Below the pieces are notes generated by a model. That model made no database searches. It worked only from the letters and a program-made list of their open reading frames with translations, and had not been told where the DNA came from. Below, in pieces: positions 1 to 64,000 of a stretch of DNA of 64,000 bases. The position numbers and the translations under genes were made by a program. Position 1 is the first letter of the stretch. Each line of letters opens with the position of its first letter. Source of the DNA: Octopus vulgaris (taxonomy: Eukaryota); NCBI GenBank assembly GCA_951406725.2, contig OX597815.1:36332001-36396000 (forward strand), in the 5' to 3' direction.

Positions 1-1013
1 ATGCCATAGTTAAATATGATACAGGCAGCCACACAATACTGTAATTACAGCAAGACATGATCCTGTTTTTTCCCCTCTTCCTTTTTCAGAGTTTTTCTTT
101 TCATTTCCATTTCACCTCATACACACACATTATATATATACACTCAGAAAATTATTTAGAATAGGATTTCAGTGACTAATTTCTCCATTTATTGAAACAA
201 AAATCTATAATGATTAGAATAAAATAAATACAGAACAGATACACCAGCAGTTTCACAGAACCAAGCATTTAGAGAGAATGTAAATAAATTTAAATATTTC
301 AGATACATTTCAACTCTTTCCATGTGCACGTGCATGTGTGTGTGTGATATTTCTGTTTTAACTTCATATAGTATATCAAATCTAAGACCAAATTAGAAAT
401 ATCTTTTTTTATCTTTTGTGCCTAAAGGATAAACTATGACAAAAAAATTGAGCAGAGATTTATTCCAATGAATAAATAAACTATTACATGTACCAAGTCC
501 TTTTTTTTTCCACCTACATGTGTGAACCAAACATTGTGTGAACAGGTTAAATCCCTTTATATGTATGTTTGATGTCAACTGCCATGTGACTGATACGTGT
601 CAAAGGTTGAAGGTCATGCATGAAGCCATTACAAGTGCAACACTTTGTTTTTCATGTTTAGCTCACTGCTTCATCTACTGTGGAGAGAATTTATTCTTTG
701 AACCCAAATTACTTTGACAGTCTTTCTGCTTGCAAAAATCTCCATAAAAATTATAGAGACATGACACAGAAAGACTGTGTGGAAGCCAATTTTAGTCATA
801 AGATAAATTTTACCTTTCATAAATTAACAGGATAAACAAGCAGAATTCAGTCAAGATTTTTTGAAAAAATAATAGCCTTCTTTACACATAAACTTGAATA
901 TTTGTTAGTCTTCCAAAAATCAGCTGACAGACAATGGCACTGAGGTAATGAGAGAGCTTCTACATCATTGCTTGAGACGTTCTAGAGAAAGAAGTTAAAT
1001 ATCCTTCAAATTA

Positions 1014-1888
1014 CTGGGTCATCCCATAAATAATGCAGTTTTTTTAATACTTTTTTTATTTTTCAAAATTAAGATAAACAGAGTTCTTTTCTTAATCCAA
1101 AATATACTCTCCTTCATTTTCTATAATGTTCTTCCATCTACTGGCAGACTTGCAAGGCTCCTCTTCCAAAATTCACTTGTCTGTAATGAAAAATACTCCT
1201 CCAGTACTGTTCTGACCTCATCTACAGAATTCATATTTTTTCCGTCCAAATGATTTTGAAGACTGCGGAATAAATGATTATTGGATGGGGCAATGTTTGG
1301 TGAATATGATGGATGGGCATCATTTCCCATTCAAACTGCTCCATCCTTTGGAATGTCATCCTCGTTATATTTGGCTAAGCATTATCCTGATGGAAAAACA
1401 TCTTTCGCCTTGAAACCAAAGATGGTTGTTTTTCTTCTAGTGCTGACTTAAGCCACTCAAGCTGCTCGCTAGCACCTCAACAGTTTGCAGGATGTCCTCG
1501 TCGAGCTCTACAGATCTTCCAGGATGAGGCTCGTCCACTAGGCTGTAGGTTCCGGCTCAGAATTTCTGGAACCACCATTGACACTGGCTTGTGCTTATTG
1601 TCCAACCCCTATACACTGCATTAATATCCCTCGCTCTTTCCATTGCGTTGTTGCCTTTATTGAACTCATAAAGCAAAATATGCCAAGTATGCTGTTTTGT
1701 CACTTCCATTATAGCTTTGAGAAAATAACTGTTAAAAACGAACTGCACTCTTCAAAACTTGCACTAAGAATAAGTACAAGGTAAAATTACTACCTGCTTT
1801 TATAGCAAGTTGATGTGGGTAGCTTATTCTGCCCTCACCCTGACTTTTAGTTCATGCAACTGAAAAAACTGCATTATTTATGATCCAA
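1014..1888 (-). mobile_element. Internally deleted mariner (DD34D-type) transposon remnant
   Basis: TA followed by TIR CTGGGTCATCCCATAAATAATGCAGTTTTTT at 1014, with a degenerate inverted copy at ~1863-1888. Minus-strand peptides MEVTKQHTWHILLYEFNKG (N-term) and HPSYSPNIAPSNNHLFRSLQNHL (YSPDLAP motif). Collinear with 52093-53360 but missing the central ~400 bp. Confidence 0.9.
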
Positions 1889-2044
1889 CACATACAATCC
1901 ACTTGAAACAGGACATACTGAACAATCCAGTCCAAATTAAGTAACACATGAGAAAAGGATAAAATGGCCATAATTAAAAGCTGTTTGGTTGATCGCAGAT
2001 CAGCAAATCAATTTTAAACTGACTAAATAGCATCGTTATATACC

Positions 2045-2310
2045 ATGGGCATATGGTGTAGTGGTTAAGGGCATGGGCTATTAACCCCAAGATTCCGAAT
2101 TCAATTCCAGGCAGTGACCTTAATAATAATAACAACAACATCAAAAAATACCTTAGGAATGAGAACCCAGGTTTAAAATTTCCCCAAGACACCTGACAAA
2201 GGCAGGAGGGTATATCAGCCAAAACGTGTTAACAACAAACAAGATAAGGACAAATATCCATCAAATGTAAATAATGTACATAATTCCTCATGTCTTAAAT
2301 ATAGAACTGT
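2045..2310 (+). mobile_element. tRNA-headed SINE-like element with degenerate hammerhead-like motif in its tail
   Basis: A-box-like TGGTGTAGTGG (2054-2064), B-box-like GAATTCAATTCC (2097-2108). At 2188-2230: GACAC-CTGACAA-A-GGCAG-loop-CAGCC-AAAA-CGTGTT. Confidence 0.55.
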
Positions 2311-2624
2311 AAATAACAACAATCCACAATAAGCATTCTTGAGCTAAGAAAATCAAGACGCACATGAAGAATTAAATGAACATTAAAGGGGAGGAACTAG
2401 AGAATATTGCTGTAGAGTTTCAATGGCACAATTGAAGTTTGAAAGTGTAACCTTGACAAAACTTAATGGAAATTTATATTAAAAAAAGATAATTAAATTC
2501 CTATTTACTACAACTTTATCAGTAGCAATAATAACACTTACATTCAAACTGTGAGAAATAGCAGCTAAATCTTCCTTAATCTTTTTTTACCATACTTCTG
2601 CTGAAAAACTCCATTTGCTTAAAA

Positions 2625-2692
2625 CCACAGTTCCCAACCCTTTTATTTAAATGAGTTTTACCACAGACCCCTTTTAGTATGCTTATCCTTAT

Positions 2693-2724
<32 letters not shown>

Positions 2725-2739
2725 GTGTGTGTGTGTGTA

Positions 2740-2775
<36 letters not shown>

Positions 2776-2869
2776 TATATGTATATATATATATCCTGTC
2801 CAACCCTTGCTAGCATGGAAAACGGACGTTAAGCGATGATGATGATGATGATATATATATATATATATA

Positions 2870-2964
<95 letters not shown>

Positions 2965-3018
2965 GTATATATATACACATGAGTACTACCTTTGTGGATC
3001 CCAGGTTGAAAACCACTG
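2625..3018. mobile_element. Degenerate hAT-type MITE with nested microsatellites and a short RTE tail
   Basis: 8-bp direct repeat GCTTAAAA at 2617-2624 and 3019-3026. Right end GGTTGAAAACCACTG; left end degenerate (CCACAGTTCCCAACC). Confidence 0.5.
2690..2975. repeat. Compound (TA)n/(TG)n/(TATG)n microsatellite with a 5'-truncated RTE tail (2797-2851) inside
   Basis: Directly visible. GTCCAACCC..GCTAGCATGGAAAACGGACGTTAA-(GAT)n lies inside the tract. Confidence 0.95.
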
Positions 3019-3529
3019 GCTTAAAATAATTTTGAAAATAATGAAGAATTCAGTGAAGTAACTCTCATTATTAAGTTATTAGCAGGGAATTTCGATGGAA
3101 GTTTTTAATTTAGATCACTTTAAAACTGGAAGTTTATATCATAGAACCTGAGGCAGTTTCAGGCAGGTTGGTGTCAAAAGGGTTAAATCATACCCTATAG
3201 TATTTTTTAAGCACGCATGCACACACAACACACACACACACAGAAGACAATGTAGTTCTAGACATATAAAAGAGATGGGGTAGATATGGCTTTTGATTAC
3301 AGGGCTGCTCCATATGGACCAACAGGAAGGTAATCAGCACCATCTACTCTCTTTCACAGACACGTGCACAAACACACACACACGTTTCCAAACACCTTTG
3401 TTATTTCATTGTAGGCCTGTTTCACTGTTACTCATGTGACAGACAGACAGAAATTATTATAATTACATTATTAATTGGTGCATGACAAAATGAAGTGGAC
3501 AAAATGCCTTGTCATATTTAGTTGGGTCC

Positions 3530-4215
3530 ACTTACATTCTGAGTTCAAATTCCACCAGGATCGACTTCACTTTTCATTCTTCAGAAGATAAAATATGTTA
3601 AACATTAGGGATAGTTTACTCCTAATTTTGAGGCCCAGTGGTTATTTAGAAAGTGTTTTTGGCATTATCATCATTATTTGGTATTTGATTTTTTAGATGT
3701 GTTTTGAGTTTAAACCATGTCAAGATCAACTTTGCCTTTCATCCATTCAGGGTTGATGAAATAGAGTACCAGTCAAGTACCAGGATTGATATACAATGAT
3801 AGCCCTGTGCTTAAATTAGAAACAATTATTTCAAAATTAACTTTGCCTTTCATCTTTCTGAGGGCCGATAAAGTTAAGTATCAACAAGTAGTGGGGTCAA
3901 TGGTATAGACTATCTCTCCCCCACTCAATGGTATAGACTATCTCTCCCCCAGTGCAAGCTGTTGGCTTTGTGCCTAAGTTAGAAATTTGTCCTGATGACA
4001 AATATAAGAAATCATCACCGTTATTATTATTATTATTATTATTATTTATTCAAATTCTGCTAAGTTCAAATTTGCCTTTCATCTTTTCAGAATCAATAAA
4101 ATAAGTAACAGTTGAGCACTGAGGTCAATGTAATCAATAACCTACTCCCCCAAAATGGTTGGGCTTGAGCCAAAATTTCAAATCACCATTATTATTATTA
4201 TTGTTATTATTATTT
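3530..4215 (+). mobile_element. Head-to-tail cluster of degenerate SINE copies (family A2, (ATT)n tails)
   Basis: About four recurrences of the core TTTGCCTTTCATC..GATAAAATAAGTACCAG..GGGGTCAATG, some separated by (ATT)n. Confidence 0.75.
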
Positions 4216-5070
4216 AATAATAGTCGTATTTGGTGTATGATGGAGTTGGTAGGGTGCTTTACAAAAAATACTTTGCAGTATTTCCTTCTCTTTTTACATG
4301 CTGAGGTTCATTTCTCCCTTCATCCTTCATAAGGTCAATAAAGAAGATACTGGGAATCAGTTTACTCAACTGCGTTCTCCTGCAGCCCACTGTTAGAAAT
4401 CATTTTTCTAATTATACTTATTGCAAGAAAGAACTGAGGTAAAAAAAAAAAAAAAGAGAAAAAAAATTGACAGTAATTTGTAAGATATATATTAGTTCGG
4501 ATCTTTTGCTTAATTGTTAAGGTTGTCTTTATCTTTTACTTGTTTCAGCCACTGGATGTGGCCATGCTTAGGCACCGCTTTAAAGGGTTTCATTGAACAA
4601 ATCAACCCTGATGCTTGTTTATATTTTTTTAAAGTTTGGTGCTTATTCTATCAGTTTCTTTCACCAAAATGCTAAGTCATAGGGCCATACACAAACCAAC
4701 AATGGTTGTCAAGTGGTGATGGTGTGAGGAAGAAAACACACACACACAGAGCGTGTTTCTACAGTTTCCATTTACCAGATTCGTTCACAAGGGATTGGTT
4801 GACCCAAGTGCTGTGTATTGGGACTGAACCTGACCTCTGTGGTTGCAAAGTGAGCTTCTTAATCACATAGCCATGCCTGCACACACACACACACACCAAT
4901 ATTTTTGAAGAGAGAAAAACAGGAAGTTGTGATAATCACAGCTTTGGTTCTCAAAATGACAAACACTAAGCCTTGCTCCAAATATCAGTGAAACTTCTGC
5001 CTATCTTCACCTCTTTATTAAAGAGAAAACAAAATAGAGTATATATACATATATATATACATATATATAT

Positions 5071-5635
5071 CGTAAGGTGTACTAGCCATCTGAATGTGGC
5101 TAGCCACTGGGGGTGGGGTGTTACTGATGCTTTTAGCCCCAGGCGATCAACGTCACCAGATGGACTTTAGACACAAAATTTCAGTGCCTTTGCAAATAAC
5201 ACAAGGGCACTGAAATTTTGTGTCTAAAGTCCATCTGGTACGTTGATCGCCTGGGGCTAAAAGCATCAGTAACACCTCACCCCCAGTGGCTAGCCACATT
5301 CAGATGGCTAGTACACCTTACGTTGTCAGCGGTTACTGTTTATATCTCGTTCAGAGATTTATTAATGCTTATATATATATCATTTTATATAAAATTAATT
5401 AAGGGTAGAAACTGATATTAGTCAATTAAAACCAGTTGTCTAGCATATTAAAATGAATCCGAAGATTAAAATATTTATATATACCAATTGAGGACTGAAC
5501 ACGAAAAGTGGACAGTCAACATGCTAGATATAGGCGTCAAATCGCCATTCTCCTTTGTGGAGAATGGCGATTTGAGCCTATATCTAGCATGTTGACTGTC
5601 CACTTTTCGTGTTCAGTCCTCAATTGGTATATATA
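5071..5635. repeat. Double fold-back element (two long palindromes) embedded in (TA)n
   Basis: Hairpin 1 has arms 5071-5192 and 5202-5322 (~120 bp, few mismatches). Hairpin 2 has arms 5476-5553 and 5559-5635 (~78 bp, one bulge, 5-nt loop). TA-rich tracts flank both sides. Confidence 0.95.
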
Positions 5636-7027
5636 TATATATATATATATCAATATAATTATATTATTTTAGCCATAATGTTGGACAAGTTCATAAAGTT
5701 GAAAACCATCTTAATTTTAATAAACATGGCCATATGTCTCTCCTTTTTTCAATCTTCACACACATCTATACAAGAAACACAGATTGATGTCATACCTAAC
5801 AACATTAATATCACTAGTGAAGTGAAATGGTATCCTTCTAGGATTGGAGCGTATGACGTTCATTCACCGGAAGCTTATTTCTTGCTCTAAATGTGCAACA
5901 TCAGCTAGATATACATTAAATACAGACAAAAATCCATCATGATGTATGTACATCAAATGTCCCAGATTTGATTCATTACATTTGAGGTAATCAGTAGTAG
6001 AATTTGGTTATTCTAGAATAGAGAGAGACGTGATCGATACGTAAGTCATGTCAGTTTATAACGTATCATATATCTCTTTGATGTTCATACCTTTTTTTAT
6101 TACTATTTTCATTTCCGTCATCATGATTGAAGGAGTATTGAGTGATTTTAAATCATGACCATTTCTCTTTCTCTCTCTACCCGCTTTGTCCTCTACCAAA
6201 CTTCTCTTTCTGTTTACACGAACTCTTTCTTTCTTCCTTTTTCTTTTTAAACTCACACACTTGATATGCACACATTCAAACACGCACATACTAAAGATAT
6301 TTGAAATGCTGTTTTTGTTTCTTTTTTTTACTGGAAAATGAAATAAACTGACCATGAACACTCTCTCTCTTTCTCTTACACACATGCAGAACTTCTTCCT
6401 GTACCTCATTAGAAAAAAGCAACAGAGAATTGAATCATGGTACTTATAACGTGCTGGATTGAAAGGCCAATCAGTTGCTAAATATTATAACTCTGCTTCA
6501 GTAGAAACATATTGGCGTTACACTGCACCCCACATCACCACAGTAGAATAATGACTACATTTTATTTTTATGTTTTAGTAGGAGAAAAGGCAGTACTCAT
6601 AACTCTTTAAAGGGCCTCTGAAACTAGTGAGAGAAAAGGAGGAAATATCTTCAAACTGGAAATCTGGCCTAAATGCTTGCAAAACAGTGGATTCTGCTAA
6701 GACATGCAAAGAGTCAAGTGGTGATGTTAAACCTGGTCAGAGAATAAGTCTACTGACTGAAGCCAAGTAGGCCACAGTGGAATCTAAACTCAGAATGCAA
6801 AGAGCAGGGAAAGAATACCAGAAAGCATCCTATGATGTTCTTACAGCCCAGCCAATCCACTACCCCAGCTTGGTACTTTTTCCATTCAAAGGAACATAAG
6901 AAATGATGACCATAATGGGAATTGAACTTATGGTGCAGCAAGTCAGAACAAAGACTGTGAGGTATTCTGCTTGATACACTAATGACTCTGCCAATTTGCT
7001 ACCTACTACTGTGTTGAATATGGTGGA

Positions 7028-7262
7028 GTGAAGACTTGTGGCCTAGGGGTTAGGGGTGATGTATATACAATCACAAGATTCAAGCTTTGATTCCTGGATC
7101 AGGTGGTACATTGTATTCTTGAGCAAGACACTTCATTTCATGTTGCTCCAGTCAACTCAGCTGTAAATGAGTAACCCTGCAATGGACTGGTGTCCCTATT
7201 CAGAGGAAATGTTATGATCTCAGTCACTTATCTGCCAAGGAGACTGAGTAAGTGGCATTATG
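7028..7262 (+). mobile_element. Degenerate tRNA-headed SINE with V-domain-like segment; related copy at ~25247-25470 (-)
   Basis: GTGGCCTAGGGGTTAG head, TTGAGCAAGACACTT, and CCCTGCAATGGACTGGTGTCCC resembling the 3' half of 35291-35598. Confidence 0.55.
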
Positions 7263-8890
7263 TGTGCTTTTGTTTAATTGCTTGAGTTAATTTTGGACAG
7301 ATCATCATTATCAACACCATCATCATTAAATGTCAACTTTTCCATGTTTACATGGGTCATATGGAATTTGTTGAGGCAGATATTTCTATGACTGGATACC
7401 CTTCCTGTCACCAACTTTCATCTGATTCCAAACAAGGAAATATTTCCTATGGACAGACACGTTTTATATAGAAGGCTGGAAATGAACAATAAACAATATT
7501 ACTTGCATGAGATTGATGCTTATTTACAACTACAAGATGATATCAAGACAAGGGCACACATAAATACACATATATATATATTCAGATGATAGGCCACTTT
7601 CAGTTCTCATCAACCAAATTCACTCATAAAGCTTTGGTTGGCCCCAGGCTACAGCAGAAGTTACTTGCCCAAGCTGCCACACAGTGGGACTGAACCCGAG
7701 ACCAAGCTTCTTAATCACATGGTCATGTGGTATGCATTCCTGGGTATTTTTTCACAGTCATTCTTTTAATTTATAATGTCACTCTCTGTATATTTCTGAA
7801 GTCCTCTTTACTTCTTTATTCAGTCAAGTTCTGTAGAAAGTTGAACAAGAAAAGGTCAGCAACCTTTTTGAATTTGCAAGATGAATGACATATTAAGCAA
7901 TGGCAAGTGGGCCTGATAAAAAGTATAAAAAATTTGAAATATGCCAATTCATTGAAGTATATTTAGTTATGCTTTTCACTAAATCAATGAATGATGCATA
8001 CTACAAAATCATTTTTGCTTTGTAAAGTATACTAAATAATAATTAAAAAACTTAATTCAATTGCACATGGTTTTAATCAGTTATCTACTGAATCTATTAA
8101 AAACATTCAAAAAACAATTAGAGCACAAAAAGTATGAACATGGTGAACTGAATGGAGGTTAATTATGTATAAAAAAGAAAATGATATAATTTAATTCAAT
8201 CAAAGGACCAATGTAGAATTTGATGCTGCCATGTGTTGCTTGAAAGTTCACTTTGAAATGCTTAGAATAAAGGGTAAAAATCATTTAAGGCCAGATAAGA
8301 ATTATAATAGTTGCATACAAGCCTATCAAAATCCCTTTGCAGGCAAGAGTTGACTCACAGGCTGTAGGAAGCCTACCTTTTATTTACTAAACCTTGAAGT
8401 GGTCCAATAAGACAAAGCATATTGATAGTAGGCACCACACTACTCAAGATTAGACCTATTTCCATCACATTCTATTTTTAATTGTTAGTAATTAAAATTT
8501 CAAGACTATCCCCCACCATTTCCTTTTACCAGGATTAGTAATTTAGATAATGACTATTCTCATACAGGTGTAACTTCTTGGCTTGCTTACATCTAGAATG
8601 CTAGTTCCACTCGTCATCAATATGGTACTAAAGGTTATTTAATGAATATTTAAGAGTAATGTGAAGGGATATGCAATGTTTTACATACATACTTCATGAT
8701 TACAAACTGAAATCTCACTGAGCACCTTATGATATGATGCTTGTTGGTCTAGAGGATAGAGTGACAGTCTGAACACACTGTGCTGTCACAATGTGTCCAG
8801 ACTGATAGGTTACCAGGTAGTAGTCTGGGAATACTGTAACAAGTTGAATGATGGAGTGAATACAGTAAAAGAAAATCCAGTGGTAGTGGT

Positions 8891-9466
8891 GCGGGGCGGC
8901 AGGTATACATAGTCAAGGGCGAAGCAGAAAAGAAGAACTTTGCCAATGTCCAGCGACGTGAGGACCAAAGAACTGAGGTATTTCGGATTGCAAGACAGTG
9001 TGTGAGAGAAAATTGTGATGTCACGGAAGAGAAATATGTCTGCATGGATGATGGTGCACTTGCTTTTAATGATTCTGAAAAGAAAGAGGCTTGGAGTAGC
9101 CATTATGAAAGACTGCTGAACATGGAGAATGAATGGGAGGAGGAGAGCCTGCCAAATATTGACGCAGTAGAGGGACCAGCTATCCGAATAGACAGCTCCC
9201 TGGTAGATAAAGCAATTAAGGGTATGAAACCAGGAAAAGCCCTCCAGCCCATCAGGAATCACTGCTGAGATGCTTAAAATATCTGGTGGTGTGGGCTATG
9301 GCCTAGTTACCCGCATTGTAAACCAGGTAGTTCATGATGGAGTCATACCCAATGACTGGCGTAGCAGCACCAGACTGGAGCCTGGTGCAGCCTCCTGGCT
9401 TCCCAGACCCCAGTTGAACCGCCCAACCCATGCTAGCATGGAAAACGGACGTTAAACAATGATGAT
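8891..9466 (+). mobile_element. RTE-clade LINE fragment: pre-RT ORF segment fused directly to the 3' tail
   Basis: Peptide RQVYIVKGEAEKKNF..KKEAWSSHYERLLNMENEW..AIKGMKPGKA(fs)PSGITAEMLK..VIPNDWRSS. At ~9370 it switches abruptly to the tail CAGACTGGAGCCTGGTGCAGCC..CATGCTAGCATGGAAAACGGACGTTAAAC-(GAT). Confidence 0.85.
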
Positions 9467-10059
9467 TGTGAGAAGTGACAGTGGTGGTATATCAAGAGAA
9501 GGTAGTGCAGCAATCTAGGCATATTATGTGAAGTGTAGTGTGTATTTTAGCAATATTTTGGAGGGCAATGAGATTCAATATGGGAATATTTTAAAAAGTA
9601 TCATGCAACATTTTGGAATGAGAAATGTAGCATATTAATCGAATTGTTTGCAGTATTTGTGCAACTATCTTCCAACTTTATGTTCTGAGATCAAATTCTG
9701 CTGAGGTCAACTTTGCTTTTCATCCTTTTGGGGTTGATGAAATAAGTACTAATCTAGCATGAGGTTGATGTAATTGACTTACCCCCTCCCACAAAACTTC
9801 AAGCCCTGTACTTATAATAGAAAGAATTAATTGTACAACTGCTTATATGGACATGTGTGTATGTGTGCATGAGTGGGTTGATTTCAAGTGATGATTCTAT
9901 AGCAAGAATAAGAATAACTACAGAACATATACTAATAGGTAGAAAGTACGGTCAAATTCATTATAAAATTTATTTTGACTGGAACCAAGTTTTGTTTGAT
10001 GGCTTATTCAACTAGTAGTTGAATAAGATTGGTCAAATAAGCTATCAGGTGATACTTAA

Positions 10060-10281
10060 CCCATATTAGCATTTAAACCAACCATATTCAGCCAAAATAT
10101 CCTATTCATTTGAAGTTCAAATGAGCCAGATCTAGCCTCCCACATCTTCACAACAATGTCATTCTAAAAATAAACTATCACACTATCAAACTCTTAAAGC
10201 TACAAGATAATGCATGACTAATTCAAAATAATGAGTATCAATAAGCTTGAAATTTGACAGAGTAATCTGAATGCTAAAGGG
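10060..10281. mobile_element. piggyBac-type MITE; related copy at 48213-48430
   Basis: TTAA-CCC...GGG-TTAA ends, imperfect TIR (CCCATATTAGCATT / ATGCTAAAGGG), internal sequence shared with the 48213 copy. Confidence 0.7.
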
Positions 10282-10778
10282 TTAAAGTCTTAGTTGAAGT
10301 AAATTTCATTTTATGATTGCAGGAGTGGACAGAATGGAAGCAGTTGTTGAATGCTGGTTCAAATTTCAGTAGATTCTTTATGGTGGGTGTAAATCAAATG
10401 AAGCAAATTGGGATGGTGTCAGTGAATTTAATTCAAATGTGTGGGGATGCTTCAACTTACAGTTGCTGAGGGTTGCATTAAGCTCATTTGTGTTTCTTGT
10501 ATGAATGCTATTTTAAGGCAAAATACTTTATTTTGAATAATTGGTAAGTTCTTGTATTTTTGTGAAAGAACTACACATGCATACCATACACACACACAGA
10601 TTACAGAATCCCCAACATTTTCAAAATAGGGACCTACTGTTTCTGAAATATTCAGATAATAGAGACAGTGTAACCAAAGTAAGAATGTTTGTCAAATGCG
10701 GGAACTTGTAACATTGGATATTCTACAACTCTATAAATATGATGATAAATGTGTGATCACCAACAAATTTTGTTAGCT

Positions 10779-10949
10779 ACTACACTCACGGAGTGGTTGG
10801 CGTTAGGAAGGGCATCCAGCTGTAGAAACATTGCCAGATCAGACTGGGCCTGGTGCAGCCTTCTGGCTTCCCAGACCCCAGTTGAACCGTCCAACCCATG
10901 CTAGCATGGAAAGCGGATGCTAAATGATGATGATGATGATGATGATGAC
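10779..10949 (+). mobile_element. 5'-truncated RTE 3' UTR copy with (GAT)n tail; similar copies at 13586-13860(-), 28373-28848(-), 34266-34550(+), 37372-37530(-), 60409-60838(-)
   Basis: Shared GGAGTGGTTGGCGTTAGGAAGGGCATCCAGCTGTAGAAAC..CCAACCCATGCTAGCATGG-(GAT)n. The same sequence is the 3' UTR of the RTE at 55571-56633. Confidence 0.9.
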
Positions 10950-12699
10950 TTCTATGTCATAGGTCAGCACAACAGCAACACTAACACTTTTTCAAAGCAA
11001 TATTTTATACAAAACTGATAAATAAATTCTTCGTTATCTTGGCTAAGGGCCAACAATTTTGAAAGGAGGGGAAATGTCAATTACATTGACCCTAGTGCTC
11101 AACTGCTACTTGTTTTATCAATCCTGAAAAGATGAAAAACAAAGCTGACCATAGTGGCATTTGAACTCAGAATGTAAAGAGCTGGAAGAAATGCTGTTAA
11201 TTTTTTTTATAGCATAGTAATAACACTACCAGCTTGCTACCTTAATTGATTAATCTATAATTAATAAAAGTGAAATTCTATCTGGGACCCCTATATCTCA
11301 GTCTATACTTGCTCTTCAGAGACATATTATACATGATGCCAGGATTGAAAATCTACCCTTCGTTTGGTTCTTGAACATCCAGCATTGAAATTTGATTTAA
11401 AAGCATTTGGGCTGCTATTTCTAGGAGGTAGAGCCTCGCTGATTCACACTATCTTGGTTGGCATTTGTCAGATGACGTCAGAGATTAAGGGGGAGATAAA
11501 TGACATTCACTTTGTTAATTTTACATCGAGATAAGAACTTTGGGACAAATTGGCCAACAGTTGGAATTCAACTTGGGACTGGAACAATTGAATGATTGCA
11601 TTACAGAATTAATTCTCATCAGTCCTTAACCTCTGATCAAACACCACTGGGGCATATAGTCATTATAGACATATTATAGTCATGCTATTTAGCTCTCTTT
11701 TGTTTTGGGCCGCAGACCCAATCAGCCCCATAGGAGCTAGCTGCATGGAGTGTGGCTTTAAGCTAGTAAATTAATAAACCTTATAATGTATTTGGATATC
11801 TTCCTCAAATAAGACAGCAATATTATATAACTGACTCATATATTTATAACATGATCACAGACACCGACAACCAACCATACTGACATACACTAAGAGACAT
11901 ACATAGTCATACATTTATCTTCTTCAACAGAACAATAATTCATACGAACCCCCTCACAAAATTGAAGTACATTCATACACATTCATACACACAGTTCCCA
12001 GAGAATTCTCCTACCATACATAACACCCAACAAACACAGAAACAGGCCCTACACACACCTTTTAAGACTGACTGGTTTACACACATAGTAGCACTCAGAG
12101 AATGGGATGGAGAGAGAGAGAGCGGGAGTAGAGGGAGAAGAGAGAGAAAAAGAGAGACAGAAGTCAGTTTGAGTTGGCCAACAAACTTAGATAATTAACA
12201 AAATTTCTAGTAAGTTACAAAAGCTGACTTCTCTGTAACAATTAGACCAGAACTTGTGCACAACACTTGATTGGAGATAGTAAAAATAAGGAGACTATAC
12301 AGAAATTGTACGTATGTGTTTTAACTTACTTTGTATGTTTGACCATGTGAAAAGAAACTGTGTGTGTGTGTGTGTGTACAGAAAAAGAAAAGAAAGCGAG
12401 AGATGTTTATCAAGTGCTTTTGATATTTTTATGATACCAAGCCAACATCAAAGTTAATATACACACAAACATATATGTACATGTGTGTGTGTTTAGGTAG
12501 ATAGATAGATAGACAGATAGAGAGATAGACAGACAGACACAAATGAGTAAGAGAAACTCGAAATGAGGTAGCAAAAAATGGCCCCAAGATGTTAAAATTG
12601 ATAAAGGAGATGCTAGGAGACTATGACGATATTTGGTGCTACAGAAGACCTAATCTCACATATAAGCTTGGCCAAATCCCTTTTTGAAATATTGGGTTA

Positions 12700-13430
12700 G
12701 TGTATGCAACCTGCCCTCATCTACTCTCTCAGTTACTGTGCCTGTTCTGTACCTTCTCATTCTCTTATCCTTTCTTCTACTCATCAAGCTATGCTACTCA
12801 CAATTGAAAGAAAAATACTCAATTTGTGCACACTGAATATTTCTCTTCTTCACACCTCCACCAACTATATCCTGCTACTCCAACTTACCCCTCAGTTATG
12901 ATCATTGAACAGAGAGAGATTACTCTGGCAACTTTTACCATCCACCCTGATTCTGATGCCCTGATTGTTGCAATGCACTTTTGGTGATGTTACCTTGAAA
13001 ATATGGCCCAATTCTTAATTGTCAAGTACCACATTATCTACCCATACATAACATGGAGGAGCATAGCATTTTCTCCTATTCAACCCTCCCAATTGTCCTA
13101 TTCAAGAGCCTTGTTTCAGGGGGGGGGGTGTACCAGGGGACAAGTCTCCCTTACTATTTCCCAATTAAAAAACAAAGTACCACCATCAATCCAGGTGGTA
13201 TGTTGCATAGTACCAAACTGGCGCAGGAGGAGCTTCACATTTTTAAGGCAACTGAGGCCCCTCGTCCTATCACTAACTTCCTCTCACTAGCCTTAACACT
13301 ACTTTTCATTTTCCCTCTTGTTACACTTTTTCCTTAACACCCTTTGTGTGAATCTCTTCCCCCCAGCACCCTTTCTCAGTTAAAAGTATAGTAACTCCAA
13401 TATAAACTGTCTTGGACTCTGATGAACAAT
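12700..13430 (+). mobile_element. Possible highly degraded Penelope-like element remnant
   Basis: Weak peptide echoes across frames (VKYHIIYPYI, LPIVLFK, EELHIF) of PLE RT-linker/GIY-YIG motifs, and an isolated CTGATGA at ~13418. No continuous ORF. Confidence 0.25.
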
Positions 13431-15243
13431 CCTAGTGTTAGGAAGATGGTTTCATTGTAAAGTCAATGCTAGCATGAAACAATGGGATGAGCAGCCAGAT
13501 GACGAAAGGGAATATGATATATGCATATCTATATATGCACAAATACATACATACACATGTAAGAATGCATCTAATTACACATATATCATCATCATCATCA
13601 TTGTTTAACGTCCAATTTCCATGCTGGCATGGGTTGGACGGTTTGACTGAGAACTAGCAAGCCAGCAGGCTGCACCAGGTTACAATCTGATCTGGCAAGG
13701 TTTCTACAGCTGGATACCATTGCTAATGCCAACCACTCTGAGAGTGTAGTGGGTGCTTTTTATGTGCCACTGACACAGGGTGGCTCAGGCATTGACCATG
13801 CTTGAATGGTTCTTTTTACATGCCACAGGCACAGGAGCCAGTCAGGCTGGCAGGAGCATATAAAAAATTGAGTGTGTACATGTGCGAAAATAGGTACACA
13901 CACACACATAAGGTGCAGGCATGGTTGTGTGTTTAAATAGTTAACTTGCCAACTAAATAGTTTTGGGTTCAGTCCCAATGTATGCACCATGTGCAAGTGT
14001 TTTCTACTAAAGCCTTGAGTAGATTTGGTAGATGGAAACTGAAGGAAGCCCATTACTGCGTGTGTGTGTGTATGCATGCATATTTGTGTTCCCTTGTTTT
14101 GGCATGCGTAAGCAAGTCACTCTCACACAAGTGGTGTCATTCATTTTGTGTCTTTCATGAAAAAATATCAGGTGGGGCATCTGGCGGTAAAAAATGTGCT
14201 CAGCAAATTCTGTTGATTTATATACAAGTATGGAAAAGTGGATGTGATGATGATGATGATAATATAATGCTTTATTGGGGCTGCAAAACTTCCCAAACTG
14301 TTACTCAGTGTTTCACATAACTGATCATCAAACTTCTGCCTGATGATCAGTTATGTGAAACAGGTATGTGAAACAGTTTGTGAAGCGTTTTAGTTTCAAC
14401 AAAATCCTGATATTCCAGTAGTATTTTCTTCACCTTGTTTTGCACCTATGAATTCACAATGTTTATATGCGCATGCACACACACTTGTATAGATAGAGAG
14501 AGAGAGAGAGAGAGAAGGAAGCTGACAGAGAGAGTGAGTTAGTGTCAGAGGCTTTCTGCAATAGAAATTATGCAATACCTTGAACCTAGTCAATTAACTG
14601 ATTAATAGAGAGCAGCAAACACAAACATATCAAGATAGGGTAAAACATGGAAAGTTGAGAGAAGGAAAGGGAAGGAAGGAGGGAGGGAGAAAGAGAGATT
14701 TTGGATAGATGTCAGTTATAACAAAATGAAAGAATAAAGCTGGTGTGTATGTGTGTGTGTATTATATGTAAGAAAGGGAGAGAGAGAGAATATGTATACG
14801 TATGTGCATGTGTGTGTTTATGTACACTGGATTTGGTGTTCAAATCTGTGTTTCATATGTTTATGTTGGTGTGTATACAAATTGGGTAAAGGTGTCTGTT
14901 TCTTAAATTGTGTGTGTGTGTGTGTGTGTATGTATACATATATGTATGTGTGTGTCTATGTATGTGTGTGTGTATTGATGCTAGATTGTATTTAGTTGAT
15001 ACCTGGGGTCTCTTCTCATACTGTGCAAATAATTAACAAAGCAAACATGTTCTTTAACCAATTCAGAAAAACATGCCACTGTTAAATGGGGGTGAAAACC
15101 TGAGTATAGCAACTGCAGCTAATCAAATTGTGTGTGTGTGTACGTGTGTGTGAGAGAGAGAGAGAGAGAGAAAGAGAAAGAAGATATGCAGGTATGTATG
15201 CACATATAATCAATATGTACATATACACATGCATGTGTGTAAG

Positions 15244-15287
<44 letters not shown>

Positions 15288-15862
15288 CATAACAATATCT
15301 TATAAAAACAAAGCGCAGAGCACTCTAAAGTGTTATGGTCCTAACTAGAAGATATACATTCCCCCCACTGTCACCATCACTACCTTTACCTTTCCCACCT
15401 CCAATCTGTGCTGGATGCACCTTACCGAAGAAGAAAACAACATAAAAAGCTTTTAAAAATTAATAGCTGGATGGTGATGGTATAAAGAAAGTAAAATTCT
15501 TTGCTTAAGGGCTCCATAAGCTAATGCAGCGAGTTTCAACACAGTGGCTTGTAGGGCTAGAAATAACAACCAAATCATTCTCAAATCACATCCTTCTGTA
15601 TTGAATAACACGCCCTTTGTAGAATATGACTGAGAAAAATTATGGCATAATCTTAGCTGGAACACCTCTGATCTTAGTTCAATTTGATCATGGTTGATCG
15701 GACTCTAAACAATGACCACTAACTATCACTAAATGCTAACAGAGAAATGTAGTTTCTTTTATTTTTTAAGGGTTTACGTTAATTTCAGTTTATTCATGCT
15801 TCTTCTATGGAAGTTTAGTAATATCTGAAAATTAATAATTACAGCTTACAGAAATCACTTAC

Positions 15863-15911
15863 CAAAATAAAACTTCTTTTTCGGCATGGTTTATGGTTTA
15901 TATATTTGAAG
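15863..15911 (-). other. Candidate 49-nt spliceosomal exon, possibly start-codon exon MPKKKFYF(phase 1)
   Basis: Minus strand reads pyrimidine tract ..TTAATCTTTTTTAG|CTTCAAATATATAAACCATAAACC-ATG-CCG-AAA-AAG-AAG-TTT-TAT-TTT-G|GTAAGT: consensus donor and acceptor in non-repetitive sequence. Confidence 0.4.
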
Positions 15912-16004
15912 CTAAAAAAGATTAATAAAAAGAAAGTTGAATAAATTTATACATAAGTACATACTGAATAAATAAATAAACACACACACACACACATATA
16001 TATA

Positions 16005-16206
16005 AAGTTAATCCAAACATGAAAACACAAAGAGAAAACACAACAACGCGAGGACGTGGGTCAAATATAGTATTATTGGACGCTCAGGAAGGAAGGGAAG
16101 AAGGAGGGTTTAACGTTTCGAGCGGAACTCTTCGTTAGAAACATAGGAAAAGGGAAGGGAAGACGGAGGGGAAAAAAATCACCAACGGTACACACGCGGT
16201 CACATG
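16005..16206 (-). mobile_element. Penelope-like pLTR fragment with mutated minimal hammerhead (16107-16143)
   Basis: Minus strand GTTT-CTAACGA-A-GAGT-TCC-GCTC-GAAA-CG-TT-AAAC (core CUGANGA with G5>A). Abuts a (CA)n(TA)n tract. Confidence 0.6.
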
Positions 16207-17886
16207 ATTTTATATATTTAACTTTCCAATTAAATTGGAAGTAGATTTATGGATGGATGAATGGAAAAAGTGACTGATTATGTAATGTAGAAAAGAGGAA
16301 GAAAACAAGGTACTCAATACTGAAAGTAGAGTAGTGCAATTCATTGGAGTTTGAAATTTCATAAATCACTACTCTGTTCTGGCTCATCTGTACTTGTCAA
16401 ACTGTCCAACCTACGCCAGCATGGAAAAAAGAATGATGATGATGATGATGGTGGTGATGATAATGATTACTGAGAGCTTCTCAGTAATGAATAGCATGCT
16501 CATTGTGTAACTAATTTCATCTTTTTTTTTTTTTATAATTGTCTGGAGATCGTTAAGGGATGGCTTTCCCTTGGATGTTTGTGTGCAAGTAGCAGTACCC
16601 ATCAGACATAACAGCCACATTTTATTGTAAATTTTAGATAAGCTTTGTTGAAGGTAACTGATCAGAGTTTTCCTCACCCTGAAAAGGAAGGTCAATTTTT
16701 GGAAAAGGCACACTCTTCCTGTAACTTGAGGGTATGCCCTGATACCTTCTCACTATCTTCTCTCGTTTTCCAACTGGGACAACCATGTGTCTCCTCTACA
16801 GCAAGACACCTATTTCTGTCCCTCTGTCATAATTTAACCTCTCATCATCTGGCATAAAGCCACCTCCTTCAATACGGTAACTCCTCAATCAAGCGGGTTT
16901 TGTTTTGTGAGTAACTTGGTATGAAAGGGCATCCAGCCATATAAACCATACCAAAGCAAATACAGCTTAGTGCAGCTGTCTGACTTGTCAGCTTGTCAAA
17001 CTGTCCAACCCCTGCCATGGAAGGAGGACATTAAATAATGATAATGATGATGTGATGCTGCACTGGCAAGTAATCAAAATTTTATCTGTTTCAGGTGCTA
17101 TGTCATTTTTATTGTTTCCTTACTTAGAAGTTCAAATCTTCATCAATAAAACAGCAGTCGAAGGGATTCTATAAGATGTTTATAGTTTGACATGAAAGCA
17201 TCAGAACCAAAGAAATAGAAATGAAGATTGTTCAGCTGTTAAAACATGAGATCTGTTCTTGTTTTAGACAATCAGTTTAAGCCTTAGAATTCTTGTATAG
17301 GAAAATCAAAGATCTCTGATGATTATGTAAAAAAAAAAAAAAAAAAAAAAAACATGGATGAAAATGAAATTGCTGAGAGTGGTGAGAACTGCAAATAACA
17401 CTTGCTGGATGCATAAAAGATTTGTCTCAATGATAGAAGATACATAAAGTACAAAGCAGTTAACAAAAGACCCAGTATGAAGTGATTAGATCTCACCGAG
17501 ATATACACACAGCCAACCCATAGCAAAACAGCATTATAACGCAGAATATAAAGAACCAGAAGGAATGCCAGTAAGCATTTTATCCAATGCACTTACGATT
17601 CTGCGATGTTGATGTTGATGATGATGATGATGTGAAGAAGAAGTTGATGAGAGTTTGACTGAAGAGAAATGTGTCTTTCCTTAATCCTTTCAGACTTGAC
17701 CAATACACGACCTCTTTCCTCATAGCTACTAGACAGAGGAACACCACCTGCCCTGCCAATAGTCAACTTCATCCCACATGTGATAACAGCTGTTCATTGT
17801 AACTCCACAAGTCAGTAATACGCGTACACTGCATGAGTGCATGCAGAATGGTTTTGTCTGTGTGTATTTTGGACAGTCCAACCTGA

Positions 17887-17996
17887 TAGCGCTTCCATGC
17901 CTGTAGGGTTTATCTCAAACTGGAAGTGCTCCTGTCTCTAAGACATATATAGAGCACTCCCAGTTTGAGACAAACCCTAGAGGCATGGAAGTGTTA
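17887..17996. repeat. Small fold-back element / MITE (~45-bp arms)
   Basis: Arms 17887-17931 and 17952-17996 with ~5 mismatches. Right end GTG-TTAA suggests a TTAA-targeting MITE. Confidence 0.75.
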
Positions 17997-18266
17997 ATAG
18001 TCCTTTCTACAACAAGCACAGCCTGAAATTTTGGGGTGGAGGGGGGGTGGAGGCAAGGCAATTACAATGACTCCTCACTCCCACCCCTTACCCACCCAGT
18101 AGTTAACTGGTACTTATTTTATTGACACCAAAAAGATGAAATGTCAAGTTGATCTTGGCAGAATTTGAACTCAGAATGTAAAGACAGATAAAATGCAACT
18201 AATCTGCCAGCTAATAATAATGTCACCAATATTATCTTTTTATGCACAATAGTATATTCTCTTTGA

Positions 18267-18495
18267 AAGGTGGGCGAGCTGGCAGAAACGTTAGCACATC
18301 GGGTGAAATGTGTAGCCGTATTTCGTCTGTCGTTACGTTGTGAGTTCAAATTCCACCGAGGTTGCCTTTCGTCCTTTCGGGGTTGATAAATTAAGTACCA
18401 GTTACGCACTGGGGTCGATGTAATCGACTTAATACCTATGTCTGTCCTTGTTTGTCCCCTCTATGTTTAGCCCCTTGTGGGTAATAAAGAAATAG
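18267..18495 (+). mobile_element. Full-length SINE family A; further near-intact copies at 31852-32085(-) and 39568-39801(-)
   Basis: 15-bp TSD GTATATTCTCTTTGA (18252-18266 / 18496-18510), head GGCGAGCTGGCAGAAACGTTAGC..GAGTTCAAATTCC, central GCCTTTCRTCCTTTCGGGG..GATAAATTAAGTACCAG domain. Confidence 0.9.
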
Positions 18496-19523
18496 GTATA
18501 TTCTCTTTGAGTGAAATGCAGCAACCATTTGTAGCAGATAGTTGTATCTGCTACAAATAGTAGTCAAATCGTTTTGATGTGTATTTTTCCATGCTGGTAA
18601 TTATGTGTATACAGCAATGTGATGTATATAGCATTTAGTGAAGTAATTAAGGTAATGATAGTAATAGAAATCACTGAGGTGACAGCTTCTATAGTATTTA
18701 CAGTTGTAGAAACACAGTACCCTAGCATAAATACTCAAAACAAAACAGATAACAATATTTCCTGTCATTGATTCGTTAACTTTAAGATAAACTCTAAACC
18801 TAAGACTAATCTTAGTTCAACTTACACTTAAACCCTAATCTTTTACTAATTCCATACAAGCATTTACAGTAACCCCTAATATATATATAATCAAGCTGAA
18901 CTATGGAAGCTGCAGTCAACATTTGCATTAATGAAAATTGAAAGCAACTTTCAGAAAATAACTTGCTAAACTCCAATAAATTGTATTTTAATTACTAACA
19001 ATTATTTAATTATTTCCTTGAGGCAGAAGAGAAATAAATTAATTTTGTTCATGTATCTGGCATTAATTAAAAAAATAGGCTAATTTAATGAACGTTTTCT
19101 ACAGAGAGACAAAGAGACAGAAGGAGATCATTCATCTTCCAACTCAAAGTCTGTAGTTTTATAGGAGTTAATGGCTTGTTGTATTTATTACATGCCATTA
19201 ATAAGAGAGAGTGTGTAAGTGCCTGCACATAAGTACACGAAAAGTCTTGTGCAGAGACTGAGGAAACATAGCATGATTAATTAACTGAATTATGGACTAA
19301 TCCAAAATTCCTGCAAGAACATAAGGGCCAGTTCTGTAGCATTAAGGAGGTAAAATACTGTTTATATGTAATGTAAGCAATCTAACTAATGAGTGCACAA
19401 TCTTGCTCATAAGAAAGTTAATGATATCAAACAAGGTCGAAGTAGCCACACTTCATTGGTTCAGTTCATATGTTTTTTCACTGGCTGAATCACACTGTAT
19501 TATAGTAAAATTAAATATATATA

Positions 19524-19765
19524 CAATTTCAGCGTAGAAGGTATTTATAAGCCATTTAAGAAACATACAAAAACTGTTAGATTCACTTCAACATTTAAAT
19601 TTAATTTGTCAAAATATTTTCGTTGCTTTGAGACCGCGACCAGTTCACTGACAAAATTCCGTGCTGCATATAAATGGCTTATAAACACCTTCCACACTGC
19701 AATTGTTTTCATTCTAGCACATGATGATCTCAGATCAGGTCACTTGCTATGCAAGTACATCTCTG
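19524..19765. mobile_element. Non-autonomous Penelope-like insertion (inverted pLTR + truncated sense copy) with hammerhead motif on minus strand (19605-19655)
   Basis: 12-bp TSD TAAATATATATA. Same family as 20753-21084 and 53769-53984. Confidence 0.75.
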
Positions 19766-20752
19766 TAAATATATATATTTTTATACTAAATCATCTAAAT
19801 ATATTTATACAGGGTATTATATAATTATTGTGGTATATTCATGTGTAAGTTATATTATCAAATGAGAAATACCGAACAACCATAAATAAAATAATGTAAC
19901 ATTGGTATAAAACAAATCTGACAGACCATTGGAGGTCTAAATTGGAATACTTCCACTGTTGAATATTTTAGTAATTAGTTACAGTGAATGGCTCCTGAGA
20001 GTTTTGCAGATTCTTTGGAGACTTGTAAAACAGATGGAGCTGATGTTCAATTGGAATTTAAGCATATTATTGATGTTTTTTGTAGAAAAGACAAATATAA
20101 GAGAGAAAATTCTAGATTTCTTGTTTTAGGACCGATCAAAGTGTTTAGAGTGAAGTTGGTGGAGGGAGACATTAAGGATGACAAGAAGAAGATAAGTGAA
20201 TAGGAAAGTGTATCAGAGTGATCAGAAGTACGGCTGTGAATCAGTGGTTGTAAGATACTGATAAAGGAATCTTAGCCAATCAATCAGTTAGCATTTAGGG
20301 AGGTAGAGAATGTAATTGACAATGTTTGTGCCTGTAGTAGCTGTACCATCCCAGATATATGAGCTGGTAAATTCTTTCCTGCAGAAATATCTTACAGTAA
20401 GTTAAATTTTCTTCTGAAGACTCAAGTTTTGTTTTTCTCTCTTATTTCTTTCTTTTTTTTCTATTTTGCTTTTTCTCTCTGCCTTGTTTCTTTGTCTCTC
20501 TTTGTCTTTCTCTGCCCTTAGCTTTCTCTCTACTTCTATCAAAATACTTAGTAAATGCCCCACCACTTATCCAATTCCAGACATTAATTCTCTGTAACAT
20601 AATGCAATAAAATGTTCCCTGAAGATCCATTACAATTAAACAACCAATTGCACTTGGAAAATCCAATGCAGGGTTCTGAACAACCACAATGGTGGAACAC
20701 AAAGAGGGACAAATGATATAAACTTGTGTTTGTCATAATTTCTCCTAGTTTT

Positions 20753-21084
20753 GCAGCGTGGAAGGTATTTATAAGCCATTTAAGAAACACACAAAAACTG
20801 TTAGATTCACTTCAACATTTAAATTTGTCAAAATATTTTCGTCACTTTGAGACTGCGACCTGTTCAAGATTGTGCACTCATTAGCATGGAGTTTTGTCAG
20901 TGAAGAAGTCGCGGTCTCAAAGCGACGAAAATATTTTGACAAATTAAACTTAAATGTTGAAGTGAATCGAACAGCTTTTGTGTGTTTCTTAAATGGCTTA
21001 CAAATACCTTCCATGCTGCAATTCTTTTTGTTTCAGTACACGATCTCAGATCAGGTCACTTGCTATACAAGTACATCTCCATAA
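20753..21084. mobile_element. Palindromic Penelope-like insertion (~115-bp inverted arms + ~60-nt tail) with hammerhead motif 20893-20943 (+)
   Basis: 12-bp TSD TCTCCTAGTTTT (20741-20752 / 21085-21096). Motif TTTGTCA-GTGAAGA-A-GTCGC-GGTCTCAAA-GCGAC-GAAA-ATATTT-TGACAAA. Confidence 0.8.
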
Positions 21085-21540
21085 TCTCCTAGTTTTATTT
21101 TTTTAATACCGGACCTCAAAAATATAGTCAAAATTTAAGTTGGATATTTGATTAGAAAAATGATTTATCAAAAATACTATGAACTAGTTCAGAATAAAAG
21201 ATCAAAGCTGCTAAAATAAATGAAATGTGGTAAAGATATAATAAATTTAAGGACAAAAAAACACAAGGTAATGTTTGCAGCGAATTTGAGCATCTGATCC
21301 ATGAATAGGTAGTCCAATAGCAAATGGTCATGACTTTTTTTGTTGTTGCAGATCTCCAAATCTGGTGAGAGGAAAAGGAGAAGTTATCTTCAAATTGGAG
21401 ACTTGAACTTGAATGCCCGCTTGTGCACATGCATATGTGCACACACATACTTTGATTTCATCTTGATATTTTATGAGTCAACAAAAACAGGCATTCATGA
21501 ATTAATTAACTGAACGTAGTTAGTTATTATTAATAAAATT

Positions 21541-21705
21541 CAATACTATTATATTCTCATAATAGCCAAATTACTAATTAATTTCATATCAGGAGTTGAG
21601 AGCCAACCCTGGCAATCATCAGGTTTCTGATAGCTGCTGGGGTTGGTTCTCAGCTTCTTGTATGAAATCAACAAGTAATTTGGCTATTATGAGGTTACAG
21701 TATTG
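21541..21705. repeat. Imperfect palindrome (~80-bp arms)
   Basis: CTCATAATAGCCAAATTACT..ATCAG-GTTT-CTGAT..AGTAATTTGGCTATTATGAG. Confidence 0.8.
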
Positions 21706-21918
21706 TTACAATAAATCCTTCTAATTTTGGCACAAGGTCAGACATTTTCAGAAGAGTTGGAAAGTTGACTACATTGATCCTGAATGGATGAAAGGCAATG
21801 TTGAACTCAGTGGAATCTGAGCTCAGAATGTAAAGATTTGGAAGAAATGCTGCTAAACATTTTTGATCAACTCATGACCTTAACAACAACAACAACAACA
21901 ATAATAATAATAATAATA

Positions 21919-24873
21919 TATCCTCAGGAAAAGATTCAAGGATATAAGAATTACAAGAACAGAGACCAAGCTAGTGAATTTAAGAAGCTTTGACCTTAAC
22001 AACGTGAAATGCATGACCCAAAAACTTGATGAGACTCTGAAACACATTCTGACAAAAGATCTAACAGAAACAAGGGACTTGATCAGATCCGCTTCAATTT
22101 TAGTAGGTGAACTGGTTGGAAAGAAAGAGAGGAAAGTAGATGGTCAGAAGGAGCCATGGTGGAAGCGGAGAATTAAAGCCGATATTCTAACTCTGCGTAA
22201 AGATGTGAATTGCATAAAAGAGTGGTCAAAAGGACAATGGAAAAGAATATGCAAGGGCATATCTTGACACGAAGTACCAAATAGAAAAGAAAAGGTTCAA
22301 ACTTTCATCAAAACTCTTAAACAACATGTGTGAGCTAAAACAAACATTAAAGTTACAGTGCTACACTGATTGCATATCACAGTTCCAGCAAAACTGGTTA
22401 TTCTCAAATAACCAAAGGCAGTTTTTTTGAGGGCTTAGGAGGAAACACAGAAAATAATACACCTCCTGAAGCAGAAGAAACCTGCCAATTTTCGAATAAC
22501 ATCTGGGAGCAAGAAGTTTCGCACAACCACAGTGCTGAGTGAATTCATTCTGTGAGATTCAAACTCCACCACTTGGAGGATCCACGACAGGACCATGCGT
22601 GCATAAGAACAGATGTCATTGCACAGGTATCAAAATTGCCAAACTGGAAAGTAACAGGACCAGAAGGAATTCAAGGCTACTGGTCCAAGTGGTTTAGGTC
22701 AATATACAAGAGAATTGTGTTGCAATTAGACAATTGCCTACAGAGCGGTACTGTTCTGGAGTGGATGGTAGAGGGAAGAACAACATTGTTAATGAAAGAT
22801 TGGTCAAAGAGCAATGAGTTTGGCAATTACCAACCCATTGCTTGTCTTAACCTCCTGTGGAAAGTATTAAAAAGTACCTTCGCGGGGAAAATATATACGT
22901 TCCTTGCAGGAAACAATCTACTGCCAGTAAAACAAAAGGGATGCTGAAAAGGATCCAAGGGCACCAAAGACCATCTTGTGATAAACAAGGTTATAATGAA
23001 GAACTGTAAACGGTACCAAAAAACTTATGCATGGCCTGGATAGACTTCAAAAAGGTTTACAAAATGTTGCTGCATTCATGGATTTTGGAAACACTTGACA
23101 TGTGTGGAATAGTTGAGAATGTGTGTGCAGTGATTAAAAACAGCATGGCTAGTTGAAAACGTGTCTTTCCTGTAACAACCAACACTTAGCCGAGGTAACA
23201 ATCAAAAGAGGTATCTTCCAAGGAGACTCTTGTTCACCTCTGTTATTTGTTATAGTAGTCTTGATCCCACTTTCTGTAGTCCTATGCAAAATCAACATGC
23301 ACTATGAGCTGAGAAAGAACGGACCTTGTCTCGACCATCTTCTCTCTTCATGGATGATTTAAAACTGTTTGCAAAAACAGAGCCTGAAATGGAGAGGCTG
23401 GTTGAGACTGTGCAAATGTGCAGCAAGGATTTAGAGATGGAATTCGGTATCTCAAAGTGTGCGGTGCTTACTTTGAAGTGAGGGGAAAGGGTAAATTGTA
23501 GGGACATAGAATTGCCAAATGGAGAGCGAATGGAAGATCTAGATGATGATGGGTATAAGTACCTTGGGATCCTGGAGTTGGACAATATCTTGCACAGAGA
23601 AATGAAAGACAAGGTCATTACTGCATATTTCAAGCACCTCAAACTTCTCTTGAAATCAAAACTCAACTCAAGGAACCTTGTGACTGCCATCAACATATGG
23701 GATGTTGCTGTAGTCCACTATAGTGGACACAAGCAGAGACTGACCAACTCGATCATACTACCTGAAAGACAATGACAATGCATGGTGCCCGCCGTCTTAA
23801 GGCAAATGTACACAGGCTCTACATGAAGAGAGGTAAGGGTGGATGTGGGCTGATTAGCATATGGGAGTGAGTGCATCAACAGTGAAAGAAGATACATGGT
23901 AGAATATTTGGTAAACAGCATAGAAGACCTGCTACAGTATGCTGCTAGTGCAGAAGGAGTTAACAAAAATTGACTTGTGAGTGCTCATGAATTCCAAACA
24001 AGAATAGCCAGTGAGAGAGAAGAAACCCTATTCCACATGGAATTACATGGTCAGTTCCACCATGAAACCAACAAATTAAAAGACCAGGAAGCATCATGGA
24101 GGTGGCTTAACAAGGGTGATTTAAAAAAGAATACCGAAAACTTAATCATCGCTGCCCAGGACCAGGCATTGAATACCAACTCAGTGAAAAAGAATATATA
24201 CTACACAGGTGCATTGGATCTCTGCAGAATGTGTGGGAAGAGGGTCAAAAGTGTGACTCACATTGTTAGTGCTTGTGAAAGTCATGTGCAGAAACAGTAC
24301 AAGCGTAGCCCAAAATCTTCACTGGCTACCATGCCATAAGTATGGATATGAGGTTATGGGTGCTTGGTACCAACATGCACCAGAAAAGGTAATGGACAAA
24401 AAGGGGAAGGCAAAAATCCTCTGGGACTTTGATTTCCAGACAGACAAAGTGTTTGAGTACTGAAGGCTGGATATAGTAACCTTTAGGGGGGACAAACAAG
24501 AGTGCCTAATAATCGATGTAGCAGTGCCAGGAGATCAACATATCATCATGAAAGAAAACGTTGATAAATATGGAGACCTGAGAATTGAGATTGCTAAGAT
24601 GTGGCAGCTACAAGAGTTGAACATAGAGGTTATGCCTATTATCATCGGAGCAGCGGGTTCAATACCACCCAATCTGAAAAAACATCTGAAAATCTTGGAG
24701 ATACCCTACAATCTAGATGTATTGCAAAAATCAGTATTACTTGAAATTACATGCATATTACATAAAATAATGTCTGTCTGAGGTCCTTGTGATTTGACAA
24801 ACAGTAAAACCCCCGGTAGACACAATATCTTCAATCAACAACCTCATGATATTGTATACTGTGCAACATCTAG
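21919..24873 (+). mobile_element. 5'-truncated, decayed R4/Dong-type non-LTR retrotransposon (RT + CCHC + restriction-like endonuclease)
   Basis: Frameshifted peptides NWKVTGPEGIQGYW, YQPIACLNLLWK, AWIDFKK, IKRGIFQGDSCSPLLF, FMDDLKLFAK, YKYLGILE, IIAAQDQALNT..CRMC..HIVSAC, KILWDFDFQTD, IIDVAVPGD, KYGDLRIEIAKMW. Flanked by (TAA)n on both sides. Confidence 0.92.
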
Positions 24874-25961
24874 AATAATGATAATAATAATGCTTTCTAC
24901 TATAGTCACAAGACCTGAAATTTTGGGGGAAGGTTAAGTTGATTACATCAACTACAGTGCATAACTGGTATTTATTTCATTGACCCTAAAAGGATGAAAG
25001 GCAAAGTCAACCTCGGTGGATTTTCAACTCAGAACATAAGGACAGACAAAATGCCACTAAGCATTTTGCCAGCATGGTAATGATTCTGCCAGTTTGCCAT
25101 CTTAATAATAATCCTTTCTAATATAGGCACAAGGCCTGAATTTTCTGGGGAGGGGGACAATCGATAATAATAATAATAATAACAATAACAACAATAACTG
25201 TTTAAAATTTTCGTATCATCATCATTGAGTCTTAAAACAGATACAGGCCAGTTACTCAGTTTCTTTGGCACATAAGCGACTGAGATGAGATCATAATACT
25301 CCCCCTGGACAGGATACCAGCCCATTTCAGGACTGATGATTTACAGCTGGGTGGGCTGGAGGAATGTGAAATTAAGTGTTTTGCTCAAGAACACAACAAA
25401 CCATGTGAACCAGAAACTGAAACCACAATGTTGCAATTGTGAGTTCAACACCTTAGCAACTTGGAGACACACTTTCACAAATTTTGGCACAAAGCCTACA
25501 TTTTTAAGGGAAAGGGGTTAATTGATTACATTGACCTCAGTAATTAACTAGTACTGCATTTTAACAACATCTAAAAAGATGAAAGACAAAGTTGACCTTG
25601 GTAGAAGTTGAACTCAGAACACAAAGCGTCAGATGAAATGCTGCTAAGTATTTGTCCAATGTGCTAACGATTCAGCCAGCTTACTGCCTGAATCATAATA
25701 ATAATAATGAAGATTACAATAATAATCCGTTCTATTATAAGCACAAGGCCTGAAATTTGTAGAGAAGAGGGGTTAGTTGATTACATCAACCCCAATGCTC
25801 AACTGGTACTTATTCCATCAACCTTAAAAAGAGAAAGGCAAAGTTGACCTCAGCACCATTTGAACTCAGAATGTAAAGATTCACGAAAGCATTTTGTTTG
25901 GTGTGCTAACAGTTCTGCCAACTTGCCACCTTACAATAATAACAATAATAATAATAATAAT

Positions 25962-25992
<31 letters not shown>

Positions 25993-26639
25993 ATGTACAC
26001 AGACACACATACATGCATGTGTGTTTGTATACATACACACTATATATTTCTTTACAAATGTCATAAAAGTTGTTGTTTGAAATTACACTAGTTTCTTGTC
26101 TTTGTAGTAATATAATACTCCTTATGCAAAATATATCCTGAAGCATTGTTTGCCCTATATAGTGCATTAGCTGTCATTAAAACAATACTAAATACTGGTT
26201 TCACTTATCCTGTAAATTGGGATGCACAAAATTGCAAGTATTTCTCTCAAACACACAAAAAAATACACATGTGCGTATATATACCACACAGGGACACACA
26301 AACACACACATTATATGTATATATATATATGTGTGTGTGTGTGTATGTATATATATATATATATATATATATAGATGTATATATATATGTGTGTGTTTGT
26401 GTGTTCATGTGTGTGTATACAGACACATGAATACTAGTAGCCACTGCCAAATATAGGAAAGGAACTAAAAAAAAAATTCCTCAGAAAGAATAAATATATA
26501 TAATACATAGACACACACTCAAACAAAATACATGGCATAAATTGAAATACACAAATTCTTCCTTATCCTACTCTGTTAATTTGTCAATGTATGTAAAAAA
26601 AATATACACTACACGTACATACACACACACATAGACATA

Positions 26640-26872
26640 CAGATTTGGCCAAAAGTCACCTGATAACAAATCAAAACCATTTAATTCCAAGATTTATTTA
26701 TGTTGAACAACTGAATGAATTTAATAAAAGCATCCATATATGAAACATCATGAAAACTGTTCAAACAGAAGTTCTTCTTGAGCAACACATTTTCCCAATC
26801 GAGTCAATACAGAATTACAGACAGTATTTACAGTATTTTGATTTACTGTCGGGTGACTTTTGGCCAAACCTG
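26640..26872 (-). mobile_element. Tc1/mariner-superfamily MITE/deletion derivative
   Basis: TA flanks and ~38-bp imperfect TIR CAGATTTGGCCAAAAGTCACC / GGTGACTTTTGGCCAAACCTG. Internal minus-strand SVLTRLGKCVAQEELLFEQFS* resembles a transposase C-terminus. Confidence 0.8.
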
Positions 26873-29580
26873 TATATACACACATATACTCTGCTGTGTC
26901 TATCACAAACAAAATGGCCTCTGTTTCTTGAAGGTGGTTGGGCTTCGGCCACTTCCATAACTCAGTTTTTCTGCTCCTTTTGTCACTAAAAGAATGTCTC
27001 AAAAGAATGTCAACTCTTAAAAATTCCATCTGTAGACGTTTTTCTTGAGGCTACTGACTTACCACAATTAAAAGCATTGAGTACACACAACAAAGTGATT
27101 GACAAAAGAGCAGAAAAAGAAAAGGTCAAGAGGACACTTCGGTCTTGTCATAGACATGCTAACCTCTCTAGTGCAGGTGCCATGATTAAATGCATCCAGT
27201 ACTCTCCTGTTAAGTGGCTGATGTTTAGAAGGACATCCAGCCAGAGAAAAATGCCAAAAATAGACATTCAATAAAGGTGTGATCCTTTATTAACCATCTA
27301 GGAGAATGATAACTCTAAATAAGAATTAACTCACTGATGAACTCCCCAAATCCTGCCAGCATAGGAAGAAATAAAATGGGTTCAATCCCACAGTGCAGCA
27401 CCTTGGGGAAGTGTCTTCTACTAGAGAACAAGCACTGATTTGACCAAAGCTTTGTAACTGGATTGGTAAGACAGAAACTGAAAGAAGCCCATCATATTAT
27501 CTATCTGTCTGTCTATCTATCTATCTACACACACACACAAGTGTGTGTTTATATTTGTGTTTACCCTTGTCTTGATATCATGTAATGATTGTAAATGAGC
27601 ATAACAGTCACATAAGCAATGTTGTTTTATATGTCTTTCATATAAAAATCATTAGAGCATCATAAAATGCTTAGTGGTATTCCCACTGAGGTCGACTTTG
27701 CCTTTCATCCCTCAAGGTTCAATAAAAAACAATCCAGTTGAGCACTGGGGTCGATGTAATCAACTAACCCCCTCTTCCCAAAATTGCTGGCCTTGTGTCA
27801 AACTTTGAAATCATTATTGGCTAGGTTGTATTTATCCATAGTTACTATTTTCTTTTATAGTGTTCACAGATTTTTAACATTTAGTTTTTGAAACATTTGT
27901 ATGAAATCAACTTTTTGTTTTCATTTCTGTACTCTTTGTGTTTATTAATACATACACATGCACCCACCTACACATACACGTAGTCCAGTGTTTGGTCAAG
28001 TCCTATGGGTTAGATTCCTTCAGTCTACATGCATTATTTTTATATTAGAATTAATAACATTAAAACAACATTTGTTATTCTAAACCCTAATATTCACATT
28101 AAGCTTAAAAATATTAAATTAAGGGACCCTTAATAAACAACCAAGAGGCAACCTCTCTGTAGTAACCTGCTTGAAATATCAACAAAATCTCTCCCAAGTC
28201 ACACCTTAAAAACATGGTAGGCTACACTGGGTAATAGAATCAATCATAGATAATAGAATCAATCATGTATTTATCATCCCATTATGAAACAAAGATAGGA
28301 AGATAACTAGGTAGATTTGGCTGCTATTTCTTGTAGGTTTGGTAATGACATGCTGCATAGCTAGGTCACTATTCATCATCATCATCATCGTTTAACATCT
28401 GCTTTCCATGGTTTGGACGATTTGACTGAGGACTGGCAAACCAGATGGCTGCACCAAACTCCAATCTGATCTGGCAGAGTTTCTACAGCTGGATGCCCTT
28501 CCTAACGCCAACCACTCCGAGAGTGTAGTGGGTGCTTTTCCGTGCCACCAGCACAAGAGCCAGTCAGGCGGTACTGGCAACAACCACGCTCAAATGGTGG
28601 GTTTTTACATGCCACCTGCATAGGAGCCAGTCCAGTGGCACTGGCAATGACTTTGCTTGAATGTTTTTTCATGTGCCATCAGTACAAGTGCCAGTAAGGC
28701 GATGCTGGTAATGATCAAGCTCGAATGGTTCTTTTTACGTGCCACCGGCATGGTAGCCAGTTAGCTACTCTGGCAACGATCACACTCGGATGGTGCTCTT
28801 AGCGCTCCAGTAGCACGGATGCCAGTCATTGAATTTGATTTCAATTTCTATTAATTCTAATTTTTGAGAATTTTCCAAATGTAGTATCATAAGGATCCAT
28901 TCCACACTTACTCTTTTCAATTGGTAGCTACACAACACAAATCAGCCTCATATGCATGTGATGTCACATCCTTCAACAATTCTCCAGACACTGCTGTATA
29001 ACTACTCCAGCCCTAATAAAAGCATTCTAGAAATTTAGTTTCTCCACAACAGACATAAACTCATACCAAATCCACTGTTTCTTCTGAGCAACACCAAAGA
29101 ACATCAAAGGCGACCAACCTTCAGACTCAACAACGTAAATATATTTACACATAAACAGAGAAAAAATACCAAGATTTGCATAAAACTCCTCCAAGACACA
29201 ACATATGTCATTTGTATAGAATCACTTTCATGTTCTTGTGGAGCCTATTCAGAAACTTTATGGCGTTATATATATTTCAATGTAAATATTATCAGATTGA
29301 GAGAGATAAAATATTAAAGTTAGTTTTCAAAGAATCACCAATGTTTAAAGATACAATTCATTTTCAAAATCTACCAACAGCTAAAAATTTTTAATTCATA
29401 GAAATAACCATATCGTTTAACAGAAAAAACATTTAACTGTTTGGTTATTTTTCTTTTCATTTTATTTCATTAAACTATGTTAATAGGGTATTATATATCT
29501 TTTTCTAGTCTGTCATAATTTTCTTGCTTAAGTGAATTTATAAGACAGTCAAGAAAGGAAAATGAGACACAAACACACTT

Positions 29581-29982
29581 AGACGCAGGAGTGGCTGTGT
29601 GGTAAGTAGCTTGTTAACCAACCACATGGTTCCAGGTTCAGTCCCACTGCGTGGCACCTTGGGTAAGTGTCTTCTACTATAGCCTCGGGCCGACCAAAGC
29701 CTTGTGAGTGGATTTGGTAGACGGAAACTGAAAGAAGCCTGTCGTATATATGTATATATATATATATGCGTGTGTGTGTTTGTGTGTCTGTGTTTGTCCC
29801 CCTAGCATTGCTTGACAACCGATGCTAGTGTGTTTATGTCCCTGTTACTTAGTGGTGCGGCAAAAGAGACCAGTAGAATAAGTACTGGGCTTGCAAAAGA
29901 ATAAGTTCCGGGGTCGAGTTGCTCGATTAAAGGTAGTGCTCCAGCATGGCCGCAGTCAAATGACTGAAACAAGTAAAAAGAG
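29581..29982 (+). mobile_element. Full-length tRNA-derived SINE family D with internal (TA)n(TG)n; degenerate copies at ~4525-4880(-), 38240-38515, 42620-42990(-), 61605-61785
   Basis: Head GGAGTGGCTGTGTGGTAAG..GGTTCAGTCCC, body CCTTGGGTAAGTGTCTTC..GGATTTGGTAGACGGAAACTG, tail GCTCCAGCATGGCCGCAG..TGACTGAAACAAGT. Confidence 0.9.
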
Positions 29983-30494
29983 AAAAAAAAAAGAGAGAGA
30001 AAAGAGAGCAATAACAGACACCATATTTGTCCAACAGAAAGAAACAACAATGGTATACAAACAATAAGATCCGTTGTGGATTATGCCAGTCCTGCCCCTC
30101 CACACTGAACTATGAAGAACACAAACAGGCACATTAAACATCATAACAGGTTGTACACAGATAACACTCAAAGACCATCTACACAACAAAACAGAAATGC
30201 TAAATATAAAAGACCATCTGGAGATGCAAGAGGCACAGTTTGTTTCTGTAACAAGCTTCAATGCTGACAGTCCACACTCAAGCAGTAAAGCAAGTACAAC
30301 TTCTGAAAAACATTCTCTCACCATACAGCTGAGACATACATAAGGAACACACACATATGTCTATAGACTCACTGCAATAGCTGCAACATCTATAGTCTCA
30401 CTGCCTCCAATCACTGTTGGAATGCACATAAAGTTGGTGAGATGGCTCTGTAGGTTGTACTTAACAGTTAGTCAACTACCCGAATAGTCTAAAC

Positions 30495-30800
30495 CAGTGA
30501 TTCCCACACTTTTTCGGGCTGTCACCCCTTTGACACTCAAGCCACATTCCTAGTGCCCCGCCCCTCACTCAGCACCACAAATGTAGACCACTTTCTACAG
30601 AAAATTCAAAGAGCAGTATTTCACAAATAAAACTTAACCTAATTAACCCGTTATTTGGGGAGGGGTGGAAGTGGTGTTACATTCCTCGCCTCCTTTTAGC
30701 CAACCTTTTATTGCCCCACTTTCCTTCAATGTCCCTCTTGATCTTTCCGCTACCCACAGGGAGGGGGTGGGGTCAGTACTGCCCACTTTGGGAACCACTG
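30495..30800. mobile_element. hAT (Charlie-like) MITE
   Basis: Perfect 8-bp TSD GTCTAAAC (30487-30494 / 30801-30808). TIR CAGTGATTCCCA / TGGGAACCACTG. Confidence 0.9.
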
Positions 30801-31477
30801 GTCTAAACAACAATAACCTGAAATTTCTTTCCAGAACAAATCCCTTCAAATCCAATGTAACTTCAGAAATTTAAGGATGAGTACTGTGTTCCCTCGGAAA
30901 CCACCTCAAATAATTATAGCCACTCCTGTCATGGAAAAACATTGTTATGACATAGGTGCTCAAACATTCTGAAAAGTAGGTCAGTATAACATGTAACTCA
31001 GAAACTACATGCAATTGACTGAAACTTGTAATATTACCTTTATAATGCCAGTGCACTGACTGTTTGTACTATCCATACAGGAACCTAAATGTTTCCTTTA
31101 ACTACCTCTGTTGCTTTGAATAGATATTTTAATTTGTAATATCTCACCTGTAATAAATGGAAATACTAGCTTGAAATGTATTTCATACATAAAGGAGTGT
31201 GTATGTGTTTCCACACACATGTACACAAGTACATGTGTATGGGCATTTCAATTTACAAATTACCTAGAGTTCACTTATTCATTCAAAGGTGGCGTCTTTA
31301 CTCCAAGTTTTGTTCTTCATAGCCATGCGTACATGTGTGTTTATGTATACACACACACACTCTCTGTCTCTCCCTTTTATTCTTTTATTTCTTTCAGTCT
31401 CTAGAATGAAGAGCAATTGGATCACGGCCTTGTAAGGCAGAGCCCTGATCTAGGTTTCAGTTGATAATAACCCCAGC

Positions 31478-31625
31478 ATTGTTCGACCGTGGTCGAGACA
31501 ATGGAATTTACCATGCTACGCCAGACTTCACAGTCCATCATAGCATTAAGGAGGTCCTGTTGCTGGATGCCTGTATCCCTGGAGATTACATCAGGATAGG
31601 AGAGTGTGTGCCCTCTGGTAATAAT
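31478..31625 (-). mobile_element. Short non-LTR (RTE-like) C-terminal fragment
   Basis: Peptide RGHTLSYPDVISRDTGIQQQDLLNAMMDCEVWRSMV resembles the RTE C-terminal ..DRxxWR end. Confidence 0.55.
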
Positions 31626-34600
31626 AACGCCAGCATTTATCATATTCATCAAAGCACTAAGTTACAGAACCTTAACAAAAAGCAGTCTTTCAAAGAATGT
31701 CAATGTAAAGCAGACATGAAAGTAGATACACAAAGGTACACAGTCTCCATTTATTAATTCCAGTAAGAAGTTTAAGAAGACACCCAAAATATCATGAAGT
31801 GGGACAAAATCCGAAATCATGTGGCTGTGAAGCAAACTTCTTAATAACATATATTTCTTTATTGCCCACAAGGGGTTAAACATAGAAGGGACAAACAAGG
31901 ACAGACAAACGGATTAAGTCAATTACATCGACCCCAGTGCGTAACTGTTACTTTATTTATCGACCCCGAAAGGATGAAAGGCAAAGTCGACCTCGGCGGA
32001 ATTTGAACTCACAACGTAACGGCAGACGAAATTCGGCTACGCGTTTCGCCCGGCGTGCTAATGTTTCTGCTAGCTCGCCGCCTTTTTAATAATATAGCTA
32101 TAACTGCATAAATGTTATAGCCTCAAGTCATCCATTTAGTTCAAACTACCTCAATCTTTTTGTTTTATCATAGCAATGACACAAGGAATCAACCAACAAT
32201 GATAGGAGATTGCCAAAATGTAAATGTGCTGCTGTTTTGGTTTATCCTTGTTTAATTTAGAGAGGAGAGGCAAATGCTCATGGTAGTTTTGACTTTAAGA
32301 GTCCCTCCTAGTGTGAGGAATTTATGTATAATAATGCCCTTAATATAAATAAATATATTTAAAAGGAATAATTAATAAATTTTTCTCTTATGAGGTTTTT
32401 TTATGCTAACTACTAGATAAATTCTTATAAAGATTTTATCCTATTTTTCAATTGTATTTAGCAGTTCCTTTGCAACTGTTTATTAGGTCAGAATACACAA
32501 GTTTGTAGATGAAGTTAATGATACTGCATCTGTCTGTCTTCATCTTATAAACCCTACTATATCTCAAAGCATCACATTAAACGATTTGTTCGATTCTTTC
32601 TCTCTCAACACTGCCACTCACCTTGAAACTTTTCCCTTGTCCGAATTTTCCTTAAAGACATTAACCTTCAGAATTCTAAGCTGAACCACAAAGAACTACA
32701 TTCTCACCTCCACCAAATAGTTTTAAAAAATATATTATTTACGAGATATGAAATGAAGGCAATAATCAGAGGAGACTTACAAGGAATGGAAACTTACAAA
32801 AAAAACCCAGATATAGGTAATATACTGGTAGTATATTGGATGAAATATAAGCAAAATACGAAGCAAAGGCATAGATATTTAAATGACTCAGTATGACTGG
32901 GTACTGCGTGGATTTAGTTTTTATACAGGGAAAATAATGTTAGTCAGCATGGCCTAGGGAACGATGTGGTCTGGAATTTATCACTTCCATACCATAACCA
33001 GGGCCGTATATTATTTTTTGACCGATTTCTTTAGTTCGGTCAAACTTGCGGTGGATTCCAGTATTTCACTTTATTTCACCTTTATGGTACACCTGTTGTG
33101 CATTAAATTCAACTGATGATACAGTGATGTGCACAATTCTTCTTTATCAAAATTTTGTTGCATACCCATTTGAATATTAGCTGATGATTCATTTTCTATG
33201 GTGATGTTTAAACAAAATTTTAATATTTTTACCTTTTGCTCAATTTACCTGGATTTACCTGTAATTAAAGTCACTTTGAGACAAAAGTTATGCAATAGAA
33301 TTGATTAAGAACCCTTTCTTTAATTATGTTCCAAATATCACATTAATATGTTGATAAGTAAAAAAAGTTACAGTTATTTAATGAAACAAGCCTAGATTGA
33401 TGATTATTTTAGAATTTAATTGAAACTCATGAGGGGTGTATTTTGGTCAGAAATATAGTAACGAAAGGGTTAAGGCTAACCGCTAATCTGAGAACTTTCT
33501 TTTAATAAAGAAATTATATGTAATCTGTTGTTATTGTTGGTTAGCCTCGGGTCTGTCTTGGCTGACAAGGCCAATGATCGAAGGTATTCCATCCATTTTT
33601 ACAAGCACAGTACATTCAATACCATATTCTCTAATGTGTCCTAAGACAGTAGAGTGTAATTTGAAGAAAATTTGGCAGTTATTTCTATGAAATTAAATTA
33701 CTCCTTTGTGGTTCTTTCACTGACTCCTTAGTTGCAATAATGAGTTGTAGTGATAATTAGTCTTAAGATGTTATCATTTAGCTATATTTCAGCCCAAAGT
33801 TGAGCAGAATAATGACCTTTGCTTTAAAAGTCAGCAAAGTGAGTGTTGAGATTTGGCTACTATTTCTAGCAGGTGAAACGACCACATAGAAGCTTTCTCA
33901 TTGGTTCATATATTGGTATGCAGCACACTGAGCTAAAATGTATGCGTTATTGGAATAATGTCGTGGTAAGCTGGTAACAGAAGAGTATATTGTGACATGC
34001 AACATATGTAGTAGTGCATGTATAGAGAAGTGACAAAATTAAAAATGGTAAAATTATAAATAATGATGTGCACACCATCTTCACTGTAAATGTGAACTAT
34101 CATTTATCTTCAAAGTAATGCTACTCTACGTCCTACAGATTATATTGTGTTACTTCAGTTTCTGCTGGCTTTTCTTATATCTAAGGATAGTGATATGTAT
34201 TAACCATTATGACAAGGGAACTGCCTTAAGTACTTTCTAGGCAGACATTCAAATATCCTATATGTATCTGAACGTGGCCGATGCCAGCGCCGCCTTGACT
34301 GGCTTCTGTGCCGGTGGCACGTTAAAAGCACCAACCGATCGTGGCCGATGCCAGACTCCCCTGGCACCTGTGCTGGTGGCACGTAAAAAGCACCCACTAC
34401 ACTTGCGGAGTGGTTGGCGTTAGGAAGGGCATCCAGCTGTAGAAACACTGCCAGATCAGACTGGAGCATGGTGCAGCCCCTGGCTTCCCAGACCCCGGTC
34501 GAACCGTCCAACCCGTGCTAGCGCGGAAAACGGACGTTAAACGATGATAATGTAGTTGTAAAGTTAAGTGATTTGTCAATGCTTTATCAAAATCACCACC

Positions 34601-35290
34601 CAAACAGCAAAGTTATTTGGCTTCTTAAAGAAAGGAAAGATATATGGAAGATAGTTGAAGCAGAGTCTACAGTAATGATAGCCATCAGATATTTAATTTC
34701 ATTACAAATGTTTGACAGCTTTTCGTATAGTGCAGAGTATTCAAATGACAATACTGGAACATGTCTTATTTTCAAACACACACACACACATGACTGACAA
34801 TGAAATTATCATACTGATGTACCACTTCAAATGTAAAATATAAGAAACAAATGAACAAGATAGCCAGTTTCTACATATTCAGTATCAATAAGTGTAAGAG
34901 TCATTGGTGTTAATTTCTCCAAAATTTTTGAAACGCCTCTCATAATACTAGTTGTAAAATTACAGCTGCTTTTTGTTCTTAAAACATTTTTAGTAAAATG
35001 TCAAGCAACACTTATCTTGGTTGAAGAGATGTAAGTAATGCATGGCTGATTACCGATACACCTGAATTGTTACATTCCATTGTTTAAGAGATTGTGATGG
35101 ACTGAGCGATACAATATCTTCAGGACATCATGTAGCCTGCCTAGCACAACAACAGAATAAAATATCTTTATCACATTTCAGAAATACAAACAGAAGAATA
35201 TTTGTAGGGTGTTGATTCTCACCTCAGAATTCAGTAAAGTATTGGGAAATCATATTAAGATTTTTGTCTATACAGTGTACCTATATCATT

Positions 35291-35598
35291 GTGGAGGCAC
35301 ATGGCCTGGTGGTTAGAGTAGCGGACTCGCAGTCGAGGGATTGCGGGTTCGAATCTCAGACCAGGCAATGTGTGTGTGTGTTTATGAGCGAAACACCTAA
35401 GCTCCACGCGGCTCCGGCAGAAGACAATGGCGAACTTCTGCTGACTCTTTCGCCACAACTTTCTCTCACTCTTTCCTCCTGCATCTTGCAGCTCACCTGT
35501 GACAAACCGGCGTCCTGTCCAGGTGGGGAACCCATATGCCAAGGAAACCGGGAAACCAGCCCTTATGAGCCAGGCATGGCTCGAGAAGGATCAAACAA
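35291..35598 (+). mobile_element. tRNA-Arg-like SINE (family C head, V-domain-like 3' half)
   Basis: 12-bp TSD ACCTATATCATT (35279-35290 / 35599-35610), A/B boxes TGGCCTGGTGG and GGTTCGAATCTC, TCG anticodon-like loop. Confidence 0.88.
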
Positions 35599-38500
35599 AC
35601 CTATATCATTACAAGGTGAGGAAATGCTTGCTAGTTTATATAATGCTCCACTACTTACTTAGACATAAGATTTTATCAATCCAAGGAATTTATTTACAGT
35701 AAAGGGCCATTTGCAAGTTATCAAACTTAAGGCTACTGACAAGGTACAGTACCAGTGATGTAATGTAATGTGTAGAATTGACTCTTCAGTCAGCAATTCA
35801 CCATTCTATCAACTCAACTGGATGTGACTCTCAATAAAATGTTTATATTACAAACATAAATAATAGTATTCAGATAATAACACCCTTACATACTTAATGC
35901 TTCATATTCACCTTATGATGGCAATTTGATGATGCTATACTATATTTACAGATTCTAATTTCATCAGCATCACTGCTTAACATCTGTTTTCCATGCATGC
36001 ATGGGTCAGATAGTTTTGGCAGAAGCTGATGAGTTGGACAACTGTGTCAAGTTCCAATATCTGCTTTGGCATGGTTTTTATAGCTGGATGCCCTTCATGA
36101 TGATGCTATATTATATTTACAGATTGCTATACCATATTTTCAGATAAAATTATATCTAACCCTATAACTATCTCCATGCAGGATCAGAAATAACCTAAGA
36201 ACCTGTATAATCCCTATGAAATACATCAAAATAAAAATAACACCCACACACACACAAACAGTAAAAAATTCTAAAATACAAAAGAAAAGATAAATATTTA
36301 CTTTTATATCTTGATTTGATAGACTCAATTCTAAATTAATCAGAGGTTAAGAAGAGGCAGTTCCCACAGCTAATACCCAACATCAATAGTTGAAAGGAAA
36401 AATGTTGGTGGGGAAAAGATTTGGGGCCTGGCTCATATGCTTACAACAGACCCAAGGACCATATGGGATGCTAAAACTAGGCCTTTAGTGAGAGGGTCTA
36501 AATGTCAATGAATGATCAACCGAAACACACGTTTCAGAGCATTGACAGGTATCATATTCAAAGTTTACCAATGTAGGAGTTATGAAATAGCCATAACTGG
36601 AGATTGAAACTGGCACTTGAGATTGGGTTTATTGGGATTTACAGCATCACCATTTGTTATATATATTGTGTCAGCTTTCCACACCTGCTTCTCCTACCCA
36701 TCCTCTGAGAACAAGAGAAATTTCATATAAACAATATACAATCTTTTATTTGTATGATCTTCAAAATTCTTTTCTGTGAACATCTGAAATAATTCCAGTT
36801 GGTATTAGAAACTTAATACCAGTGCCATAAATGTTTTGCACTCTATTCTTATATTGCAGTGAGTACTGTTGTCAGGTTCTTTAACTTCACAAGTTATATT
36901 TAGTATCAGTAGACCACCCGTATAGATTGAAGAATTTGATCTGTCTTTTGTGTTTGTTTACACTTGAAAATATATATGGAATAGTTAAACATTATTTTTT
37001 TGCTCTTTTTTTCTTTTGGGTGGTGTGAGAATGGGGTAAGTGTAAGATTGTTCAATTTGACAGAGTTCTTTAAAAATGTTAGAATCTTCTCTTTTAACAA
37101 ATTTGATGTGACAGTTGACCACATACACATGAGGCTTCTATGCAATCACTTAGCCTATGAGAAATAGCAGTCAAATTCCCATATATCACACCCTACCAAA
37201 AAGGAAGGTTACACTGAACAATATAGTTCTCAGTATATAAAAGTATAAAAAATGTTACAGCTGGAAGAACATTGATTATAAGTCACTACGTCACGGTTGA
37301 ACTAGAGGAAACAACATCATACATGTTTGGGTGGGTTGGTGCACACACGCGTGTATGTACATGTGGGAGTTTCATCATCATCATCATCATCGTTTAGCAT
37401 CCGCTTTCCATGCGTTGGATGGTTCAACTGGGGTCTGGGAAGCCAGAAGGCTGCACCAGGCCCAGTCTGATCTGGCAATGTTTCTACGGCTGGATGCCCT
37501 TCCTAACGTCAAAGAGGATGCCCTTTCTAACACCTAATGAGTTTGTTTGTGATTATGTGCATATATGCATAGTTACTGTGGAGCATTGTCAAACTACTGG
37601 TGAGTTGATAGCTCTGTTCAGATCTGTTCCTTTTTTTCGGTGCCAGAGATTGGCTATTTGATAATAAATAATACTGCTCATGTATTAAATATGCACATAT
37701 GTAAACAAAACTTTCCTTTCTCTTAACCTTTCTAAGTAAATCAAAACACAATTTCTAAAAGCAACAGATGAATTAACTAACCTGATACTTCAGCTAGCTA
37801 TGAGAAACGTAAGAGGAGGTCATTCTTTTTGTCATTGAAGCATCATGAACAATATCAAAATAAACCATTCAAGAGATTAAGATTGGAATTGAAATGAAAA
37901 GCATGAAAAGTTAGCCTCTGCAGGATTTGAATTCAAAATGTAAAAAGTGGGAAGAAATACTGCAGAGTACTTTTCCAATGCACTAGTGAGCTTACCAATT
38001 TAACACCCTTGATGATAACAATAATAATGGTTTCAAATTTTGGCATAAAGCCAGCAAATTTTGGGTAGCAAGGAAGTAGATTACATCAACCCCAGTGCTC
38101 AACTGGTGCTTATTTTATCAACCCTGAAAGGATGAAAGGTAAAGTCAACCTTGGCAGAGTTTGAACTCAGAATATAAAGATGGGTTGAAATGCCACTAAG
38201 TATTTTGTTTGGTGTGATATCGACTGTGTTAGTTTGAAACCTGACCAAAGCCTTGTGGGTGTGTGTATGTGTGTTTTGTTCTGCTGTGTGTGTGTCTTTG
38301 TGTATGTCTGTCTCCAACCACCACTTGACAACTAGTGTTGGTGTGTTCATGTCCCTCTAACTTAGTGGTTTGGCAACAGAGACTGATGGAATAAGTACCG
38401 AGTATAAAAAAATATATACTAGGTACTGGGGTTGATTTGTTTGACTAAAACTCTTCAAGGCAGTGTCCCAGTATGGCCAGAGTCTAATGACTGAAACAAG

Positions 38501-38994
38501 TAAAAGTAGAAAAGATAACAGATACTGGGGAAGGTGAATGAGAACAGTAGCGGCAGTGATTGTCTCCCCTTGTTGGATAGTACAGTCAAAAGTGCACTAT
38601 TCCTGAGCTAACGAGGATGATGGAATGATCATAGACGGAATGCTTTTTGATCATAGATCTGTTTGGTCAGAGCCAGCTTAGGGCTAAACATCAATAACTG
38701 TAACTTCTCAGACATGAAACTGAAATATTCTCCCACCAAGTAATAGATGTAATATTTTCTGCTCATCCTTCTTTTGTAGAACTCAACTGCCACATCAACA
38801 AATGTGAGCCAACAGACACCACATAAGTAAAATAATCTTGAAGGTCAATACATCCCGAACAAAAATAAACAGATGAAATAGTATAATGGGATAAACACCA
38901 TAGTACAGTTGGCCCTTGGTGGTGTCCTGAAATGGGTGTTCTACCATCATCATAATATAACATTTCTTTTCTAAGAAGGGACATAAAGCACAAA

Positions 38995-39038
<44 letters not shown>

Positions 39039-40606
39039 ACAAATAAATGAAAGAGAGAGAGGGGGTGATGTGCACGTGCACATGCTTATACATATTCCTA
39101 GAGTGCCCTTCCCCACCTTCTCACCTTCTGAACCACCATATTCCAGCACTAGTAAACCTTCTCTACCTTGCAGCTGTAAAAACAAGATAATTCATTTAGT
39201 TTTAACATTCTGTCTTTTCATAAAAGCATAAAGCCTCAAATGGTCCTCTGACCAATTGACAGTTCAGTATAGATGGGGATGGTGGCAGTGATGGTGGCAG
39301 TGATGGTGGTGGTGGTAATGGCAGTAATGGTGGTGGTGGTAGTGTGGAATTTGAATGATGACTAACTAAATTACAGCAAGTGTTTGTTTGACTCAACAAA
39401 AATCTTATTGAACACAAAGCAACAAGATATTGTCTGAAAGCTGATATCTTTCTAATGATATATACAGATGTTATCATAAGGGATTGCCTTGTTTGTATTA
39501 TTATTAGCATCATCATCATCAATGTCATAAACATCATCATCTTAACAGCTACTATTACCAATACTACCTATTTCTTTATTACCCACAAGGGGCTAAACAT
39601 AGAGGAGACAAACAAGGACAGACATAGGTATTAAGTCGATTATATCGACTCCAGTGCGTAACTGGTACTTAATTTATTGACCCCGAAAGGATGAAAGGCA
39701 AAGTCGACCTCGGCGGAATTTGAACTCAGAATGTAATGGCAGATGAAATACCGCTAAGCATTTTGCCCGGCGTGCTAACGATTCTGCCAGCTCGCCGCCC
39801 TAACCAGCTCACTGCCCTTAACCCCTACCACAACCATATGGTGGTTTAATCAGTTAGAAATAGCAGGTATACCTCCTTCAAATCACACCCTGTTATCCTA
39901 AAAAAACGGAAGGGTACAATAGACAATGTTTTCCCTAGTATACAAAATAGCAAGATAGTAATGACCAGAATGTCTGTGACTATAAGTCAGATCAATCAAA
40001 ACTGATATAAGACTAAACAACAAGCTGACAATCATTATCATCAATGCAACCAACTTTATTGCTGGTATCTTCATCACAGCCATCACTACTATCATCAACA
40101 GTATCACCATTATCATCATCATTAAATCACCCCCACAACTCGCCATGACCATCAGAGACAATTCAACAAATGAGTCTCTACATGATCATGTAATATACTA
40201 GAAATAGCAGCCAAACCATCCTTTTCTTTAAAAAAACAAGAAAAAAAAAACAAGACAGAATGTATAATATAGTCTAGATATATGTTTGAAAACTAAAACT
40301 GGATGGTCATGGTAGAAACGTCTTTAATCCTAGGTCTGTTCAATGAGAGTTATCCTGAAGTTAAACAATAACAACAATAATCATTATCATCACTAGCACC
40401 AGCATCACAATTATAATTATCATTGTTGTCATCATCATACAAAATAACCATCAACAGCATCGCAATCTTTTTAATTATCATTGCTCTCATCTAATATTAG
40501 ATTCTTGATCAATTATTGAACTGATGCAGATATACTTCTCAGTCAGTACTATATTGTCACTGCTATTTTTCATTCCATCTTCAAGGATCTATATAATAAG
40601 AAAATA

Positions 40607-40988
40607 GGCAATGGCCCAGTGGTTAGGGCAGCGGACTCGCAGTCATAGGATCGCAGTTTCGATTCCCAGACCGGGCGTTGTGAGTGTTTATTGAGCGAAA
40701 ACACCTAAAAGCTCCACGAGGCTCCGGCAGGGGATGGTGGTGATCCCTGCTGTACTCTTTCACCACAACTTTCCCTCACTCTTACTTCCTGTTTCTGTTG
40801 TACCTGTATTTCAAGGGGTCGGCCTTGTCACTCTCTGTGTCACGCTGAATATCCCCGAGAACTACGTTAAGGGTGCACGTGTCTGTGGAGTGCTCAGCCT
40901 CTTACACGTTAATTTCACGAGCAGGCTGTTCCGTTGATTCGGATCAACCGGAACCCTCATCGTCGTAACCGATGGAGTGTTTCCATCC
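40607..40988 (+). mobile_element. tRNA-Arg-like SINE family C
   Basis: 12-bp TSD AATAAGAAAATA (40595-40606 / 40989-41000), A box TGGCCCAGTGG, B box GTTTCGATTCC. Closely similar to 54624-55011. Confidence 0.92.
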
Positions 40989-41765
40989 AATAAGAAAATA
41001 TAGTAACTATCCTTGGGTGTACTTAATAGTTGTTAAGTTCCAAAACCATACAAAACTTGGCAAAATTTGAACACAGAATCAGGAAGTTTCCAAATACATC
41101 AAATTTATGAATCAGTAATGAAAGTGAGATGAAGGTTGACTAGGAGAGTATCTGAATACAGAAACATGAAGTAGTAAAATAAAACAAAGGTAAGTATAAA
41201 TCCTAGCACTACTATTTGTGCCATTTCAACAACGCTAGTATTAACTATTACTATACATAAGGAATACAAAAATATATCATAACAATAGGAAAGCACACAC
41301 ACAAAAACTTCCTACACAGAAGAATTTAATATGAGAAAGCAAAAATATTAAATCAGAAGAGAAAAAAATTCAATTAGAGGATAATGCAAAATGGCAATTA
41401 AAAGTCTTCTGTGAACAATTCCAAAGACATAAATCAGAAGAACTTTAGCAAAGATCAGAGCTGTATCTACTTCCAAAGTTTACACTAGACAAGAGAGAGG
41501 GTGATTTCATAATTGCAGCTCAATTATAATGTCTCCCAAACTGGTTACCATCAAAATTATTTGGCGTGACAGGACACCAAGCCCAAATACCAAACGTGTA
41601 GTAATTTTGAGAAAATTATGTCTTAGCTGGGTGCTATGGAGACCTTTTTTTTTAAATATCAATGATGCGCTACAAGTGCATAACAATTTGTGTAAGTGTG
41701 TGGGGGGATATCATGCATCTGTCTATAAAGATGAAAATAATTTTTTTTATTTTATTTTATTTTTA

Positions 41766-42258
41766 TTTATCTAGTTTCAGCTCACTAGCTGTGGCCATGC
41801 TGGGGCACCGCCATTTGGTGCTGCTACATGATTTTACTTCACGAATGCTTTTTAGCAATTGCCATTTGGTGCATGAGAGAGTTTGATGCAGCTGCCCTCA
41901 TCTGCACCTCCTGCCGTGAAGTTGGTTCATCTTGGATACCTGACAAGAAGAGATCCAGTTTCATTTTAAAGACATCTGCATCCACCCCATGCAGGTCTCT
42001 TAGGTTCTTCGGGAGGATATTGAAGAGCTGTGGGCCTTGGAAGCCCAGGCTATCACAGTATCTTGTCCTACATCTTGATGGCAAATTTGGAGTCCTTGGC
42101 ACTATGCAGTGGCGCCCACTTCTGGCATTTGTGTAACTCTCGATGCCAAAGTTTGGGACAAGTCCTTCTAGGATCTTCCAGATGTTTATTATGGCATATC
42201 TTTCTTGCCTACGCTCTAAGGAATAGAGTCTCAATCTCTTGAGTCTTTCCCAATAATG
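41766..42258 (-). mobile_element. 5'-truncated CR1-type LINE 3' end
   Basis: HYWERLKRLRLYSLERRQERYAIINIWKILEGLVPN..GPQLFNILPKNLRD..FKMKLDLFLSGIQDEP, then a short 3' UTR and A-rich tail. Confidence 0.85.
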
Positions 42259-44539
42259 AATTTAAAATTTTACAAATTCATAACTATGTGACATATTAAA
42301 ATTACTGATTTGGTCTTAAGATTTAAACTATTCCTGTCATACTGGATTTTATAGGCTTTGTCAGCAAGTGGTTTTATATTGGAAATGTGGTCAAGGGATT
42401 CCTCACCCTTGATCTAAATAGTTATTTGACTAGAAACAGAATAGTGGCAAATTTCCTTTGAATTTCCATTCATCAATCTTAAATGAAGTAAAAACATATG
42501 ACTTATGCAGAATTGGATACACAAAGTCTAGCAGGGAGGAAGGCTGGGAAGGTCACAGTTTCAATGTTTATGTCTCTAAAGAGTTAAACAAACACTTTGA
42601 CAAAGTAGCTTTGAATGTCTTTTGTTGTTTACTTGATTCAGTCATTGGATTGTGGTTTTGAAGGGTTTTGATTGAACAAATGAACCCCAGGACTTATTCT
42701 TAAGTCAGATACTTATTTTATTAGTCTCTTTTGCTCAACTACTGAGTTACAAGGATGTAAACAAAGCAACACTGGTTGTGATTAATGGGGGAGACAGAAA
42801 GACACAATTACAAAAATACACACATATACATGATGAGTTTCCACACAGTTTCCATCTGCCAAATTCACTCACAAGGCATTGGTCAGCCCAGGTCTATAGA
42901 AGCAGACACTAGCCCAAACTGTTGTGCATTTGGGCTGAACCTGAAACCACTTGGTTACAAAGTGAGCTTCTTGACCACACAACCATGCCTATGACTACAG
43001 AAGTCTACAAATATTAAGTGATAGCAGCATAGTTGTTCTGTAGGATACGCGTATGTACGATACATGCATGCATGTAAAACCAGTCTGACATTGTCAGTAA
43101 AGATTAAAAGTTCAACACTAATGTTATTGACAAAAATATGTAAGTGAAAATTGTTGGACAACTCTCCAAATACAAAAGCCTGAAGGAGATACAAGAACAG
43201 TTGTTATAGTTATTGGTTCTTAAGAACAATTTGAAAAGAAATGAAATATAAAAGTGGACTCCTTGGTAAACCTTCCAAGTATGGCTCAAAAGCTAGTCCT
43301 CTTAGGAAGTAAACACATTTATATGAAAACTATTGATCACTGATCCAAGATAACACAATATACTCAATTATGAACTATGTTACACATATCACAGATTCTT
43401 CTGTGATATCACAGGTTGATGATCAGTTGAAAATTCTGCTTGTACTGCAAAATACAAATAATGTTTTAAATGCATTGTTCTTTATTTAGTGCGCACTATA
43501 TTGTGATTAAGGTGATCTAGACGTAAGTTGTATGTTTATGGATTTGTATTACTTTTATACAGACTTCAAATTCCAAAGTCAAAAAAGAGCTCATAAGGAC
43601 TGATAATTTTAGTTTTGTGGTGTCGAGACAAATCAGTCCTTGAAGCTGAATTAAATGAAAATCAACTGAAGCAGTACAATGATGCTTAAGTGATAAGAGT
43701 GATTTGAACAAAAAGCTCTTTTTCTACAAGGAAAAGGACTATTCTTGAAACAATATCGTTTTTGACAACTACTGCTACTATAATGCAAATTGGAAAAAAA
43801 GGGAAGCAAAAGTGAAATATAGAAAAATCATTTTCACTTTTTAATTTCAATATTTTGTCTTCAAAAAAACCATTATCTAGAGAAAATGGAGTCTAAGATT
43901 ATCTCTGATCTACACAAGTAGGGAAATGGAAAGTAGGGGTTACAACATGTACAAATCGGTAGCAACAAATTTAAGTTAGAGCCATGCAGCATTTTACTGA
44001 TGTTGATGGTGGGTTGCAATTATTTGATAAGAACGACCTCTTCAGTTTTCATGTTTTCAATATTCTATGAAATATACTACTACTCGTCCAAAATACTTAT
44101 TATAAAAGCACATTAAATTCTAACAATTCACACTTTTTACATGTTTGTCAGTAATTTTTTTTTCTCATCAGACCATTGAATCAGACCATTCACAAAGCTA
44201 TCAACAGGATACATGTGTGACCTGCTGCATTTTAGGTACCCGTAAACTGAATTCAAGGGTGAAAAAAGTCATGAGTGGGGGTGGGGTGCCAAGTCATAGT
44301 AAAAAGTCACTGGTAAAAGTCACAGAAAATAATTTAGAGTGCCCCCACCCCCACCCCACAAGCACATATTCTCTCTCTCTCTTTCTCTATCTCCCTCACA
44401 CACACACACACAAATATATATTGTGATTTTTTTCACGTGTAATGCCATTATATAAATTGTGTTGTCACTATGTGCAACAAATGCATTTTAAACAACAGCA
44501 ATTACTACTATTATTTCTGTTATAGAAGTTGCTGTTGTT

Positions 44540-44960
44540 GCATTGGGCAGGACATATTTGCAGGATGGAGGGCAGCAGGTTCCCAAAGGCAGGTTTCTAC
44601 GCTGAACTACGTCAGGTGCAAGCAGAACTGTAGTGGTCAGAGATTGCAATACAAGGACGTGCTGAAGAGACACATGAAGAACTCTGGCATCTCCCCAGAT
44701 GCTTGGAAGGAGAAGGCTCAGCAGTGCAATGAATGGCACCTATTGCTGAAATTCATAATTCCAGCTATTGAGGAGGAACAACAGATAGAATATGAAAGAG
44801 CAAATGAAGAGGTGTCACTTCCCTGTTGCACCAAGTAGTTTCACTCACAGCAGATGTCATTGCCACTGGAGATGAAGAGCAGGCCTTGTAGTCCACATAT
44901 GAAGTCTGCCAGAGATGATTAATCAAATGAGTACAGTCAACGTCAACCTACAACATGCAG
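44540..44960 (+). mobile_element. RTE/BovB-like LINE 3' fragment
   Basis: SGQRLQYKDVLKRHMKNSGISPDAWKEKAQQCNEW matches the RTE-BovB C-terminal GGQRxRYKD..W..A.DR..W pattern. Confidence 0.7.
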
Positions 44961-47723
44961 CAGCAGCAGTAGGAGAAAGAGGAGAAGAAGAAAAGCAACT
45001 GTTCAAATGTCTTTAACCTGAGAGGACCTGCAAAGATTATAAGCATGTCCTTCTTCTTCCCTCCATTAACTTAGTAGAAAAAAAAATCAAAAATTAATAG
45101 TGCTTTACATCAACAAAAATCTACAACAAAAACTCAGACCACCATAAACTCAAAAGAAAAAAAACTATACAAATATAAACCAAAAGCCTGTATATAGAAT
45201 TTTCCCAGTTCTAAAGACCACCAATTTCCCACTTCCATTATTTTGGGAGAATTAAGAGAGTGGAGGAAGAAGTTCTTTTTAATATTTAATTTTACCAAGA
45301 GGGCAGTGAGCTGATAATATTTGAAACCAATATTTAATTGCACAAAGATAGCAAGCTGGCAGAATCATTAGGATGCCAAGCTAAATGCTGAGTGGCATTT
45401 CATCTGTCTTTACGCTTTGAGTTGCCAAAATTTGAAACCTCCTTTGTGTTTTTAAGTTAAAAAATCCTGCCAAGGATGATTGCTCTCCATCCTTTTGGGA
45501 TCGACACAACAAATACTGGTTATGTCCTCAATATAATCAACTCTCCAAAACTTATGGCCATGTGCCAATGTTAGAAATAATACTGTTAAATCTTTATTTG
45601 ATAAATTCTAAAGATATTTCAGATTTGTATTAACTATTTTCATGAGAGATTTAATCTGAGATTGTATGCTGAAACAGAAACATCACGGTAGAATTATGAC
45701 AGTGATTTAAAACACATATGTTATTATATTAAGCTTGGTTTTATCTGTATTATTACAACATAATACATATCAATGCCTTTCATTGTACATTTACAACATG
45801 CTGGCCATTGATACTCTATTCTAGTGAATATGGTGGAATATATAATAATATCACAAAATAAAATAAGTGAATAATATAATGGTTTATATGTCTCAACACT
45901 GTTTGCAATTGTTTTTAACATATTTTATATTAAATATTTCTATATAAGTGTGTGTGTGTGTGTGTGTGTAATAAGAAAACATACCTTCTCTGATGATGTG
46001 TAGTTTGTTGACACAGTGGTGGTCATAATGCATTACATACATAGTATGCTTATGTGTGTACTTATGTTTTCCTCATTATCATCCTCATAGTTTGAATGTC
46101 GACTTTTCCATGTTTGCACGGGCCAGATGAAATTTGATGAGGCAGATTTTCTAAGGCCAGATGTCCTTGTCACCAACAAACACATGTAAAGTTAATATTT
46201 CTTTTCTATCATCCTGTCACTCTTCTCACCCAGTCAGGTAACAAAGATGAGCCTGAGGCAACCTTTCTGGTGCCAATGAATGAATGAGACACTACATAAG
46301 GAATCCCTTTTTTTCATTCCAGGGACAAGATAATCATTCTAACAGTGTTGATGTCATAATAAAATGCATCCAGTAAACACTGTAAAGTGACTGGCAATTG
46401 AAAGGGCAACTAGCCATAAAAGCTATGCCAAAAATTCTAAAGTACAAGCAGTGTGTGGCCCCCAATTCATGTAGGAGAGCAGTAACTCAAGAGATCTAAC
46501 TCAAACTGTAGCAACCCATCCAATCCATACCAGCATGGAAAATCAGGAGTAAAATGATATTTATGTGTGTATGTGTATGCATTATGCATGTGTGCATGTG
46601 CATTAGATATACATTCATACATAACTCTATGAAATGATGCCATAGCTTTGCATTTTTTCTTTCACTGCTTATGTGGATATAGTGGGGGAAAACATTTATT
46701 TATAATGTACCTATTTGCATGCAAGCAGTTCTAAAAATTTTGACAAATTTCAATACTGTATGAGCAATTGATTTTACAGTTGGTTTCTCCACGACTGGAA
46801 CCTGTTTGTTAGTCATTCAGTAAGTATCGAAAACTGCAGTATGTTAGCATGTTACAAAGAAAAGAAATACCTTGTGTGCAGAGCCCTTCCTTAAATATCA
46901 ATATTCTTTCTTTGTAGTATACACACCTCAATATTTTGATATTTTTACTGAATTGACACTTACAAATATGGATCACCACCGATAAACATTTTGAATTCTT
47001 GAGTTTATATTTAGCTGACTAAAGTAAATTGTACATCTTTCTCAAGGGTACGACAAAATGTCGTAAGTGTGATGTGAATTAATGACCATAAGGATGCTAG
47101 TACTTATTTTAGTACTTTCATTTCCACAAAAATATTTACAAAGGATAATTGTAAATATTTGTAATCTTAATTATCCTACACTACATTTAAAAGTTGTGCA
47201 AGGAAAAAACAATAGAATATCAGGCAAATAGATCCAGGGTAAGTAGCAGTCAAAAAAGAAGCAGAAATAAAAGAAGAGAAAACCAATTCAATTTACACTT
47301 AAAGACATATAAAAAAGAATGGTATCAACTAAAGGAAAAATTATCTTAGTTCTCTAATTTAATAAATTTGGGGAAAACGTAACTGAAAATACAAAGTTAT
47401 CATGAACTTATTCACATATTGACCTTAGTCAAACAATGAAAGAAAGAAATAAGTTTTCTTCACAGTCAGAAACATAATCAGATAAAACATAGAAATGTGA
47501 GAAGCCAATGAAGGAAACAAGAGCTAGACTGCCTGTTGTGTAATTTAAATGCTTTCTAGAGGTGGTAGTTAGTGTTGTATAGCAACAGTGATTGCCATCC
47601 CTTTTCTTTTTTCAATTACAGTGTATCTAGGACTACACTGTTCATGTGTCTTGTAGTAAGTAACATTGTAGAGTTTGATTTAAAGGTAATTTGCTTACTA
47701 TTTCAAACGGGACGCAGATACCT

Positions 47724-47895
47724 GTTTAGCCCCAAGTCAACTCTGAGCTGACCTATGATTAAAAGCATTCCAGCCATGATTTTGTGTATGTAGGACTACA
47801 TTATATAATGTATCCCTTCTTAATTAAGACAAACAGCCAGAGTGTGATTCAAGGTAAAAAACTGGCTGTCACTTCTAGTAAGTCGAGTAACTACT
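47724..47895 (+). repeat. Old abundant interspersed repeat (copies also ~33535-33910, 51010-51195, and on minus strand ~39850-40025, 40180-40370, 58420-58920)
   Basis: Recurring TTTAGCCCCA..GACCTATGAT..GCATTCCAGCCATGA..GGACTACATT..GTGTGATTTGA..TTTGGCTGCTATTTCTAG motifs. Confidence 0.7.
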
Positions 47896-50215
47896 TTTGT
47901 AAATATACAAAATGTTAGAGTTTACATTAAGTTTATTTACATTTATCAACAAAAACATACTGTTTGCAACTGAATAACGTGATCAGATAAAAGAACACAA
48001 CCAACTTATGAATTTAAATCATTTTCTTTAACTTCAAATTTATAGATTCCTGGAGTAATACACCAAGCAATACAGTAGAAATATCATTCTTGAACATTTT
48101 CATATTCAGACATGGATAAAGGCAAGTGAAATAGTGATAAATATGATTTTCTCTAAGGTCACATTACTAAGTAAAAGACTGTAGTAACTGATTCCATTTC
48201 ACCTAAGTTTAACCCCTTAGGATTTCAATCAGCCATATCTGGCCAAAATATTTGACCTGTTTTATGATCAAACCAGCTAGATCTGGCCTCTCACACCTAT
48301 TCTGCAATGTCATACTAAAAATCATCACATCATTGAAATCTCAAAGCTATGAAATAATTAATGCATGATAAATTCAAAACAATATAAATAAATAAGCATT
48401 ACATTTGATAGAACAAAGATCACTAAATGGTTAGGCAGCAACTTGGTCAAACAAAACCCTGTTAACTGAATCACATTACTGTTTCTCCTATAGTGATAAA
48501 TATTGAATTCTAACAAAGGCACAAGACTTCAAATACTGAATTCACAACTCCCAGTTATATAACACTACATGAAATTAAAGATTTACCAATGCTAATGAAA
48601 GCAGAGATATCTAATGCAGCAGATTAGATATCTCTGCTCCCATTATCATTGTCATACATCTCAGTTGTGGCCACTTGAAGAAGATACAATTAGTACTTCA
48701 TCGACATAGGAGAAATGAAAAGCAAAGTCACCATCAGCCCCAGTGGAATTTGAACTCAGACCATAAATGATGTAACCAAATACTTTTTTCATCAACACTC
48801 TACCATTTCTAACATCTATCGCCACCCCTTTAATCAACTGTGACATTAGAACAAGATTTGTTGACCCAGTCAGATTTCTTTAACAATTATGTCACCAGGG
48901 TTCAACACTATCAACCTTTTCACAGGATTGTTATTCCAGAGAACTGAAAACAAGTCTATGTTGATAGTATCAATAGCAGACATGGTGAAATCAGTGTATT
49001 AGCTGATACCTAAAACAAAATGATATACCAGCTTATTAATTTCATTAGCAAAAGGGTTTAATTTAATAACATTTCCTAATAGATAATAAATAATAAGGCT
49101 GTAAAGAGATGGGAATCTGTCAAAAACAGATATGACTATAATCTAGGTTAGTCTTTTATCTTTAGAACCCATTAATCAAAGTCATATAATAGAGGATTAT
49201 ACTTCATTTAAGAGTGATGGCTATTCATGCAATTTTCAGTACTGTTTAAAATAGATCTATCACGTTATCAAATTGATATCTTCTTCATCAGCCAATTATC
49301 ATCTATTTAACCTTCTTTATAATAACCTATCAGTATAGGTTTACAAGAGCAAATTTTCTCATTTCCTTCCTTTTTTTCTTTTTTAAAATATCTTTATATA
49401 TACTATTACATAGTATGTAATGAAAGCTATCTTTTCACAATACATTTTAACCCTATAATTATCAATATACAGGGGAAAATATTAGATGTTTTCAGTTTAC
49501 TTAAAGGTAAGAACTATGTTTGATAGAGGGGAAAAATGAAAAAAAAAATAAAATTTTCTTAGTGTGTGCATGCGCACATACACACTAGTATATCTATGTT
49601 ATCAGAAGGGTACACATGTTCGAATGAAATTAAATATAAAATTCTTTTTTTATTTTACAAAATATTTTCTATACCATAAGATGTATTCTGTGTGCATATA
49701 TATGAGTATGTGTGTGTGTGATCATCATCATCATCATTTAACGGTCATTCTCCATGCTGGCATAGGTTGGACAGTTTGTCTAGAGCTGGCAAGCTGCACC
49801 AGGCTCCAGTCTGGTATACATACATACATGCATGCATGTATGAATGCATATAATTATTTGTAGGATTCATTTGAGACAACGTACTTTAGCAGGAAGGAAA
49901 CCAAGAGAAGGTGCAGTTCAGTACATATGTGTATATACCACATAGAAATACATCCATACACACCCATGCATATATGGACATATCCTTACACCTACATATG
50001 TACACACAAATACACACATACATATAAATATACATGTAGATACATACTTATGTACACAGGCATGCAAGTTCACAATCCAATACAAGTTCCAGGTATGGTG
50101 TTTGCATAAAATAAAAACACAAATGGGTTGTCTTCTAATTATATATATATATATATCAGTGGATCATATATCCAAAAAAGAAGGGCACTCTAAAAGTTAG
50201 AGCAGTAATGTATTT

Positions 50216-50292
50216 ACATGAAGTTAAATATATGTCTGGTCATAGAGTGAAACCATTGGTGACTATGACTGGACATATATTTAACTTCATGT
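50216..50292. repeat. Palindrome with 30-bp arms between (TA)n and (TG)n tracts
   Basis: ACATGAAGTTAAATATATGTCTGGTCATAG / CTATGACTGGACATATATTTAACTTCATGT, 28/30 complementary. Confidence 0.85.
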
Positions 50293-52092
50293 GTATGTGT
50301 GTGTGTGAAACTGAATTTTAGAGTATATCTTTTGTACAATGTAATATACTATACAGGAACTAAAATGAAAGTTAAACTGAATTAAAATAAACACATTCTT
50401 TCATTACTATTCATTTTATTCCTAAGGTAGCAAGCTAGCAGAAACAGTAGCATGCCAAGCAAAACGCTTAGCGGTATTTCATCTGCCTTTATGGTCAGAG
50501 TTCAAATTCTATCGAGGTCGACTTTGTCTTTCATCCTTTTGCATACTGGGATCAATCTAATCGACTAGCCCCCTCCCCAAAAATTTCGGGCCTTGTGCCT
50601 AGAGCAGAAAAGAATATTCATTTTATTCCTACTGTTACTCTTCACATACAATTTGCCTCCTACTTCAACACTATCCCATTAATCTGACAGCAAACACAAC
50701 ACAAGCTAATATATTATTTAAATGTAAATTATGCAACAACAGCCAGTTATTATAATTGCTTGCATGCAAGAATGTTAAAATGCAAAGAATGTTTAAAGAT
50801 TGTCCAGGGTTTCAATTTTGTCATTTTCTTCCCATAAAAGTATTATGTTTGAAGCATCAAGAATTAATAACTAGTGTTACAAGATTTTGTCTTAAATGTA
50901 TTAACTTGATATATCCAAATCATTTTAATCGCTTTACCATTAAAACTAGTTAATTCTGACTAACACAGTAGTGTAATTACTTACAATGTCTTGTTGATAG
51001 TATAATTATTGTTTAACCCCAGATTAGTGTGATCTAGCTACTCTATGATCGAGTGTTCCAGTCATGACCATCCCATCAAATTTTCAGAGAATGCCTCTCG
51101 GGCTACATTAACCAATGTCTCACTGTAACTTTAAGATGGTAGGAAGTGATTTGAGGGAGATTTAGCTTCTATTTCTAGCATGTCGAGCAAACCAGTATAA
51201 ACTCAAGCTCAAATTCATGACTTCCACATTAGACTGTGGTTGAGTAGAGAGAACATGATGAGGCCTTTGTTCTACAGTGGACAGTACATGGGCAATCTAT
51301 TCCAATCAAATCCAAACAACCACAATGAGGCTCCCTCATTGGCTCAAGGCAGTGGTAATTGTCCAAACAGGTCATGACCAGCTTTACTGATACCCTATCT
51401 TTACTTGTAGGAAAGGTATCACTAAATCTCAAGAGATCTCATTTTTCTTAGTTTCATAATTTTTTCCCCTGACTATATAACTGAATATGTCTAACATCAA
51501 CAGTAATATTATAAACACTAAATGTTAAGGCTGGTCTGTACTTCACCATAGAATTGAAACCATGTTGTAAATTTGTCGCCTTGCACTTATAGAATTAATT
51601 AATACATGGCATTTATGATGGAAGACTATGTGTACAATATATATGCATTTAATCCATTGGTGACCACATTTCTAGGAATTTCAATTAATTTTGAAATTAA
51701 TTAATTAATTTGAAAATAATCAAGAGTTAAAGAAGATTTACTACAATAACCAACGTTTTCATTAACGAGTTGTTGTTTGGGGAAAATGATCTTGTATAAA
51801 ATCATGATGGAAGACTAATTTAAAATATGAACACTGATAGAATTTTATACCATAAAGCAAAAAATGGTTTCAGGTTTGTTGGTATTTAAATAGTTAAGCC
51901 AGCAGTTATGCTTCAATAACAAACCAATGAGAGAGAGAGAGAGAGAGAGAGCATGAGTTCAAATATTACATTATCAAATCATATAATTTGTAGTACAAAC
52001 TTCACCAACTGCATATCATTGTGTTAAATTTAATAATGCTATAGTCTCATGACAATGAATTTGAATGAGAGATACTGACAACTTTGTTTATA

Positions 52093-53360
52093 TTAGGTCA
52101 TCCCATAAATAATGTGGCCTTTTTTTATACTTCTATTTTTCAAAATTAAGATAAGCAAAGTTCTTTTTCAATCTAAAATATACTCTCCTTCATTTTCTAC
52201 AATGCTCTTCCATCTCTCTGGTAGACATGCGAGGACCTCTTCCAAAATTCACTTGTCCATGACAAAAAATACTCCTCCAGTACTGTTCTGATCTCATCTA
52301 CAGAATTCGTATTTTTTCTGTCCAAATGATTTTGAAGACTTCAGAATAAATGATAATCAGATAAGGCAATTTCCAGCGAATATAGTGGGTGGGGCATCAT
52401 TTCCCATTCAAACTGCTCCACCCTTTGGAATGTCATCCTCACTGTATGTGGCCAAGCATTATCCTGATGGAAGAATACCATTCGTCTTGAAACCAAAGAT
52501 GGTCGTTTTCCTTCTAGTGCTGACTTAAGCCGCTCAAGCTACTCATAGTGGATTTCCTTTGTTATGTTTGGTTAGGGTTTAAAATTTCTTAGTGGACTAA
52601 ACCTTTCAAATCCCACCAAACAGATAACATCTTACATGGGTGAAGACCTTTAGCTTGAGGTGCTGGCATTTCTCCTTCCCCTACCCACTGTCTTTGGCAC
52701 TTGACATTTTTATAGGGAACCCATTTCTCATAACCAGTCACTATTTGGTTAAAAAAAGGTTCATTCTTGAGCTGTGACAGCAAAGAAGAGCACACATACG
52801 CTTTCTGCATGCAATTAGACTCGGAAAGTTGATGAGGAACTCTTTGACCCAATTTGCTGACTTTTCCAATGGCATGCAGGAGTCAATGAATGGTTGAATG
52901 ACCAAATCCAAGCTTCTCTGCTAGTTCCTCAACAATTACAATGGGATTTTGTTCTAGGGTTTGAAGGACACGCTCGTCAAGCTCTACAGATCTTCCAGGA
53001 CGAGGCTCGTCATCTAGACTGTAGTTTCTGGCTTAGAATTTCTGGATCCACCACTGACACTGACTTGTGCTTCTTGTCCAACCTCCATATACTGCATTAA
53101 TATTCCTCACACTTTCCAATACCTTTATTAAACTCATAAAGCAAATTATGCTGAATATGTTCCTTTGTCACTTCCATTATAGCTTTGCAAAAATAACTGT
53201 TAAAATCAAACTGCACTCTTCAAAATTTGCACTAAGAATAAGTACAAGGTAAAATTACTACCTGCTTTTATAGCAAGTTGATGCAGGTAATTTATCCCAA
53301 TCCCCTCCAACTTTTAGTTCATGCAATTGAAAAAACTGCATTATTTATGCGATGACCCAA
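52093..53360 (-). mobile_element. Near full-length (1268 bp) inactive mariner transposon; pseudogenised transposase 52168-53177
   Basis: TA flanks and TIRs TTAGGTCATCCCATAAATAATG / CATTATTTATGCGATGACCCAA. Motifs RVPHQLSE (WVPHEL), IVTGYEKWV (catalytic D>Y), FHQDNAWPH, YSLEIALSDYHLF, with stops and frameshifts. Confidence 0.93.
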
Positions 53361-53768
53361 TATTTATTTCTTTACCTCAGATATATTATTAGTATCTACT
53401 AATAGTTTCATTTCATACAATACTATTTATGTTTATGTCAAACTAACTTAGGTTTTATATATACATATACAGGCACAGGTAATGGTTGTGTGGTTAAGTT
53501 CACTTCCCAACTATGTGATTGTAGGTTAAGTCCCACTATGGGTAAGTGTCTTGTATTACAAAACACTTGCCCATAGTGTGCTGTAGTACATGGTATACTA
53601 TTAGCCCTGGGTTGATCAAAGCCTTGTGAGTGGATTTGATAGGCAGAAGCTGAAAGAAGACTATTGTGCATGAAAAAGTGAATGTTAAATAATGATGACA
53701 TACTATAACACTCTATGAACATTTGATAACTTGTACATCATATATTACTCCCTAAACACATTATAGTA

Positions 53769-53984
53769 GGTGTTTATAAGCCATTTAAGAAACACACTAA
53801 AACTGTTAGATTCACTTCAACATTTAAATTTGATTTGCCAAAATATTTTCATTGCTTTGAGATCGTGACCTGTTCACTGACAAAACTCTGTGCTGCTTAT
53901 AAACACCTTCCACGCTGCAATTGTTTTCGTTCCAGCACACGATCTCAGATCAGGTCACTTGCTATGCAAGTACATCTCTGTAAT
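53769..53984. mobile_element. Third copy of the Penelope-like inverted-pLTR family; minus-strand hammerhead core GTGAACA at 53871-53877
   Basis: 11-bp TSD ACATTATAGTA (53758-53768 / 53985-53995). Aligns with 19524-19765. Confidence 0.78.
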
Positions 53985-54623
53985 ACATTATAGTATATTT
54001 ATTATATACTCCTTAAATACATACTAAATTACTCTGGAAACAATTGGTAATATATGGGAATTGGTTGCTATTATTTCCAACTATGTTAGCAGGTATAAAT
54101 TAAACTGGGTATCTTGATTAAGAATGTTAGTATAATGTCTGTAGTGCAACATGAACTCAGGAATGACAAGTTATGAATTCTTGGTAACAAGCCATGTGTT
54201 AGCATCTAAGCAGTACAGTTATTGAATCAATGCAATGGTGTGTGCGCGTGTGTGTTGTAGGCATGGTTGTGTGGTTAAGGAATTCATGCAATCATGAAGG
54301 ACCAAGTTTGAACCCCCTATGTGACATCATGTGCAACTGTTTTCAACCACAGACCTGGGATGGCCCCAGCCTTGTGAATGGAATTGGGGTAGATGGAATC
54401 TAAGTAGAAACTTAGATGAAATGTATCTGCAACTCAAAGGTCTTGAGATCAAACTTCACTGCTTACCCCCAACACAGCTTTAGTTTTATATGCGATATGT
54501 GTATGCTCTTCTATTAGTTTTTTTTTTTAATGGTTTAAAACAATAAAGATACTAAACACTGGATATGCCTTGTATATCATAAATGAAGTCAGCAACAAGA
54601 CATCCTCAAGTAGAGGAAGATAT

Positions 54624-55011
54624 GGATGGAAGCACTCTGTCGGTTACGACGACAAGGGTTTCGGTTAATCCGATCAACGGAACAGTCTGCTCGTGAAATT
54701 AACGTGTAAGTGGCTGAGCACTCCACAGACACGTGTACCCTTAACGTAGTTCTTGGGGATATTCAGCGTGACACAGAGAGTGACAAGGCCGGCCCCTTGA
54801 AATACAGGTACAACAGAAACAGGAAGTAAGAGTGAGAGAAAGTTGTGGTGAAAGAGTACAGCAGGGATCACCACCATCCCCTGCCGGAGCCTCATGGAGC
54901 TTTAGGTGTTTTCGCTCAATAAACACTCACAACGCCCGGTCTGGGAATCGAAACCGCGATCCTACGACCGCGAGTCCGCTGCCCTAACCACTGGGCCATT
55001 GCGCCTCCACA
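54624..55011 (-). mobile_element. tRNA-Arg-like SINE family C
   Basis: 12-bp TSD AGAGGAAGATAT (54612-54623 / 55012-55023). Reverse complement of 40607-40988. Confidence 0.92.
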
Positions 55012-55406
55012 AGAGGAAGATATATCATACTGTGATAAGCGGTTGTCTTAAAAAAGAAACTTTTTGGACATCAAGGGGATTAAAAGGTAAAATTTTATCT
55101 GTTTAGAATATCTTCAGTGAGATGTATGATTTAGCAAACTCTGTGTATGCCAGCCTGAAGATGCATATTCAACCAGTGTTGCTGCTGCTGCTAGCAGCAA
55201 CAGCAACAACAATCCTTTCTACTGGAGGCACAAGGCCTGAAATTTGTGGGGAGGGGACTAGTTGATTACATTGACCACCAGTGTTTCTCTGGTGCTTAAT
55301 TTATAGACCCCGAAAGGATGAATGACAAAATCAACCTTGGCAGAATTTGAACTCAGAACGTAGCGACAAGCAAAATACCACAAACATTTCATCCAGCATG
55401 CTAATA

Positions 55407-55570
55407 TTAGGTCATCAAGTACAAAATTTGTAGAAAAGATATAAAAGTTTGCTAATGTTTTATAAATACAAGGGATAGTTTTATTCATCAAAGTATGCAC
55501 CCATATTGTCAATACACTTTTGCCATTTCAGCGGTAGCTTGACCAGCCTGGAACTGTAAATGTCTGGCAA
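55407..55570 (-). mobile_element. 3' half of a second mariner family (transposase C-terminus + TIR)
   Basis: TA + TIR TTAGGTCATCAAGTACAAAATTTGTAG. Minus-strand LPDIYSSRLVKLPLKWQKCIDNMGAYFDE*. Confidence 0.8.
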
Positions 55571-56633
55571 TCATCAACATCATTGTCATTTAATGTCCGC
55601 TTTCCATGCTAGCATGGGTTGGACGATTTTGATTGAAGGCTGGCAAACCAGATGGCTGCACCAGGCTCCAGTCTTGATCTGGAAGAGCTTCTACAGCTGG
55701 ATGCCCTTCCTAACGCCAACCACTCCGAGAGTGTAGTGGGTGCTTTTTACGTGCCACTGGCATGGGGGCCAGTCAGGCGGTACTGGCAATGACCTCGCTC
55801 GAATCTTTTTACACGTGCCAGTGAAGCGACGTTGGTAACGATCATGCTTGAATGGTGCCCTTTTACGTGCCACGGGTATGGAAGCCAATTGGCTGCTCTG
55901 GCAACGATCATGCTCGGATGGTGTTCTTGGCACCCTACTAGCACAGGCATAAGTGCCAATAAGGCGACGCTGGTAACAATCATACTCAAATAGCCGCTCT
56001 GTCAATGATTACACTCGTATGGTGCCCTTTGCACCCTGCTAGCACAGATGCCGGTCATCGAAATTATTTTGATTTTAATTTTGATTTCACTTGCCTCAAC
56101 AGGCAAAGTTTAGTGACCAGAGAAGGAAAAGGTACACATAAGCGGGCTGGTTATGCTCCTGACATAGGCCATGGGTTATGGTCTCATCTGGCTTGCCGGG
56201 TCTTCTCGAGCACAGCATATTTCCAAAAGTCTCGGTCACTAGTTATTTCCTTGGTGAGGCCTAATGTTCAAAGGTCGTGATTCACCACTTCATCCCAGGT
56301 CTTCCTGGGTCTACCTCTTCCACACGTTCCCTCAACCTCTAGGGTGTGGCACTATTTCACACAGCTATCCTCATCCATTCTTGCCACATGACCATACCAG
56401 CACAGTCGTCTCTCTTGCACACCACATCTAATGATTCTTAGGTCCCACTTTTCTCTCAAGGTTTTACACTCTGTTGAGTATGCATACTGACATTACACAT
56501 CCATTGGATCATACTGGCTTCATTCCTTGCGAGCTTACACATATCCTCAGCAGTCACAGCCCATGTTTCACTGCCGTGTAGCATGGCTGTTTGTACACAT
56601 GCATCATACAGTCTACCTTTTACTCTGAGTGAG
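55571..56633 (-). mobile_element. 5'-truncated RTE LINE with complete 3' UTR, inserted in the mariner
   Basis: Minus strand LRVKGRLYDACVQTAMLHGSETWAVT..RRLCWYGHVARMD..GRGRPRKTWDEVV..DRDFWKYAVLEKTRQAR* (stop 56184-56186), followed by a repeat-containing UTR and GAT-like tail. Confidence 0.9.
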
Positions 56634-56676
56634 TTGATCTATAAAAAATTGTTTTTATTTTCTTAGGAGGGAGTGA

Positions 56677-57979
56677 ATGTTATGCAAACTGTGCTATGAT
56701 TTGAGTGACCTCCCTTGATATAAAGAGCATGCACATTTAATGATCAGAGAGAGCAGTCATTTTGAATAACATACACTGAATCGAGAATATCATAGATAAC
56801 ACTATAAGACACTTTACCATTGTGGACTATGACTGGAAATTAGTTTCTTTAAACCAGGAATTACTATGATACAGAACACCAGACCAGCCATCTCCAACAG
56901 TTACAATTAGTTTATACCAACCTCTTGTATTACACTGAGACACAAAGAATATGCCTATGTACATATTAGACAAAACAAAGAATAAGCATATGTACATATT
57001 AGACAAAACAAAATTCACTACTATATAGTATTACTCCAGCATGACTAGCATCAACAGTGATCTGAACTGATTAAATCTATTGAGCTGAATTAATCTCCAT
57101 GTGTGTGTATGTGAATAATAGTAAATGAATTGGACTATATGCTTTATTGCATATCACTACAATTGTTTAAATGTTGAATCAGCAGTAGACATATTCCTGA
57201 AGCATTATATAAAAGATAAGTTAACATATCATGTCATTATTATTATTATTATTATTACAACTGATAGCACACCGGGCAAAATGTTTAGCAGCATTTTATC
57301 CATCTTTACGTTCTGAGTTCAAATGCCACCAAGATTGACTTTGCCTTTCATCCTTTTGGGGTCAATAGAATAAGCACCAGTTGAGCACTGGGGCTGTTGT
57401 AATCAACTAGCCCCATCCCACAAAATTTCAAGCCTTGTGCCTATAGTAGAAAGGATTATTATTATTAAAAAGGCAGTCAGCTGGCAGAATTATTAGGTCA
57501 TCAAGTATGAAATTTGTAGTAAGGTATATGGTAAACTTTGATAGCTGCACATTTTGTGCCATTATTATATTTTGACAATCTTTATCTTTTGTTTATTCTA
57601 ACTCATTTTGCACTTTATAAAGTATTTATAAATTGTTTTTTCTTATTTTCGTTTAGAGATAAATAAGTTGGAAATTTGTACAGTTTTGAAATATGAGTTC
57701 TTTCTTGGAAAGTACAATCGGAATGTACATAAATGAGCATACACAAAAACTGAAAATAAGTCTGTAAAACATTTTATTACAGTCTGAGTTGATGTGTCAG
57801 ATAACCAAACAGAAACTGAGAGTATTCGTCAATGATTGTTAGAAGAATAAGTGTCTTATAACAATATTCTCAATTCAATGAATGTTATTCAAAATGGCAG
57901 CTCTCTCTCAGATCATCAAATGCGCATGCTCTTTATATCAAGGGAAGTCACTCAAATCATAGCACAATTCACATAACAT
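56677..57979. repeat. ~135-bp inverted repeat pair (56677-56814 / 57849-57979) bounding an inverted segment
   Basis: GTGCTATGATTTGAGTGACCTCCCTTGATATAAAGAGCATGC / GCATGCTCTTTATATCAAGGGAAGTCACTCAAATCATAGCAC and flanking matches. Confidence 0.85.
57493..57760 (+). mobile_element. 5' half of the second mariner (TIR + transposase N-terminus)
   Basis: TA + TIR TTAGGTCATCAAGTATGAAATTTGTAG. Plus-strand (I)NKLEICTVLKYEFFLG from 57659 matches the mariner MxKxEIRxxxxYEFxLG start. Confidence 0.7.
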
Positions 57980-60284
57980 CTAGGATGTAATTAATAGTTG
58001 AAAATACATAGATTTTTTTTTGGCCTTATACCAAAATTTGGTTCTTTTTCTTAGTGAGTCTTCCCAGTATAGATGAGGGCTCTTCTGCACCCAGGAAGAT
58101 AGAATTTCAGTGCAAGGAATCATTCTCAGTAATTTAAATCTTTAACTTGCACCTTTTTGTCCAAGAATGCATTTCTATTCAAAACATATTTTTAATGAAA
58201 TGTCAGCTGTACTAAAATTTTTTGCTTGCAAAGCATTCTTCCTTATGGTCTCCCATTTAGAAAGGATTGTCCCCATTTAGGCACTCATGCAAAACACAAA
58301 GACTAAGTTGAGAGCACCTCACTAGAACACTATCACAGCAACCGTTCTGTATTCATTGTTGTTTTATCAAACCTAAACCAAAATACTTAAATCTAAACAC
58401 CATATAACAACTACTTAACTTGCCACAATTAGTAGCCAAATCCCACTCAAATCAAACCCCTACTGTCTTTAAAAGATAAGTGGGGGACATATTGGGCATT
58501 GTAATACGAAATACACTGTGTCCAACAAAAAAGGAAAATGAGACGTTTATAGCAAGACTGCTATTGATCATATTCCTACATGGTCAGGACTGACACAGAG
58601 TGAAACAATAACAACAAAGAAGAGAAGTTAAAAGTATTAAAACATTACAACCACTTGCTCATCACATCCCAACATTTAGCAACATTACCAATCAATTAAA
58701 ATAAAAGGAGCTACTATGTAGTCACTCAACCTATAAGAAATAGCAGGTAAATTGCCCAAACACTATACTACCTGAAAAAAGAAAAGGCACACTGAGCAAT
58801 ATAGTCCTAAATATGCAACAACAACAAAAAAAAAGAAAGAAAAATTGAGTGTTGATCACATTTGGAATGCCATTGTTCATAAGTTGTTCAATCAAAGCTT
58901 AATTTGAGTCAAAATAGAACAATAGCACAACATTCTAAAACCAATAATGGTTGAGTGTGATTTGAGGAATAGTTGAGTGCTATTTCTAGCAGGTTGAGTG
59001 ACCATGTAAAGGCTTGCTCATTGGCTTGGAGTCTATGAGTTGATCTTTGATGCCCAATTAGCTTGTTCGATGCAACAAATTTGGACAGAATACGGAATAC
59101 GCAACAAAACCAACACCATTAATTTCCAAAAGTTCTATATTTTAGAAAAAAAGGCAAATGAGGAAATGATGCTTGTGTTTTTGGCAATAATAGCAATAGA
59201 CTTCTTAGCTGGCCCCTCCCCTCTCTCACAAACACACAAATGATAGCAAACACGCATTTCACTATATATACAACTGCCCCCGTCATCACCATCATCATTG
59301 TCAACCTCTTCAATTACTTTTTCAATCCCTATTGCACACTGTCATGGGTTACTTAAACTTTACATAAATTGCAAAGTTTCAATTTCACACAAGACCAGTA
59401 AAACTATAGAGACAAAGAGATTGCTATAATGGACTTATTTTCATAATAAACTGTTTTATTTTTTTTTCTCTCTACCCATGTTTTTATAACAGTAACAGAA
59501 GAGTTTACAGAAAGAGTGGGTAAATGAGAACTATGAAGAAAACTAACGAACCAGAGATGGTTTTAACAATAGTAAAATTGTTTCTATAGCATCAGTTATA
59601 GCTATCAGACATTATTCACTTCAAATTTGTTCCAGATATATAAATCACATCTGTGTTCTACACCAAATAAACACACATCAATATATCATATACACACATA
59701 AAGGCCATTAATTAATTCTACAGACTTCCCATATATTTGTCCAAACTCTTTTTATTCCTTGTACCTTCATATGCAGCCTCAAAGACATGTGTATTTATGT
59801 GTGTGAGTATTTGCAGTATGTAATATACACTTAAAATTTATCTTCAAAATTTCAAGAGTTATTTTCCTTGCTTTCTCACCATCTTTTTTTTCTTCCTTGC
59901 ATACTCACATGCAAAAACTATGTGTGTGCGTGTGTTTTAATTAAGGCTGAGAATAATAAAGTGAAGACAGAGCAAAACAAAATGTAATTATTATTTTAAA
60001 AGTTAATGAGAATTTTGAACAGAAATGTTTTTGACGTTTTGAGCTTAAGTACTTCAGAAACACAGTTACAAGGGAAAAGTGGAGATAAATAAAATTTTTT
60101 TAAAAGATAAGTAACAGAGAAATATGTGTCAGTCTCTGTCAGCTCAGGATATGTTGAATATATATATATATATATATATAAATAGGTGAGTGTATTTTTG
60201 CTTTGTTAATAATTAACATGGAAAAATAGATAAATAGTTACCATCATTTTTTGCTAAAATATCTTATTGATGAGTTTCGTTTTT

Positions 60285-60377
60285 TCACTTCTCTGAAGAG
60301 AAGATTGCATTGTTTTATACCATTTATTCTTTTGAATAATATCAGTGAAATCTTTGAAACATGTGTCGACAGTAAAA
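60285..60377 (+). ncRNA. Type I hammerhead ribozyme-like motif with long stem II (Penelope-like pLTR next to (TA)n)
   Basis: CTGAAGA (60293-60299), stem II 60300-60312 / 60343-60355, GAAA (60356-60359), stem III ACA-TG-TGT, GTC triplet. Stem I is weak. Confidence 0.6.
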
Positions 60378-60580
60378 GTATTTGATTTATACCTGCGTTA
60401 AACTTCATTTCATCATCATCATCGTTTAATGTCCGCCTTCCATGCTAGCATGGGTTGGATGGTTCAACTGGGGTCTGGCAAGCTCGAGGGCTGCACCAGG
60501 CCAGTCAGATCTGGCAGTGTTTCTACAGCTGGATGCCCTTCCTGATGCCAACCACTCCGAGAGTGTAGTGGGTGATTTTA

Positions 60581-60838
60581 TGTGCCACCGACACAGGTGC
60601 CAGACGAGGCTGGCAGATGGCCACGCTCGGATGGTGTTTTTATGTGCCACCGACACAGGTGCCAGACGAGGCTGGCAGATGGCCACGCTCGGATGGTGTT
60701 TTTATGTGCCACCGACACAGGTGCCAGACGAGGCTGGCGAACGGCCACGCTCGGATGGTGTTTGTTACATGCCCTCAGCACGGAGGCCAGTCGATGCGGT
60801 ACTGGCTACGGTCACGTTCGGATGGTTTTCTTATGTGC
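60581..60838. repeat. 62-bp tandem repeat (3 near-identical + 1 diverged unit) inside an RTE 3' UTR
   Basis: TGTGCCACCGACACAGGTGCCAGACGAGGCTGGC..GGCCACGCTCGGATGGTGTTT starts at 60581, 60643 and 60705. Confidence 0.92.
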
Positions 60839-60857
60839 TACGTGTGTGCTTATGTGC

Positions 60858-60923
<66 letters not shown>

Positions 60924-61253
60924 ATACATATATATACATATATCAATTAAATGATGGATGATGACAATGATGATGATATAAACAAAATTGTATGTTCTGC
61001 AAAATGACAATAACATATGTGAAGACACAAACACACAAATGTACAAAAAACTTATGAGCAGATAGATCTTCCAACAAGATCAAAAAATAAACCCAAATAC
61101 TAAGCAAACAAAGAGGAAACATCCCACTTCCATTGCACACGCACGTGCGCGCACACACACACAGATTCATGTACCCCACTTTTACATACATACTCATATA
61201 TTTACACAGAGTTGAAATGCTGTTTGATTTTTTTTACAGCATACACTACCAAG

Positions 61254-61477
61254 TATGACATCACCTCTTCCTTATTCATCTATTACCCCTTCCTTTCTCA
61301 TTCATAAACACAAGAGTATTATCATAGTATATTATCTCAGTAACCATGGGAGCTATGAAAAATATGACACCACCCCTTCCTTCCTTATTCATCTATCACC
61401 CCTTCCTTTCTCATTCATAAACACGAGAGTATTATTATAGCAGAGTATTTCAGAAACCATGGGAGCTATGAAAAATA
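61254..61477. repeat. Tandem duplication of ~110 bp
   Basis: TATGACA..CCCCTTCCTTTCTCATTCATAAACAC..AACCATGGGAGCTATGAAAAATA occurs twice. Confidence 0.85.
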
Positions 61478-61569
61478 CAAAGCGCAGCATCACCTGTGTA
61501 ATTTTTCGCACAGTTCCACCCAGCCGTTTGACTGTGAATCCCAAGACAAGAAGGAATCACCCATGTCAA

Positions 61570-61603
<34 letters not shown>

Positions 61604-61817
61604 CACTGTGTGTACTAATGTGCCTGTGTTTGTCCCCCCACTATCACTTGACAACAGATATTGGTGTGTTTATGTCCCCGTAACTTAGCAGCTTGGTAAA
61701 AGAGACTGATAGAATAAGTACTAGACTTACGAAGAATAGCTCCTTGGGTTTAATGTGTTCAACTAAATGACTAAAGTAAAAGAGTCAATATAATATATAT
61801 ATATATATATATATATA

Positions 61818-63306
61818 CTAGCTGATGTGCCTGGTAATACCTGGAAAAGCAGGGATTATCCCTTGGTTCTTATTTCTTTATTACCCACTAGGGGCGATTA
61901 TCCCTTGGTTCTGTTCTCATAATTGCTTTGCTAATTCAATAACAACAAAACAAAGTATCGCCCTTAAAACGATTTTTGTGCATTTACAGAGAATACCGAA
62001 CTGTCTTCCACAGGATCTTGTTTTTAGAAATACCCAATAAGTTATGAATACCCAAATTGTGAAGTCCATTATGTAATAACCAAATGTGGAATTTCCTTGA
62101 CCTCCCATAGCTTGCACTCGGGTGTCCAGGTCAAGTAATGCCTCATTGTAAATGGTGTTACTCAATGTGGCAATTTCCACTGAGGTTTGCCTTTGAATCC
62201 TTTGTAAGATGTCCTCTGCCATGCTGGGTTTTTGGATCGCCCAAAGCTTGTGAGGTTCACGAAAGCCACATGTCATCAACATAACAGAAAATAGCTGGTG
62301 CAGTTGACTTAGTGCTCTGCTGACTGCTGTTTCCTCCAGTGTCTGGTCCCAGTAAGCATTGTCCCCCAGTAGCCTATGTTTGGTGCAGGCTTCTCTATAG
62401 GTCTTGCAGACTTCACATTGTGTCTTCGAAAGTCTGTGAACGATGCAGGACCTCTGACAATGTGTAGCAGTAGATGCAGAAAGAAACACTCCTTACTGAT
62501 TAGGATGCACAGTGTACATCTGCCCAATGACCTGACTTCTGAAGACAGCTTCTTCTTCCCAACCCTCAATGCATGTTCCTTGCTTACATCTGTTCCATCT
62601 GTTGTGTGCCCAGGTATAGTACATGGAGACGTCTACATACAACAATGTTTGGACAAGCAGATCACATTGGCAAAATTTGAAGAAAGCTGTCAAAGTGGTT
62701 TCTAGTAGATTCAGATCTACGTTTCAAGCATTGTCTTCTGTGAAATATACACACTGACCATTTTTAAGATGTACAGATAGATTTTAAGGTGTTCCTACAT
62801 GTAAACAGTGTGTGACCTTTGTGTTGACAGTGTATTTGTCTAAAAGCAGAACAGTTCTTCATACAGTGCTTGTCAATTGGCTGAAGGGGTATGAAAGGCA
62901 TTGTCATTCATGGTATATTTGTGAATAAGTCACCAACCGAAATAAGTGGATCTATTGTTTAGGAAAATACTATTTACTTGTTTAAGGGCCGTACTGGATA
63001 AATTGCAAAAATAACTAACTGTTCAAATACTAAGAAATACACATACTCAATTTGATTTATACGAAGTAATATAGGACAATGAATGGGTTACTTCCCTTCG
63101 ATGTTAAAAAAAATATATGTTATATATAAGGATCCCATCCAGGGGCCCTATTATCGACTTTTTCAACAATCTGAGTATATCATGAAACACGGGTTCTACT
63201 CACGTGTCAAGTTTCATCAAAACCTATAAAACGATGTAGGAGGAGTTGGCTGACAACTCCGCAAACAAACACACCCACAGACAGAATTTCCCATATATGT
63301 AGTAGA
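61818..63306 (-). mobile_element. Internally deleted Helitron with both termini
   Basis: Minus strand begins TC (63306) and ends CTAG (61818) between A and T in TA-rich flanks. RepHel-like peptides LSVHLKNGQCVYF, LLYVDVSMYYTW, IGQMYTVHP, LLLHIVRGPASFTDFR, TYREAC..LLGDNAYWDQTLEE..QLHQLF..MAEDIL. Confidence 0.88.
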
Positions 63307-63691
63307 TATATAGATAATACATACAGTAGTGGACTTGGTCAAAAAATATTGGTTGCCAGGAGACTGAGGGGGCCCACCTGCAACTACAATGCTATCATTG
63401 AATTTTTTTGTAATGTTAAAAGAATTCCTTTCAACTGTCTACAAACACAGCCAGGCTGAAATAATTAATGTATTCTGCCGCAGTGAGTAAAAAATTCTCA
63501 AACTTGAGGGGATGGGTCCCTTTACATACTAACATAATACCCCACATATAGATTCTAATGGCACAGGGGCTCACTTGCCATTGGGCAGGCTAGCAACCCG
63601 GCCAGCCTACGACTAAATAAATATATATATATATATATATATAATCTTTTTACTCAGGGACTAGAAGACCCAACACCATATCGGTGCACAC

Positions 63692-63735
63692 TCAAAGCGG
63701 TGATCAGTAATTTTATGAAACCGGTATGCCTTTGA
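63692..63735 (+). ncRNA. Minimal type I hammerhead-like motif with G3-C8 core, in a ~245-bp insert between (TA)n tracts
   Basis: TCAAAGCG-GTGATCA-GTAA-TT-TTAT-GAAA-CCGG-TA-TGCCTTTGA: stem I with one bulge, palindromic ACCGGT stem III, GUA triplet. Confidence 0.65.
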
Positions 63736-63888
63736 ATCTCTTTAACAATTCACAATAATGACTTTTATTACCTTTATTCCTACCTCAGTTCATCTAATTG
63801 TATATATGCATCGTTACTTTTCATAAAAAGCCTTTACTTTTTTTGATTTCCAATGTGCATATTCGCTTATTTTTCTTCTTACTTTCCC

Positions 63889-63932
<44 letters not shown>

Positions 63933-64000
63933 GTCAACGAATTACAGACATAACTAAATATATCCCCAATGGGTGTTATATATTTTTGATAACATAATAG

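What the first reader, a model, noticed from the sequence alone, without database searches (positions are those of the whole stretch)
19524..21084. Non-coding retro-element family carrying a hammerhead ribozyme with a swapped G3-C8 core
Seen: three insertions (19524-19765, 20753-21084, 53769-53984), each with its own 11-12 bp TSD. Each is an antisense copy joined to a variably 5'-truncated sense copy that alone has a ~60-nt tail. The by-eye consensus is TTTGTCA-GTGAACA-G-GTCGC-GGTCTCAAA-GCGAC-GAAA-ATATTT-TGACAAA: 7-bp stem I, 5-bp stem II and a self-complementary AATATT stem III. G3 and C8 are each present in 3 of the 4 motif copies. Known: hammerheads have a CUGANGA/GAAA core in which C3 pairs with G8, and Penelope-like elements carry minimal hammerheads with palindromic stem III and inverted pLTR arrangements. 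Inference: GUGAACA is a compensatory swap that keeps the 3-8 pair, so this may be a ribozyme-bearing non-autonomous PLE/retrozyme-like family that standard CUGANGA searches would miss. The cleavage triplet would be UUU, which is atypical.
Basis: partly seen in the sequence, partly recalled or inferred. Interest (0 to 1): 0.78.

Follow-up and report, generated by a model that had tools for sequence, protein, structure and literature searches.

The report
Retroelement hammerhead with swapped core pair
These short repeats are copies of the front end of a protein-coding Penelope-like jumping gene, and they carry a hammerhead RNA motif whose usual C-G core pair is flipped to G-C in thousands of copies, a natural variant that is predicted, but not shown, to cut itself weakly.

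Summary
All three insertions, their target-site duplications and the motif are present.

They are not a separate non-coding family. Each unit is the terminal repeat (pLTR) plus the first ~30 or ~88 bases of the ORF of an autonomous Penelope-like element (RT plus GIY-YIG, Nematis-like by eye) in this genome.

The motif is a minimal type I hammerhead homologue:
- 5,747 genomic copies read G3-C8.
- The sister family and five relatives from metagenome contigs read C3-G8 at the same place; one reads U3-A8.
- A model built without this family ranks its motif first.
- G3-C8 is the derived state on the RT tree.
- U17 is common in these ribozymes, not atypical.

Copies end at two fixed sites. They usually begin at one site with an extra G (25 G, 0 A), likely the mRNA cap. 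Only 2 of 120 begin at the cut site, so the templates were mostly uncut.

Cleavage is untested, and all four window motifs are damaged. I found no natural G3-C8 in the papers I could read, but four key papers were not held. The scan noted G3-C8 twice before in other genomes (unchecked). Verdict: new variant of a known kind.

The parts
19512..19523 (.). left target-site duplication of insertion 1 (partner 19766-19777)
19524..19673 (-). short-form pLTR copy, ending ~30 nt after the start codon
19605..19655 (-). hammerhead motif, G3-C8, but U at position 9 and one stem II mismatch
   Evidence: rank 2 of 18, E 0.11
19671..19765 (+). 5'-truncated long-form copy: start codon at 19674, first codons of the PLE ORF, ~58-nt tail
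19766..19777 (.). right target-site duplication of insertion 1
19386..19405 (-). local genomic 20-mer whose reverse complement fills the inversion junction of insertion 2
20741..20752 (.). left target-site duplication of insertion 2
20753..20866 (-). short-form copy, 5'-truncated at hammerhead position 3
20865..20884 (+). junction filler, exact reverse complement of 19386-19405
20883..21084 (+). near-complete long-form unit: hammerhead, spacer, start codon at 20993, tail
20893..20943 (+). hammerhead motif; position 3 = 20900 (G), position 8 = 20905 (G in this copy, C in the family); predicted cut after 20936
   Evidence: rank 1 of 18, E 0.017
21085..21096 (.). right target-site duplication of insertion 2
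53758..53768 (.). left target-site duplication of insertion 3
53769..53902 (-). pLTR copy holding a decayed G3-C8 motif at 53834-53884
53895..53984 (+). 5'-truncated long-form copy with tail
53985..53995 (.). right target-site duplication of insertion 3

Best explanation
The insertions are short copies of the terminal repeat and first codons of an autonomous Penelope-like retrotransposon, likely reverse-transcribed from the capped 5' end of its mRNA, and the repeat holds a minimal hammerhead with a natural G3-C8 pair that is predicted to cleave only weakly, as a dimer or with the element's protein. Shown: identity with the pLTR of an RT plus GIY-YIG element; two fixed 3' ends about 30 and 88 nt after the start codon; one preferred 5' start with an extra G; G3-C8 against C3-G8 in relatives. 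Inferred: transcription starts at the A of TCAGATG just upstream of the hammerhead; the endonuclease cuts AT-rich DNA with a ~12-bp stagger; RT starts inside the RNA at the two sites and copies back to the cap, which gives the extra G; priming from both target ends and joining of the two cDNAs gives the head-to-head pair in which only one copy has the tail. Inferred: both core bases changed after the split from the sister family, and the pair was kept because the fold still matters. Most copied RNAs were uncut.
For: Autonomous element: L047 has pLTR 3235-3421, ORF, 3' UTR, pLTR 7496-7682 and an inverted upstream copy. Near-identical RT copies are present on several contigs. Pfam RVT_1 and GIY-YIG each hit 3 of 26 aligned relatives; Atlas neighbours score 0.96-0.98 and several carry RT or GIY-YIG families. 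Core: 5,747 exact G3-C8 matches against 363 non-C8 and 176 non-G3. Over ten aligned motifs the 3-8 pair is C-G 7, G-C 1, U-A 1, unpaired 1; G10.1-C11.1 is 10 of 10; covariation 0.735 against 0.24 shuffled, 0 of 500. A model built without this family ranks the six intact pLTR motifs first in 69 kb (E 6e-4). The RT tree makes the family sister to the C3-G8 family B (99/97), with C3-G8 carriers outside that pair. Subfamily-level non-CpG changes inside the motif: 4 in loop II, 1 wobble-compatible in stem I, 0 in the core, stem II or stem III. Ends in 74 independent loci: 65 long, 40 short, 15 other of 120 copies; 28 of 41 inverted pairs are long plus short, none long plus long; 43 of 120 start in a 9-nt window, 2 at the cut site. 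Before AGATG, copies that leave the template show G 25 times and A 0 times (118 loci; two of the 25 share upstream sequence). Literature: internal initiation at two sites explains the tail, uncut RNA is the main substrate, and C3G/G8C partly restores cleavage in a PLE hammerhead that needs protein (PMC11167929, parts 1-2 of 4 read).
Against: No cleavage was measured and no RNA run is on record. The swap is one evolutionary event. The nine comparison motifs were picked by me as hammerhead-like (4 by scan, 5 by eye) from family B and 26 metagenome loci, so the covariation figures lean towards the structure. Zero changes in 27 core and stem positions is only suggestive against roughly 10% background. 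G3·G8 copies, which break the pair, are 39 of the first 100 non-C8 matches (hand count), sit on several haplotypes and include an ORF-linked copy. Sister family B has C instead of A at position 9 in 96 of the first 100 of 3,186 matches. Both suggest full ribozyme activity is not needed for spread. The lowest-energy two-molecule fold pairs stem II between molecules (-32.7 kcal/mol) rather than the classical helix III dimer (-28.8); two monomers give about -30.8. The sequence just upstream also looks like a splice acceptor. No copy with a fully intact ORF from start to stop was seen among those fetched.
Confidence: 0.6

Rival explanations
1. Same anatomy, but the hammerhead is a catalytically dead or nearly dead relic. 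The fold may be kept as a protein-binding or regulatory structure, or G3-C8 arose by two neutral steps in successive master copies.
For: Only 2 of 120 copies start at the cut site. Pair-breaking G3·G8 copies exceed what the position-3 control suggests. The young sister family carries C9. Ribozyme mutants did not affect insertion in vitro (PMC11167929). G8C alone lowers the rate 10^5-fold and C3G rescues it only partly (PMC8495972, passage).
Against: Both changes together restore a Watson-Crick pair. All three subfamilies keep G3-C8 while loop II changes. All other core positions are canonical in the young autonomous copies.
Confidence: 0.27
2. The short units are an independent non-autonomous SINE- or retrozyme-like family with its own masters, cut by the hammerhead into monomers or circles and moved in trans by the PLE protein.
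For: Short copies outnumber copies with the ORF start more than 100-fold (6,361 exact 32-mer matches, against 44 candidates). One tandem array of 7-8 units exists (L016/L052). Animal retrozymes are proposed to derive from PLE pLTRs (bioRxiv 10.64898/2026.07.22.740005, part 1 of 5 read).
Against: Each subfamily has an ORF- or UTR-linked counterpart. Units start about 60 nt upstream of the cut site, not at it. None of the 74 independent sampled loci was a clean head-to-tail array. The array's units are spaced by TA microsatellite and 6 of its 7 complete units have a broken stem II.
Confidence: 0.08
3. The sharp 5' boundary is a splice acceptor (branch-point-like ACTAAC, pyrimidine tract, YAG), and the extra G comes from an upstream exon, as with the intron that ends at helix I in Drosophila virilis Penelope. 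This concerns only the origin of the 5' end.
For: The upstream sequence fits an acceptor. The D. virilis precedent is in PMC4209133.
Against: Bases upstream of the G share no consensus across the 25 copies. Three copies that extend 1-4 bases further into the template also carry a G at their first mismatch.
Confidence: 0.1
4. The motif is a chance hammerhead look-alike.
For: No Rfam hammerhead hit.
Against: Rfam also misses the canonical C3-G8 motifs of L189, L192 and L201. The motif sits in the same position as in the relatives and shares their architecture.
Confidence: 0.02

Closest known systems
Minimal type I hammerheads of metazoan Penelope-like elements (Cervera and de la Peña 2014, PMC4209133; parts 1-2 of 4 and parts 1-2 of 3 of the supplement PDF read)
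   Same: Located in the pLTR; extra base between positions 9 and 10.1; G10.1-C11.1; GAAA; short palindromic helix III; U17 frequent.
   Different: G3-C8 pair. None of the 56 motifs in Fig. S3 has G3 (all CUGA or UUGA); the paper reports U3-A8 as its core covariation. The bulged base is G here, while the published consensus is H.
Poseidon element of Anolis, PAc (Frangieh et al. 2024, PMC11167929; parts 1-2 of 4 read)
   Same: Tail lies inside the ORF start between two RT initiation sites; AT-rich targets; both strands cut and extended; uncut RNA used as template.
   Different: There G3-C8 is an engineered double mutant, here it is natural. The tail is ~58 nt here against 30-40 nt. The hammerhead lies wholly upstream of the start codon here. 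Different PLE clade.
Nematis and Neptune clades of endonuclease-bearing PLEs (Craig et al. 2021, PMC8557442; passages and supplement passages read)
   Same: RT with C-terminal GIY-YIG, CX2-5CxxC linker, CCHH residues, partial tandem and inverted pLTRs, tail, (TA)n bias.
   Different: Short spacer after the CxxC and the C-terminal motif resemble the Nematis rows rather than the Neptune rows, by eye only; no reference sequences were in my tree.
Animal non-LTR retrozymes (bioRxiv 10.64898/2026.07.22.740005, part 1 of 5 read)
   Same: Short, hammerhead-bearing, pLTR-related repeats.
   Different: Retrozymes are tandem arrays with at least two complete motifs; these copies are mostly dispersed singles or inverted pairs with TSDs and contain the ORF start.
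Natural U3-A8 hammerheads (Perreault et al. 2011, PMC3088659; section 8 and passages read)
   Same: Natural covariation of the 3-8 pair.
   Different: That section names U3-A8 only.

Membership tests
Endonuclease-bearing Penelope-like element | Single ORF with RT and C-terminal GIY-YIG endonuclease | tested here: met
   Motifs read; Pfam hits in 3 of 26 relatives each, none in the query itself; Atlas neighbours
Endonuclease-bearing Penelope-like element | pLTRs in partial tandem, inverted 5' copy, optional tail, TSD | tested here: met
Nematis/Neptune clades | CX2-5CxxC linker between RT and endonuclease | tested here: met
   C-X3-C-X2-C; definition
Nematis clade | RT phylogeny with Nematis references | tested here: inconclusive
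   By-eye likeness to supplement rows; no references in the tree
Minimal type I hammerhead | Helix I, helix II and palindromic helix III around the core | tested here: met
   (z -3.4 for L047)
Minimal type I hammerhead | U4 G5 A6 N7, A9, G12 A13 A14, A15.1-U16.1, H17 | tested here: met
   Family majority; not met in the four damaged window copies
Minimal type I hammerhead | Literal C3-G8 (CUGANGA) | tested here: not met
   G3-C8 in 5,747 matches; no C3 with G8 in the 200 listed variants
Minimal type I hammerhead | Watson-Crick pair between positions 3 and 8 | tested here: met
Minimal type I hammerhead | Self-cleavage after H17 | not testable with these tools
   Needs an assay; 2 of 120 genomic copies start at the site
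Non-LTR retrozyme | Tandem array of units each with a complete hammerhead | tested here: not met
   None of 74 sampled loci; one array with decayed stem II
Non-LTR retrozyme | Circular monomer RNA | not testable with these tools
   Only assembled contigs of runs guessed to be RNA were available
Non-autonomous element with its own masters | Diagnostic sequence absent from autonomous copies | tested here: not met
   The three main loop II subfamilies each have an ORF- or UTR-linked copy; sample is small

The most novel reading that the evidence does not exclude
An active natural G3-C8 hammerhead: a young animal retrotransposon lineage flipped the pair that carries the general-acid nucleotide, crossing single-mutant states reported to be inactive, and kept it through three subfamilies and thousands of copies. 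The same copies give an in vivo record of PLE mobilisation from capped, uncut mRNA primed at two internal sites from both target ends. Hammerhead searches fixed on CUGANGA or UUGANAA would then be missing whole families, including some PLEs reported to lack ribozymes.
Probability: 0.45. Interest if true: 0.68.

Novelty: new variant of a known kind. Interest (0 to 1): 0.52.

Why it matters
G3-C8 was an engineered rescue mutant in the papers I could read; the natural swap they report is U3-A8. A natural, high-copy case with a close C3-G8 sister family gives a ready test of the open question of what hammerheads do in Penelope-like elements. Compare G3-C8, the naturally occurring G3·G8 and the sister family's C9 core, with and without the element's protein. 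It also argues for freeing the 3-8 pair in ribozyme descriptors. The fixed ends and extra 5' G support, at genome scale, an internal-initiation model so far shown in vitro for one element.

Tried and rejected
Rfam: no hammerhead hit on the window stretch, but none on three canonical relatives either, so it is uninformative.

Pfam on the ORF pieces: nothing at cut-off. PDB sequence search: 0 hits.

Sequencing runs: no RNA holder listed. Contigs of runs only guessed to be RNA cover the unit but show no start, strand or level, and no joint into the putative splice acceptor was listed. This is not evidence either way on expression or splicing. Laid runs of four species labels hold the G3-C8 motif (loose-end consensus).

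A self-mobile palindromic composite: 10 of 84 loci share one junction, but they also share long flanks, so they are passengers in another repeat and were collapsed. One further duplicate was dropped, giving 74 loci; five overlapping loci had been dropped earlier.

G3·G8 as the ancestral intermediate: not supported, since it occurs on several haplotypes.

Relatives without a usable motif: of 26 metagenome loci, 8 gave a motif. L191 was unclear and left out (later E 0.009), L196 is degenerate, and the rest lacked the flank or a motif.

Literature: ten searches found no report of a natural G3-C8 hammerhead or of an octopus PLE hammerhead. Lünse et al. 2017, Przybilski and Hammann 2007, Seehafer et al. 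2011 and Hammann et al. 2012 were not held; any of them may list such a variant. One supplement file of PMC4209133 could not be searched, and bioRxiv supplements were closed.

Full report
Observation. The three insertions, their 12, 12 and 11 bp target-site duplications and the head-to-head layout are in the sequence as described. The window lies in a 2.8-Gb genome. It is probably an octopus: the sister element described below is nearly identical to a protein that NCBI labels Octopus vulgaris. The unit is a large family: 6,361 exact matches to a 32-mer downstream of the motif and 2,068 to the motif with positions 3, 7, 8 and 9 free, with 0 for the reversed controls.

What the unit is. One copy (L016) continued into an open frame. 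[quoted passage not shown] L047 shows the standard Penelope-like layout: inverted truncated copy, pLTR, ORF, about 1 kb of 3' UTR, second pLTR. The ~200-nt unit is the pLTR plus the first codons; the start codon is at window 20993 and 19674. Ten RT copies are 99-100% identical to the query, so the family is young, though none of the fetched copies had an unbroken ORF from start to stop. The linker spacing resembles Nematis more than Neptune rows in the supplement of PMC8557442 (by eye only). Inverted pLTRs, a tail overlapping the ORF start and TSDs are known PLE features (PMC3846280 passages; PMC8557442 passages).

Is the motif a hammerhead homologue? With flanks fixed, G3-C8 occurs 5,747 times, non-C8 363 times and non-G3 176 times; none of the 200 listed variants is C3 with G8. 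A sister family B in the same genome (61% RT identity) has, at the same place, C3-G8, the same bulged G, a similar stem II and U17, but C at position 9. Of 26 related loci from metagenome contigs, 8 gave a motif in the pLTR. Across ten aligned motifs the 3-8 pair is C-G in 7, G-C in 1, U-A in 1 and unpaired in 1 degenerate case; 84% of cells pair, against 58% shuffled. I chose those motifs for looking like hammerheads, so this leans towards the structure. A covariance model built from the nine others ranks six intact pLTR motifs of this family first in 69 kb (E 6e-4) and the four window copies 1st, 2nd, 6th and 7th of 18 hits in the window. The RT tree joins this family to family B (99/97), with C3-G8 carriers outside that pair, so G3-C8 is derived (14 rows, several branches open). 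Within the family, non-CpG changes at 10% or more fall four times in loop II, once in stem I as a wobble, and never in the core, stem II or stem III; this is suggestive only. U17 is ordinary for this class: 6 of 10 here and 24 of 56 by my count in Fig. S3 of PMC4209133, where none has G3.

How the copies arise. I sampled the first 100 matches of the downstream 32-mer, so the sample does not depend on the core or the 5' end; 89 loci reduced to 74 independent ones. Of 120 copies, 65 end 83-88 nt and 40 end 29-38 nt after the start codon. Of 41 inverted pairs, 28 join one long to one short copy and none joins two long ones. Family B ends at the homologous two sites. Non-microsatellite TSDs peak at 12 bp (8 of 29, before collapsing). 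At the 5' side, 43 of 120 copies start within 9 nt around AGATG, 8 extend further upstream and 2 start at the predicted cut. Where a copy starts at AGATG and leaves the template, the base before is G 25 times and A never, whereas all 12 copies with long upstream sequence have C or T. The G occurs in all three subfamilies. In several cases it also matches the flank or the partner copy, as expected if a cap-derived C anneals there. I infer a transcription start at this A and copying of the cap; that full-length retrocopies gain a cap-derived G is recalled knowledge from L1. This fits the in vitro PAc results: two internal RT start sites define the tail, both target strands are extended, and uncut RNA is the main template (PMC11167929). 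Priming from both target ends with junction repair is my inference. The 20-nt filler in insertion 2, copied from 1.46 kb upstream, fits templated end joining.

Does it cut? Not shown. For: a double change restores pairing, the rest of the core is canonical, and C3G/G8C partly rescues cleavage, including in a PLE hammerhead. Against: templates were mostly uncut; G3·G8 copies are 39 of the first 100 non-C8 matches and include the plus copy of insertion 2 and an older ORF-linked copy; family B has spread with C9; minimal PLE hammerheads are weak in vitro; and the classical dimer is not the lowest-energy two-molecule fold. The four window copies are damaged and likely inactive.

Novelty. The element type, its layout and pLTR hammerheads are known. 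The natural G3-C8 pair was not in the ten searches or the papers read, which report U3-A8 as the natural swap, but four relevant papers were not held. Two earlier notes of this scan describe G3-C8 motifs behind Penelope-like RTs in other genomes; I did not check them and do not count them as support. Verdict: new variant of a known kind, interest 0.52.

Noticed in passing
window 20865-20884 and 19386-19405: The filler at the inversion junction of insertion 2 is an exact 20-nt reverse complement of genomic DNA 1.46 kb upstream: a locally templated insertion.
   Followed up: yes
L115-L120 (e.g. L118 2263-6198; motif at 2137 and 6725): Sister PLE family B: very young, several open frames of ~1,310 codons with an asparagine-rich insert; hammerhead has C3-G8 but C9 in 96 of the first 100 of 3,186 matches (A9 in 3) and a non-palindromic helix III.
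   Followed up: partly
genome-wide; L049 3231-3280; window 20900-20907: C8-to-G copies are more frequent than the mirror change at position 3 and lie on several haplotypes; cause unexplained.
   Followed up: partly
L016 1954-3171 (also L052): Tandem array of 7-8 short-form units, ~170-190 bp period, spaced by TA runs; retrozyme-like, but 6 of the 7 complete units have a broken stem II.
   Followed up: partly
L066, L069, L143, L144, L146, L163, L178, L181, L184, L186: One inverted pair is carried as a passenger inside a larger, recently amplified unrelated repeat (shared flanks).
   Followed up: partly
L047 7458-7485: Sequence just upstream of the preferred 5' start resembles a splice acceptor with a branch-point-like ACTAAC.
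   Followed up: partly
L190 4963-5016; L193 2756-2803: Relatives carry other core variants: U15.1-A16.1 in L190 and U3-A8 in L193.
   Followed up: no
L047 7215-7300: A segment of the 3' UTR is matched at much higher depth than its neighbours in laid contigs and continues into other sequence, suggesting a piece of another repeat.
   Followed up: no
window 45649-45682 (-): 34-nt, 85% match to the tail region; probably an old fragment of this or a related family.
   Followed up: partly
window 61920-62492 (-): 191-codon open frame that looks like a fragment of another mobile element; not identified.
   Followed up: no
window, e.g. 24934-25070, 31843-32082, 39560-39799, 13589-13784, 60410-60763: Several other dispersed SINE-like repeat families with many copies, and a 231-bp 97% inverted pair at 40708-40938 and 54673-54903.
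   Followed up: no
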